Source of the DNA: Mobula hypostoma
Lineage: Eukaryota
Length of the DNA stretch: 64,000 nt
Direction: 5' to 3'
Assembly (NCBI RefSeq): GCF_963921235.1
Contig: NC_086108.1
Span: 41,728,001-41,792,000, forward strand
Position numbers and translations under genes: made by a program. Of this stretch, positions 1 through 64,000 are shown one piece after another; the first letter of the stretch is position 1, and each line of letters starts with the position of its first letter. The notes under the pieces were generated by a model. That model had not been told where the DNA came from. It ran no database searches and saw only the letters and a list, made by a program, of their open reading frames with translations.

Positions 1-1730
1 TTTTTATTATTTGAAAAGTGAAGTTTGAGCTTGGTATCTATATAAAATCAAAGCATATCATTCCATTATCAAATGCATGAACTGTAATTTAACCCCAGTT
101 GCAACACTGAGATTGCAGTTGATTGTGATCAAACTCCATTTAATTCTGCTTTTTTTTATTTTCTTAACCTTTTGGTTCACAAAAAATTCTCATTCTCACA
201 TTCAAAATTAACAACAGACCAAGCCATCAAAGGGTACTTGTGGAAGGGAGTTCCAGATTGCTACTGTGCCTTGAGGATTGAAATATTTCCTAACTCTAAT
301 ATTTTAGAAGATACAATTATTTTCTAAATTCTGAAAAAAATATTTTTGCTTACACATTCAACACTATCTTTGTATAATTCTGTGTACTTTAATAATGAAA
401 GATTTCTAACCTATTGAAAATGCATTTTACAATTTTATGTGAATTAGAATTTTGAAACTAAAATTACATCCACAATATTGTGCAAGAGTTTATTTTTTAC
501 TGGGTCACTGGGAATGTTTAAGATGATGGCAGCTCCATTCTGCAATTAATTCCTCTTCAGAAAGTCCTAGTATTATAGTTTAATGTAATGTGATTAAATA
601 AAAATCAATATTAAAATATTCACACAGGCAATACCAAATTTTTATAGGAAAGAGTAAATGTGTCAATCAATCAAAAGAAAATATTGTGAAGCATTCATTA
701 TAGGCACCTTGTGTACATTCATAACCTCTGCTCCTTAGAGCTGTGTTCTGCTGATCACAATTCCACAAGCATCTGTACGAAAACCACATGCTCCTCAACT
801 GTCAGCTGACAAGCTAAGATATCTCTATATTGCTCGTGTTAAGAGAATTTTAAGGGCCATTTTAACAGATGTTGGAACTGCAATTTTACATGATCAGAAA
901 CAATCTCTCAAATAACATCTTAATGCTCTACATTGATCTTGGCTAGTATGAATATTTGGTTTAATAAAGACAAATTGCTTTTAATATGAAATTTGCATAC
1001 AAGTTAAAATGGTGCAAGACACTTGCTAGACTTGCTTGTATTTGATACCAACAAAATAATCAATAAATAACGGAGGACACGTATTGAGCAACTGTGAGAA
1101 AGGCATTAAGGGTTTCCTGAAGTTAATTTGTTCTGACTCTTCGTGCTTCTCTCTTACTTATTAGTTCAGCTGCATAGAAAACTGTGACTTGACAGACAGG
1201 AATGTACCTTTATCAATGATAGGCGGCAGGGTGGTTAAATCTCCTTTTATAGTGTTGGAAAAGTAAATGAGAGCATGTAACTGTCAATGATTAACCAACA
1301 GAATAACTTGGCTCACTCTAGTCTAAAGGATGTCTAATTATTTGACTGATGGAGCAGTAGTACATGGTTTTAGTGATACAGACTTCTTTATACTCCTAAA
1401 TATCACAGGAATATTTGGAAACCTCAGTTTTGTGATTCCTCATCCCATACTAACAGAAACATCGCAACAACTGGGATAAGACCAGAGTCTGGAGCTGTTG
1501 AACTATGTCCACAAATTCATTGGAATCACTGTTCATATAATTCCAGAATACTTTTGGAAAGAGTGACTTACCTTTTTTGTATTAGGACCATACACATAAA
1601 AACACTTAGGCTTTGATAAATAAATGCTAGATCTTAACCTAATGATCACCAATATGCATTAGAGTAGGAACTTTATTCCAACTCTTCTAGGTGCTTCTAA
1701 TGTAACAAGCAGAAATATATTTCCTTAAGG

Positions 1731-4700
1731 CAGGTGGTCCTAGAAAGTTAGTGAACCCTGTAGAATTTTATCTATTTCTGTATAAATATGACCTAAAATG
1801 TAACTAGATCTTCATGTAAGTCCTAAAACTAGATAAAGAGAACCCAATTAAATAAATAACACATAAAAGTTTTACTTGTTCAATTATTTACAGAGGAAAA
1901 ATGATCCAATATTGCATGTATTTGTTGGAAAATATATGTGGACCTTTGCTTTCTGTAACTGGTCTGACTCCCTTGTACAACAATAACTTCAACCAAATGC
2001 TTCCGGTAACTGTTGATCAGTTCTGCACATTGACTTGGAAGCATTTTAGACCGTTCCTCCAAACAAAACTGTTTCAGTTCATCAATATTTCTAGGATATC
2101 TTGCATGAACAGCCCTTTCAGATCATGGCACAGCACCTCAATTGGGTTAAGCTCTGGACTCTGACTTGGCCATTTCAAAACATGAATGTTCTCCTTTTTA
2201 AACCATTCCTTTGTTGATTTCCTCCTGTCTTTCTGATCATTGTCTTGTTGCGTCATCCAACTTCTATTAAGCTTCAGGTGACAGATCACTACCCTAATAT
2301 TCTTCTGTAAAATGTCGATACAATTTTGAATTTATAGTTCCCTCAACAATTGCAAGCTGTCCAGGCCCTGAGGCAGCAAAGCAGCCCCGAACTTTGATGA
2401 TCCTTCCACCATGTTTCACAGTTGTTAGGAGGTTTTGGTGTTGGTGTGCAGCGCCCTTTTTGCTCCAAAAATAGAATCAGGTTTATTATCACTGGCACTT
2501 GTCAAGAAATTAGTTAACTTAGCAGCAGAAGTTCAATGTAATACATAACATAAAAACAAAAAAGTAAAAATAAATAAATAATTCGATTACAATATATGTA
2601 TATTGAATAGATTAAAAATCGTGCACAAACAGAAATAATATATTTAAAAAGTGAAGTAGTGTTCATTCATGGGTTTAAGAATTTGATGGTAGAAGGGAAG
2701 AAGTTGTTCCTGAATCACTGAGTGTGTGCCTTACGGCTTCTGTACCTCCTACCTGATGGTAACAGTGAGGAAAGGACATGCCCTGGGTGGTGGGGGTCCT
2801 TAATAATGGATGCTGCCTTTCTGAAACACCGCTCCTTGGAGATGTCCTGGGTACTTAGTAGGTTAGTACCGAAGATGGAGCTGACTAAATTTACGACCCT
2901 ATGCAGCTTCTTTCGGTCCTGTGCAGTAGCCCCTCCATACCAGACAGTGATGTAGCCTGTCAGAATGCTCTCCACAGTATCCATCTATAGAAGTTTTCGA
3001 GTGTATTTGTTAACCTGCCAAATCTCTTCAAACTCCTAATGAAGTATATTGCTGTCTTGCCTTCTTTATAACTGCATCGATATGTTGGGACCAGGTTAGG
3101 TCTTCAGAGATCTTGACACCCCGGAACTTGAAACTGCTCACTCTCTCCACTTCTGATCCCTCTATGAGGATTGGTATGTGTTCCTTCGTCTTACCCTTCC
3201 TGAAGTCCACAATCAGCTCTTTCATCTTACTGACATTGAGCGCAAAGTTGGTGCTGTGACCCCACTCCACTAGCTGGTATACCTCGCTCCTGTACACCCT
3301 CTCATCTCCATCTGAGATTCTACCAACAATGGTTGTATCATCAGCAATGGTTGTATTATAGATGGTATTTGAGCTATGCCTAGCCACACAGTCATGGGTA
3401 CAGAGAGAGTAGAGCAGTGGACTAAGCACATATCCCTGAGGTGTGCCAGTGTTAATCGTCAGCGAACAGGAGATGTTATCTCCAATCCACACAGATTGTG
3501 GTCTTCTGGTCAGAAAGTCGAGGATCCAATTGCAGAGGGAGGCACAAAGGCCCAGTTTCTGTAACTTATCAATCAGAATTGTGGGAATTACGCTATTAAA
3601 TGCTGAGCTACAGTCAATGAACAACATCCTGACATAGGTGTTTGTGTTGTCCAGGTGGTCTAATGCCATGTGAGAGCTATGGAGACTGCATCTGCCATTG
3701 ACCTATTGTGGCGATAGGCAAATTGCAGTGGGTCCAGGTCCTTGCTGCGGCATGAGTTCAGTTTAGTCATGACCAACCTCTCAAAGCATTTCATCGCTGC
3801 CGATGTGAGTGCTACCAGGCAATAGTCATCAAGGCGGCTCACATTATTCTTCTTAGGCACTGGTATAATTGTTGCCTTTTTGAAGCAAGTGGGAGGTAGC
3901 AGTCGAAGGTTGAAAATGTCCTTAAATACTCCCGCCAGCTGGTTGCAACAGGTTTTCAGAGCCTTACCGGGTACTCCGTCAGGGCCTTCCACCTTGCAAG
4001 GGTTCACCCTCTTTAATGACAACCTAATATCGGCCTCTGAGACTGAGATCAAAGGGTCACCGGATGCAGCAGGGATCTTCACAGTTGCAGTTATATTCTC
4101 CCGTTCAAAGCAGACATAGAGGGCGTTGAGTTCATCTGGTAGTGAAGCAACACTGCCATTCATGCTATTGGGTTTCGCTTTGTAGAAAGTAATGTCTTAT
4201 AAAGCCTGCCAGAGTTGTCGTGCATCTGATGTCACCTCCAACCTCGTTCGAACTTGTCTTCACCCTTGAAATAGCCCTCCACAAATCATACCTGGTTTTC
4301 TGGTACAGACCTAGGTCACCAGACTTGAATGCCACAGACCTTGCCTTCAGCAGACAACATACCTCCTGGTTCATCTACAGGTTTTGGTTTGGGAATATAC
4401 AGCAAGTCTTTGTAGGCACACAGTCATCCACACAGGTTTTAATGAAGTCGGTAATGACTGCAGCATACTCATCCAGGTACAAAGATGAATCCCTGAGTAC
4501 AGTCCAGACCACCAATTCAAAGCAGTCCTGTAGGCGCTCCTGTGCTTCCCTTGTCCATACCTTCTTGGTCCTCACTACTGGTGCTGCAGTCTTCAGTCTC
4601 TGCCTATACTCAGGAAGTAGAAGTACAGCCAGGTGATCAGACTTCCTGAAGTGACAGCATGGAATATCACAGTAGGTATTCTTGATGGTGGTGTTACAAT

Positions 4701-5732
4701 GGTGCAGTGTGTTGTTTCCTCTGGTATTGCAAGTGATCTGTTGATGGTAATTATTTAGTGATTTTTTTTACACAATGGCCTGGGTGAAATCCCCCAAAAT
4801 GATGGTAAAGGATTTAAGGTGTGCTGTTTTGTGCATGTTGATCCCATTGCTCAGATCATCTAAAACCTGATCATCTAAATTAGTGTGTATTTCTGCCAAA
4901 ATGTTCAACTTTTGTCTCATCTGTCCACAGAATATTATCCCAGTAGCATTGTGAAACATCCAGGTGGTCTTTCGTAAACTTCAGATGTGCAGCAATTTTT
5001 TTTTTGGAGAGCAGTGGTTTACACCATGGTGTCCTTCTATGAACACCATTCTTGTTCAGTGCTTTTCTTATAGTGGACTCATGAACAGAGACTTCAGCAA
5101 GTTCTAAAGATTTCTGAAGGTCTCTTGTTTTAAACCTTGGGTTCTTTTTCACCTTCTTCAGCACTGAGCATTCTGCTCTTGGTGTGATCTTCGAAGGACA
5201 CCCATTCGTAGGGAGAGTAGCAACAGCACTGAATTTCCTCTGTTTGAAGACAAGTTCTCTTAAAGTGGACTGATGAACAGTCAGATCTTTAGAAGTACTC
5301 TTATAGCCTTGTCCAGCTTTGTGCCTCTCTACATTTCTTCTCCTAAGGTCCTCTGAAAGTTACTTTGATTGAGACATGGTGCACATAAAGAGATGTTTCT
5401 TGAGAAGAGCAGGCTCTGTCAGTAACCTGACTTTGTGTGTCTTTTTTTAAAGGACAGGGCACCTCTACAACCCACACCTCCAATCTCATCTCATTGATTG
5501 GAACACCTGACTCCAATTGGCTTTTGTAGAAGGCATTACCCCAGAAATTCACATACTTTTTTGAACCTAGACTGTGATTGTAGTAATGACAAGAAGAAGT
5601 ACAATGGTTTGTATGTTATTAGTTTAGGCAGAATGTGTTTCTCTATTATTGTGCCACATTTTGAGTAATTTATGCAGAAAACCAGATAATTGCAAAAGGT
5701 TCACAAGGTTCCCTATTTTGTTCTTGCAATTG
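1731..5732 (-). mobile_element. Tc1/mariner DNA transposon (degraded), split by a nested LINE
   Basis: Minus-strand transposase pieces: 4880-5164 (KKNPR...WDNILWTDETKVEHFG) and 2074-2289 (QQDND...WPSQSPELNPIE), which are DD34E motifs. Ends are loosely inverted (GTGAACC near 1751, GGTTCAC near 5698) with TA at the right end. Confidence 0.85.
2473..4878 (-). mobile_element. Rex1/Babar-type LINE (family A), 5'-truncated and frameshifted, nested in Tc1
   Basis: RT ORF pieces 3660-4163 ([11 protein letters not shown]), 3028-3669 ([15 protein letters not shown]) and 2715-2984. 3' end AATAAACCTGATTCT on the minus strand. Same family as 32747-34840. Confidence 0.9.
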
Positions 5733-6244
5733 TATAATTATGGTCTAAAAATAAAACCCTTTGGATACACTAATGTAGTAATAATATTAACAACCAACTA
5801 AGCCAAGGTACATGTTGACATTGGTCCACCGAATCCATTATCTGCATGAGGAATTCCTCGACAGGCCATCAATGCATTTTCAAATAATACTCTAATGTGA
5901 TGTTTTGATATCAGCAAGTTGTTAGTAGCTTTCTTTTCTTAAAAAGGACAAATTCTCTTTGATGCCAGTTTATTCTCCGAATCAGCTCCACCCAAAACAT
6001 TATGAAGGTGAGAATAGCTGAATTTCAAACTAATTAGCCAAAATACCCAAAAGGGAATATGCAAGAAAGAAAATGCAAAAGTAAGTCAATGCCAACTCAA
6101 TTTACCTTAAGATCCCAAACAAAAGCATACACCAGTGTTGGACCTATCTCTATTACCCACTGAAAGACTCCCAGAAATAACTATTTAATAATTTTAACCA
6201 TTTTGCACTGATATAATTTGTAGTTTCACACGGTACCCCGGTTA

Positions 6245-8492
6245 AACATAGAACGTAGAATAGTACAGCACAGTACAGGCCCTTCGGCCCACAATGTTGT
6301 GCCAACCTTCAAACCCTGCCTCCCATATAAGCCTCCACCTTAAATTCCTCCATATACCTGTCTAGTAGTCTCTTAAACTTCACCAGTGTATCTGCCTCCA
6401 CCACTGACTCAGGCAGTGCATTCCACGCACCAACCACTCTCTGAGTAAAAAACCTTCCTCTAATATCCCCCTTGAACTTACCACCCCTTACCATGTCCTC
6501 TTGTATTGAGCAGTGGTGCCCTGGGGAAGAGGCGCTGGCTATCCGCTCTATCTATTCCTCTTATTATCTTGTATACCTCTATCATGTCTCCTCTCATCCT
6601 CCTTCTCTCCAAAGAGTAAAGCCCTAGCTCCCATAATCTCTGATCATAATGCATACTTTCTAAACCAGGCAGCATCCTGGTAAATCTCCTTTGTACCCTT
6701 TCCAATGCTTCCACATCCTTCCTATAGTGAGGTGACCAGAACTGGACACAGTACTCCAAGTGTGGCCTAACCAGAGTTTTATAGAGCTGCATCATTACAT
6801 TGCGACTCTTAAACTCTATCCCTCGACTTATGAAAGCTAACACCCCATAAGCTTTCTTAACTACCCTATCCACCTGTGAGGCAACTTTCAGGGATCTGTG
6901 GACTTGTACCCCGAGATCCCTCTGCTCCTCCACACTACCAAGTATCCTGCCATTTACTTTGTACTCTGCCTTGGAGTTTGTCCTTCCAAAGTGTACCACC
7001 TCACACTTCTCCAGGTTGAACTCCATCTGCCACTTCTCAGCCCACTCCTGCATCCTATCAATGTCTCTCTGCAATCTCTGACAATCCTCTACACTATCTA
7101 CAGCACCACCAACCTTTGCGTAGTCTGCAAACTTGCCAACCCACCCTTCCACCCCCACATCCAGGTCATTAATAAAAATCGAGAAAAGTACAGGTCCCAG
7201 AACAGATCCTTGTGGGACACCACTAGTCACAATCCTCCAATCTGAATGTACTCCCTCCACCACCACCCTCTGCCTTCTGCAGGCAAGCCAATTCTGAATC
7301 CACCTGGCCAAACTTCCCTGGATCCCATGCCTTCTAACTTTCTGAATAAGCCTACCGTGTGGAACCTTGTCAAATGCCTTACTAAAATCCATACAGATCA
7401 CATCCACTGCACTACCCTCATCTATACGCCTGGTCACCTCCTCCAAAGAACTCTATCAGGCTTGTTAGACACAATCTGCCCTTCACAAAGCCATACTGAC
7501 TGTCCCTGATCAGACCATGATTCTCTAAATGCCTATAGATCCTATCTCTAAGAATCTTTTCTAACAGCTTTCCCACTACAGATGTAAATCTCACTGGTCT
7601 ATAATTACCCGGACTATCCCTACTACCTTTTTTGAACAAGGGGACAACATTCGCCTCCCCCCAATCCTCCGGTACCATTCTGGTGGACAACGAGGACATA
7701 ATAATCCTAGCCAAAGGCTCAGCAATCTCTTCTCTCGCCTGGTGGAGCAGCCTGGGGAATATTCCGTCAGGCCCCGGGGACTTATCTGTCCTAATGTATT
7801 TTAACAACTCCAACACCTCCTCTCCCTTAATATCAACATGCTCCAGAACATTAACCTCACTCATATTGTCCTCACCATCATCTAGTTCCCTCTCATTGGT
7901 GAATACTGAAGAGAAGTATTCATTGAGGACCTCGCTCATTTCCACAGCCTCCAGGCACATCTTCCCACATTTATCTCTAATCGGTCCTACCTTCACTCCT
8001 GTCATCCTTTTTTTCTTCACATAATTGAAGAATGCCTTGGGGTTTTCCTTTACCCTACTCACCAAGGCCTTCTCATGCCCCCTTCTTGCTCTTCTCAGCC
8101 CCTTCTTAAGCTCCTTTCTTGCTTCCCTATATTCCTCAATAGACCCATCTGATCCTTGCTTCCTAAACCTCATATATGCTGCCTTCTTCCACCTGACTAG
8201 ATTTTCCACCTCACTTGTCACCCATGGTTCCTTCACCCTACCATTCTTTATCTTCCTCACTGGGACAAATTTATCCCTAACATCCCGCAAGAGATCCCTA
8301 AACATTGACCACATGTCCATAGTACATTTCCCTGCAAAAACATCATCCCAATTCACACCCGCAAGTTCTAGCCTTATAGCCTCGTAATTTGCCTTTCCCC
8401 AATTAAAAATTTTCCTGTCCTCTCAGATTCTATCCTTTTCCGTGATAATGCTAAAGGCCAGGGAGTGGTGGTCACTGTCCCCCAGATGCTCT
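6245..8492 (-). mobile_element. CR1 LINE, 5'-truncated (ORF2 RT and 3' UTR)
   Basis: ORFs 7418-8356 (KSPGPDGI, GNYRPV) and 6478-7446 (DFSKAFDKVPH, GVPQGSVLGP, RPHLEYCVQFWSP), then FFTQRVVGAWNALP and a short-repeat tail (TTCTATG-like) at about 6245. Confidence 0.93.
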
Positions 8493-8502
8493 ACTGCTAT
8501 GC

Positions 8503-9117
8503 TGTGAGGTATTTTTATTTTAGCAGTTTTCTGGAAAAGCAGTGTGTTCTGCTGGTAAGAGTGTTTTGCCTTCGGCTGAAGATAAGGAGCCATGTTGTGT
8601 CAGCCAATCAGCAGTGGCATAGCATGGAACATTTTCAGACGGAGCAGGAAGAGTTTTCTCAAGGTCAGTTGTCTGGTTTGGGTCTTTAGGCGGGAGGTGT
8701 AGAAAGGAGAGCAGCAGGGAAGATGCCTGGGGGATCCCATCCGAAGGGGTGCCCCTACTGTAAGGAGTGCTTCACGAGGTGGAGTATTCCAGGAAGGGAA
8801 GTTCTACCTGTAGTTGGTGAAAGAATTTACTGCCATAAGTAAAGTTACTCCCGGCTACTGCAGAAATGAGCTCCAATGTCTATGTGCTCATTTAGACTTG
8901 TTTAACTGTAACAGGCCCTTTTATCTATCTTTTCCTTTCTCTGTCTGATAAAGTTGAAAATTGGTAAATATACTTTCTTTATAATTTTATGCTGGTGTAC
9001 AATCTGTCCTTTCTAGGCTACCAATAACTACGTATGTGTAGTATTTACATGACATTCGCTCAAATCGAGGTTCCCTTAATCAGAACATCCTGACATTCCT
9101 GTTTGCTTAAACCCCAG
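8503..9117 (+). mobile_element. Putative diverged Gypsy-type LTR fragment
   Basis: Starts TGTGAGG. Motif order matches the LTRs at 15986 and 19389 (CCAAT box, GGCGGGAG-AG-rich block, GAGCTCCAA, T-rich 3' part). No TSD found; interrupted by a LINE tail at 9118. Confidence 0.35.
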
Positions 9118-9323
9118 ATCATACATAGTCATACTTTATTGATCCCGAGGGAAATTGGCTTTTGTTACAGTTGCACCATAAATAATTAAATAGTAATAAA
9201 ACCATAAATAATTAAATAGTAATATGTAAATGCCAGGAAATAAGTCCAGGACCAGCCTATTGGCTCAGGGTGTCTGACCCTCCAAGGGAGGAGTTGTGAA
9301 GTTTGGTGGCCACAGGCAGGAAT
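9118..9323 (-). mobile_element. 3'-end fragment of Rex1/Babar-type LINE (family B)
   Basis: Near-identical to the 3' end of the element at 10532-10740. Confidence 0.85.
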
Positions 9324-9437
9324 ACGGACCATTGATGTGTATTACAGCCTTCCCACAGCTGAGTTTTGTGGCTATTAGCAGGGTTAGTTAACGAGCCATT
9401 GGTGTACGAGTCTGCAGAGAGGGTTGCACACGGATTA

Positions 9438-10016
9438 AGGCTGATTTATACTGCGTCAAATGGACACCGCAACATACACAAGTGGCCTATGCGCGTTGTG
9501 AGCATTTATACTTGTGCGTTGGTGTGCCTGCGTTGCTCTGCAATTCGGGCATGTCGCGCATGCGCACACACCTGCCCGCACAAAGCTTCGTGGTCATGGT
9601 AGTCTTTCTCGGGGTAAACAAGTTTAAAGCGAGCGTCTTTTTTCGTAAAAGCGAAATGTGTCCTCCACAATTTCGGAGATCTGTAAAGCTTTATGGAAAG
9701 CATTGCAGCCAGAGTTCCTTCCCCACCCTACAGTCGCCCAATGGGAAGCTATTGCAGCATAGGAGGAAATGCGATGCTACCAAGCAGACCAATCACAGTT
9801 GTTGCGGTCTGCGTTGCCGCGACGCGTAGTTACATTTTGGGAGAGGTGCGCGTCAGGCTACAGTGTAGGGATCCGCGTAGGCTCTGCATAGGATTCACAG
9901 CTACGCCGTACCTACAAAACTCAACAGGTCAGGCAGCATCTATAGAAGGAAATAAGCAGTTATACTACGGGTTGATACCTACGGCATCAATTTGACGCAG
10001 AAGTATAAATCAGCGT
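9438..10016. mobile_element. Non-autonomous PIF/Harbinger-type MITE
   Basis: TIRs AGGCTGATTTATACT(---)GCGTCAAAT and ATTTGACGCAGAAGTATAAATCAGCGT. 3-bp TTA target duplication at 9435-9437 and 10017-10019. No coding capacity. Confidence 0.8.
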
Positions 10017-10315
10017 TTATACTGTAATATTCAGAATGTAGATGGAGTTCTGTAAAAGAATAAACAGTGATGCAATACCTTTTAAAAGGTAGTCTACTTC
10101 TCTGCTCTTCACTTCAACCCCCACCCATTCTCACTAGGTCCCCACTAGGTAAAATGCACAGTGCTGTGAGGACACAACTGAGCTTTACTGGTGCAGGTTC
10201 ACCCTGGTTAGGCTTCACACAGAATGAAAAACTGGTCTGGAATTGTAGGACTTGGGGAAAAAAATGCTGATCTTCTGGCTCCCAACAATAGTTAACAGCA
10301 TCTAGGAGATCCTGA

Positions 10316-10530
10316 GACACAAGCAATTCTGCAGATGCTAGGAATATTGAACAACACATGCAAAATGCTGGAGGAACTCAGCAGGCCAAGCAGCACCCAT
10401 GGAGAGGAATACACAGTCGTGTTTCAGGCCGAGACCCTTCATAAGGCCCGATGAAGGGTCTCAGCCCGTAGTATAACTGCTTATTTCCTTCTATAGATGC
10501 TGCCTGATCTGTTGAGTTTTGTGTGTGTTG
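10316..10530. repeat. Penelope-derived palindromic repeat (inverted pseudo-LTR with degenerate hammerhead cores)
   Basis: GCTGGAGGAACTCAGCAGG...GAGACCCTTCAT followed by the inverted arm ATGAAGGGTCTC...AGATGCTGCCTG. Confidence 0.7.
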
Positions 10531-10531
10531 T

Positions 10532-12612
10532 TAGTCATAGTCATAGTCATACTTTATTAATCCCGGGGGAAATTGGTTTTCATTACAGTTGCTCCATAAA
10601 TAATAAATAGTAATAGAACCATAAATAGTTAATAGTAATATGTAAATTATGCCAGTAAATTATGAAATAAGTCCAGGACCAGCCTATGTCTGACCCTCCA
10701 AGGGAGGAGTTGTAAAGTTTGATGGCCACAGGCAGGAATGACTTCCTATGACGTTCAGTGTTGCATCTCGAAGGAATGACTCTCTGGCTGAATGTACTCC
10801 TGTGCCCACCCAGTACATTATGTAGTGGATGGGAGACATTGACCAAGATGCCATGCAACTTAGACAGCATCCTCTTTTCAGACACCATCGTGAGAGAGTC
10901 CAGTTCCATGCCCACTACATCACTGGCCTTACGAATGAGTTTGTTGATTCTGTTGGTGTCTGCCACCCTCAGCCTGTTGCACCAGCACACAACAGCAAAC
11001 ATGATAGCACTGGCCACCACAGACTCGTAGAACATCCTCAGCATCGTCCGGCAAATGTTAAAGGACCTCAGTCTCCTCAGGAAATAGAGACGGCTCTGAC
11101 CCTTCCTGTAGACAGCCTCAGTGTTCTTTAACCAGTCCAGTTTATTATCAATTCGTATCCCCAGGTATTTGTAATCCTCCACCATGTCCACACTGACCCC
11201 CTGGATGGAAACGGGGGTCACCGGTATCTTAGCTCTCCTCAGGTCTACCACTAGCTCCTTAGTCTTTTTCACATTAAGCTGCAGATAATTCTGCTCACAC
11301 CATGTGACAAAATTTCCTACCATAGCCCTGTACTCAGCCTCATCTCCCTTGCTGATGCATCCAACTAAGGCAGAGTCATCCGAAAACTTCTGAAGATGAC
11401 AAGACTCTGCGCAACAGTTGAAGTCCAAGGTGTAAATGGTGAAGAGAAAGGGAGACAAGACAGTCCCCTGTGGAGCCCCAGTGTTGCTGATCACTCTGTC
11501 GGACACACTATTTTGCAAGCACACGTACTGTGGTCTGCCAGTCAGGTAATCAAGAATCCATGATACCAGGGAAGCATCCACCTGCATCGCTGTCAGCTTC
11601 TCCCCCAGCAGAGCAGGGCGGATGGTGTTGAACGCACTGGAGAAGTCAAAAAACATGACCCTCACAGTGCTCGCTGGCTTGTCCAGGTGGGTGTAGACAT
11701 GGTTCAGCAGGAAGACGATGGCATCCTCAACTCCTAGTCAGGGCTGGTAGGCGAACTGGAGGGGATCTAAGTGTGGCCTGACCATAGGCCGGAGCAGCTC
11801 CAGTACAAGTCTCTCCAGGGTCTTCATGATGTGGGAGGTCATTGCCATCGGTCTGTAGTCATTGAGGCCGCTAGGGTGCGGCGTCTTCGGCACAGGGACG
11901 AGGCAGGACGTCTTCCACAGCACAGGAACCCTCTGGAGCCTCAGGCTCAGGTTGAAGACATGGCGAAGTACTCCACATAGCTGAGGGGCACAGGTTTTGA
12001 GCACCCTGGTACTGATACCATCTGGTCCTGCAGCCTTGCTTGGGTTGAGACGTTTCAGCTGTCTTCTCACCTGTACAGCTGTGAAGCCCACCGTGGTGGT
12101 TTCATGTGGGGAAGGGGTATAGTCATGAGAGCAGGGTGGGGGACTGTGAGGAGGGGTAGGAGGGGAGAGTGGAATATGTGCTGGTTGGGGGCCGACAACA
12201 GATGGCTCATGTGTGGGATGGGCAGGGGCCACAATGTCAAATCTGTTAAAGAACAGGTTAAGTTCATTGGCCCTGTCCACACTGCCTTCAGCTCCTCTGT
12301 TGCTAGTTTGCTGGAACCCAGTGATGGTCCTCATCCCCCTCCAGACCTCTCTCATGTTGTTCTGCTGGAGTTTCCATTCAAGCTTCCTCCTGTACCTGTC
12401 TTTAGCCTCCCTGATCCTGGCTTTCAGGTCACTCTGTATTGCCCTCAGCTCCTCCCTATTTCCATCTCTGAACGCCCTCTTTTTAGCATTCAGGATGTCC
12501 TTAATGTCCTTTGTCACCCATGGCTTGTTATTTGAATAATAAAGGACAGTTTTTGTCAGAACATTGCAGCCCACACAGAAGTTGATGTAATCAGTGAGGC
12601 ACTCTGTGAGCC
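10532..12612 (-). mobile_element. Rex1/Babar-type LINE (family B), 5'-truncated, relatively young
   Basis: ORFs 11738-12637 (KAAGPDGI, DPLQFAYQP) and 10583-11665 (FFDFSSAFNTI, GAPQGTVLSP, KFSDDS). (GACTAT)n tail at 10532-10551. Confidence 0.92.
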
Positions 12613-13524
12613 AACCTGAGGACAACCTGAGGTACATCAGTTGTGATTGGGAAGATTAAAAACTGTTTACCTTCCAGCCTTTGGTCATGCAGCTGGGTCA
12701 CAGTTTTTTGGGAACTTCTGGTTTTCCAGGCTAGCACTCCTCAGCCAATCCACACAGACCCTACAGGAACTCAGTGAAAGCTCCACCATTTCTCCAAACT
12801 CGTAGGGCATGCCCTCCTGTGCTGAGAATCTCCATAACAGATGCTTCAGCCCTCACAAACCTCTATATATCTCCAAGCACAACACTCTACTGCCACCCTC
12901 CTGACAGGCGAATGCAAAAAAAAACTTGTGCAAAGGTCAGATCTGACTCTTCTTGGGCTCCTTTCAATATAAATATTAGGTCCATGTATAACACAGGGGG
13001 AGTCCAACAACAGCATAGGTTAGACAGGAGCCTGAACAAAATATATTTTCCAAAATATAACAGAAACGCTTTCAAAGTTCAGCCATCACTGGCTTTCATT
13101 ATAAATTTGAGTTTAGATGATCATTAACACTGCAGAATGTCCCAGAGATGACTGAATATGCTGCAGCTAAAACAGTATCCCACCGTTCGTTCCAGATTAC
13201 AGTCTCCTTTCAAATACTCCCTATTCTATATTGCCAAACCAGTCCTCATTCTCAAAACCAGTGAAAACTTAATAAGACCAATGCAATCAGGAGAGATGAA
13301 CCTCCTTTAAAGAGTGGCTGTTCTTAACATAAAAGTAATTTCAGGTGAATTAAAACCCATAGTTATTGTCTAGAATCATGTGCCAATTTGGTTTTGGAAT
13401 TTGGCTGAAACTTTTCAACACAGTTTTGAGGTCTTCATTATAACACCTGTAGTTACTGAGACATGTCTATTCAATGGCCTGAACTGCAATTTAGGTACAA
13501 GGCAAGGCTAACAGCAGCCATTTT

Positions 13525-14400
13525 AGTTCAAAGTTCAGAGTAAATTTATGATTAGGTTACATACATGTCACCACATAGACTCTTGAGATTCATTTTCTTG
13601 TGGGAGTACTCAATAAATCCAATAACCTTAATAGAATCAATGAAAGTCAACACCAACATGGCAGACAACCAGTGTGCAAAATATAACAAAAAGAAAGGGG
13701 GAAAAAATAAACAATAAATATCGAGAACACGGAATGAAGAATCCTTGACAGTGAGTCCATAGGTTATGGGAACATTTCAGTAATGGGGTGAATGAAGTTA
13801 TCCCCTCTGGTTGAGAAACCCAATGGCTGAGGGGTAATAACTGTTCTTGAACATGCCAGTGAGAGTCCTGAGGCTCCTGTATGTTTTTCCTGATGGCATC
13901 AGTGAGACAAGGACCTGGCCTGGGTTGTGGGGGTCCCTAATGATGAATGCTCCATACAGATGTACTCAATGACAGGGAGGGCTTCCTCGTGATGGACTGG
14001 GCCATATACACTACTTTTTGTAGGCTTTTCCCTTCAAGGACGTTGGTGTTTCCATACCAGGCTGTGATGCAGCCAGTCAATATATTCTCCACCACCCATC
14101 TACAGAAATTTGTCAAGGGTTTAGATATCATGCTGAATATTCACAAATTCCTAAGGAAGCAGAGGTGCCACCATGCTTTCGTCGTAATTGCACTTCAATG
14201 ACGGGCCCAGGATAGGTCCTCTGAAATGATAACACTGAGGAATTTAAAGTTGCTGACCCTCTCCTCCTCTGATCCCCCGATGAGGACTGGCTCATGGACC
14301 TCTGATTTCCTCCTGAGGTCAATAATCAGCTCCTTGGTCTTGCTGACATTAAGTAAGAGGTTGTTGTTATGGTACCACTCAGCCAGATTTTCAATCTCCC
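13525..14400 (-). mobile_element. Degraded Rex1/L2-like LINE 3' fragment
   Basis: ORF 13937-14131 (ENILTGCITAWYGN). Minus-strand 3' end ATAAATTTACTCTGAACTTTGAA. Confidence 0.75.
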
Positions 14401-15426
14401 CAAATAAAACTAGCGTTTCATCAAAAGAGCAAGTCTGCCAAGATCTTTAAAGACTAATTTCCTGAAAAATATTATTGTCTTCAATTTTCCCACCTTGATG
14501 CATCATGATTTTACGCTGCGTCTTACATTGGATTAAAAATAAACTCAACAACTAGCTGTATGTGACCACATTTTATGAGGTTCATTCAGTGGTTTTGATT
14601 ATATAGCATAATTAAGGAGCTCATCCTTTTAAGAGTTCAAGCAAAATCGCCTTTTTTATTCAATGCAGTAACATCCAGGATTATGGTTTAGATCCACCAT
14701 CAATCTTACTCAAAGCCTCTACTGTCCTACATTTCAAGAACTACTCGAAATCCAGTAAAGGGTGGGAAGAATTTTCCTCCAACTCATAACTGTGAAAATT
14801 AAAGCCATCCACAATTGGAACTTGAACTTAATCATCTATCAGACAATCAATGGTAACTAGAATTGTCATAAATCAGAATAAATATAGTGTTATATTAAAA
14901 TTAGAAATGGTTGATGATAGAAGTAAATGACAAAGAAGCATAAGTGAACTTGAGCATTTTCATTACAAATATTAAAATCAGCAATTCTTCTAAACGTGTA
15001 TTTGGTGATATATCATGACAGCAATCTCAAACCACTAGAATCAAAATCTTATGATTCGTAAGCATCCGTCATTTACCACAACACCAGCACATTTCACACA
15101 TTCATAATCAGTACTAAAATTAAAAAGTCAGACTTTTATTTGTTGTGGGTCATTCAAATTTAGAGTCAAAACATTTACGCAGGATGAAGCTTAAACTTTG
15201 ACACCTTTCAAAGCAATTCAATGACCAAGAGCTGTTTATCAAATTCACTTTAAGGGAGAAGATAAACTTAGAAGGAGTTGCCATTAAGCACAATTGCAAC
15301 ATGACATATCTTTCAAATTATTATGGGGAATTAGGCTGCATTGTCAAATAATCCAAAATATTTTTGGTAAAATTATTCATCCAAAGCGATTCTATATTAT
15401 CTCATTTGTATCTGGACTGGAATTCA

Positions 15427-15640
15427 CTGAGAATGATGCGATCCTTTGCAAAACTGTACTCTTAATTTTATGATTATACCCTGAAGTGCAATTTCTATAA
15501 ATGCTATGTTCGTGCTACAGTGTGCTGGTCATTGTTCTCTAATGCTGTACTGGACATCCATTACTCTCTCACATGTCACGAAAAGATTCATTGTTCAATT
15601 GAAGTGATGGCTTCCTCACTTAGACAGTTAAATCATGTTG
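15427..15640 (+). repeat. Host-sequence direct repeat, copy 1 (copy 2 at 20087-20299), flanking the LTR element
   Basis: CTGAGAATGATGC...AATCATGTTG occurs on both sides of the element; about 4 differences seen by eye. Confidence 0.95.
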
Positions 15641-15985
15641 CAGCAGGATTGGGAAGGAGGAGAGGCGGGGCCCTGGACACGGGACTGGGGGCTCCGGGCT
15701 GTAGTGGTGGCCTGAGTGAGAGAGGAGTTGGCAAGCAGGCCTGAGGTATCCCTAGTAGTGTCTGAGCCTTTTGGGTTTAGGTGAGGGGGTACAGAGGTCT
15801 CAGAGGGTTAAGAAGCTCCCAGATAGATTGGCCTATTTAGCGCCCGTGGGACGGGAGTAAGGTCCACTGTTTGGAGAGCACTGTCACTGTGTGTATCTGT
15901 GTATGTGTGTGTTGTGTGTCTGTAGGACTGGGTGGCGAGTTATTTAGAAGTCATGAGGACATGACTTTATTTGGTGGGAGGAGAG
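15641..15985 (+). repeat. Extra copy of the element's 3' internal region and PPT, upstream of the 5' LTR
   Basis: Matches 19042-19388 and ends with the polypurine tract GGTGGGAGGAGAG directly before the TG of LTR1. Confidence 0.95.
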
Positions 15986-16682
15986 TGTAAGGGGGTTTCG
16001 ATTTTTATGTTACTGCGGAGGCTAATTAAAATGGCGTCTTTGTTATGTTAATCTGGGTGAGGCGGCTTTGTTGTCTTAAACGCTGAGAAAGTTTGCGCTA
16101 GCAGCTTGTTGTGGTTTAGAGGGTGATAAGAAATATGTTATTAACCAATTGGGATAGTTGTTATGGTTTTGGTGTATTTGAAGATACTGTATGCGCGGGG
16201 TTTTGGGGCAGAAGGCGGGAGAGCGAGACAGAGGATGGATGAGGTGCTGTGAGTCCGCTAACGGGGTCGGACCCCGAGCGGGACGTTCGGCAAGGAGACG
16301 GAGATGGATTCGTGTGGAGCGTCTGGTCGACCACCGTTGTTGGTCCCAGGCGGCCGGTCGAGGTGGTCCGAGGGGGTCGCAGGGTGAAGAAGAAGGTCCT
16401 TGAGCTCCAACGGGTTTTTTGTGCACGAAGAGATTGAACTTTGATAAGTGTGGCGCCTTTTATTTTCCTTTTATGTTTTATTCTCTTTTAATTATATAGT
16501 TCCAGTAATATCTATAAACTGTATATCATTTAATTTCATCTGGTGTATTGTCTGTTATTTGGGCGGGGTGGGGTACCTCACACAGCATCCACACCAACTA
16601 ATTACCCAGTTTGGCAGGGCCGAGGCTGTTTCCCTAGACGACAGCGAGTCGAGTGACCCTGAGGGTGGCCAGGGGGGCTACA
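15986..16682 (+). repeat. 5' LTR
   Basis: TG...CA ends, 697 bp, direct repeat of 19389-20086, CCAAT near 16145. Confidence 0.95.
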
Positions 16683-16685
16683 TTG

Positions 16686-16704
16686 TGGGGGCTTTGTCCA
16701 GGAT
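16686..16704 (+). promoter_or_regulatory. Primer-binding site, tRNA-Pro-like
   Basis: TGGGGGCTTTGTCCAGGAT 3 nt after the LTR, compared with the canonical tRNA-Pro PBS TGGGGGCTCGTCCGGGAT. Confidence 0.8.
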
Positions 16705-16779
16705 GCTTGAGTCTGTTGGTATGCTGTGTGGGTGCCCTGTTTAAATCTGTAATGTGTGTCTCTGTGGGTTATTTGCTGG

Positions 16780-17200
16780 TTATTGCTGTATGCGTGGTGG
16801 GTGAGGTCTTTGTTCAAGTTCAGACTAGCATTGACAAGTTGGAGGTGGCACTAGGGGCTGTCCCTGCGGTTGGGAGAGAGAGGGAAGAGTGGTCTGATTT
16901 GGAGGTAGAGTCTGCGAATAAATGTTCTAGCTCTGGCAGGCTCCGCCTGGCACTTGGGATAAGTGTCCACCCCAGGAGGGGCGGAGGCGTGCGAGACGTG
17001 GGCGGAGCGGATCTCTCAGTTGTTAGATGAGTGGCAGTGCTCAGTTGAGGGAGAGCGACAGGGATTGGTTGAAAGTTTGAGTAGGCAGGCTGGTGACGGT
17101 GTTAGAGCTGTCAGGTTCACTTACACCATAGTGACAGCTGTCAGTTATTTGAAAGAGGGGGGAAAGTTTTCAGTGTGTCTTCTCTGGCGAGGAGGGCGGC
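16780..17200 (+). pseudogene. gag: Decayed Gypsy gag (PNMA-like capsid)
   Basis: [13 protein letters not shown], then (frameshifted) [29 protein letters not shown]. Resembles the RLRxFSG...ETW...LEEWQCSxxEKRxRLxESL motif of PNMA-type gag. Confidence 0.75.
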
Positions 17201-17363
17201 TAAATTGCTTGTAGTGCCAGGGGGATCATTTCAGGGGATCAGTTGTTCAGCTGATCAGAGAGGGATCGAGAAACTTAGTAGAGGCCCATTGGGGGAAAGG
17301 CTTGGGGTCTCTGGGGAAGCACGTTCCCAGCAATGTACCACTGCACTTCCGCAAGGAAAAGAC

Positions 17364-17600
17364 CCTATTCCTGAAGGCTTAGAGGGACTACGCCCCAGGG
17401 TGTCAATATGAATAGAGGGAAGCGATGCTAAAGCTATCCTCGACCCCGGGGCGCAGATCAAGTTGTTGGACAGTTCATTTTACAACCGGTGTCTGAAGCA
17501 TTTATCCTTGACAACCGCAAGGGCACCGGAGACTTTGGGTACTAGTGGCAGTAGTTATCCAGAAGCCGATGATTGGTTAATGACCCTGGAGTTCATGGGG
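17364..17600 (+). pseudogene. Decayed retropepsin protease
   Basis: PIPEGLEG...IEGSDAKAILDPGAQIKLLDSSFYNRCLKHL. The active-site D(T/S)G reads DPG; in-frame stop at 17409-17411. Confidence 0.75.
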
Positions 17601-17844
17601 GCATTGTCTGGGCACCCAGCGTGTCGAGTTGCTTCGGAGGACGTGTGTAGCAGCCTTGAGCCGGTACCGAATTTAAACGAGACCCAGCGGTGGTACGGCC
17701 TGGGGAAAGTAGCTGAGGGTGAGACCCTCTTAGTAGACGCTCCGAACTACCACGAGGGAGGGGAGTTGACCGCTGAAGACACCTCAGTGAGAGAGAGGTC
17801 GCGGCAAATGTACCCTAGTGGCGTGGGAGATGAAGGCAGCGTGT

Positions 17845-18080
17845 GTGGGGATTACGCGACGTGGTTTAATGTGCTGCATCTGAGGGGTGGATGTTGCCAG
17901 ATCCTGAGGAGTGCGGCTGTTGAGCTGAAGATGGCCTTTACTAGTTCCCCAGGATTCTTCCGATCCAAAACGATACCCAAGGGCATATCCGGAGCCCCTG
18001 CATCCTTCCCGCGGGGCATGAGGAAGACCATGGGGGAAGTGAAGGTGTGTGGAGTTTTGATGTATGTGGATGACCGCCTA
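17845..18080 (+). pseudogene. Decayed, internally deleted Gypsy reverse transcriptase
   Basis: WFNVLHLRGGCCQI (cf. WFSxLDLxSGYxQI), KMAFTSSPGFF...PKGISGAPASF, LMYVDD. Confidence 0.8.
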
Positions 18081-18084
18081 GAGC

Positions 18085-19167
18085 TTGGATTCGCCTGGGG
18101 GGACTATGAGGCGAGGCGAGTGGGCTGAGCCCGGGCGACCGAAGCGAAGTGTCAAATGTGGAGGAGTTTTTGGCCGGAGGAGTTTGGTGCAATGTGAGGA
18201 AAATGACCCAACATACCAGTTGAACTTCCTGGTGTTGGGACAGACGGTGGTGGACCGGGGGATGGAAACCCAGGTCGTCAATCTGAATGAGACACAGGGA
18301 AGAGAGGGGATTTGCACAGCACTGCGGTCATATACTGACGAATTAATCCAGCGAGAAGAAACAATGACCCGCCTTCGAAGGGATCAGCAGAAACTCAAGA
18401 CGTCGATTCAGAACAGATTGGAAGACTTGCAAGTTGGAGAAGATCATGGAAGTGTTCTGACTAAGGTCAACAGAAAACCAAGAGCACAGGGAGGGGAGTT
18501 TGACTACACTCCCGAGGAGGTAAAGAAATGGAGGACAGATCTCGGAAAGGGGAGGCGGACGCTTGAAAGGAACCTGAAGATGACTATCGCGAGTTTAAAT
18601 GAAGTGGAAAAACTGAACGTTGACCTGGAAGACGTCCTCAGGAAGAAACAACCGGAGGCTGAACATTCTTTAACTGCTGCTTTTCAGGTCAGGGTGGAAG
18701 AAGCTGGTGGGGTAACTGCGTCCCAGATTGAGATGGCCAGGAACCCTGAGTCAGAACTGCGGAGGCTGTGGCGAGAGTTGAAGGAGTCCCCGAAGAAGCT
18801 GACGTCTCGACTGCAGGAGGCTGAAGGGGTAGCCCCGGCTAAATGTTTCAGTTTGGAGAAACTCAAACAGCAGCTACCGATCGATGGAATGAGGAAGGAT
18901 ACGGATTCGAAGGATGATGTGCTGCACATGTGGAACATGCTGCCTTTCGCTAACTTCCCCGTGACTGAGGAAGAGACCTTTGGCCCTTCTCCCACTGAGT
19001 CAGGTGTAGTGGGGAGGGTTAGCTGTGGGCAGTCTGAGTTGCGGCAGGATTGGGAAGGAGGAGAGGCGGGGCCCCGGACACTGGACTGGGGGGGTCCGAG
19101 CTGTAGTGGTGGCCTGAGTGAGAGAGGAGTTGGCAAGCAGGCCCGAGGTATCCCTAGTAGTGTCTGA
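18085..19167 (+). CDS. Chimeric 360-codon ORF: sarcomeric myosin heavy-chain rod fragments (MYH16-like, ~18181-18885) fused to a probable element-derived tail
   Basis: [58 protein letters not shown] and [11 protein letters not shown]...[13 protein letters not shown] match conserved myosin II S2/LMM motifs. First ATG at 18106. Expression unknown. Confidence 0.7.
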
Positions 19168-19374
19168 GCCTTTTGGGTTTAGGTGAGGGGGTACAGAGGT
19201 CTCAGAGGGTTAAGAAGCTCCCAGATAGATTGGCCTATTTAGCGCCCGTGGGACGGGAGTAAGGTCCACTGTTTGGGGAGCACTGTCACTGTGTGTATCT
19301 GTGTATGTGTGTGTTGTTGTGACTGTAGGACTGGGTGGCGAGTTATTTAGAAGTCATGAGGACATGACTTTATT

Positions 19375-19388
19375 TGGTGGGGGGAGAG
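19375..19388 (+). promoter_or_regulatory. Polypurine tract
   Basis: TGGTGGGGGGAGAG immediately before the TG of the 3' LTR. Confidence 0.85.
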
Positions 19389-20086
19389 TGTAAGGGGGTT
19401 TCGATTTTTATGTTACTGCGGAGGCTAATTAAAATGGCATCTTTGTTATGTTAATCTGGAGAATGCTGCTTTGTTGTCTTAAACGCTGAGAAAGTTTGCG
19501 CTAGCAGCTTGTTGTGGTTTAGAGGGTGATAAGAAATACGTTATTAACCAATTGGGATAGTTGTTATGGTTTTGGTGTATTTGAAGATACTGTATGCGCG
19601 GGGTTTTGGAGCAGAAGGCGGGAGAGCGAGACAGAGGATGGACGAGGTGCTGTGAGTCCGCTAACGGGGTCGGACCCCGAGCGGGACATTCGGCAAGGAG
19701 ACGGAGATGGATTCGTGTCGGAGCGTCTGGTCGACCACCGTTGTTGGTCCCAGGCGGCCGGTCGAGGTGGTCCGAGGGGGTCACGGGGTGAAGAAGAAGG
19801 TCCTTGAGCTCAAATGGGTTTTTTGTGCACGAAGAGATTGAACTTTGATAAGTGTGGCGCCTTTTATTTTCCTTTTATATTTTATTCTCTTTTAATTATA
19901 TAGTTCCAGTAATATCTATAAACTGTATATCATTTAATTGCATCTGGTGTATTGTCTGTTATTTGGGCGGGATGGGGTACCTCACACAGCATCCACACCA
20001 ACTAATTACCCAGTTTGGCGGGGCCGAGGCTGTTTCCCTAGACGACAGCGAGCCGAGCGACCCTGAGGGTGGCCAGGGGGGCTACA
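19389..20086 (+). repeat. 3' LTR
   Basis: TGTAAG...GCTACA, 698 bp; about 96-97% identical to the 5' LTR by eye. Confidence 0.95.
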
Positions 20087-20299
20087 CTGAGAATGATGCT
20101 ATCTTTGCAAAACTGTACTCTTAATTTGATGATTATACCCAGAAGTGCAATTTCTATAAATGCTATGTTCGTGCTACAGTGTGCTGGTCATTGTTCTCTA
20201 ATGCTGTACTGGACATCCATTACTCTCTCACATGTCACGAAAAGATTCATTGTTCAATTGAAGTGATGGCTTCCTCACTTAGACAGTTAAATCATGTTG
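20087..20299 (+). repeat. Host-sequence direct repeat, copy 2
   Basis: Matches 15427-15640 and begins exactly at the 3' LTR end. Confidence 0.95.
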
Positions 20300-21470
20300 A
20301 CATGTTGTCAGTTACCTTACACAACTGAAACAAGGCAGGAAGAAACTACTTTGTATATATTGTCTAAACGCCAGACACTTCAGGGATAAGTGAAAGATCT
20401 CGATGATTCTTTTGCTACATTTAGAGTTGTGTGCAGATGAGGCCAATTCTACTTTACTCAGCAGCAGTATCCACTGTTTTATTGCCTTTCCCACTACCCA
20501 GTTCCTTTATCTTGCATCATCAGCTCTTTTGCTCTTTAACCTCTTCTGCCCTCTATCCTATCACAGACCATCACATCCTCTTTTCCCCTCTTTGCTGCTT
20601 CTTACAAGAAAGGGCATCAAAACGTTCCCCATAGATGCTGCCTGATTTGCAGAGGTTTCCTAACTTTTTCTGCTCTTATTTTAGATCTCCAGTATTTGCT
20701 GCATTTTGTTTTGTATTCATGTGGTGTATCACTGCATCTTTATCCAGTCTCCCACCTCCTCCCTCCGCCTCTTCCTCCCTAGCTCAGTCGACCTATCACC
20801 ATTCAACACCCGCAACGCCCATCCCACCACATCTCCCTCCTCACCATGCCAGCTTTCTACACTTGCCTGGTTTTTACATAGATACCCCAGCTACTGGAGG
20901 ACAAGGCTGCCAGGTTTAGTTTGCAGCAGATAATGTGAAAAGTATATGAGGGATAAACATCTCCCTCGCCAATGCACTTGTGGTAGATGCATCTGTCCAT
21001 GATAGCTTTGGCAGCTGTGACCACAGCATATTCCTTGTGAAGATAAGGTCTCATTGCATCCCAAGAACATCATGCTGTAAATAGAATAGACTTGGATCAG
21101 GATTGGCAGCTGAAAACTGGGTATCCAAGAGCCACACCGGATCTTTAGCAGCAGCATAAATGTACGCCACCGCAAAGTGTAATATCAAGGCCTGACATGT
21201 TCTGCAATGCAAGACAGCAAGGAATAAACCCAGATTCAGTTAGGAGTGAGAGTGCTTACTAGGAGCAACAGCAGACACACCAGATAATAATGAGGTGCCA
21301 GAGTGGTGCAGATGGAATATGTGTCTAAACAGCAAGAAGCAAACAAAAGAAAGAAGAGTCATCTTGCAACAAATGGACAAATCAGAGCTCTGCAATTCCA
21401 ACCATGATCATGAATGGTCATGGAAATCAAACAACTAACAAGAACCTCAAAATCATCCACAACTTCAAGA

Positions 21471-21471
<1 letters not shown>

Positions 21472-21503
<32 letters not shown>
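21472..21503. repeat. (TG)n microsatellite
   Basis: About 16 TG units. Confidence 0.95.
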
Positions 21504-21505
<2 letters not shown>

Positions 21506-21739
21506 GGGTGGGGAGGGGGGATTTTTACATTTTCAGCCAGAAGCATGGAAGAGGAAATCCATCTCAGCTTCCTCCTCAGATCCACAGGTGCAATTTCCAG
21601 TCAGTTTACTTGAACCCATTTAATAACAAGAAATGGTTCAGATCAAGAGATACAGCAAAGGCTCCAGGATCAGACAATAAGGTAGTTTTAGTAGTAAAGA
21701 TCTGTGTTCCAGAACTAGCTGCATCACTAAGTATGCTAT

Positions 21740-22005
21740 TATTTATTTTGTTTTTATACAACACAGAACAGGCCATCGAGTCTCACCATCGAGCAACACA
21801 CCTATTGAACCCGAGCCTAATCATGGAACAATTTACAATGACCAATTAATCTACTAACCAGTACATCTTTGGAACGTGGGAGGAAACCAGAGTACCTAAA
21901 GGAAACCCATGCATTCACAGGGAGAGCGTAAAAACTCTGTACAGATGGTGCCAGAATGCAACTCTGAGCTGTAATAGCATCAGATTAACTGCTGTGCTAC
22001 CATGG
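21740..22005 (-). mobile_element. V-SINE/HE1-like SINE
   Basis: V-domain GTACATCTTTGGAACGTGGGAGGAAACCAGAGTACC...GGAAACCCATGCA. Related to 28535-28840. Confidence 0.7.
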
Positions 22006-23639
22006 TGCTCTAGTAGAGTTTCATCAGTTCACCTAGCTGACAATGTGCAAAGGTACATCTTGCTCACAAAAAAACAGGACAAATCGAATCTTGCTAGATA
22101 CTGTCAAGTCAGTCTTCTCTCAATCATCAGTCACGGAGGCTGTTGTTAGCGGTACTTACATGCAGAATTTACAAACCAATAACTTGCAAATGACAGGTTT
22201 GGGTTTAGCCCACACCGTACAGCTCCGGACATCATCACAGCCTTGATCCAAACGTGGACCAAAGAGCTGTATTCCAGAGGTGATGTGAGAGTGAATACCC
22301 TTCACACAGACACATTTTTGTAGATCCAAGGTCGGTCGACATTGAAGGACAAACACTGCATGATTGGAGGCAAATATTGCACATAGGAAGCTGTTTGCGA
22401 TTACTGGAGGTAAATCATATCAGCAGAATATTACCGAAAGAGTCTCTCTGCAGTGTCTGAGTGTCAACTGTGATGGAAATTCACTGTCCAGGGCTAGGAG
22501 GGCTTTCCTATTTTTGCCAAAGTCAGTTTTCTAACATAACAGCTGAAACTTCTAAAGATCAAAGAGTTGTGTTTGAGTAAGATAAACTTCCAAACAAAAT
22601 TCTTTGTTTAGCTTCTTGACATAAACTTGAGTCAGTCTTCAGTTCTTAATGTAGATGGCAAGCAATTAACAGTTTGAAGGTAAAAGGAGAGCTTTGCAGA
22701 CAAATACACTGTCCGTAGAACTCAGTATGCTGGTTCACAGTGCTTAGTCTGACTTCTCAAGAATTGTAGTTGTAAACAATGGGGTTATTTAACTGGGTTT
22801 GTTTCAAAACAGACAACCTGGCTAAATTACTTAGTTCAAGGAAGCTTGCAGACCAGACTGATACTATCACTTAGCACATCAAATAGATCTGTTAATATCC
22901 GGAAGATTTGTACACTCAAGAGATTCAGCTTCACAAAATTAATTGGGATTAACTGGAAACTGTATCTCTAGAAGCTTTTAAACTGTTGGTGTAAAAAGGT
23001 ATCTGAAAAATTTCATATGCGTGTGAGATCATTCAAGTGGCAGAAAAACAGTGCAAATGTAGAGAGCAGTTCAGGCTTATTAGGAATGGTTTAAAAACAT
23101 CAAGAAGAATGACAGAAACAGGGGGAAAACTAGAAACCATTCCTCTGCCTTCAATTTATGTGATATATGATTCATTTGTTTGCATCATTGATATGTCTTT
23201 TTAGCTTATAGGAATTTTATCTGTGTTTTAGAATTCCTTTATGGATTAGAAATCATTACAAATGTGGAAATATTTTATAAGATAATAGATCCTCTGAGAA
23301 TTTTAAACGTGCTTTAAGAATTTTGTCTGGATTTAAATGTGTATCACTAAAAATAATTAACTGTGTTTAAACTACTTTGTTAGCTGGAAGTATCTCCTCC
23401 TTGATGGGGGTGGGGAGCACCACTCGATTAGTGGGGATTGGCAGCTAAACTTGCCATAGAAAATAAACAGGGAAGTGAATTAGTTTTTGAGGCGCAGGTT
23501 GTTACAATATAACCGTCTTTTAGTGAGGGTACCCATAGCTATCTATATCAGAGAGGGCTTAAGATCTTTGTTTGAGTTTAAAACTTTGCAGTCAGCAAAC
23601 CCAATACCATCACATAACCACCTTCATCAGTAGTTGTCC

Positions 23640-24800
23640 TTCCAACAGAAGGTGAGGAGCAGGATGCTTGAGATGTTTACACAATGTTCAATTCTATTCG
23701 CAACTCCTTAGTAGATGAAGCAGACTGTGCCTGCATTCAGAATGACCTAGAAAACATTTATACATTGGTTAATGAGTGACAACACACATTCAGTAGAAGT
23801 GCCCAACAGTGACCATCTTCAACCACCTCCAACAGAATCTAACCATCTAACCTTGGCATCCAACAGCATTACCAATGCCAAGGCCCCATCATCAATGTGC
23901 TAGAATCAACACTGATCATGATCTCACCTAGACTAACCACAATAATAGCATGGCCACAACAGCAGCTTAGATGTTTGGTATCCTGAAGTGCATGATTCAC
24001 TTTCTCATACCTCAAGGCTCTTCCACCATTTGTAAGGCACAGATAGGTAATGTGATGGAATTATCTGGTTAAATATAGTGCTATAAACTCTTAAGAAGCT
24101 TGTCACAATCCAGGCAAAACCAACTTGATTGATGAGCAACCTATGATGGCGATGATGATGATGATGACGTTGACTCAGACCTGAGGGGCCAGCGTCGGGC
24201 ATTTTCATGCCTTACAAGGTGCAGTTCGAAAGGCTGTGTGGGGCACCACTCCTCGCACAGACATTTCACAGTATTATTTTACGAGGCTGTGTTGCGAGCT
24301 CGACATCAACCCGGCGCAGATGGAGAGCGCGCATGGGGGCGGTCTGTCACTGGATCTAACTCGGGAACCTCCGTTCTCGAGCCCGGCGCTGATCTCACTG
24401 CGCCACCAGCCAACCTAAACCTATGAACCATCCCAAACATTCATTCCCTCCACCAGTGATATACTAAGGACCATCTACAAGATGCACTGTAGTTATTTAC
24501 CCACTCTAGTGGCAATCCCAGCCCCAAACTGGAGTCCTCTATCATGAAGGAACAAGAAGACAGCGTTGGTTCCATCCTCCTGTAGGTTCGCATTTAAACT
24601 GAAGACCATCCTGACATGGAAATCTATTGCTAGTCCTTCAACATTGCTTGGGTCTAAATCCTGGAACTCTTTTCTCATCAGCACCACCAAATAGAGTGCA
24701 CTGGTTCAAAAGAATGACTCACCATCACCTCAAGGACTTTTGGGGTTGGGTAGTAAATGCTGTTCTTGTCAGTGATGCTCAGATCCCAGGAAATAAATGC
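23640..24800 (+). mobile_element. Old degraded CR1/L2-like LINE 3' region, interrupted by a SINE
   Basis: Eroded RT C-terminal similarity (ACAATCCAGGCAAAA, ACCATCTACAAGATGCACTG); 3' UTR ending GAAATAAAT. Confidence 0.5.
24147..24417 (-). mobile_element. tRNA-derived SINE with (CAT)n tail and 9-bp TSD
   Basis: Minus-strand head GGCTGGTGGCGCAGTGAG (A box) and GAGTTAGATCC (B-box-like). TSD AACCTATGA at 24138-24146 and 24418-24426. Confidence 0.8.
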
Positions 24801-24811
24801 ATTTATAGAGC

Positions 24812-25205
24812 CATGGAGCCATAGAAAAGTACAGCGCAGAAAAAGCCCCTTTGGCCCATCTAGTCCATGCTGAACCATTTAAACTGCATACTCCAATCGA
24901 CCTGCACTAGGACCATAACCCTCCCTCCATACCCCTACCGTCCTTGTACCTACATAAACTTCTCTTAAATGTTGAAATTGAGCTCACATGCACCACTTGC
25001 ACTGGCAGCTTGTAGCACACTCTCACTACCCTCTGAATGAAGAAGCTTCCCCTCATGTTGCCCATAAACTTTAAACTTTTCTCCTTTCACCCTTAACCTG
25101 ACCTCTACTTGTAGTCCCACTCAACCTCAGCAGAACAAGCCTGCTTGCATTTACTCTATCTATACCCCTCATAATTTTGTATACCTCTATCAAATCTCCC
25201 CTCAT
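24812..25205 (-). mobile_element. CR1 3' fragment
   Basis: CATAGAAAAGTACAGCGCAG tail; similar to 38200-38600. Confidence 0.75.
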
Positions 25206-26399
25206 AAAAAGAATCATTATTTTCTCCTTTGTCCTAACTGTGACTCCAAGTGGTACAGAGTTTCTACTTGATTTCCTTTGACTTCAATTTTACTGGAACT
25301 CCTTAAACGGAGCTTGATGGGATTAGGCAGAATGATAGTTCACTGAAAATTAAATGGGCCAAAGGACGTGGTTCTGTGCTGCATCATTCTATAACTCTAA
25401 ACTGAAATGAGATCAAGGGCACATCTCTCTTTATCTTGTGAATTCAGCTCATTAGTCCACATTTAAATATGACCACAAGACATAGAAGCTGAATTGGGCC
25501 ATTTGGTCCATTGAGTCTCATCCCCCATTCAACCATGGCTGATTTTTTTTTCCCTTTTCTGAACCCAATTCTCTTACCTTTTATTTATAACACTTAGCCC
25601 TCTCACTAAACTGAAACCTATCAATTTCTGCCCTAAATACACCCAGTAACTTGAACTCTACAGCCTGCCATGGAGTAGGCCATAATGAAGTCAAGAAACA
25701 GCTGAATAGGTTGGGCTTGAGATTTGATTTCATGTCACCTTCTATCACTTTGAGATGTTTGACAGTAGATTAGTTGAGAGAGAGAGATAGGAGCAACAAT
25801 TCTTTTTTCCCTGCTTTTTATAGATAAATATATTTTCCATAATGCTGAGAGATATTTGTGCCTAAACTATCCAGAATACGTTGTCTTGAGGCACAGCTAT
25901 TTCAGGAACACATCTTCTACATAACTAGATGATGTCAGGACCACACAGCAATTTTAGTGAACTCAGAGATTTCATGGCATTATATGGAGTCAATCAGATT
26001 GGCTGAACCAGGCATCAATGATGGTGAGAATGTCAGTCATCAGTCGAGATGGAACATCCACTCAGCACTTCGAGCTGAACACGGCTGCAAATGCTTCTGC
26101 CTCGCTAAGACATTTATCTGCTGGACTCCATCATCAAGGACCGATCTGCTCCTGAAGCCACTTCCTCACTTCAGCCATCTAACTGCCCAGTGTGATTTAT
26201 CAACGGATGTAAAAGGACCGCAGAGCTCTAAGCTGATCTGTTGATTAAGAGATTGTTTAGCTTTGTCTTAAACATGATGGTTAACCAATATGTGATCAGC
26301 AGGTTGAGAGTACATTTTAAAATATGCTGGACACTCTTCTTCTCATTGTGCCAGAGCTGGACCCTTGCTTTGAAGGTCAAGGCTGATTGAAGGGCATTC

Positions 26400-27470
26400 A
26401 ATAATGTGCCAGGTTAAAGGTTCCCAGATTGCAAAAGGGCATGACATTTGCAGTGATATGAGCATGCTTAGAGGAATGGCCGAGAGACTATTTTTAAGTT
26501 GGCAAGCTGTAATTAATGAGGTGCTACAGGGATTAATCTTGGGGCCTCAACTACTTGCAATTTACTGTATAATATTGGCTCAGATGCAAGATTTTGAGTT
26601 GTGTAGCTGACAATGCAACTTTAGGCAAGGACAAGTTATAAAGTGATCACAAAGAGGCAAGCATGTATAATGTAAAAATGTCAACCGGGTGGTCAAAAAT
26701 TTAGTAGATGGAATATTATGTAACAAAATAATAGGAAGAATAGTAAGGCAGAATATTGTTTACATGGAGAGAGACCTCAGATGCTTCTGTACAAAGATCT
26801 GGAAGCCCTTGCAAATTAATCTCACAAATCCAGGAATTAGGAAGGCAAATGGAATCTGGGCCTTTATTGGTAAGGGGGTGGAGTTTGAGAGTAGAGGTGT
26901 TTTCTTACAACTGAATAGGACATTAGTGAGATCAAACTCAGAGCACTGCGTAAAGTCTTACTCTCCTCAATTTATGGGAGATCACTTGCACTGAAGGTAT
27001 TTCAGAAAAGATTTAAATTGGTTCTTGGAATGAGGGGTGCCTTATAAGAGAGTAGCACCCACACTGATTAAATATTATGAAAATGAGAGATGATGCCACT
27101 GAAAGTGAGGTTCAGCAGGGGATAGGCAGGATAAACGTTGTTTCCCATTGAGTGATATTCTAAAATAGAGGCACAGTCTTAGAATAAGAGGTCAACCAGT
27201 CAAAACAGAGAGGAGGAGGCTATTATTTTCTCAGATGGTCATAAGTGTTTGGAATTCTTTACTCTGGGCAACTGTGGAAAATATACCACTGAATATATTC
27301 AGGTGGAGATAGATTTTATGGACAATAGGGTAGTCGGGTATTAAAGGGGGAACAGGCAGATAGATATGAGAAGTTAAGGCTAAGAACAGGTCAGTTGTGA
27401 TCCCAGTGTATGGTGCAGTGGAGTCTATGGAGCTGTATGGCTGACTCCTGCTCCTATTTTTTTTAATGTT
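26400..27470 (+). mobile_element. Degraded CR1 fragment
   Basis: EVLQGLILGPQL and GVEFESRGVFLQLNRTLVRSNSEHCV; 3' UTR GGCTGACTCCTGCTCCTAT. Confidence 0.7.
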
Positions 27471-28534
27471 CTTGAGGTCAGGGATTGAATTTGAATACAT
27501 CCTACTGACTGGCTGCAGCCCTACATGGATGATTAATATGAACTGCACGATCTGATGATTGTCCCACACAACAGAAGGTGAACTTAGGTTAGTGAGGAAG
27601 AAGTCAAATAGATTAATTCCTTGCCTTAGTCTCTTGTCAGGTCATATCGGCCAAGCTTTTTCATATTTAGAAATGCATTTTGTGCTGACACTGGGTTGAG
27701 TCATTCTTCCACTGTTGCTCCTCATCTTTGATCTGATACCCTGAGACATCATTGGATCAGTGTAACTGCTGAGATTCCCAATGTCTCTCCCTCAGTACAA
27801 CTGTGCTGTCACCTCTGATAGGCAAAATATTTACTCTCGTTGTTTGAAAGCTAGAGTTTGAATTTAAATGTCACTGAGCAGAGCATGTGTGGATTTTAAA
27901 GTCAACTAGTTCAGTGGTCAACTGGTGTTACTAGTAACTAACTGTGGCAATCCTGAAGTTTAAAGCCATTAGAAAAATCCAATTCAAGGCTCGTGCATAG
28001 GTTTTCCTTCAAGTGTACCAATCATTGTGCTAGATTCCTCTAATGTGTCAAGTCAGTGTTGCTGAACAGTAGCAACAGCTAATTAACAGCTTCTCTCCCC
28101 CTTCTCATTCTTTCCCATTTTTCAGTCAAGTTCATTTAGTCCCAATAACTCAGTTTGTAACTGGTGAAACACTGCAGAAAAAGAACTCCCCAAAATGATC
28201 ATTAGAACTGGATGTCAACGTGTATTTTAACACATTGCTTACCCCACTCACTGAATTTGGAGCACATCTAAGCGACCATTTCCTGCCTTCATAGTGGCCC
28301 AGGTCAACACTTAGCTTGCTTTTTGCTTACCCCAAAGGAGAAGAGGGCAATTACAAGACAGGAAAATAAAGTAGATTCTAGAAATCTGAAATAAAAATAG
28401 ATAGAGCCACATCAGTGGAACGAGAAACACTTCAGGTCGATGATCATTTGCCCTAAGTTTTAACCCTTGTATTTAAATGGGTATCTGTAAGTGTCTCATG
28501 TACAAACATGTTATAAGCATCGTGCATTACTTTT

Positions 28535-28840
28535 TATTTTTATTTTATTTAGCAATACGGTGTGGAGAAGGCTCTTCCGGCCCTTCAGGCAGCACCACCC
28601 CAGCCACCCCACCGACAACCGCGATTTGACCCTAACCTAATCACAGGGCAGTTTACAATGATCGGTTAACCTACCCAGTACACCTTTGGACTGTGGGAGA
28701 AAACCAGAGTGTCCAGGGAAAACCCACGCATTGCAGGGTGAGGACATACAAACCCATTGCAAATGGCGCCGGAACTGATCTCCGGATTCTCACACCCCAT
28801 GCCATAATAGCATTGTGCTTACCACTATGCTATTATGGTG
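28535..28840 (-). mobile_element. V-SINE/HE1-like SINE
   Basis: CTTTGGACTGTGGGAGAAAACCAGAGTGTCCAGGGAAAACCCACGCA; (TTTTA)n tail. Confidence 0.7.
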
Positions 28841-30889
28841 TCCAAAACCATGGCAACCATTTTCACTGCAGCAAAATGGATTAGATTTGTACCTGACTGG
28901 ATCCTACTTCAGGTTAACATCAATGAATGACAAGCTCAGGTATTGCAATTCCGTCACTTTGTAGTTGATTATTTTAAAAAGCATTGTTAAATTCATCCCT
29001 TTGACAGAATTAAGTTAATATGATCAGGCTTGACTTGGCTGAAAATTAAATCCAGACATGTTCTTGCAGCATTAATTTCTGTTACATATCTAAAAAAAAA
29101 TCACATTGCATGCAATAGAAATATACTGCCAATCCCGCAAAGCTTTTGATCTGTACCATCTTATTAAACTTTTATGAAAAATCAATAAGAGTTCAATCTT
29201 GTTATAGGCCATACCACAAACCTCTGTCAGCTGTGAACTAAGGTTATTGAATACATGTATTACTGCTTGTGCAGCCGATCATCCAAGTTTGGAGACAAAT
29301 AGAATTATGTGAATCTATATACCACCAGACCTAAAACAGACACAAAGTGCTCTGTATTAGTGATCACTTCTGTATTAAGTGATCCCTGTCTGCCACAGAC
29401 ATTTCCCCAGTTCCAGCAGTAATGATTTTAATGGGAGCTGCACAGTCACTTGTCTCACAGAACAAATTCTGTTCTGTTAAGACATCCATTGCACGATTCT
29501 CTGAAGACCAACGACATGTTCTTCCCATTACATTCAAACTATGTGCAAAAACAAAATTAAAACGGAGTTCATGTGGATCTAAATTAAAATAAATCTGAGG
29601 CACAATGAATGGAAGTACCAGATCCCATTACGGTCTGTCACATGATCAAAAAAAAAGTCACTGTATTTAAAATTGGAATTCAAATTCTTAATAAAAATGC
29701 ATTTTAGTGAAATTGGACTAACACTAGATACAAATGGATGATATGATTTTATCCCCTCAACCAGACTGATGATGTGACAAATCTGTTACTTCCCATCATT
29801 GTGGATTTATTAGTCAAGGTGTGTTCAGAACCAAATAATTTGAAAGAGCATTATACTTGGAATTGAAATCCTAAAAGTGAATGCTACGCTATATGTATGC
29901 AGAAATGAAATGAGCAGAAACTTAACGTGGCAAGCTGTGCAGATAAAGAATATATTCACAATTTCAGATCGGCCAAGAATCCAATGCTTCACATCCAATA
30001 TCATATTGGCAGGCATATAATCGCAATAGCATAGAAAATGTGACTGAGCAGCACTGGATTTTGTCAAGAAACCCACTTAGCACCTAGATACTTGGTGGCC
30101 ACATTTTAACGCTCATCCCATCTACATGGAGCACTGTACTTTACTATGGGAGGTGCAGAGCCCCACTTAACAAGTGAGCGCAAATGACTAAACTATTCCC
30201 AGCACTTGTTGATTAGTACAGTAAACTCCTGCTAGCGATAGTAAAGCACTATCAGAATTGATTAATATATTGCATTTGAGGAGTTCATCGAAAAGAATCA
30301 CTGCTTTACACTGGATACTCAGCTGATACTTCCAAACAGATCAATTGATGTGACAAAAATTGCTTGATTTTTTCAAATATTCTTTGATCATTGCTTTTTT
30401 GGTTCTCTCCCCCAGCCAAGATTATAAAACTAACTTCCCAATTATCAGGAGCACACTCCTAGTAACAACGAAACTCAGACCTTTTAGGAAACGGTTATAT
30501 CCAGAAAGAAAGTGTCAGTTTTAAACTCCTGCTGTTTTCCTGTTGTTCTCTGCATCCTACATCCTCCCATGGGAACCACATCCTGCACCAAACTCCTGAA
30601 CCTAACTCACTACAAACAGGAAAAACCATGGTCTCTCCAGTCTCCAGTAAACTCAGTCAGTGGCCTTTCCAACGGGAGCAACTTTAATTAAACCCATGAG
30701 TTCCCCAGGCTCCAGTATCCTCAGTGGCCATTCAGACATCAGCAACTTTGTTTCAAAAATAAATCGGCAAGTTGCTCAACAGCAGGAGATAAATGGGGGA
30801 AACCATCAACTCACAGTAAGCAGGAGTTTACTCAGTCAAGAATGCATGAGCCTCATGTGGGAGATTTATTTTAAAGGAGGTTTTTACGG

Positions 30890-31985
30890 CATTGGCCAGA
30901 CAGCACTTGGAGTACCGCAAGCAGTTTTGAGCCCCTTATCTGAGAAAAGAAGGATTGACATTGGAGAGGGTCTAGAGGAGGTTCATGATAACAATTCCGG
31001 GAACTAAGGGTTAACACATGAAGAACATTTGGTGGCTCTGGGCCTGTACTTGCTGGAGTTCAGTTGAATGAGGGGGGAATCTCATTGAAAGGCCTAGATA
31101 GAGTGGATGTGGAAAGGATGTTTCCTATAGTGGGGGAGTCTAGGACTAGACGGCACAGCCTCAGAACAGAGGGACGTCCATTTAGAACAGAATGTCCCAT
31201 TCATCAAGAGTGCATATCAAGTGTCCTGACCAGCTTCGTCACTGTTTGGTACAGGAATTGAAAGGCATCTGACCACAAGTCCATACAAAGGTCTGTGAAA
31301 ACTGCTGGAGGAATCAGCAAGGTCTCTCTTCCACCCATTAGAGATATTTATCAGGAGTGCTACATATGCAGGGCCCTTAGCATTGTCAGTGATCCCTCCT
31401 ATCCATCCAATAACCTCTTTGAACCCCCTACCATCAGGTAGGAGGTACTATAGCATTAGGACTAGAAACAGCTTCGTTCCCCAAGCCGTAAGACAAGGGG
31501 ATTCCCTGCCATCACTCAGGTCTCGTCGCGCATGAAGTGCCAGTAGCGTTAAACTGCTTACTTTTTAACATGTTTCATGTACGCACTTTATTATTTGTTG
31601 ACCTATTTGTGGTAACATTACCTGTGTTTTTTTGTGTGCGTTATACTTTGTGTTGTGCACTTTGATTCGGAGCAATGTTGTCTTGTTTGGTGGTTTACAT
31701 GTCTACAGTTGAAAGACAATAAACTTGAACTTGAGATAAGGATGAATTTCTTTAGCTAGAGAGTAGTGAATCTGTTTAATTCACTGCCACAGATGGCCTT
31801 GGATGTGAAGTCATCGAGCATGTTTAAAGTAGGAGTTGATAAGTTCTTGATAAGTCAGGGTGTCAAGATTTATGGGGAGAAGGCAAGAGAATGGAGTTGA
31901 GAGGGATAATAATCAGCTGTGCTGGAATGGCGGGGTAGACTTAATGGGCCAAATGGCCTAATTCTGCTCCTATGTCTTTTGATGG
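30890..31985 (+). mobile_element. CR1 3' fragment with a nested LINE 3' fragment (about 31194-31732)
   Basis: GLDRVDVERMFP...RPFRTE is interrupted and resumes at GAGATAAGGATGAATTTC. The insert ends AATAAACTTGAACTT. Confidence 0.75.
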
Positions 31986-32746
31986 TATAGAGTTTGCTAA
32001 CAGTAAAGTTCTAAATTCAAACATAGATTTAAACCTTATTTGATATATAGCAATGGGAATCCTCACTAAAGGGAAGTTATATTGCAATGCATTGCAGATG
32101 AATAAATTGTCCATTACAGAAATCAAATACAGAGGAATAGATTCGAGTTCACCCCGTCTTTCTGTCATTCTTCTTGATATTCCAGGACCATTCCTACCAA
32201 GCCTGACTGCTCTCCATACTTATACTGTTTTTCTCCATCTTCACACATACATGCAATATATTTTCAACTACCTTTTTTACACAAATGGTCTAAAAGTTTC
32301 TGGGGGCAGATATCCTAGAAACCCACTATTAATGTTGTGAGGTTTTCTCTCAAGCATAAAAACCTTCCAACCATTAATAGATCAACTATTTGATGTGTTA
32401 AGTGATAGTATCATTCTGGTCTGCAAACTTGTTGAACTAAATAATTTAGGCAGTGTTGTCTGGTTTGATTCAACTTAATTAACATTACCTCACTGTCTTA
32501 CACTGTGCTCTAAAAACTGGTTCCTGCTTATGACCAGAAGCTAAACAAAGAATACTTTTTGGAAGTTTAACCAATTCAAAATCAACTCTTTGATCTTTAG
32601 AAGTGTCACCTGCTGTGTTTAGAAAGCAGAGCTTGGCAAAAAGTGACCCCTGGTCCTGGACAGTGAATATCTATCACAGTCTTCTGGACTATGGAACAGA
32701 AACAAGAATATTAAATCTCCTACAAGAGGATTTAGTAATCGGTAGA

Positions 32747-34840
32747 GTGGACTGTATTCAGGGATTAATCTTTGAATCTGGATGAGTATGCTGCAGTTGT
32801 TATCGACTTCATTAAAAGCTTTGTGGACGAGTGTGTGCCTACAAAGACTTACTGTACATTCCCAAACCAAAAGCCATGGATGAACCAGGAGGTACGTCGT
32901 CTGCTGAAGGCTGGATCTGTGGCATTCAAGTCTGGCAACTCAGGCCTGTACCAGAAAACCAGGTATGATTTGCGGAGGGCTATTTCAAGGGTGAAGAGAC
33001 AATTTTGAATGAGGTTGGAGGTGATATCAGATGCACAGTAACTCTGGTTGGGTCTGCAAGACATTACTTCCTACAAAGTGAAACCCAATAGCATGAATGG
33101 CAGCGATGCTTCATTACCAGATGAACTCAACGATTCCTATGCATGCTTTGAAAAGGAGAACACAACTACAGCTGTGAAGATCCCTGCTGCACCTGATGAC
33201 CCTGTGATCTTTGTCTCAGAGGCCGCCGTTAAGACTGTCTTTAAAGAGAGTGAACCTTCGCAAGGCGGAAGGTCCCGATGGAGTACCTGGTGAGGCTCTA
33301 AAAACCTGTGCCAACCAACTAGCGAGAGTATTCAAGGACATTTTCAACCTCTCACTGCTACGGGCAGAAATTCCCACTTGCTTCAAAAAGGCAACAATTA
33401 TACCAGTACCTAAGAAGAATAATGTGGGCTGCCTTAAAGACTATTGCCCGGTAGCGCTCACATCGACAGTGATGAAATGCTTTGAGAGTTTGGCTATGAC
33501 TAGACTGAACTCCTGCCTCAGCAGGGACCTGGACCCATTGCAATTTGCCTATCGCCACAACAGGTCAACAGCAGACACAATCTCAAAGTCTCTCCACACG
33601 GCTTTAGACCACCTAGACAACACAATCACCTATGTCAGGATGCTGTTCATCAACTATAGCTCAGCATTTAATACCATCATTCCCATAATCCTGAATGAGA
33701 AGTTGCAGAACCTGGGCCTCTGTACCTCCCTCTGCAATTGGATCTTCAACTTTCTAACCGGAAGACCACAGTCTGAGCGGATTAGTGATAACATATCCTC
33801 CTTGCTGATGATCAACACTGGCGCACCTCAGGGATGTGTGCTTAGCCCACTGCGCTACTCTCTGTATACACATGACTGTGTGGCTAGGCATAGCTCAATT
33901 ACCATCTATAAATTTGCTGATGATACAACCATTGTTGGTAGAATCTCAGGCGGTGACGAGAGGGTGTACAGGAGTGAGATATGCCAACTAGTGGAATGGT
34001 GCCGCAGCAACAAGCTGGCACTCAACGTCAGTAAGACGAAAGAGCTGATTGTGGACTTCAGGAAGGGTAAGACGAAGGAACACATACCAATCCTCATAGA
34101 GGGATCAGAAGTGGAGAGAGTGAGCAGCTTCAAGTTCCTGGGTGTCGAGTTCTCTGAAGATCTAACCTGGTCCCAACATATTAATGTAGTTATAAAGAAG
34201 GCAAGACAGTGACTATACTTTATTAGGTGTTTGAAGAGATTTGGCATGTCAACAAGTACACTCAAAAACTTCTATAGTTGTACTGTGGAGAGCATTCTGA
34301 CAGGCTGCATCACTGTCTGGTATGGAGGGGCTACTGCACAGGACCGAAAGAAGCTGCAGAAGGTTGTAAATCTAGTCAGCTCCATCTTGGGCACTAGCCT
34401 ACAAAGTACCCAGGACATCTTTAGGGAGCGGTGTCTCAGAAAGGCAGTGTCCATTATTAAGGACCTCCAGCACCCAGGGCATGCCCTTTTCTCACTGTTA
34501 CCATCAGGCAGGAGATACAGAAGCCTGAAGGTACACATTTAGCAAGTCAGAAACAGCTTCTTTCCCTCTGCCATCCGATTCCTAAATGGACATTGAAGCT
34601 TTGGACACTACCTCACTTTTTTTTAATATGCAGCATTTCTGTTTTTGTACATTTTTAAAAATCTATTCACTATGTGTAACTGACTTACTTGTTTATTTAT
34701 CATGTTTATTTAATTTATTATCATTATTATTATTATTATTTTCTCTCTCTCTGCTAAATTATGTATTGCATTGAACTGCTGCTGCAAAGTTAACAAATTT
34801 CACATCACATGCCGGTGACAATAAACCTGATTCTGATTCT
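32747..34840 (+). mobile_element. Rex1/Babar-type LINE (family A), 5'-truncated
   Basis: ORF 33211-34212 ([29 protein letters not shown]) and 34231-34542. Ends AATAAACCTGATTCTGATTCT. Confidence 0.93.
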
Positions 34841-35277
34841 AACTTCAGATCAGTTTGCTCTCACTAAATGGTGTTTCACATTTGGGGGGGGCTGAGTAGC
34901 CGCCTTCTGTATTCTCTCCTCCCCTTCCCAGTTCTGATGAAGGGCCACAGACCTGAAATGTTTCACTTTCCACAGATGCTTTGACCTGTTGAGTTTTTTA
35001 AAGCATTTCCTTTATTTTTTTTTAATTTCAGATTTCCTGCATCTGTAGTTTGTTTTATTTTCACTCCTGATTTACTTTATGAGTTTATATGATCTTTGCA
35101 TTGAAATGAAACTCCAAATTGTCCTCTACATCTTGAAAAGCAGGAAAGATGGGCAGCACAACTGTTAGCTCCTCCCTACGATGTTAGTCTGCTCCCTGAA
35201 GGAAGAGCAATTAGAAAGATATTAATGCTGAGGTGATGACCATCAGGTCCCATGGACAGGTTAGAGGGAAAGCTGAT

Positions 35278-36115
35278 TCTGAATCAGTAGCAGGTTTATT
35301 ATCACCCGCATGTGTCGTGAAATTTGTTAGCTTAACATCATCAGTACAATGCAATATATAATAATATAGAAAGAAGAAAAAAAGTAAATCAATTACAGTC
35401 TATATATATATCTATATGTTTATGACTAGATTAAAAATAGTGCAAAATAGAAATCATATTTTTTTTTTAAGTGAGGTAGTTAGTGTTCAAGGGTTCAATG
35501 CTCATTCAGGAACCGTATTGAAGAGGGGAAGAAGCCGTTCCTGAATCATAGAGTGTGTGCCTTCAGGCTTCTGCACCTCCATCCTGATGAAAACAATGAG
35601 AACAGGGCATGCCCTGGGTGATGGGGGTCCTTATTAATGAACATCGACTTTCTGAGGCACCACTCCTTGAAGATGTCTTGGTTACTAGAGGCTGGTTCCC
35701 AAGATGGAGCTTACTAATTTTACAACTCTCCGCAGTTTCTTTCGGTCCTGCACAGTAGTAACCCCACCCTCGTACCAGACATTGATGTAGCCTGTCAGAA
35801 TGCTCTCCACGGTACATCCATAAAAGTTTGACTTTTTTAGTTGACAAACCAAATCTCTTCAAACTCCTAATGAAATATAGCCACTGTCTTGCCTTCTTTA
35901 TAGCTGCATCGATATGTTGGGACCAGAGATCTCGACATCCAGGAACTTGAAATTGCTCACTCTTTTCACTTCTGATCCCTCTACAAGGATTGGTTTGTGT
36001 TCCCTCATCTTATCCTTCCTGAAGTCCACAATCAGCTCTTTCATCTTACTGACACTGCTTAAGGTTATTGCTGCAACACCACTCAACTAGCTGGTATATC
36101 TCGCTCCTGCACACC
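35278..36115 (-). mobile_element. Rex1/Babar-type LINE (family A) 3' fragment
   Basis: [11 protein letters not shown]; homologous to 2473-3300. Confidence 0.85.
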
Positions 36116-38199
36116 GCCCTCTCAGCTCCAGTAAGATATGAAGTATATTAGATCCTAAGCGGGCATCAAGGGTAGACGTCGAGCTGTTTCCTTAAAAGGA
36201 CATAGTTACAAGGAAAGAGGAAGTCAGTTGGAACAGTGGTGAATAAGAATTTCTTCGCAGAGAAAGCGTTGACTCTAGAACATTCTACTCTGGAGGGTAA
36301 TTGAGGTCAGATTACTGTGGGTATTTAAAGAGGAGACGTTCAATGCTGCAAAAGTGGCCAGGTCTGCTTATCCTCTCTAACTTGGTAAGATGCTTAAACT
36401 TTTTTTGACTTTGAGATGCCACATGTAAGTCTATCACCAACTGTTGTAGACAATTTCATCATTTGGAAGGGTAGTCAAGTGGGTAGGAATCCAATATAAA
36501 TAAGTTTTATCGGCATCTATTCCAAAGAGGACATACTGGATGTTTGGAAAGAATGAGAAAAGATTCAAGGAAAGATCAGATGCAAATACATATGGCACCT
36601 ATAATGTGCACTGCCGGGGTAGGGAGGGCACACATGTTTCAAAGATGTTAAGGAATAGTTAAACCAAATTTCGCAACTAGTTCAGGATCAAGGTATGCTT
36701 ACCATTAAGACTGCCAATCATCTAGTCTAGAGACAGCATGTGGAACAGACCAGCTCTCTCTGTGGACCAGCCTTAAACCAGTAATGTGATATGAACAAAA
36801 TTAAATTGTAGCAGACCTTCCACCCTCAAGTCTTGCAATCCCAACTCTCAGACATCAATATCCTTGGTTCCATGACATAGTTTGTAATTGGTAGTCAGTC
36901 ACTAAGTTAGAGCTGAGTTGATATTTCGATACGTACGGCTGACAAAAAGCAGAACAGCGTGCCAAAATCTCCACAGGCAATTTCCCACTTTCAACAAGCA
37001 ATTTTTGCCACAATTACAATTTCTATAGAATCAAAAATACGTCATTATCTTTCTATTTCTCACAATACATAGGCTGCATGCTAGGAAGCTGTGCAGTTAT
37101 TTAATTACGGAAAATAAATTAGAGACTGTCAAATAGGCTATGATATGACTCAGGAACAATCAAAACAGTCAACATATTGTTGGTGTAAATATATGGCATA
37201 ACATTTCACAGCAGTCTGCATTGCTGAATGTATCCTGTTTGAACTAAGTCCCTTGGGTAATGAATTTCCTTAGCTGCCTGTACTGTTTAATATCACACAA
37301 TCACTTTGAAAAATTATATTCTGTGAGGTTTAACAACAAAATAGAACTAAGTGCAATCTCACCATACTTCTGGATAATATACTCACATAGATTTGGATCA
37401 TTCATAATATAAGCTCTAATGTACAATTTTTCTGTCAGCATTCCTGTTATATAATTCTAACTGGTCAGAACCCCATAATAAATCCAGTACAAGAATACCA
37501 CTGCCTAGCCCCATGAGATCATTGATCACTCTTCCTACCTCTACTCATCAGCCGTGAAATTGTCATTAATGCCTCCACTAATTCCACAATCAACCATTCC
37601 AAAGTTCTGCTGGCAAGCCTGACACCCTCTGCCTGTCATAAGCTGAAGATTCTCCTTCTGCCCAGGAGCGAACCTCTGCCTCATCTTTACTTCCCAGGAT
37701 CTGGGCATTTCCAGCAATGGCAGCATTTGTTGACCCTCGTTAAACATACTTGAGAAGGTGGTGCTGAGCCAACACATTGAATTACCTGCAGTCTTGCTAA
37801 TGAAGATCCTCCCACATTGTTTTTAGGTAAGAAGGATCAGAATATGTTTCCATGTGCCTGCTACCCTTGCCCTTCTTAATGCTAAGAATGCTGATTTTGG
37901 CAGTGCTGTCAAAGTAGCTTTGGTGAGTAATTACAGTGCAATTTGTAGAAAGCACACACTACAGGAAGAGGTAGTGATATTTAGAGTGGCAGATGAGTGC
38001 TAGTATAGCGGCTGTTCGTTCTGAATGCTGCTGACCTTGAGAGCCATTGGAGCTGCACTCACCCAGGCAAGTACATACAAACAATCACAATCATGACTGG
38101 GGCCTTGCAGATAGTGGAAAGGTATTAGGATGTTAACAGGTGATTCATTCACCACACAATGTTCAGCCTTTGATTCATTCTTTTTGCCTTGTTATGCAT

Positions 38200-39620
38200 A
38201 CAGTCATAGAGTCATAGTAAAGTACAGCACAGAAAATTGCTTTTTGGCCCATCTAGTCCGTACTGAACCATTTAAACTGCCTACTTCTGTCAACCTGCAT
38301 GAGGGTCATAGCCCTCCATGCCCCTACCATCCATGTACCTACCCAAACTTCTCTTACACTTTGAAATTAAGCCTACTTGCACCTCTTGTGCTGGCAGCTT
38401 TTTCCACACTCTCACAACCCTCTGAGTGAAAAAGTTCCCCTTATGTTCCCCTTAAACTTCTCTCCTTTCACCCTTAACCTATGACCTCTGGTTACAGTCC
38501 CACCAACCCTCACTGGGAAAAAGCCAACTTGCATTTACACTATCTATACCCCTCATAATTTTGTATACCTCTATCAAATCTCCTCTCAATCTTCTACGTT
38601 CCAAGGAATAAAGTCCTAACCTAGTCAATCTTTCCATAAAATTCAGGTCCTCCAGATCCAGCAAAATCTTTGTAAATGTTCTCTGTACTATTTCAAATTA
38701 ATTTACATCTTCCTTGTAGGTAGATGACCAAACTGCACACAATACTTCAAATTAGTCCTTAACAATGTCTTACAACGTCCCATCTCCTGTACTCAATACT
38801 TTGATTTGTAAAGGCCATTGTGCCAAAAGCTTTCTTTACAACCCTAATTTCCTGTGATGCCATTTTCAATGAATTAAGGACCTGTATTCCCAAATCACTT
38901 TGTTCTACCACACTCCTCAGTGCCCTATCATTCACTGTGTAAGACAAAACCCTGGTTGGTCCTACCAAAATGCAACACCTCACACTTGTCTGCATTAAAT
39001 TCCATCTGCCATTTTTCAGCCTATTGTTTCAGCTGGTCCAGAGCCTTCCCTGCTGTCCACGACACCCCTAATCCACAGTTTGCTGATTCAGTTAACTACT
39101 TTATCATCCAGATCGTTGATATAGATGACAAACAACAATGGACCCAGCACCGATGTCTGTGGCACATCACTAGTCACAGGGTTCCAGTCAGGGAGGCACC
39201 CATCTACTACCACTCTCTGGCTTCTCAAACACAGCCATTATCTGATCCAATTTACTACCTCACCTTGAATACCAAAAGTCTGAACCTTCTTAACCAACCT
39301 CCCATGCAGGACCTTGTCAAATGCCTTGCTGAAGTCCATGTAGACAAAATCCACTGCCTTGCCTTCATCCACTTTCCTGGTAACTTCCTCAAAAACTCTA
39401 TAAGATTGGTTAGAATTGTCCTATCATGCATAAAGCCATGGTGACCATCATTAAACAGTACATGTCTATCCAAATACTTATATATCCAGTCCCTCGGAAT
39501 ATCTTCCAATAAATTTCCCACAACTGATGTCAGGCTCACCTGTCTATAATTTCTTGGTTTATTTTTAGAGCCTTTCTCGAACAATGGAACAACATGGGCT
39601 ACCTTCCAATGATACCTCAC
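38200..39620 (-). mobile_element. CR1 LINE with internal deletions
   Basis: HWKVAHVVPLFEKGSKNKPRNYR and LGLYSLERRRLRGDLIEVYKI. Confidence 0.85.
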
Positions 39621-39784
39621 CTGTTGCAAAAGATGGAAAACGATTCAACAGCATAAAGAAAGGACAACTGCTATGCTATTTGACTGCTGGATTAGAGAGT
39701 TTCAATGCATTTTCCATGCACCTTTATTGTGGAGAGAAAACAGAAGAATCTGATAAGGGCAACCAAGGAAAGTGATTTAATTGT

Positions 39785-39985
39785 AAACAACAGGAATTCT
39801 GCAGATGCTGGAAATTCAAGCAACATACATCAAAGTTGCTGGTGAACGCAGCAGGCCAAGCAGCATCTATAGGAAGAGGCGCAGTCGACGTTTCAGGCTG
39901 AGACCCTTCGTCAGGACTACTGACGAAGGGTCTCGGCCTGAAACGTCGACTGCGCCTCTTCCTATAGATGCTGCTTGGCCTGCTG
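39785..39985. repeat. Penelope-derived palindrome, 66-bp arms (39849-39914 and 39920-39985)
   Basis: Arms are 65/66 complementary with a 5-nt spacer GACTA. Confidence 0.9.
39883..39918 (-). ncRNA. Minimal type I hammerhead ribozyme motif
   Basis: Minus strand reads AGTC-CTGACGA-AGG GTCTCAG CCT-GAAAC-GTC-GACT: stem I AGTC/GACT, core CUGANGA and GAAA, palindromic minimal stem III (ACGT), GUC cleavage triplet. Confidence 0.75.
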
Positions 39986-40629
39986 ATTTAATTGTAGCTG
40001 CCTAAAGTGCTCTGCTCAGTCTTCTGATCCACAATATCTCTCTTCATCTTCAGGGTACATTTTAACTTTCCCAAACTGTTGGTTGGAGATTATTTTATTT
40101 CCCTGCAAAGATAATGTGTTTCCCTATCAATTAATGATCAGATAATGGTCCTGTGATCTTGGCAGAGGTTTCATATCAGCAAGGATGAGTTATTAAGACC
40201 TGCAAATACACTGAAGTTACAGAGCATGTGGTATTTCACCTACATGTTATTACGAGTGGTCTCAATATTTATTAACAGATTGCATACAATTCACACATAC
40301 CTAATGTTATATACTGCTGACTCCTCATCTTGGCTTGTGTAGATATGCATCACTGTTCACACAAATAAAGGTGCATAGAAAAGAATTGTGCGGAATCCAC
40401 CACACATCAAAAATATGAGTGATTTCATGGCCAAAAATGTAATGGTAGCTGAGATTGACATAGCAGTCACTATAGTTGTGAGCATAAAGAGGTATCACAG
40501 GGAGGATGAGGGAAGACATCATCACAAATAGGTTATGCACTGAAAACAGAATCTAGTGCTGTGCCGTGATGGAGCAGATTAGCTTCTAAGGAAAAGATAG
40601 AATAAAAAGGATTAATATTAAAGAGAAAT

Positions 40630-40915
40630 AAAGTTCAAAGTTCAAAGTAAATTTATTATCCAAGTACACATATGTTACCATATATAACCCTCGGATTCTT
40701 TTCTTGTGGGCATACTCAATAATCTATAAACTAATGACCATAACAGAGTCAATGAAAGATCACACCAAATTGGGCATTCAACCAGTGTGCAAAAGACAAC
40801 AAGCTGTACAAATAGCAAAAGAAAGAAATAAGCACTAATAAATAAATAAGCAATAAATATTGAGAACATGGGATATAGATTCCTTCAAAGTGAGTCCATT
40901 GGTTAGTTTGTAGAA
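40630..40915 (-). mobile_element. LINE 3' UTR fragment (same family as 13525)
   Basis: (AAGTTCA)n tail and TAAATTTATTATC; homologous to 13525-13780. Confidence 0.7.
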
Positions 40916-40989
40916 CAGAACATTTCTTCTTCATTTTCTACATTATTATGATCACATCGATCAGCCATTTGAACTTGAGAATACTCTGG

Positions 40990-41148
40990 TGTGACCTGTG
41001 GACCAGTGCTGCTGGGACACAAGCCAGGGCCTGATCAATCCTGGCTGGGTCCTAGGTGTGAGTGTCCGATGTTGAAAGACTCAAAACACCCAGTAACCCC
41101 AGGTTACATCACCGATGATGTGTTCCAGCACGCCTTTGGATGCATCTC
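40990..41148 (+). mobile_element. Possible 3' end of an RLE non-LTR element (Hero/R2-like)
   Basis: DLWTSAAGTQARA* followed by a 3' UTR with ACCCCAGGTTACATCACCGATGATGTGT, recalled from fish RLE elements. Confidence 0.4.
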
Positions 41149-41666
41149 AGCAACATGGTAGCTCTCGGTTAATTTGTAAACTGTTTACCCCCAGGGTAAC
41201 TAGGTCTAAGACAACTTCCAACAAAATATAAAGAATTACTGTAAACCAAATGAAAAATAAAAAATACGTAAAATATAAAATAAGTTATACAAAGTAAATG
41301 CTGTTCAAACTGGAGGTAGCTCGGAGAAGATGGCTATGAAAGAGAATAATAGCCCATAGGAAAAAAGTAATAACAAAGGAAATGAGCAGAAAAGTTTTGT
41401 TTCTCCAGGGTAGGGTTGTGGATGGTCAACACTGATGTGACAATATTTTGGTTTGCAAAAATGGGATGCAATAACTCAATTGGAATTCTACATGGTGTGG
41501 TGGGGTGAGAAGGAGGCAGACAGAATACAGGTGTAGATTCACTACTAGGAGACAAAAAACAGACGCATACAGTAATCAATGAACAAACTTCAGGCAATAG
41601 ACAACCATCTTCTTTCTGATGCATGAGTTTGACGTGTCTGTGTGAAAACTAGAGAACAACAATTTG

Positions 41667-43445
41667 CAGTGCCTTGTAAAAGGATTCATCCCCCAACCCT
41701 TTGTTCACATAAACCTGAATCACAACCAGGGACTTTGATCAAGTTAACCGAGAATTTTTATTTGTGAATCACCTGTTCCAATTTTCACAGTAGAGCCAAA
41801 AAACAGGGAAATTGTAAAGCTCGATAAACTAAAAATTCAAAAACTGAAGTGTCTGCCGTTCAAAAGTATTCATCCTCCTTTGCCTTGCACTTAGTTGAAC
41901 TAATTCTCTCAGTGGTCTTTTTGAATATGTTTCTATTAGCTTTGCACAATGTGGTGGAGCAAGATTTATCCATTCCTTCTTGCAAAATTGCTCAAGCTCT
42001 GCCAGATTATTTGAGGAGTGGTGGTGAGATTTTGCCAGAGATCTTCAATTGGGTTAAGGTCAGGACTCCGACTGGGCCACTCAATGACATCATTTTTTTT
42101 TTATTTTCAGCCACTCCATGGTTGAACTGGCAGTGTGCTTTGGGTCATTGTCCTACTGAAAGACTAACTTCCTCCCCAGTTTATGCTTAATGGCAGCAGC
42201 TAGCAGGTTTTTATTCAGGACCTTTCTGTACTTAGCAGCATTCATCTTCCCATCATTCCCGAGCAGATTTCCAGACGCCGCTGCTGAAAAGCATCCCCAA
42301 AGCAAGATGCTACCTCCACTGTACCTTACAGTAGGGATGGTGTTACCCAATGGATGCGCAGTACTAGATTTACACCACACATACCTGTTAGTGTTGACGC
42401 CAAAAGTTCCACTTTAGTCTCATCCCACCACAAGACCTTCTTCCACAACTTCACAGTATCTTCTAAGTGACACTTTGCAAAGTCTCTACGGGCAAGGATA
42501 TGCTTTTTTTTTAAGCCAGGGCTTCTTTTTTTTTTCTCCACTTTTCCATAAATACCCCTTTTATGCAAAGCCTTAGAGATTATGGAGCCATGAAATTCAT
42601 CTCCAGTTGCAGCCGTTGACTTTTGCAGCTCACTCAGAGTGACTGTTGGCATCACGGTAACCTCTCCATTTTTCTCCAGCAACTAAGCTTAGAGGGGAGG
42701 CCTGACATAGACAGTGTGGCTGCAATTCCATGTCTTTTCCACTTTTTCAGCACCGCACTGAGCTCTGATATTTGTTCAGTGCCTTTGAGATGATTTTGTA
42801 CCCTTCCCCAGATTCGTGCTTCTCTATTATCATTTCCCTGACTTGCTTTGAATACTCTTTTGTCTTCATTTGGTTTGGTCTTTATAAATCTACCATCCTG
42901 TTGGACCTTACTGAGAGAGGGGTATTTAATCTTGTGAGTTCATTGAAAACAGGTGATCCTCCAGTCTTCCATATCATCAAATGTGGTGAGTTGGTAAGGT
43001 AATATATTGCTATTGAGAATTGAATTTAATTGAATTGACTTTATTTCTTACATCCTTCACATACACGAGGACTAAAAATATTTACATTACGTCTCCATCT
43101 AAATGTGCAATGTGCAATCATAACAATTTATAATAAATAGAACAGTCAATGTAATATAGAGTACACTCAAATCAGCATGAGTTCATCAGTCTGATGGCCT
43201 GGTGGAAGAAACTAGTGTGGGAAGTTAGTGTAGTAAATTACAAAGGGAATGAAAACTTCACAATTTTGCTTTATAACTTTTAGTAAATTGTTGACAAGTT
43301 TTGGATTTTTTCTTCTGATTTGACATGATGCACAATGTTTTGTAGATTAGCTCAAAAATCCTACTTCAATATATTTTAAGTTTTGAAAACAAGACAGTAA
43401 AATGTGAAGATAGTTGTGGGGGCTGAATACTTTTTTAAGGCACTG
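41667..43445 (-). mobile_element. Tc1/mariner DNA transposon (second family, degraded) with a nested LINE tail at about 43018-43212
   Basis: TIRs CAGTGCCTTGTAAAAGGATTCATCCCCCA and TGGGGGCTGAATACTTTTTTAAGGCACTG+TA. Transposase pieces WKKVLWWDETKVEL and GGSILLWGCFSAA. Confidence 0.9.
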
Positions 43446-46400
43446 TATATCCATTCTTAGGAAGTTAAATTCCAACTAATATGCCCAAAATCAAATTCAC
43501 TCCATGTGATATCAATCAAGAAACATCTGAGAGCACTGGATACAGCAAAGACCACAGGAACAGATAATATTCGGCTTTAGAACTAAATACCTGTCCTCTA
43601 GAACTAGCTGTGCCTCCAGCTAAGCCATTTCTGGACATTTACATCACTACCTAATGTGGAAAATTGCCCATGTCTTTCCTGAACAAAAAAAGTCAGGATA
43701 CATTCAATCCAATCTATTAACTCCCAATCATCAGCAAAATGTCTGAAGACGTCATCAAATGTGCTATTAAGTGACACATACTCAGCAATAAGTAGCTCAC
43801 CAGTGCCCAGTCTGGATGTCACAAACATGGACCGAAGAGCTGAACTGAGAGTGACAGCCTCTGATCAAGGAGCACTGGTAAACCGTAGTCACTGCCCATC
43901 AAAGGAAAAACACTTCCGTGACTAGGATCAAGCATTTCACAAAGGATGATGATTGTAATTGTCAATGGTCAATCATCTCAAGCCCAGGACAGCACTGGAG
44001 GTGTTCCTCGGGGCAGCATCCTATGCCCCCAACCAACTTCATCAAAGGCCTTCTAGCCATAAGGTTAGAAGTGATGCTGTCTGCTGATAGTTTGCACTAT
44101 GTTCAAATCTATTTGCAACACCTCAGTATGTGAAGCTGGTCTATGCTTGCTCTGCAGCCAGACTAAGGCAACATTTGGGCATGGGGTGACAGGCAAGCAG
44201 TAACATTAACAACAGAAAAGTCCTAAGCAATAACAATTTCAAACAAGCAAGTGTTTAACCAACATACAATCACTAGGAGAAACTCAGCAGCACAGGCAGT
44301 ATCAGTGGTGAGAAAGGGGTTGTCACCATTTCAGGTCGAATCTCTGCATCATGACTGAGGATGGAAAGGGACAGCAGCCAGTATCTTCTCCCTCCATCCT
44401 CAGTGCTGATGCAGGTTTTGACTAAAATATTGACAATTCCTATCCCCCTCCCCCTGCCTACCATTGGGTTCCTCCAACAGATTGTTTGAGATGGCAGATT
44501 CCAGCATCTGCAGTCTCTAGTCTAAGAGTCTAACCATCCAGTTTGGATATTCAAAAGCATCACTATTACTGAGTCCTCACCTTCTCACTCCCAACCATAG
44601 GTCACTAGTGTCCAGCAAATGAAATGGAAACAGTCACTTAAAAAAATCAAGATTCCCAGGGAAGTTCTGAGGCTGGATGTGAATGACATATGTCAAAGAC
44701 TTTTCACCATCTACAAGATATAAATCAGGAGGCGCCCCATCAACCACCCTAAACATTCATTCCCTCTGCCACCAGGATTCTGCGGGACATTTCAAAGATC
44801 ATCACACTTGTGGCATTATAACATGTGAGCCATCTGGAAAATGTGTCGCAGCCATTTGCCTTGGCTACTTTATCAGGACTTCCCAAACCCATGGCCTCTG
44901 GCATGAGGAGGAAAAGGGCAGGAAGCTCATAGAAACAAGAACATTAACAGTTTATCCTCCAAATAACACACTTTCCTGACTTAGAAGTATATTCCCGTTC
45001 TGTCACCTTCAGGATCTGAATTGAGGCATTCCCAATCCAATAGCATTTTGGGAGTACAATCCCCAAAATGAACTCAGCAGTTCAAGAAGGCCACTTAACA
45101 ACTACCTTCTCAAGGGCAATAAACAAAGAGCAATAAAAACTGACCTTGCCAATATTGTTTAGGTTCTGAAAAATGAACAAATAAAAAATACGCTTCTCTC
45201 TACCCTCTCCATCCTTAAACCTGCTGGACTCTGTAACATTAGTCATGCCACATTTGTCAAATTATACTTGCTAAACAAAAGTGAAATGATTCATTATAAA
45301 TCTAACAGAGCAAGCACCCTGATAAATAATAGGTAATTATCAGCTGTTCATTCTACACTGCATTTATGTAACAATGGGGCCTTGATGTACACTGGATGTA
45401 TTTTAAGCTTGCAAACTATGAGAGCAAACTGGCACTCTTAGCTAGTATCTAGAGACAGCCAATAAAGTTAAAGATGCAGCCTCTAATGATAGATGACGTG
45501 GTTGTGCTTTGTGACAGTTTGTCTGCTAGGAGGAGTGGCAGCTGGATTCAATACAGACTGAACCTTCCCATTCCATTTTAGATCTGAAAATTCTAGGGAA
45601 ACAGCAATAATTATCATTGTAGAGTAAAAAAAACATAAAAATTACATTTCACCTCAGCTGTTTTACCCCTTCTCAAATGAAATTCCTTATTTCATCTCTA
45701 CTAAGAAGTTTCAGCATTATTAACAGATAAATGAGTTCTTTAAGTTTTATTATTATTGAAATAATGTGGAATGGAATCACATCATAAGCATTAACGGGGC
45801 AGCGAGGAATTTCTGTTCCAGAATTCCACAACTTTAACAATGTTTTCAAAATCAAAAAGAACATGATTACTGTAATAAATGAACTAATATGTTAATGAAA
45901 TATTAGTAAAAGTTAGTATTGAAATTGCTCTATTTCAGGCATCAACAATAGTTCTGAATGAAAAGAATTACTTCAGGTTCAAATTGAGAGTCAGGGTATT
46001 TGCACGATGGACAGATAAGGGAAAGCAAAATTCTTTGACTATTTTAAAAATAGCCATGCATCGTTCACTGCCAAATTCCCCCCTTCTCAATGTCTGCAAC
46101 CAATTCTTATGGCAAAGGATGCTAACTCTCTTCCCCGGAGAGCTGTAGAGGCCAACTGATCAGGCGTATTTAATGTGAAGATACATAAAATTCTGTAAAA
46201 CTGGGGTATCAAGGGATATGGGAATCTGGCACGGAGGAACTAGATCAGTCATGATCATACAGAACGGTGGGCAGGCTGGATGGGACAGCTGGCCTGCTCC
46301 TGTTTGCTTCTTTCTGCGAAATTGGCCAGAACTTGGGGTCAAATGAGATTGGTGTAGATGGGCCAAGGGATCAATATGGACCACTGCTATGCTGTAGAAT

Positions 46401-49400
46401 TCTATCTATCAGAAATAATTATTTGTGTTTGGGTGTAGGGAAGTAGGCAGAGAGTGGGAACACCGTAGGATGATGAATAATAAGACACCATTCATCTACA
46501 TAAGTCCATTCAAGAGAGTATGCCTGATCTGTAACTTCTGTTCCACCTACCAAGCTTTACTCCGTATTTACATGAGGAGGAATTGGCCAGTCATCCATTT
46601 TGTCCAAATATGGCAATTCTTGTGTCTTTCACTCCCATCTCTCTCTCCCATCTATTGTGCTTTCTCTGTCCAACTTTCAGCATTCTTCAACCTACCCCCA
46701 AAAGCATGCCTGCTTTTCTGGAATGGTCATTGTTTTATAATGAAGTTTCCCTGCCCCTCTTTTTGTGCAGTTGCCTTTCTGCTACTACCAGGCACTCAGT
46801 GAAACACCTGAGTGGATCGTACAGCATACAGTATGCAAGGCAGTTGGGGACAACACAACAACAAGGGCAGGCAAGCACTAAACCAAAGACATGGGGCTTA
46901 ACCAGGAATTTGGAGTTCAAGTCCCAGCCACAAAGAAGGAAGTGATGACAGTAACACAAGCAGGTGTGAGACTGACCAGGATAGAGTAGGAGAGTGGGGA
47001 AGACATTTACTTTCAATGACTTTCCAACTCATGTTCCCAGTATTTTTTTTTTTATTTACACAAATTGTCCTCTTTTACACATTGTCTGTCAGTTTTTGCT
47101 TATGCATAGTTTTCATATATTCCATTGTAAATGCCTGCAAGAAAATGAATCTCAAGGTAGCATATGGTGGCATATACATATTTTGATGATAAATTTTCTT
47201 TGACTTAAGTAACTGTTCTGAAATACTAACTCTTATTTCTATCTCTACAGATGCTGTCTGGCTTGCTGAGTATTTCTAACATTTTCTGTTTAATTTTAAA
47301 CAACTTGGAATTAGATTGCACAAAGTGTTCAGAAGCAGAATGGCGCAACTCTCTAACAATGTTCTCCCTTCCCACAACGGCCATTTCAGATAACTTCAGA
47401 GTTAATGTTATTAAGCAGCAAGTATTTAGTGTTTGGAATGTACTGGGAGGTTGGAAGTCGAGGCAGATTTGGTTATGTTGAACAAAAGGCGCTGGATAAC
47501 TACATGAAAGGAAAAGGACTGTAGGACTTCTCTTCTACAGACCTGGTAAAAACTCATGGCCAAGTGGCTTCCTTCAACATTTGCACCATCCCATGACAAT
47601 TAAAATATGGCTTTGTGAAAACAATACAAATTCCTTAGCAAAATAAATATGGTTACAACAGCATGTATATTCTTAAACATGGGGAATCAAAATGTACCAA
47701 TCAATGCAGGAGCAAAAGTCATCAGTCAGGGTGAAATGAGGAGGGAGGAAATGTTAAAAATCAGAATAAGTGTCTGTTAAGTTCCACATTGCTATAGCAT
47801 GAGAGACATATAGTATTCCTTTTTTTTGTATTTTAATGTGAAATGCAAGCAGATTGCTGGTTATTAATTTGAATTATGCTCCCTCCACAGACTAGAATAA
47901 GTTTAGTATATTCTCACTTGATGACCGTCGAGCCTTGTATAAAAGACAAATTGATCACCCAAGCTAATGGTTCAGCAAGACCATCTCCAGCAAACTTGAG
48001 TTACTGTACATTGTGCTGATCTGATCCGCACCATCACCTTTAGAGGCTGAACGAGTTTTAAACTCACTTTGTATGACAGATGGGTCTATTGCTGAAAAAT
48101 TAAGATAATTCAAAGCGCATAAGAGTTGAATTTGGTTTCAGATTCACAGAAGTCTCTGCAGACACTAAAAAGAAATCACATGGCTGATAATCTCAGTATT
48201 AATATCCAGCTACTTCTCAGTAAAGATGACTGTTCAAATATGCCTCCAGAAATGGCAGAACCAATTTTGAGTTACTTTGTTAAGATATTTCCTGCAGGTC
48301 AATTTTTTTTTAAGGCATGGGCACAAGATAATTAGCCTTAGTGACTTTCATCTTAACAACAATGAATAAAAAAGCTCATCTTTTCTCTAAACTAGCTATG
48401 GTATGTTTGTTTGTCATCTATCCAATCCTACCGACATGTTTAGTAATATTCTTTATGTGCTCATCAGAATGAAAGATGTCAATATATAGAAATAAATATT
48501 GTTCCACTTAACATGTGGAGGTGGATGTCTGCCAGGAGGTGTGGCAATGGGTGATCCCGGCATTAGAAGAGAAAGCTTTGCTGTACCACGTTGATATTGC
48601 TCTGTTCTAATTTGTCAGCTGTGGCTGTCTCAGAAACAAGACTGGTGAATCAGGCACCACAGCTGAAGGGATTTTCTGTTGTCAGTCGTGTGCTGAAAGC
48701 TTGTTTGACATTACCATTGCTAAGTTTGGTGTTCTGCTTTTTGTTTGTAGCAGCCAGTAAAACAAGCAAAATATCTGAATCCTATTTCTGTAGGTCGTAC
48801 TACAATATAGACCTGCATTGATATATAGTTTGCTTTTAACATGCATAGTTTAATTAAGTTCAGAGAAGACTGAAGACATCCTTGCCTGTTATAAAAAATG
48901 TTTTAAGTATTAATGTACAGACAAACCTTTATGCATTTCCCTTCAAGCTGTTTCACGGGATTTCCAAGGCAAAATTAACATACTTTTCTGCAACCTAGCA
49001 CACAGAGATGGCACTTTAATGATGACTTTAAAATGCATGTGTTTAAACTAGCTTACCTATTGGATACAGCTTTCTTGCATTTAAATCACCTATCGTACTC
49101 AAAAATCTTCAATTAATGTTGCAGTCAAGCCGCGTTGTTGAAACTGAACAAACTATGTAGGGTGAGTGTGTACTGGGGGCCTACATTAGTGGAAAATTAA
49201 TCAGCATCCTGATTGTGAAAACCATAAATTGAATGCCAAAAGAATATTGTGCACAGAGCTTGTCTGGTCTGAAACTGGATATGAAGTGAATCAAACAGCA
49301 ATGCCTTCAACAGAAATCTTGCTGATGAAGTGGGTTCCTGAAGGCTTTGGTGTCACAGTATTTTGGCAAGTGTTTATTGCATTTGTTTTAATCAACAGAG

Positions 49401-51369
49401 AAACTTCATGTGACTTTAGGTATAGAGATAAAATGCAGTACAAAGCAGATTCTAATTCCAACTTCAAGCTCCAAATAGATTCTTTTTTAATAGACAGAAC
49501 ATTCTTCAGCATCCAATTCCTGACATTCTTTGTCAAATTAAGTGTTGTTATTTGTTTAATCTTTATGTTATCTTAAAGTTAACCGCTCATGATCTCTAAG
49601 AGACCTTTTTCAGGATTGGTAGTTGGTTAGAAGCAACCCACTCCATTAATGAAATAGGTTGTGTTTGTCAGTATTGTTATATATATTCAACAGGACAGGC
49701 GGTAGCCATCAATATTTGTACTCCAATTAAATCACTAGTAAAGATCTCTATGGTCACAATTCTAATATTGCTGGAATAACAAAACAAGTGAAAACAGAGA
49801 GAAATTTCCTCATCAGCAGCTGAGAATGAGAAAGTAGTCTGCCAAAAAGATTTTAACATTGAGCTATAAAATCACAGAACTATTCTTACCTGGCCACATC
49901 TTTCTGGAAAAGAAATCTGTTTCTTTTTTCACAGACTAAGAATGTGTTGTAAATGCAGGCATTCCCCTGCCTGGGAGCTCAAAAGGGAGAAAGAGGGTGA
50001 TGGCTGCAGTGGCATATTATGATAGTGACGCTTCTCTCAGTGTGCCTGCAATTTTGACATTACTATGCTGTTATTAATATTATTAAAAATCATTTTCTGC
50101 AATTTCAACTCTTGGGGCACAGGTTCTAATAATTTAGTTCAAGTTGTTACTGCAACTCCACCAGTATTTCCAGAAGATTCTTCTCACAGATCAAAATCAG
50201 TAAGACTAAACTTCTAAAACAAACGGCTGTTTGCATTTTTTCTTCCCACTGACAAAAAATCTGGTTTTGTCCTTTTGCAAAATAAGCAAAAGATCAGGTC
50301 ATCACTTAAGGATTTGATATTAATTCTGTGTTATATACAAGTGAGACTGCATACAGATTAATGTATTCAATAATACATACATAAATGTATGTGAAGGAAC
50401 AAAGAGCAATGGAATAAGAGCTAAAAGGAAGAACTCTTCTAATTGAAAGATAAAATGAATATTCTCAAAATGTTATGCAATTTTTACAAAAAATAAACTG
50501 GTAATTTTGGAAAATTATTTCAAGCTGAAATAAAACATTAAGAAAATGCTAGCAGCTGAATGATGGTTTAGAAATGTCAACTCTCTGCTGTGCTGTTAAT
50601 AACTAATGGAATAAACTGCCACCTAGTGCTAAAAACACATCCTCTGCCTTGAGAGAACTAAGTCAATGCGAGTTACAAAAGGTAAAAGATTAACTTCAGG
50701 GCAGAAGTTTTGCAGAATTGACCCCTGCATCCCAAGGAACTGATAAAGGGCTTGCCAAATCATAGTATGCCAGCCACACTTCAGTAAGCATGCAAAACAT
50801 ATTTGATGTTAGCATAATTTTCCTGTTGTCCATGCTAATACACAGCACTTTCTGCAATTTGGATTCTTGGATAATTGACTCTTCCTTTTGGAATGCAGAG
50901 CAAACTTGATGGGCCGGATGGCCTAATTCTGATCCAATGTCTTAATACTTTGACCTCACAGGGAATCTCATAATCTAGACAAGTTTGTGATTAAGAGTTA
51001 GATAAAGGTAACCAGCAAAACAGTACTCTCTACTTTTTTGCAAGCTATACTCCTGTTAGGGCTATTCCATCAAACAGCTTCATAACCATTTCTTCTTCCA
51101 ATGTCCAGGTAGGTTAATTTGATTTTTCAAGCTTTCTTTAAATTTTTTGAGAGTATATTGCATCTTTGGTTTAAAGTGAGTATATCTTGCCATGTAATTC
51201 TTCTGAAAATCTTGAAATCATTTAGTAATCATCTGAAAAATGACTCAATGATGCCACTACATTTGAGTGCTGGGATTTGTGCGACTTGAGTGATGGAAAA
51301 ACACAAATGCGTTAGTTATTTCACAAACACAGACTTAGCATTGTTACATTAGCCACTTTAGAGTACTGC

Positions 51370-53300
51370 AAAGTGTAGTGGTTGACAGATGTTCTTGTGA
51401 CTGGAAGGCAGTGGGGTTCCACAGGGTTCCGCACTCTGCCATTTGATATCAATTACTTACTCCTAAATGTAGGGAGCATGATTAAAAACAAAAGTTTGTG
51501 AATGAGGAGAAAAGCTTTAGACTATGAGTAGATATAGAGAGCCCAGCTAGTTAGGCAGAAAAGAGGCCTGAGAGGCCTGGGAAATTTAATCCAGAGGTCC
51601 TACATGAGTACTTTCCCTTTGGTGTTCACAAGGGAAACAGACTTTCTAGTTGGAGAATTTAGTAATGGGGTAGTTGAGAGTGTAAAGTAAGTCTCCACAA
51701 ATAAAGAAGAGGTATTTTTTAACCTTAGTGACATTAAAAGTCGGTGAATACCCAGGGCCACATGGGATTTATCCCAGGCTGCTCAGAAAGCCAGGAATGG
51801 GATTGCTGGGGTACTGGCTGAGATTTTCAAATCTTCAATGGACACAAGTGAGGTACAAGACAATTGGAACACAGCAAACAAGGTTCGCTTTTCATGAAAG
51901 GCAGTAGTGGAAAGTCTGACAACTTTAAACCTGTGAGCCTAACATCTGTGGCAGAGAAGTCACTGAAAAAAAAACCTGAGAGGATTAATCATTATTTAGA
52001 AAGGCAGTGACAAACATGGCTTTGTCAAGGGCAGAACCTGGCTGACCAATTTGATGAAATTCTATAAAGAGGTAATTAAAAAGTGCATCAATGAAAGTAG
52101 AGTAAAAGATGTGACTGACATGGACTTCAATAAAGCCTTTGGCAAGGTCCCACGTGGAGTCCAGGACAAGTTGGCAAAGGAGATCTAAAGTTGGCTTTGG
52201 ACAGGAGACAGAGGATGATGATAGAGGGTTGTTTTTTGCAGTTGGATGCCAGTGACTAGTGGTGTCCCACAGGAATTTGAGCTGTGACTCTAGCTTTAAT
52301 AATATACACGAATGACCTGGATGTGGACAACAATTTTGCTGATGACACAAAGAAGGATGGAGTGACTGAGAGTGTGGAACATAGTCTAAGAGTTCAGAGA
52401 GGTATTGAAATGCTGATAAACTGGGCTGGAGGTTAACCAGGATATTGCCTGGGATGGAAGAAGTTAGATCTGAAGCTGAAGAGGTTAAGAGGGGACACGA
52501 TTGAGATATGTTAAAAAAGTGTATAGAGAGGGCAGACTGCAGAAAATATTTCTCTACATCAGAGGTAGATAAAATTAGATGTCAGAGTAAGGGGGAAAAG
52601 ATTTAGAGAGAATAGGAGGGACAGTCTTCTTCTGCCAGAAAGTGTTAAGTACCTAGAACGAACTGTGTGAGAGAGCGTTGAAGCTGGGTCACTGACAAAA
52701 TTTAAAGAGTGTCAAGGTGAGATGAGCATTTGAATCAGCCAAGTAAAGATGACAATGGACTAACGGCTTGGATTAATATGGAAGAGTGCCCGATCTACAT
52801 GGCTGAATGGTTTGTTTCCAGCATGCGCGATCCTGTAACTCCATATAGTGACAGTCTCTTAAGCAGTGTGGACTAACAGAAGGCTCTTTGACTACATATA
52901 TCCTCAGATTATTAAATGTGGCAAGGCAGGTCAATAAAGTAGTTAAAAAGGCAAAGAGAATGTTTCCCTTTATAAGTATTTGCATAGTGTGTAAGAGCAG
53001 AGAGGTTATGCTAGAACTATACACTGCACTAGTCAGGCCACAATTTGAATACCACGTATACTTCTGGTCTCCACATTACAGGATAGATGTGGTAGCACTG
53101 AAGAGAGTGCAGAGGTGATTTTCAATCACATTGCCAGGACTGGAAAACTGTGACAATGAGAAAAGATTGGAGAGACTGGTGGTGTGTTCTTTGGAATAGA
53201 GGAGGCTATGGAGAGAGTTCGTTGAGGTGTATAAAGTTATGAGAGGTCCAAATGGTGTAAATGGGAAGAAACTGCTTCCCTTTACAGTGATAGCAAGGTA
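51370..53300 (+). mobile_element. Cluster of degraded CR1 fragments
   Basis: CATGGACTTCAATAAAGCCTTTGGCAAGGTCCC and REVMLELYTALVRPQFEYHVYFWSPHYR. Confidence 0.7.
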
Positions 53301-54779
53301 AACTGATGGCAGGTGAAGAACATATGTCCTACCCAGGGGAATCCAGCATTGATTAACGAAATGCTTTGACAGTTCATGAAGACACAAGGGATTGCAGATG
53401 CTGGATCTGGAACAAAACAGGACACTGACAGCGCTCAAGCAGGGTAAAAAGTCTAAGGATAAAAAGTCTAAGACTACATTTTAGCTCGAAACCCTTCACA
53501 GATGTTGAACTGCTTGGATCGTATATGGATGTTATTTGAAGAGACAAGATCTCCAAGTCTATAGACCTCGTGGTGATGGAATTAGACTTTGTCAGTGTCT
53601 CCTTGACTGGTGCAGGCACTGAACACCCTCCTTCTGTGTTTCCTACGATGTCTATGATTCTACTACCATCACCACTGTACACAAGGGACTAGAATTCATC
53701 CCTGCTCAGCAATACAGAACATGCTACTTAGTTCCAAAAGGGCACTGTACCCTGTCTCTGAAGTATCTGAACTTTGGTGGCATATTCATTTGAACTGATG
53801 ATCAGAGGATACCTGGGAGCACTTCCTGTCACTCCTGACCAGGAGCTATTGGGGAAAAGTTAAAGAGATGGAAAATATTAACGATCTGAGTGCCTTGAAG
53901 AGAGTGTTTGGAGAAATATGGAGTCAGTGAATAGTATGATTTTCTTGTGTTGATTCATCAGTTTTGTGACGTGTGAGTGGCAAAAACATGCAAGAGCTAC
54001 ACTGCAGGCAGAAACTAAAGACGAGAAGGAAGCAACCAAGATATTACCCACCATAATCGTAACATGAAGCAACAGCAAACAATTACAGAAAATGCCATGA
54101 ACGTCTTTGTTGCAAGACTGTAAAGGTAGAGGAGGCTTACCACAGCTACAAGCAGCTTTGACAAGACCTCACCTGGAATACTACCTCAGAGAGAGTGTAA
54201 TGCCAGTTCAATTAATTAGACTTAATCCTGGATTCAATATAACATTTGGAACGGGGAGCATTAGCTGAGGTGCATTAAATTGTGGGGGAGTAAAGAGGAT
54301 GGATCTATTTCCCTTCATATTTATAGATTAAAAAACTGATGGCAGGTGAACAAACAGTTTTCTATCCAGACGACAGGCTTATTCTAATATTCCTCACTTA
54401 GCAATAAGGTTATTTTGAATGTTAACCTTCCTAGCAATTTTTGATGGATTATCTTTGCAAGTTAGTGCATTCAAGGACAAAACCAAATAAACTGAGCAAG
54501 CTTCACATTTAAAGTGGCCAATTAGAATGATATAGAAGCCACACAATGGTGCAAGAAAAAGGTGGATGGAGTCATTGCAGACTTTGTTAAAGGACACATT
54601 TCAAGTAATAATCTATCATCAATCACATATCATTAGGAGCTGTAGGTTTCCAAGGTAGAAAGGTAGCTAGTTGGAGTGGTAAGACATGGTTATCTGCAAC
54701 TATGTCACGGCAGAGATTTGTGCTGTAATTGATCTCTGCAGGAGGACAATGACTTTCTGACTCCACAAGCTATTGTAAG

Positions 54780-55441
54780 TGTAACGCTCAGTTATATTGG
54801 CTCGTATATGTCTAGGGGAAATCCCACCCAGCACCTGCCTCAATGCTTCCCACGGAGTCGGTTCCCGCCCGAATCAATCCCAAACATCAATCATCAGCCA
54901 GCACATCCAGTATGTTTTACCAAGTACACTTTATAGATATTACTAAGTCTATGACATTAATATAAATTCGATACAGAAAAGGAAGTAATGAAAAAAAGGC
55001 ACCAAGAATTATCAAAGTCCAAGTTCTTCGTGCGCAACCGTTGGAGCTCAATCGATTCCTGACGACCACCCGGATCCTGTCGACTCACAGCTCGGGACCA
55101 CCCGAAGTGATCGACCGGAGCCTTTCCACACATACGCTGTCCTCCCCGTCTCTCCTCCGACTCCCCGCCAAAAACCCCCACATATCCACCGTCCTCCCCG
55201 TCTCTCCTCCGACTACCCGCCAAAAACCCCATCCCCAGTCATATGAGACAGCATTATCATCCGAAAAAAAATGACACATGAACACCCATTGGCTAATAGC
55301 ACCCTGCTGTCTGTAATAACCTAAGCAACTGTCTAGCTGGAGACTTTCTCAGCATTTAACATAACAAAGAAGCATTCCCCAGTATAACATAACAAAGAAG
55401 CCATTTTAAATTTAACATACAAAAAAGAAAGACCCCGTACA
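54780..55441 (-). mobile_element. Solo LTR (662 bp) related to the LTRs at 15986 and 19389
   Basis: TG...CA ends; 4-bp TSD TAAG at 54776-54779 and 55442-55445. The reverse complement shares AAAATGGC-TCTTTGTTATGTTA, GCTGAGAAAGT and GAGCTCCAACGG with those LTRs. Confidence 0.88.
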
Positions 55442-56084
55442 TAAGTTAGTCATTCATATTTAGAAAAATCAACCAAGTAAGTAGTCTCGATATCTCCACC
55501 AGGCATCAAGGAAGCATTAGCAGACTCCATTTTGAATAATATGGTGAAGGTGATTACTGACCTCTAGTGTCTAACAACAATGGAAACTATTAGGAGTGCA
55601 CAGGATTGTAAACATATGCTTTATGGCACAAAAGCACTCTTCTTGAACCTCCTCCATCCTATAATCTAACATTTTCAGAGTAACGCTCCATTCCCTTCTC
55701 CCTCCAATCCTTATCAGGACTCTACTTAAATGTATACACAACAAGAGAAGATAAACAGACCAGGCCTCTGCTCTCTTTGCTTCCCCTTTGGAGTGAGTTC
55801 CACATTTTCACCATTCTTTGGGCGAAGACGGTTCTTCAGAATTCTCTGCTACATTTCCTGCTAATTTTCTTATACTAACAACCTCCAATTCTGCTTATCT
55901 CATTAGTGGAAATATTCTCACTGTATCTACGCTATCAAACTCTTCATGAAAGACCTCTATTTAATCACAACGTCAGCCTTATTTTCTCAAGAGAAAAACA
56001 GTCTATTCATGTTTTCCTGATGTACGTATCCTCACATTTCCTGTTTCACCCTTTTAAATCCCTGCCGCCTCCTCACCAGTGTGT

Positions 56085-56390
56085 CTCTATAGAGGGCACA
56101 GTATCAGAATAGAAGGACGCCCCTTTAGAACAGGTATGAGGAGAAATTTCTTTAGCCAGCAGATGGTGAATCTGCAGAATTCATGGCCACAGATAGCTGT
56201 GAAGGCCAAGTCATTGGGTATATTTAAAGCAGAGGTTGATAGGCTTTTGATTAGTAAGAGTGTCAAAGGTTACAGGGCAAAAGCAGGATAACAGGATTAA
56301 GTGGGAAAATAAATCGGCCACGATGGAATGGTGGGGCAGACTCAATGGGCTGAATGGCCTAATACTGCTCCTATGTCTTATGGTCTTATA
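56085..56390 (+). mobile_element. CR1 3' end
   Basis: RGHSIRIEGRPFRTGMRRNFFSQ; tail GTCTTATGGTCTTAT. Confidence 0.8.
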
Positions 56391-58029
56391 TACGATTAAT
56401 ATATGACGATTAGAAGTGCTTGCAATACTTCAAATGTCATTTAACCTAGGTTCAGTACAGGCTTGTAACAACTTCCCAATTTTCCAATTCAATATGGAAA
56501 AAAAAACTCTATTCCATTTGACTTGTCATTCTTTACTTAATGGCATTGACAATCTGTGGCAAAATGGTGGATTTTTCCTTTGAGAACACTTTGCTCCTCA
56601 GACTCACTTTTAAAATTAACAAAAATTTCTCTCTCTTTCCAGCTAGGATGAGGTAACTCACAATCACTGAACTTCATTTGCCCAGTTATGTGCTTGTCCT
56701 CACAGGTTACTAATGTCCCCCTGTAAGTAACTGCATTTCCCCTTTGGTCCTGACCAATCCCCCAATTTGGTATCAGCCACAATTTAAAAAATGTGTTTTT
56801 GATTCCTGAGCTTAGATTGCTAATGTAAATTGTAGCAACAGTGGTCCCAGTAATGATCCTTTTGGAACACCACAAACCACTTTCTTCCAGTGTAAATAGC
56901 TACCCTTGACTCCCACTCTTTCTATGTCACAAAGCCAGCGAGCAAATTTTTCTGCTTGCTACCAAACTCCACAGACTCTGATTTTCATTAGTCTATCAAA
57001 GGGGTCCATTTTGAAAATCTGGATATTCTATATCTACCGCAATGCCATTGTCCATTCTCTGTTGCATCAGCATTACATCATTGACCAGGGATATCCTTTC
57101 AAGCTCCCACTCTTTCAGATTTGGAGCCAGCACGCCTGAGGGAGGTGGGACAGTGGCATGTTCCTGACTGTAATTCTTTCTCTGATTAAGGGCAAGATTA
57201 TTGCTTTAGCTATTTTACAGCTGGAATTTGGCCTTGAAATCTGATACAAGTGAAGGAAAAGTGATAGCCAATTACAAGCCTGCACCAGGCTACTTCAGAA
57301 GTTCAGTGTCGTAGCCAGCTGCGTGTGGCAGGTTCTGCGCATCATTAGTGGAGAAATATAATCTGCTTATTCTGTGCCGTTGGGCACAGAGGTGCTTAGC
57401 CGACTGGCGAGCAAACCGTAATGTGTAAAATCAACTGACGCCATTTCATTTGGAAGCAAATAACAGCCTAAAGTGAAAACATATCTGCACTTGCAAATTC
57501 TATACTTCCTGAGAGAGAATCGGGTGTTTATGAAGATATATGAGGATGCACAGAAATGAATTAGTTTGAATGATCAATTGCCTCCCTTGCTCCAAATGAC
57601 TGACAACTAGTGTTAGAGCAGGAACTACTAGGAATACCTTGCAGAGTGAAGATCCATGTTCATTTAAGGCTGTAGCTGGAAGCTCATACACACAGAAACA
57701 GGAGTTATCCTGAACACACCGCTTTCTACCTTATTTATTGTTATTGCACTCAAGTCATTCTGAGATATCATTATTATACACACGTCATGAAAGAGCACCA
57801 AGTACATTATGGCTGGTATATAAACTAACAAACAGTAGCATGGACAAAACCCTGTCGCTGTACTAGCTGGCCGTATATATTTTCCTACCAGAGCTGCTGC
57901 TTCCAGCAAAAGACAAGTAAAAGGTATATGAAGCCGACAAATATATTTTAAACGGTCTCTAACAATGTGTGCATAGTGCCTGCCTAATCAGTACAAGCTT
58001 GCAAGCCATAGCAAACACGAGGGGGAAAA

Positions 58030-58586
58030 GAAAACACAAGAGATTCTGCAGATGCCGGAAATCCAGAGGAACACACAAAACGTGCTGGAGGGACTTGGCG
58101 AGTCGGGCAGCATCCATAGAAAGGAATAAACAGTTGACATTTCAGGCCAACTCTCTTCATCAAGACTGGAAAGTATGGGGGAAGAAGATTTGGGGGGGAG
58201 CGGGAAGAAGATTTGGGGGGAGGGGAAGGAATGCAAGCTCAGTGCATTATGTACAATTCTGACTTGCTGAATTCCTCTAGTGTTCTCTATGTTTTACAGG
58301 CTAGAAGGTGCTAGGTGAAGCCAGGTCAGGTGGGTGGGTGGGGTGAGGTAAGAAGCTGGGAGGTGATGAGTGTAAAAAGGGCAGAAGAAGGAGGACGTTG
58401 ATAGGAGAGGAGAGAGAACCAGAGGAGAAAGGGAATGAGGACGGACACCAGAGGGAGGTGTGGAGAACAGAAGGAGTAAGAGTGGAGCCAGAATAGGGAA
58501 TGGAAAAAGAGAGGAGGGGGAGGGAGGAGGAATTACAGGAAGTTAGAGAAATCGATGTTCATGCCGTCAGGTTGGAAGCTACCCAG
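58030..58586 (-). mobile_element. Penelope-like element 3' fragment (GIY-YIG C-terminus, 3' UTR, hammerhead-bearing pLTR)
   Basis: Minus-strand LGSFQPDGMNIDFSNFL* (58533-58586), the LGTLxPxGxN-type GIY-YIG end, is colinear with a degenerate hammerhead at about 58131-58168. Confidence 0.75.
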
Positions 58587-59294
58587 GTGAAAGTGAAGTA
58601 AAAAAACACTTGGTTTAATATGGGTGATAGTTCTGTTGTTTTGGAAGTTATCAAAATAACTTATCTCGTTGCTAATCAGGAAAGCAAAACAAAAAGCAGT
58701 GAAGATCATACAGCAGAATTCAAATGGAAATGCCTTCCTCCAGTGACTGGGATGGATCTGCAGCCAAGTGCACCTTCTCACAATGCAGTTACATAACTGC
58801 TGGGCACTGGTAGGCAAGGCCTAACACATAAACTTAATTTTCAAAATTAAATTTGCATCATGTTATCTTCGATGGTTCATCTTGCTGAAAGACATTTCAA
58901 CATGCAGGTTGCTTCTGATAGTGCGGTGAAACTCTCCCTTCAGAAAATAGTTACAATTCTAATGTCTCAGCCTTTTCAATTCATTAATCCTTTGGCACTG
59001 ATCATCATTTTGACTAATTAATGTTCAGCAAATTTGTATGCAACTTCTAGTGTTGATCTATGATCCCACAAAGCTCAAAATGACTAATAATTCTTCTGCA
59101 TTTTAACTCTCCACCCTCTGCTTTCAGAAAGACTGCGAAGTTTAAGAACTAAACCATATAAACCTGTTTATATATCTCAGCATGAAATCATCAACTGGTT
59201 AATTAGCTTTTCAACATTCAATTCAGAGTGTAGACTGAAAATCAGTCAGGTTCCAGTGATTAGTTCACCAGGTTAAATGGGTTAATTAGCTGAA

Positions 59295-59430
59295 AATTTC
59301 TGTAGATGCTAGAAATCCAGAGCAACACATACAAAATGCTTGAGGAACTCAGCAGGTCACGCAGCATCTATGGAAATTAATAAACAGTTGATATTTCAGG
59401 CCGAGACACTTCTTCAGGACTGGAAAGGAA
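59295..59430 (-). repeat. Penelope pLTR fragment with degenerate hammerhead core
   Basis: Minus strand CAGTCCTGAAGAAGTGTCTCGGCCTGAAATATCAACTG. Confidence 0.65.
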
Positions 59431-60034
59431 AGGACAAGATGCAGAACAAGAAGGTCATGTTGAAGGGATTTAACCTTCTTCAAGGTAGGCATACCTTGGA
59501 GAAACTTCAACTTGGAACAGCAAATTATCAACAGAGGAGATTCTTCAGATGCTGGAATTACAGGCTTAAACAACAGTCTCACTTAAAACCAAAGAAACTC
59601 TGATATTTTATTTTGTTTCTCTCCATCACCAGCACAGGATATCCTTGTTGTGTAACCAATATGTGTGCTTACATAGATCAGATCCAAATTAAATCTAATC
59701 ACAGTTAAGAGGGGAAAAAAACAACTTCAATTTCACCAACAAATTACTCTAGAGTCATAAAAGTAATGTAACAAGGCTTATTGAGGCCAGGTTAACATTT
59801 CCTTCCGCAGCATCAACAGTGCTCTTAATTTAATGTGGAATACCTTGTGCATAAGTCCTATTGTTAGTGTGGAGCTAAAATTTAAGTCATCCTCAAAGTA
59901 GGTAAGATACTATATGTAACTACAGCGAAAGTCATATTTGACAGTTACCTTTATAGTATGTTACTTCTCTTACTGACTAAGCAGGTTGCGCTGAATTAAA
60001 AAAATGTTCAAGTCAATTTCTTGTTCTTTACTAG

Positions 60035-60565
60035 CAGCACATACAAAATGCTGGAGGAACTCAGCAGGCCAGGCAACACCTAGGAAAAGGGTACAGTCGA
60101 AGTTTCCTGCTGAAACCTTTCAGCAGGACCCTTCAAAACCCTCCATCCTGCCGTAGAGACCCTCTACTTATCATGACAGTCCTCAGCATGAAATGCTGAC
60201 TGTTTATTTCCCTCTTGACCTACTGGGTTCCTCGAGCATCTTGTGTGTGTTGCTTAAGATTTCAAACAACTGCAGAACCTCTTGTGTCTCTCCTTTGCAG
60301 CTCAGTCTCTTTTCATTTCCATGCATACTTGTTCAAATATCAAAGCAAGTCAGGTATCAACCTCACAAAATGCTGGAGGAACTTAGCAGGTCAGGCAGTA
60401 TCTATGGAAAAGGATAAACAGTCAACATCTTGGGAGTCCTGAAGAAGGATCTCGGCTCGAAACGTTGACTGTTTATTCTTTTATATAAATGCTGCCTGGC
60501 TTGCCGAGTTCCTCCACATTTTATGTGTGTTGCCTTGGATTTCCAGTATCTGCAGATTTCTCATG
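60035..60565. repeat. Two adjacent Penelope-derived palindromes; hammerhead-like core at 60435-60470 (+)
   Basis: AAAATGCTGGAGGAACT at about 60045 and 60366, each with an inverted partner. AGTC-CTGAAGA-...-GAAAC-GTT-GACT. Confidence 0.7.
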
Positions 60566-61189
60566 TCAGGCATCAATCTCCTTTCCCACTGCTGGATTCA
60601 GCAGCGGGCCAACCAGCAGCCCAGTGAATGGGCAGTGAGGTGGCATCTGCATTAGCTCACAGCTTTATTTTCCAGTGGTGTTGGCATACAGTTAAATAAA
60701 ATTGCCATCCTGTGGAAAATGATAGATGCATCTAAGTGTTTGAATTATTCAAACAATTAAATGCTTTTAATGTTTTACAGCAGTTCTTTAACAATATGAA
60801 TCTATTTGAATCATTTTTAAACAATGTCTGAATATAAGAGGCATATAAAACTACAACTTTGACAGCAGGTGTAGCAGGTCAGTTGGTGTGGCCCCCAAGA
60901 TCTGACAGAGGTCAGCTCAGTGTGTGGTGGATGGGCTAGCACTGTGGGTAACAAATCTAGATAGCAGCCCAAGTCCAGCAGGTTCTGACCCACGCTTTTG
61001 TTGCTGCTGGTGACCTCCTGAATTACAATTAGGCTACAAAACTCACATCAATTTACCTATGATAACTTGTGTAAGGAATTAGAATCCGTTGCTCACCTTT
61101 CCCAAGCAAAAGGGTCACATTCACCCTCAGGCAATGTAGTGAAGGTGCAGGAATGAGCTTCCTTAACTACTGGTATTGGTTTTTTATTA

Positions 61190-61520
61190 GAATTGGCTTA
61201 TTATTGTCACATGTACCAAGATGGAGTGAAAAGCTTGTCTTGCATACTGTTCATACCAATCAACTCATTACACAGTGCAATGAGGTAAAACAAGGTTTTA
61301 AAAAAAAAATCAGCAATGCAGAATAAAGTGTAAATCTACAGAGAAAGTGCAGTGCAGGCAGACCATAAAGTGCAAGGTCATAATGAGGTAGATCGTGAGG
61401 TCAAGAGTCCATCTTATCATACAAGTGGCATTTTCAAGAGTCTGATAACAGCAGGATGGAAGATGTCCTTGAGCCTGGTGGTATGTGCTTTCAGGCTTAT
61501 GCCCAGTGGGAGAGAGGAGT
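61190..61520 (-). mobile_element. LINE 3' UTR fragment (Rex/L2-like)
   Basis: TTATTATTGTCACATGTACC...GAAGATGTCCTTGAGCCTGGTGGTATGTGCTTTCAGGCTT. Confidence 0.55.
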
Positions 61521-63361
61521 GAAAGTGCTGTCTCATCTACTGCTTAGGCTTTGTACCCACACCCAACTCCCGAGTGTTCTGCAACAAAATTCAGGCCCCT
61601 CTGCGTCACTCCCTAACTCAAGTATTTGCTGTATTTTTGAAATTTGCTTTACTTTTGCCACAGCAGTACCGTGCAATATATAAAATCACTGCAGCACTGT
61701 GCAAATCTCTCTCATATGTACACACACACACACACGTATACACACACACCTAAAAGCTTTGCACAGTACTGTATATTCAGACTCCATACAACAGAAATGT
61801 CAAGTTGTACAGAGGCAGTATCCATTGCAGACCCATCAACAGGGACGAAATGTCAGTTTTATTCTTTTGCAAGTACATTTTTAGCAATTCTGTTCATATT
61901 AGTTTCTGAACAGAACATTACACATGATGTTACGGGATGGGTAATCTGCTAATAAATCAAGTCAGGCTGTCAGTTTATATCTGTCTGCTCTCATATTAGT
62001 TTCAGTGTGTAACTTATGTTTGTAACTGATTTGTAACAGAGAAATGCACTGTATTTAATCTCAACCTGAGATTAGATTTTGCAAGGTAACAAGGCTGCCT
62101 CATAATTAATAGACAATCCAAATCAGGTATGAATTACCCAACAAGTACATGTCAATTATTTTATCAAGAAAATCATATTGTCATAATTACCAATAATAAA
62201 CGTGCTTCATTGCCTGCACTGAATATGATTTACATCAAGTCTAAATTTTCAACTTCCTATATTATCAGGACAAGGTAGTGGGTGTACCATATGAAGTGTA
62301 CAATTATTGCTTTTACCATAATTTCAATCCTATATTCTGTAGAAAATTCTATTGGACATCTTCAAATTATTTAACTAAGCACAAAAGAATTTTGTAATCT
62401 TCCAAACGGTGGAACAGAGTTAACCCATCACCAACTTCAAGTGGCTGGAAATGAGGTGAGTAGCTCCATGACTTTAATGGCTGTTCAGATGATAAGATAG
62501 CTTAGCTGCAAGTTCATTGCCATCACTGGCACACACAATTGGAATTTCCCTCCAATCCAGTTTAAAGGGTTTTGGAACATATTTAATTGTTGCTAACCTT
62601 AAGGTCAGAGGAATGACAGATAGGGTATTTCTTACTGTGTCTCGGACTGAAATAAAAGATCTAATCGCTCTCTTTCAGATGCAGCATTTTAAGGGATGCC
62701 TGGAAATTTTGTACTTTTGGAGGAGCCACTTAATTATTCTCAGAATGAACACCTCAGACTCTAATTTTGCTAGGCTTGGTAAATTAATGCTTATTGCAGG
62801 TGTTGAAAACTCACTTGCACAGAAATTAAGACTCCAACAGTTTACTTAGATGATGAATGAGTGCATTCTCAATTATACTCTGGGGTGAAAGCATACAGCT
62901 GGGGGCAACCTTGTCAGGATGTTTAACTCCACACAGGCAAAACAGGAAACCAAACATTATGATATTGGATTGACAGTCTGGCCTTGTATTTACTAACGTG
63001 GAAAACAACAATGGCCAATGGTTGAATTACATAACATGGCAGCTCAGTCAAAGGAGCAAAGGCACCCAGTCTCAATATTCCCCTTGTGGAAACATAATGA
63101 CACCCACCAGTGCGCTAGGAAGTAGTATTAGTTTTCTTCAGAAAAGTTACGATTTCTCAGGCAATAACAATATAGTTGCATTGTGTTGTCTTAATTAAAC
63201 TATAGCCAGGCCACGTTTACCAGATGACAAGGTGACCTGGCTAATTAAAAAAAAGTAGAACACCTGATTTCCCCCTATTGTCCTGCTGCCACTGCTTGCA
63301 GGCCTAGCTTAAGGCCTATCCATCCACTAGTAACATCGATAGTTACTTTGACTTTTAAGAT

Positions 63362-63700
63362 CAGTGGTCCCCAACCTCTGGGCCGCGGACCGACACCAAT
63401 CCGCGAAGCATGCAGGGATGCAGCGGTAGCCGGGACATCTTTAAGAAAAAAGCTGAAATAAACAAGCTAATTAGTTAGGTGCTGCCCGGCACATAAATGT
63501 CGGCCCAGATCAGAGGCAATTGCCGATTGCGTTGCCTCTGATCTGGGCCGACATTTATGTGCCGGGCGACACCTAAGTAATTAGTTTGTTTATTTTGGCT
63601 TTTTCCTAAAAGATGTTGTGGGTGCATCCCTGCTACTGCTGCACCACTGCATTCTTCGCAGATCAGTATCGGTCCGCGGCCCAGAGGTTGGGGACCACTG
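63362..63700. mobile_element. hAT (Charlie-like) MITE, fold-back
   Basis: TIR CAGTGGTCCCCAACCTCTGGGCCGCGGACCGA; perfect 8-bp TSD TTTAAGAT at 63354-63361 and 63701-63708. Confidence 0.92.
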
Positions 63701-63756
63701 TTTAAGATGGATTTCAGAGCTTGTGAGAAAACCTATTTCATCAGTTTGAATCATTT

Positions 63757-64000
63757 ATTGCCTCGCTACAGGAAGGATGTGGAAGCCATAGAAAGGGTGC
63801 AGAGGAGATTTACAAGGATGTTGCCTGGATTTGGAAGTATGCCTTATGAGAATAGCTTGAGTGAACTCGACCTTTTCTCCTTGGAGTGACAGGATGAGAG
63901 GTGACCTGAAAGACGTGTATAAGATGATGAGTGGCATTGATCGTGTGGATAGTCAGAGGCTTTTTCCCAGGGCTGAAATGGTTGCCACAAGAGGACACAG
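63757..64000 (+). mobile_element. CR1 fragment (runs off the window)
   Basis: PRYRKDVEAIERVQRRFTRMLPG. Confidence 0.85.

Follow-up and report, generated by a model that had tools for sequence, protein, structure and literature searches.

The window analysed here is a stretch of 64,000 nucleotides from Mobula hypostoma, in which positions 15986-20086 most likely represent a degenerate member of a non-autonomous Ty3/gypsy LTR retrotransposon family that is present in high copy number in myliobatiform rays. The features of the element described below all lie on the plus strand. It is flanked by direct LTRs ending in TG...CA, as in members of Ty3/gypsy; the canonical 5' LTR (TGTAAGG...GGCTACA) spans 15986..16682 and is 97-98% identical to the canonical 3' LTR (19389..20086), which was delimited by repeat comparison and from other copies. 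A putative primer-binding site region (TTGTGGGGGCTTTGTCC, 16683..16700), which is conserved in 8 other copies and was assigned from its position alone, follows the 5' LTR, and a polypurine tract (GGTGGGGGGAGAG, 19376..19388) lies immediately 5' of the 3' LTR. The gag-like part of the family ORF (16692..17411) is broken by in-frame stops in the window (in copy L024 the frame is open from the position matching 16692 onwards) and has a weak PNMA match in Pfam (E 6.4e-4, 19.6 bits against a cut-off of 25). Downstream of it lies a heavily deleted protease/reverse transcriptase (PR/RT) remnant (17412..18128) with the sequences ILDPGAQ, LHLRGGCCQI and YVDD (18063-18074) and a frameshift near its end; RVT_1 is found at E 0.034 in the window copy, under the cut-off and with YVDD present, and at E 5e-12 in the homologous ORF of the older copy L071, over the cut-off. 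The next segment (18180..18254) is left over from the N-terminal portion of RNase H, with 77% DNA identity to the reverse complement of positions 2818-2892 of another older copy, L070. The older-copy ORF homologous to it matches Pfam RT_RNaseH (E 2.7e-11), and the domain order RT followed by RT_RNaseH is seen in L070. Then come the myosin-rod cargo (18255..18880, assigned by phmmer, a rod profile, the tree and DNA identity to a host exon) and a C-terminal tail of the ORF (18881..19167), conserved in comparison with other copies and of unassigned origin. A stop equivalent to about 19115 ends the tail in 13 of the 29 other copies, and the window copy continues to 19167 past a frameshift. No integrase was found in the family copies examined, nor any ahead of the RT. 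Because older copies retain a full RNase H, myosin appears to have taken the place of integrase alone, downstream of RNase H; an earlier note on this DNA, which described the cargo as standing in place of RNase H and integrase, was right for the latter and wrong for the former, of which the window copy keeps a remnant. As that note had observed, a stop-free frame follows YVDD (18082-19167, 361 aa). The window copy itself is dead, having in-frame stops and two frameshifts.

The cargo had been read as MYH16-like rod sequence at 18181..18885. Its myosin origin holds, with a start at about 18255 instead of 18181; four of the five myosin matches proposed at the time were reproduced, and the first (SLVQCEEND...QL, 18181-18250) belongs to the RNase H remnant, since its DNA is homologous to the older-copy ORF that Pfam names RT_RNaseH. 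When compared with PDB chains using phmmer, the window ORF matched myosin-4 (6ysy, E 5.2e-7) and myosin-7 (E 1.2e-6 to 1.8e-5), and matches below E 1e-3 were exclusively to sarcomeric myosins. Three collinear blocks were obtained, the first pairing ORF residues 80-194 with myosin residues 977-1091 and the later two corresponding to about 1150-1185 and about 1393-1425. A profile of 11 sarcomeric myosin rods puts the same three blocks on the window ORF (69.7, 28.9 and 16.7 bits, with up to 193.8 bits on older copy L071). By local domain placement, used instead of a global profile alignment that misplaced blocks 2 and 3, the cargo comprises the start of the rod piece (18262-18318), block 1 (18319-18663), the stretch EHSLTAAFQ (18664-18690) between blocks 1 and 2, block 2 (18691-18789) and block 3 (18790-18876). 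In-frame deletion joints lie near 18318, 18657, 18690, 18790 and 18832, of which the middle three had already been pointed out and match block boundaries. Within a teleost myosin-16-like protein, the cargo corresponds by homology to rod residues ~906-1415, and some 200-205 residues, in three blocks joined across deletions, are left of a rod of roughly 1080. Compared with sarcomeric MYH16 and its paralogues, it has a homologous rod and MYH16-type residues but no motor domain; the full-length rod is absent as well, and RT/RNase H sequence is found upstream instead. The cargo descends from a myosin without being one itself.

Of the protein comparisons that had been suggested for the ORF, the one with Pfam Myosin_tail_1 gave no match, whether the window ORF was taken (E<=1) or the cargo ORFs of older copies (E<=0.01), and the sarcomeric myosin matches were those in PDB. 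Pfam placed only weak coiled-coil families on the cargo (e.g. CENPH, CdvA and Spc29). A word-indexed protein search of the window cargo against longer proteins returned nothing at E<=0.001; with P0008 at E<=10, myosin-16-like proteins rank first. Kinship with MYH16 is indicated by the residues LKMTI, NLNE.E, DLEE(V/I) and ELL.L.RELEE, which are of the MYH16 type, and by the identity of the window cargo to host MYH16 (51.0%, compared with 35.4% and 36.0% for the fast-type genes of the host). Counting against it, block 3 reads AKC(F/S)SLEK, as in non-MYH16 myosins, where MYH16 has ARAASLEK. BLASTP bit totals over eight myosins (MYH16-like, fast and MYH7-like) were mixed, with fast myosin outscoring for P0002, and were for this reason left out of paralogue naming. 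The AlphaFold monomer of the cargo is mostly helical, with a helix break at residues 65-87, at a confidence too low for use (mean pLDDT 49.8). Inherited heptad registers are in phase across the block 1/2 joint in P0008 (net 42 residues) and out of phase across the block 2/3 joint (net 208 residues), and heptad arithmetic over the deletion joints gave no clean rule. The block 2/3 joint sits within a repeated ELEE(S/T) motif, the single hint toward microhomology at the joints.

Searching the genome with the cargo gave 861 first-look candidates, and all 40 of those scored were 96-100% identical; a myosin-16-like rod query gave 2516. Copy numbers in this study are such first-look candidate counts. 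A degenerate DNA pattern for LEEAGGAT proved too strict, with just 5 matches. We fetched 29 other copies (30 loci with the window) from many contigs, at 93-96% identity, in which the arrangement RT/RNase H/myosin/tail/LTR recurs, bearing out the family-level spread that had been suspected from the window alone. Both canonical copies checked have 4-bp target duplications (CATG in one, CCTT/CCTC in the other), and the annotations of Mobula, Hypanus and Hemitrygon contain related ORFs. The family has a single ORF (751, 637, 591, 571, 564 and 550 aa in six copies), ordered as gag-like part, PR/RT/RNase H remnants, myosin and tail, and the region equivalent to 18298-18868 is open in 21 of the 30 loci. 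Subfamilies differ in in-frame internal deletions of the rod; at least seven deletion forms were seen, all of them frame-keeping, with the reservation that annotated proteins are biased to open frames. All element lineages share one origin, the cargo sits inside the LTR pair and travels along with it, and the chimera has multiplied to at least hundreds of copies and occurs in several ray genera.

Both selection and chance had been offered as reasons for the open frame. The frame of the window copy is inherited from the family ORF; as for the cargo sequence, the evidence is moderate and leans towards purifying selection. In the true frame, dN/dS of the cargo was 0.37 (p 3e-4), 0.45 (p 0.0045) and 0.45 (p 0.04) in three comparisons that share branches, and that of the enzyme remnants was 0.82-1.22 (simple counting method, with transition bias ignored). 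Outside the cargo, in the gag-like, enzyme and tail parts, no consistent constraint was seen. In a set of 25 young copies, variants present in at least 3 copies were 13 synonymous and 14 non-synonymous, and singletons 25 and 75 (Fisher p 0.03); the same variant test in the shifted frames gave 3/24 and 7/20. The cargo also has a 3.5-residue hydrophobic periodicity (power 0.55, z 5.2, reached in none of 1000 shuffles), the comparison values being a power of 0.51 for a real rod and z of -0.4 and 1.3 for the tail and the PR/RT remnant, respectively. The competing explanation that survives best, although we regard it as rather unlikely, accepts both the capture and the family and makes the cargo a neutral passenger whose amino acids are irrelevant, the frame being open through recent descent of all copies from a master that was open by chance, or as part of a long ORF that shields the genomic RNA against NMD. 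The enzyme remnants speak for it, as they stay in frame at omega of ~0.8-1.2, so that frame-keeping without sequence constraint does occur in the family ORF; values for the cargo in shifted control frames range between 0.35 and 1.11, one 0.35 having p 0.009. The polymorphism test, in addition, is no stronger than its p of 0.03, and 21 open cargo frames out of 30 is close to what we estimate for neutral decay from an open master. These points have to be set against the true-frame omega of the cargo, which lies below that of the enzyme remnants in all three comparisons, against a synonymous excess among shared variants that is confined to the true frame, and against a heptad periodicity that equals that of a real rod despite ~49% amino-acid divergence from host MYH16. 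The frame was moreover kept in every one of the deletion forms, with the annotation bias mentioned above.

The source of the cargo is an intron-bearing, MYH16-related paralogue of the host, located on contig C68 at 14.61-14.67 Mb. Its exon at 14612358-14612504 has a pyrimidine tract with an AG acceptor and a GTGAGT donor, and shares 97.3%, 96.6% and 91.8% DNA identity with the older copies L075, L070 and L071, and 80% with the window. A second exon (14666482-14666736) reads IEMNKKRESELLRLRRELEEA, the cargo counterpart being IEMA(K/R)..ESELLRLWRELEES; the two exons are 54 kb apart and are assumed to belong to a common gene. In a maximum-likelihood tree (23 rows, 274 columns), the C68 gene and all 11 element rows form one group (100/100), sister to canonical MYH16 (100/99), and the host MYH16 gene on contig C36 and two teleost myosin-16-like proteins form a clade without the cargo (99/97 and 99/99). 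The cargo is thus kin to MYH16 and not its orthologue, the canonical orthologue being the C36 gene; the label MYH16-like given in the earlier note is apt as regards kinship and does not extend to orthology. Capture from a spliced host mRNA, which had also been proposed there, is supported by these alignments, since the cargo is intronless across junctions present in host genes (P0161 residues 1025, 1073 and 1152 of the C36 MYH16 gene) and also runs unbroken past the acceptor and donor of the C68 exon. Transfer in the opposite direction, with the C68 "exons" being element pieces taken into a host gene and the coiled coil born in the element, is very improbable. The host row branches off at the base of the element clade with zero length, which alone gives no direction, and the Hypanus SDHAF3 gene model does have element cargo as exons. 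However, the C68 exon ends coincide with canonical MYH16 exon ends (residues ~1025-1073 and 1152-1234), and the second C68 exon carries 62 more rod residues that are absent from the element. An electric-ray myosin-6-like protein has nearly identical exon sequence followed by further rod sequence, and the clade of element and C68 sequences is nested within sarcomeric myosins. On these grounds the element-to-host direction was rejected.

Two further alternatives have next to no chance of being correct. Intronless myosin-tail matches do occur elsewhere in the genome (e.g. C18:48745314-48746731), as would suit a LINE-made processed myosin pseudogene that landed beside or inside an LTR element at the window locus only, but this is refuted by an LTR-flanked repeated unit with 861 candidates and the same layout at 29 other loci (93-96% identity), by the 4-bp target duplications of canonical copies, and by the window sequence, in which no A-run lies 3' of the cargo. 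A generic coiled coil that resembles myosin by chance would agree with the weak Pfam families, and is refuted by the older copies, whose DNA is 97% identical to a myosin exon of the host, by the exclusively sarcomeric PDB matches and by the tree support of 100/100.

A captured myosin rod in a non-autonomous Ty3/gypsy family is therefore the overall explanation that we consider likely. The rod would have been acquired once, when reverse transcriptase left the element RNA for a spliced myosin mRNA packaged alongside it, in a transduction of the retroviral-oncogene type. As the family has no integrase and its RT is gutted, it would rely on autonomous gypsy relatives, whose proteins would copy and insert it in trans. 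Such relatives are plentiful in the genome: an RNase H query gave 188,431 first-look candidates (possible helpers), and 150 scored ones were ~61-73% identical to the query (own locus aside), with open frames of up to 1714 aa. The rod piece may serve as an alpha-helical coiled-coil module through which the Gag fusion self-associates, and we put the chances that it is maintained by selection in this way at about even. More tentatively, the myosin coiled coil may have been turned into a working part of the particle protein, a self-association module that gave the helper-dependent element an advantage in competition with its helpers, in rays and over tens of millions of years, with the cargo perhaps renewed by homologous template switching with host mRNA. 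Such renewal would account for the small distance of older-type copies from the host exon, only about 3%, compared with 20% for the young subfamily.

The window copy differs from the canonical ones in how it is inserted. A 213-nt stretch of unique host DNA (15428..15640) is 98% identical to a 212-nt right copy identified by repeat comparison (20088..20299), and the flank 15300-15635 has no match in the genome besides its own two places (2/2 candidates). Upstream of the 5' LTR, an extra copy of the element's 3' internal segment (15637..15985, plus strand, equal to 19037-19388; repeat families D5, D3 and D2) lengthens both "LTRs" of the window copy by ~350 bp. The two LTRs had accordingly been mis-delimited in the earlier reading: in both other copies checked, the positions matching 15985/15986 and 19389 are where the 5' and the 3' LTR begin. 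Snippets for 5' LTR starts at the places predicted from the long repeat of the window did not match in any of six cases, and the shorter canonical LTR was therefore defined. The extra segment shares four bases, GTTG, with the host flank, and the copy has no 4-6 bp target-site duplication but the 213-bp one instead. Plus-strand synthesis of its cDNA may have started upstream of the normal polypurine tract, giving LTRs ~350 bp longer, and the duplication of unique host DNA together with 3-4 bp microhomologies would point to a repair-mediated rather than an integrase-mediated insertion. The window copy may thus document a rare type of insertion that apparently did without integrase.

LTR retroelements are known to capture host coding sequence: for oncogenic retroviruses this is textbook knowledge, and there are plant examples too. 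Acutely transforming retroviruses transduce host mRNA and produce Gag-onc fusions, and the ray family resembles them in carrying an intronless host coding piece within LTRs, in frame with viral sequence, and in having replication genes replaced, which leads to helper dependence. It differs in that the carrier is an endogenous Ty3/gypsy retrotransposon and not an infectious retrovirus, in that the cargo is a structural coiled coil where theirs is a growth regulator, and in that the chimera is present in hundreds or more germline copies and has lasted across ray genera. Plant LTR retrotransposons, such as maize Bs1 and similar elements, capture gene fragments; like these, the ray family is a non-autonomous LTR family with spliced host gene fragments replacing pol sequence, but its host is a vertebrate, and a single cargo has kept its frame relative to the gag and pol remnants over many deletions that arose independently, and it bears signs of purifying selection. 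LINE-1 ORF1p forms a trimer coiled coil, a long alpha-helical self-association module of the kind proposed for the cargo. The GAG of Cer1 offers a similar likeness, as far as the N-terminal coiled coil described in PMC10309623 is concerned. Those coils are the elements' own, whereas that of the ray family was clearly taken from a host myosin and its role is a proposed one. LTR retrotransposons of bdelloid rotifers, as portrayed in PMC5408684, are autonomous elements that acquired extra ORF3 genes (env-like, GDSL esterase and DEDDy exonuclease). They are similarly modular in taking up foreign coding sequence that spreads along with them, but the ray cargo is, unlike the genes portrayed there, a host structural fragment fused into the polyprotein of a non-autonomous element.

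It is unusual for a germline family of a vertebrate to retain a single structural domain of its host, in frame, while being repeatedly deleted and amplified, and a full-text literature search found no report of such a vertebrate myosin-cargo family. The family is a natural example of how retroelements gain protein modules, and one in which selection on a captured domain can be measured over hundreds of copies. It also carries a warning for annotation, as several short ORFs matching the cargo are publicly named, for instance, myosin heavy chain-like or MYH16 in ray genomes; four of these ORFs show RT remnants or the element tail.

The open frame at 18082-19167 (361 codons) gave no myosin family match against Pfam. 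When all PDB chains were compared, it matched myosin-4 (E 5.2e-7), myosin-7 (E 1.2e-6 to 1.8e-5) and insect and spider striated myosins (E 6.6e-5 to 6.3e-4); one further match (E 0.0029) was to a chimera with a myosin-7 fragment, and no other chain matched below E 0.9. Three blocks are collinear with myosin order: ORF residues 80-194 correspond to myosin 977-1091 (block 1), and two further stretches to about 1150-1185 (block 2) and about 1393-1425 (block 3, which reads AKC.SLEK where MYH16 has ARAASLEK). Four of the five myosin matches given in the earlier note were reproduced by this comparison, and the deletion joints the note placed near 18657, 18690 and 18790 coincide with block boundaries from a rod profile. 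Its first match (SLVQCEEND..., 18181-18250) is not myosin and was ruled out by DNA homology to part of an older-copy ORF matching Pfam RT_RNaseH (E 2.7e-11).

The host carries fast-type sarcomeric genes on contigs C68 (eight, at 15.3-15.9 Mb), C2 and C40 (one each), and its canonical MYH16 gene on C36. Mapping of host exon junctions onto the myosin piece (the cargo, 18255-18880) indicated that its blocks lie in separate exons in both the fast-type genes and MYH16, while the cargo has no introns, which supports the proposed capture of a spliced message. Among named full-length proteins, a less-deleted cargo comes nearest to teleost "myosin-16-like" (64 and 59 bits, with fast skeletal myosins at 45 bits or less); identity of the window cargo is 51.0% with host MYH16 and 35-36% with the host fast-type genes. 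In a first tree the cargo adjoins the MYH16 clade but falls outside it, because two exons on C68 represent a closer host relative. The first (C68:14612358-14612504) is bounded by normal acceptor and donor sites, and its DNA identity is 97.3%, 96.6% and 91.8% to the older element copies L075, L070 and L071, and 80% to the window. The second (C68:14666482-14666736) reads IEMNKKRESELLRLRRELEEA, followed by rod sequence missing from the element. The boundaries of both coincide with MYH16 exon boundaries. In an enlarged tree that includes them, all 11 element rows group with the host gene, which has a zero-length branch, at 100/100 support, and the sister of this group is canonical MYH16 (100/99). 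The earlier description as MYH16-like therefore stands for closeness to MYH16, but not for placement within its clade. P0018, a Narcine bancroftii protein named myosin-6-like isoform X4, contains near-identical source-exon sequence followed by more rod sequence, so the source gene is seemingly conserved out to electric rays. Taken together, the exon boundaries, the additional rod sequence, the tree and the electric-ray protein show that the transfer ran from host to element via a spliced message, the source gene being known from two exons.

The first exon, in the fetched sequence L074:1492-1638, has 92-97% DNA identity to the older-type cargo versus 80% to window 18501-18645. Either slow evolution of the old lineage or renewal of the cargo from host mRNA could account for this gap. 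The block 1/2 joint of the young type is common to stingray genera, despite this type's greater distance from the host exon.

Spread as a family, as had been supposed, was borne out: a search of the 3.48-Gb genome that contains the window, with 18181-18885 as query, yielded 861 first-look candidates, and each of the 40 scored, on many contigs, matches the full query at 96-100% identity. Besides the window's own locus, 29 others were fetched (30 in all); their alignment to the window starts at 16681, reaches the end of its 3' LTR and shows 93-96% identity. The LTR pair had been delimited wrongly: the window's long repeat (15637-16682 / 19037-20086) is not the family LTR, and six snippets at the 5' LTR starts it predicts gave no matches. 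In both copies read further, the 5' LTR begins at the equivalent of 15986/19389; the LTR starts with TGTAAGG, immediately 3' of a polypurine tract, and the target duplications of these copies are 4 bp (CATG and CCTT/CCTC). This puts the canonical element at about 4.1 kb, including LTRs of 0.7 kb each.

The myosin frame of other copies extends far upstream (751, 637, 591, 571, 564 and 550 aa), the long frames starting right after the 5' LTR, and in 13 of the 29 it stops at the position corresponding to about 19115. This family ORF comprises, in order, a gag-like region (weak PNMA match), a protease-like motif, RT motifs to YVDD, an RNase H remnant, the myosin piece and a conserved tail; 18298-18868 is open in 21 of 30 loci. 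The window copy is dead, since its gag-like part contains in-frame stops and its frame is shifted twice; what had been described as a "stop-free coiled-coil ORF" is the portion of the family ORF that survives here.

The window copy was also inserted abnormally. About 350 bp of 3' internal sequence has been added to each of its LTRs (15637-15985 = 19037-19388), which fits a plus-strand DNA start upstream of the normal polypurine tract. On either side of the insert lies one copy of a direct duplication (213 and 212 bp) of host DNA that is otherwise unique, the whole structure covering 15428-20299; microhomologies of 3-4 bp (CAC and GTTG) accompany it, which suggests a repair-mediated insertion without integrase. 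The duplication has diverged by about 2%, as has the LTR pair, so both stem from one event.

A teleost myosin-16-like rod segment used as genome query gave 2516 first-look candidates, with intronless matches of at most 199 residues at 48-50% identity. Two copies fetched from this search, L070 and L071, show 72-82% DNA identity to the window element across its gag-like region, PR, RT, cargo and tail, and retain a recognisable RT (RVT_1, 5e-12) together with a complete RNase H domain. The cargo was thus correctly said to replace integrase, but not RNase H. Their myosin piece lies directly 3' of RNase H, begins further upstream in the rod than the window's, and has a different internal deletion, lacking block 2; still other in-frame deletions occur in L075 and in annotated ORFs of Mobula and Hypanus. 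The differing deletions and the upstream start indicate that the common ancestor had, in the place of integrase, a rod piece of greater length, spanning about residues 893-1430 (P0161 numbering).

Selection, suggested earlier for the open frame, was assessed with Nei-Gojobori counts of one young copy against two old ones. The cargo dN/dS (0.37, p 3e-4; 0.45, p 0.0045; 0.45, p 0.04) lies below that of the enzyme remnants (0.82-1.22); shifted-frame controls for the cargo gave 0.35-1.11, the gag-like part gave 0.29-0.82 and the tail 0.37-1.31. With 5 rearranged copies excluded, the remaining 25 young copies have 13 synonymous and 14 non-synonymous cargo variants that occur in at least 3 copies, and 25 and 75 singletons, respectively (Fisher p 0.03; shifted frames, 3/24 and 7/20). 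On a rival view, which we find rather unlikely, the cargo is a passenger whose frame was retained for other reasons. The cargo has a 3.5-residue hydrophobic periodicity that matches a real rod in strength (power 0.55 versus 0.51; z 5.2; reached by 0 of 1000 shuffles), which the same test did not find in the tail (z -0.4) or the PR/RT remnant (z 1.3). With controls that are noisy and comparisons that are interdependent, these sequence patterns argue moderately that a helical coiled-coil peptide is under purifying selection.

A vertebrate LTR retrotransposon family has thus captured a host gene, a real and well-supported case with a source gene identified and signs of selection on the cargo. The cargo consists of host sequence without introns, joined in frame to the element proteins, and the family, with integrase lost and RT gutted, has amplified and spread. 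Acquisition may have occurred by a template switch onto co-packaged mRNA, mobilisation would depend on autonomous relatives, and the cargo could serve in self-association. As possible relatives of this kind, an RNase H search returned 188,431 first-look candidates; the 150 scored are about 61-73% identical, except for the query's own locus, with open frames of up to 1714 aa. Retroviral oncogene capture, plant Bs1 and LINE-1 ORF1p are systems for comparison. A full-text literature search turned up no account of a retrotransposon that carries myosin, nor of this ray element family. Extra ORFs are described for rotifer LTR elements (PMC5408684), and a coiled coil for Cer1 GAG (PMC10309623).

The Hypanus sabinus model P0011 (SDHAF3 isoform X1) has 57 host-like N-terminal residues followed by element cargo and tail, and is either an exonised element copy or an annotation artefact. 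Six short ORFs matching the cargo search or profile (P0005, P0008, P0012, P0014, P0015, P0016) bear public names such as "myosin heavy chain, striated/cardiac/skeletal muscle-like" and "putative uncharacterized protein MYH16". Of the five sequences read, four (P0005, P0012, P0014, P0015) contain RT or RNase H remnants or the element tail, and P0008 only cargo blocks with shared deletion joints. Intronless-looking matches to the myosin-tail profile (positions 514-993), with stops, are present at C18:48745314-48746731, C50:30689110-30689772, C184:304888-305403 and C157:172388-172903, and further ones at C21:138691427-138692201, C12:196941089-196941472 and C12:197103644-197104027; they could represent processed pseudogenes or additional myosin pieces carried by elements. 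The window is rich in transposons, as indicated by four other RT ORFs at 3028-3702(-), 6478-8422(-), 10583-11737(-) and 33208-34212(+) (RVT_1, E 9e-17 to 2e-26), the third of which also exceeds the Pfam cut-off for ALKBH8_N, adjoining RVT_1. Strand asymmetry is strong, with a GC skew of +0.28 to +0.32 over the element (16001-20000; G-rich sense strand) and -0.375 over 6001-8000.
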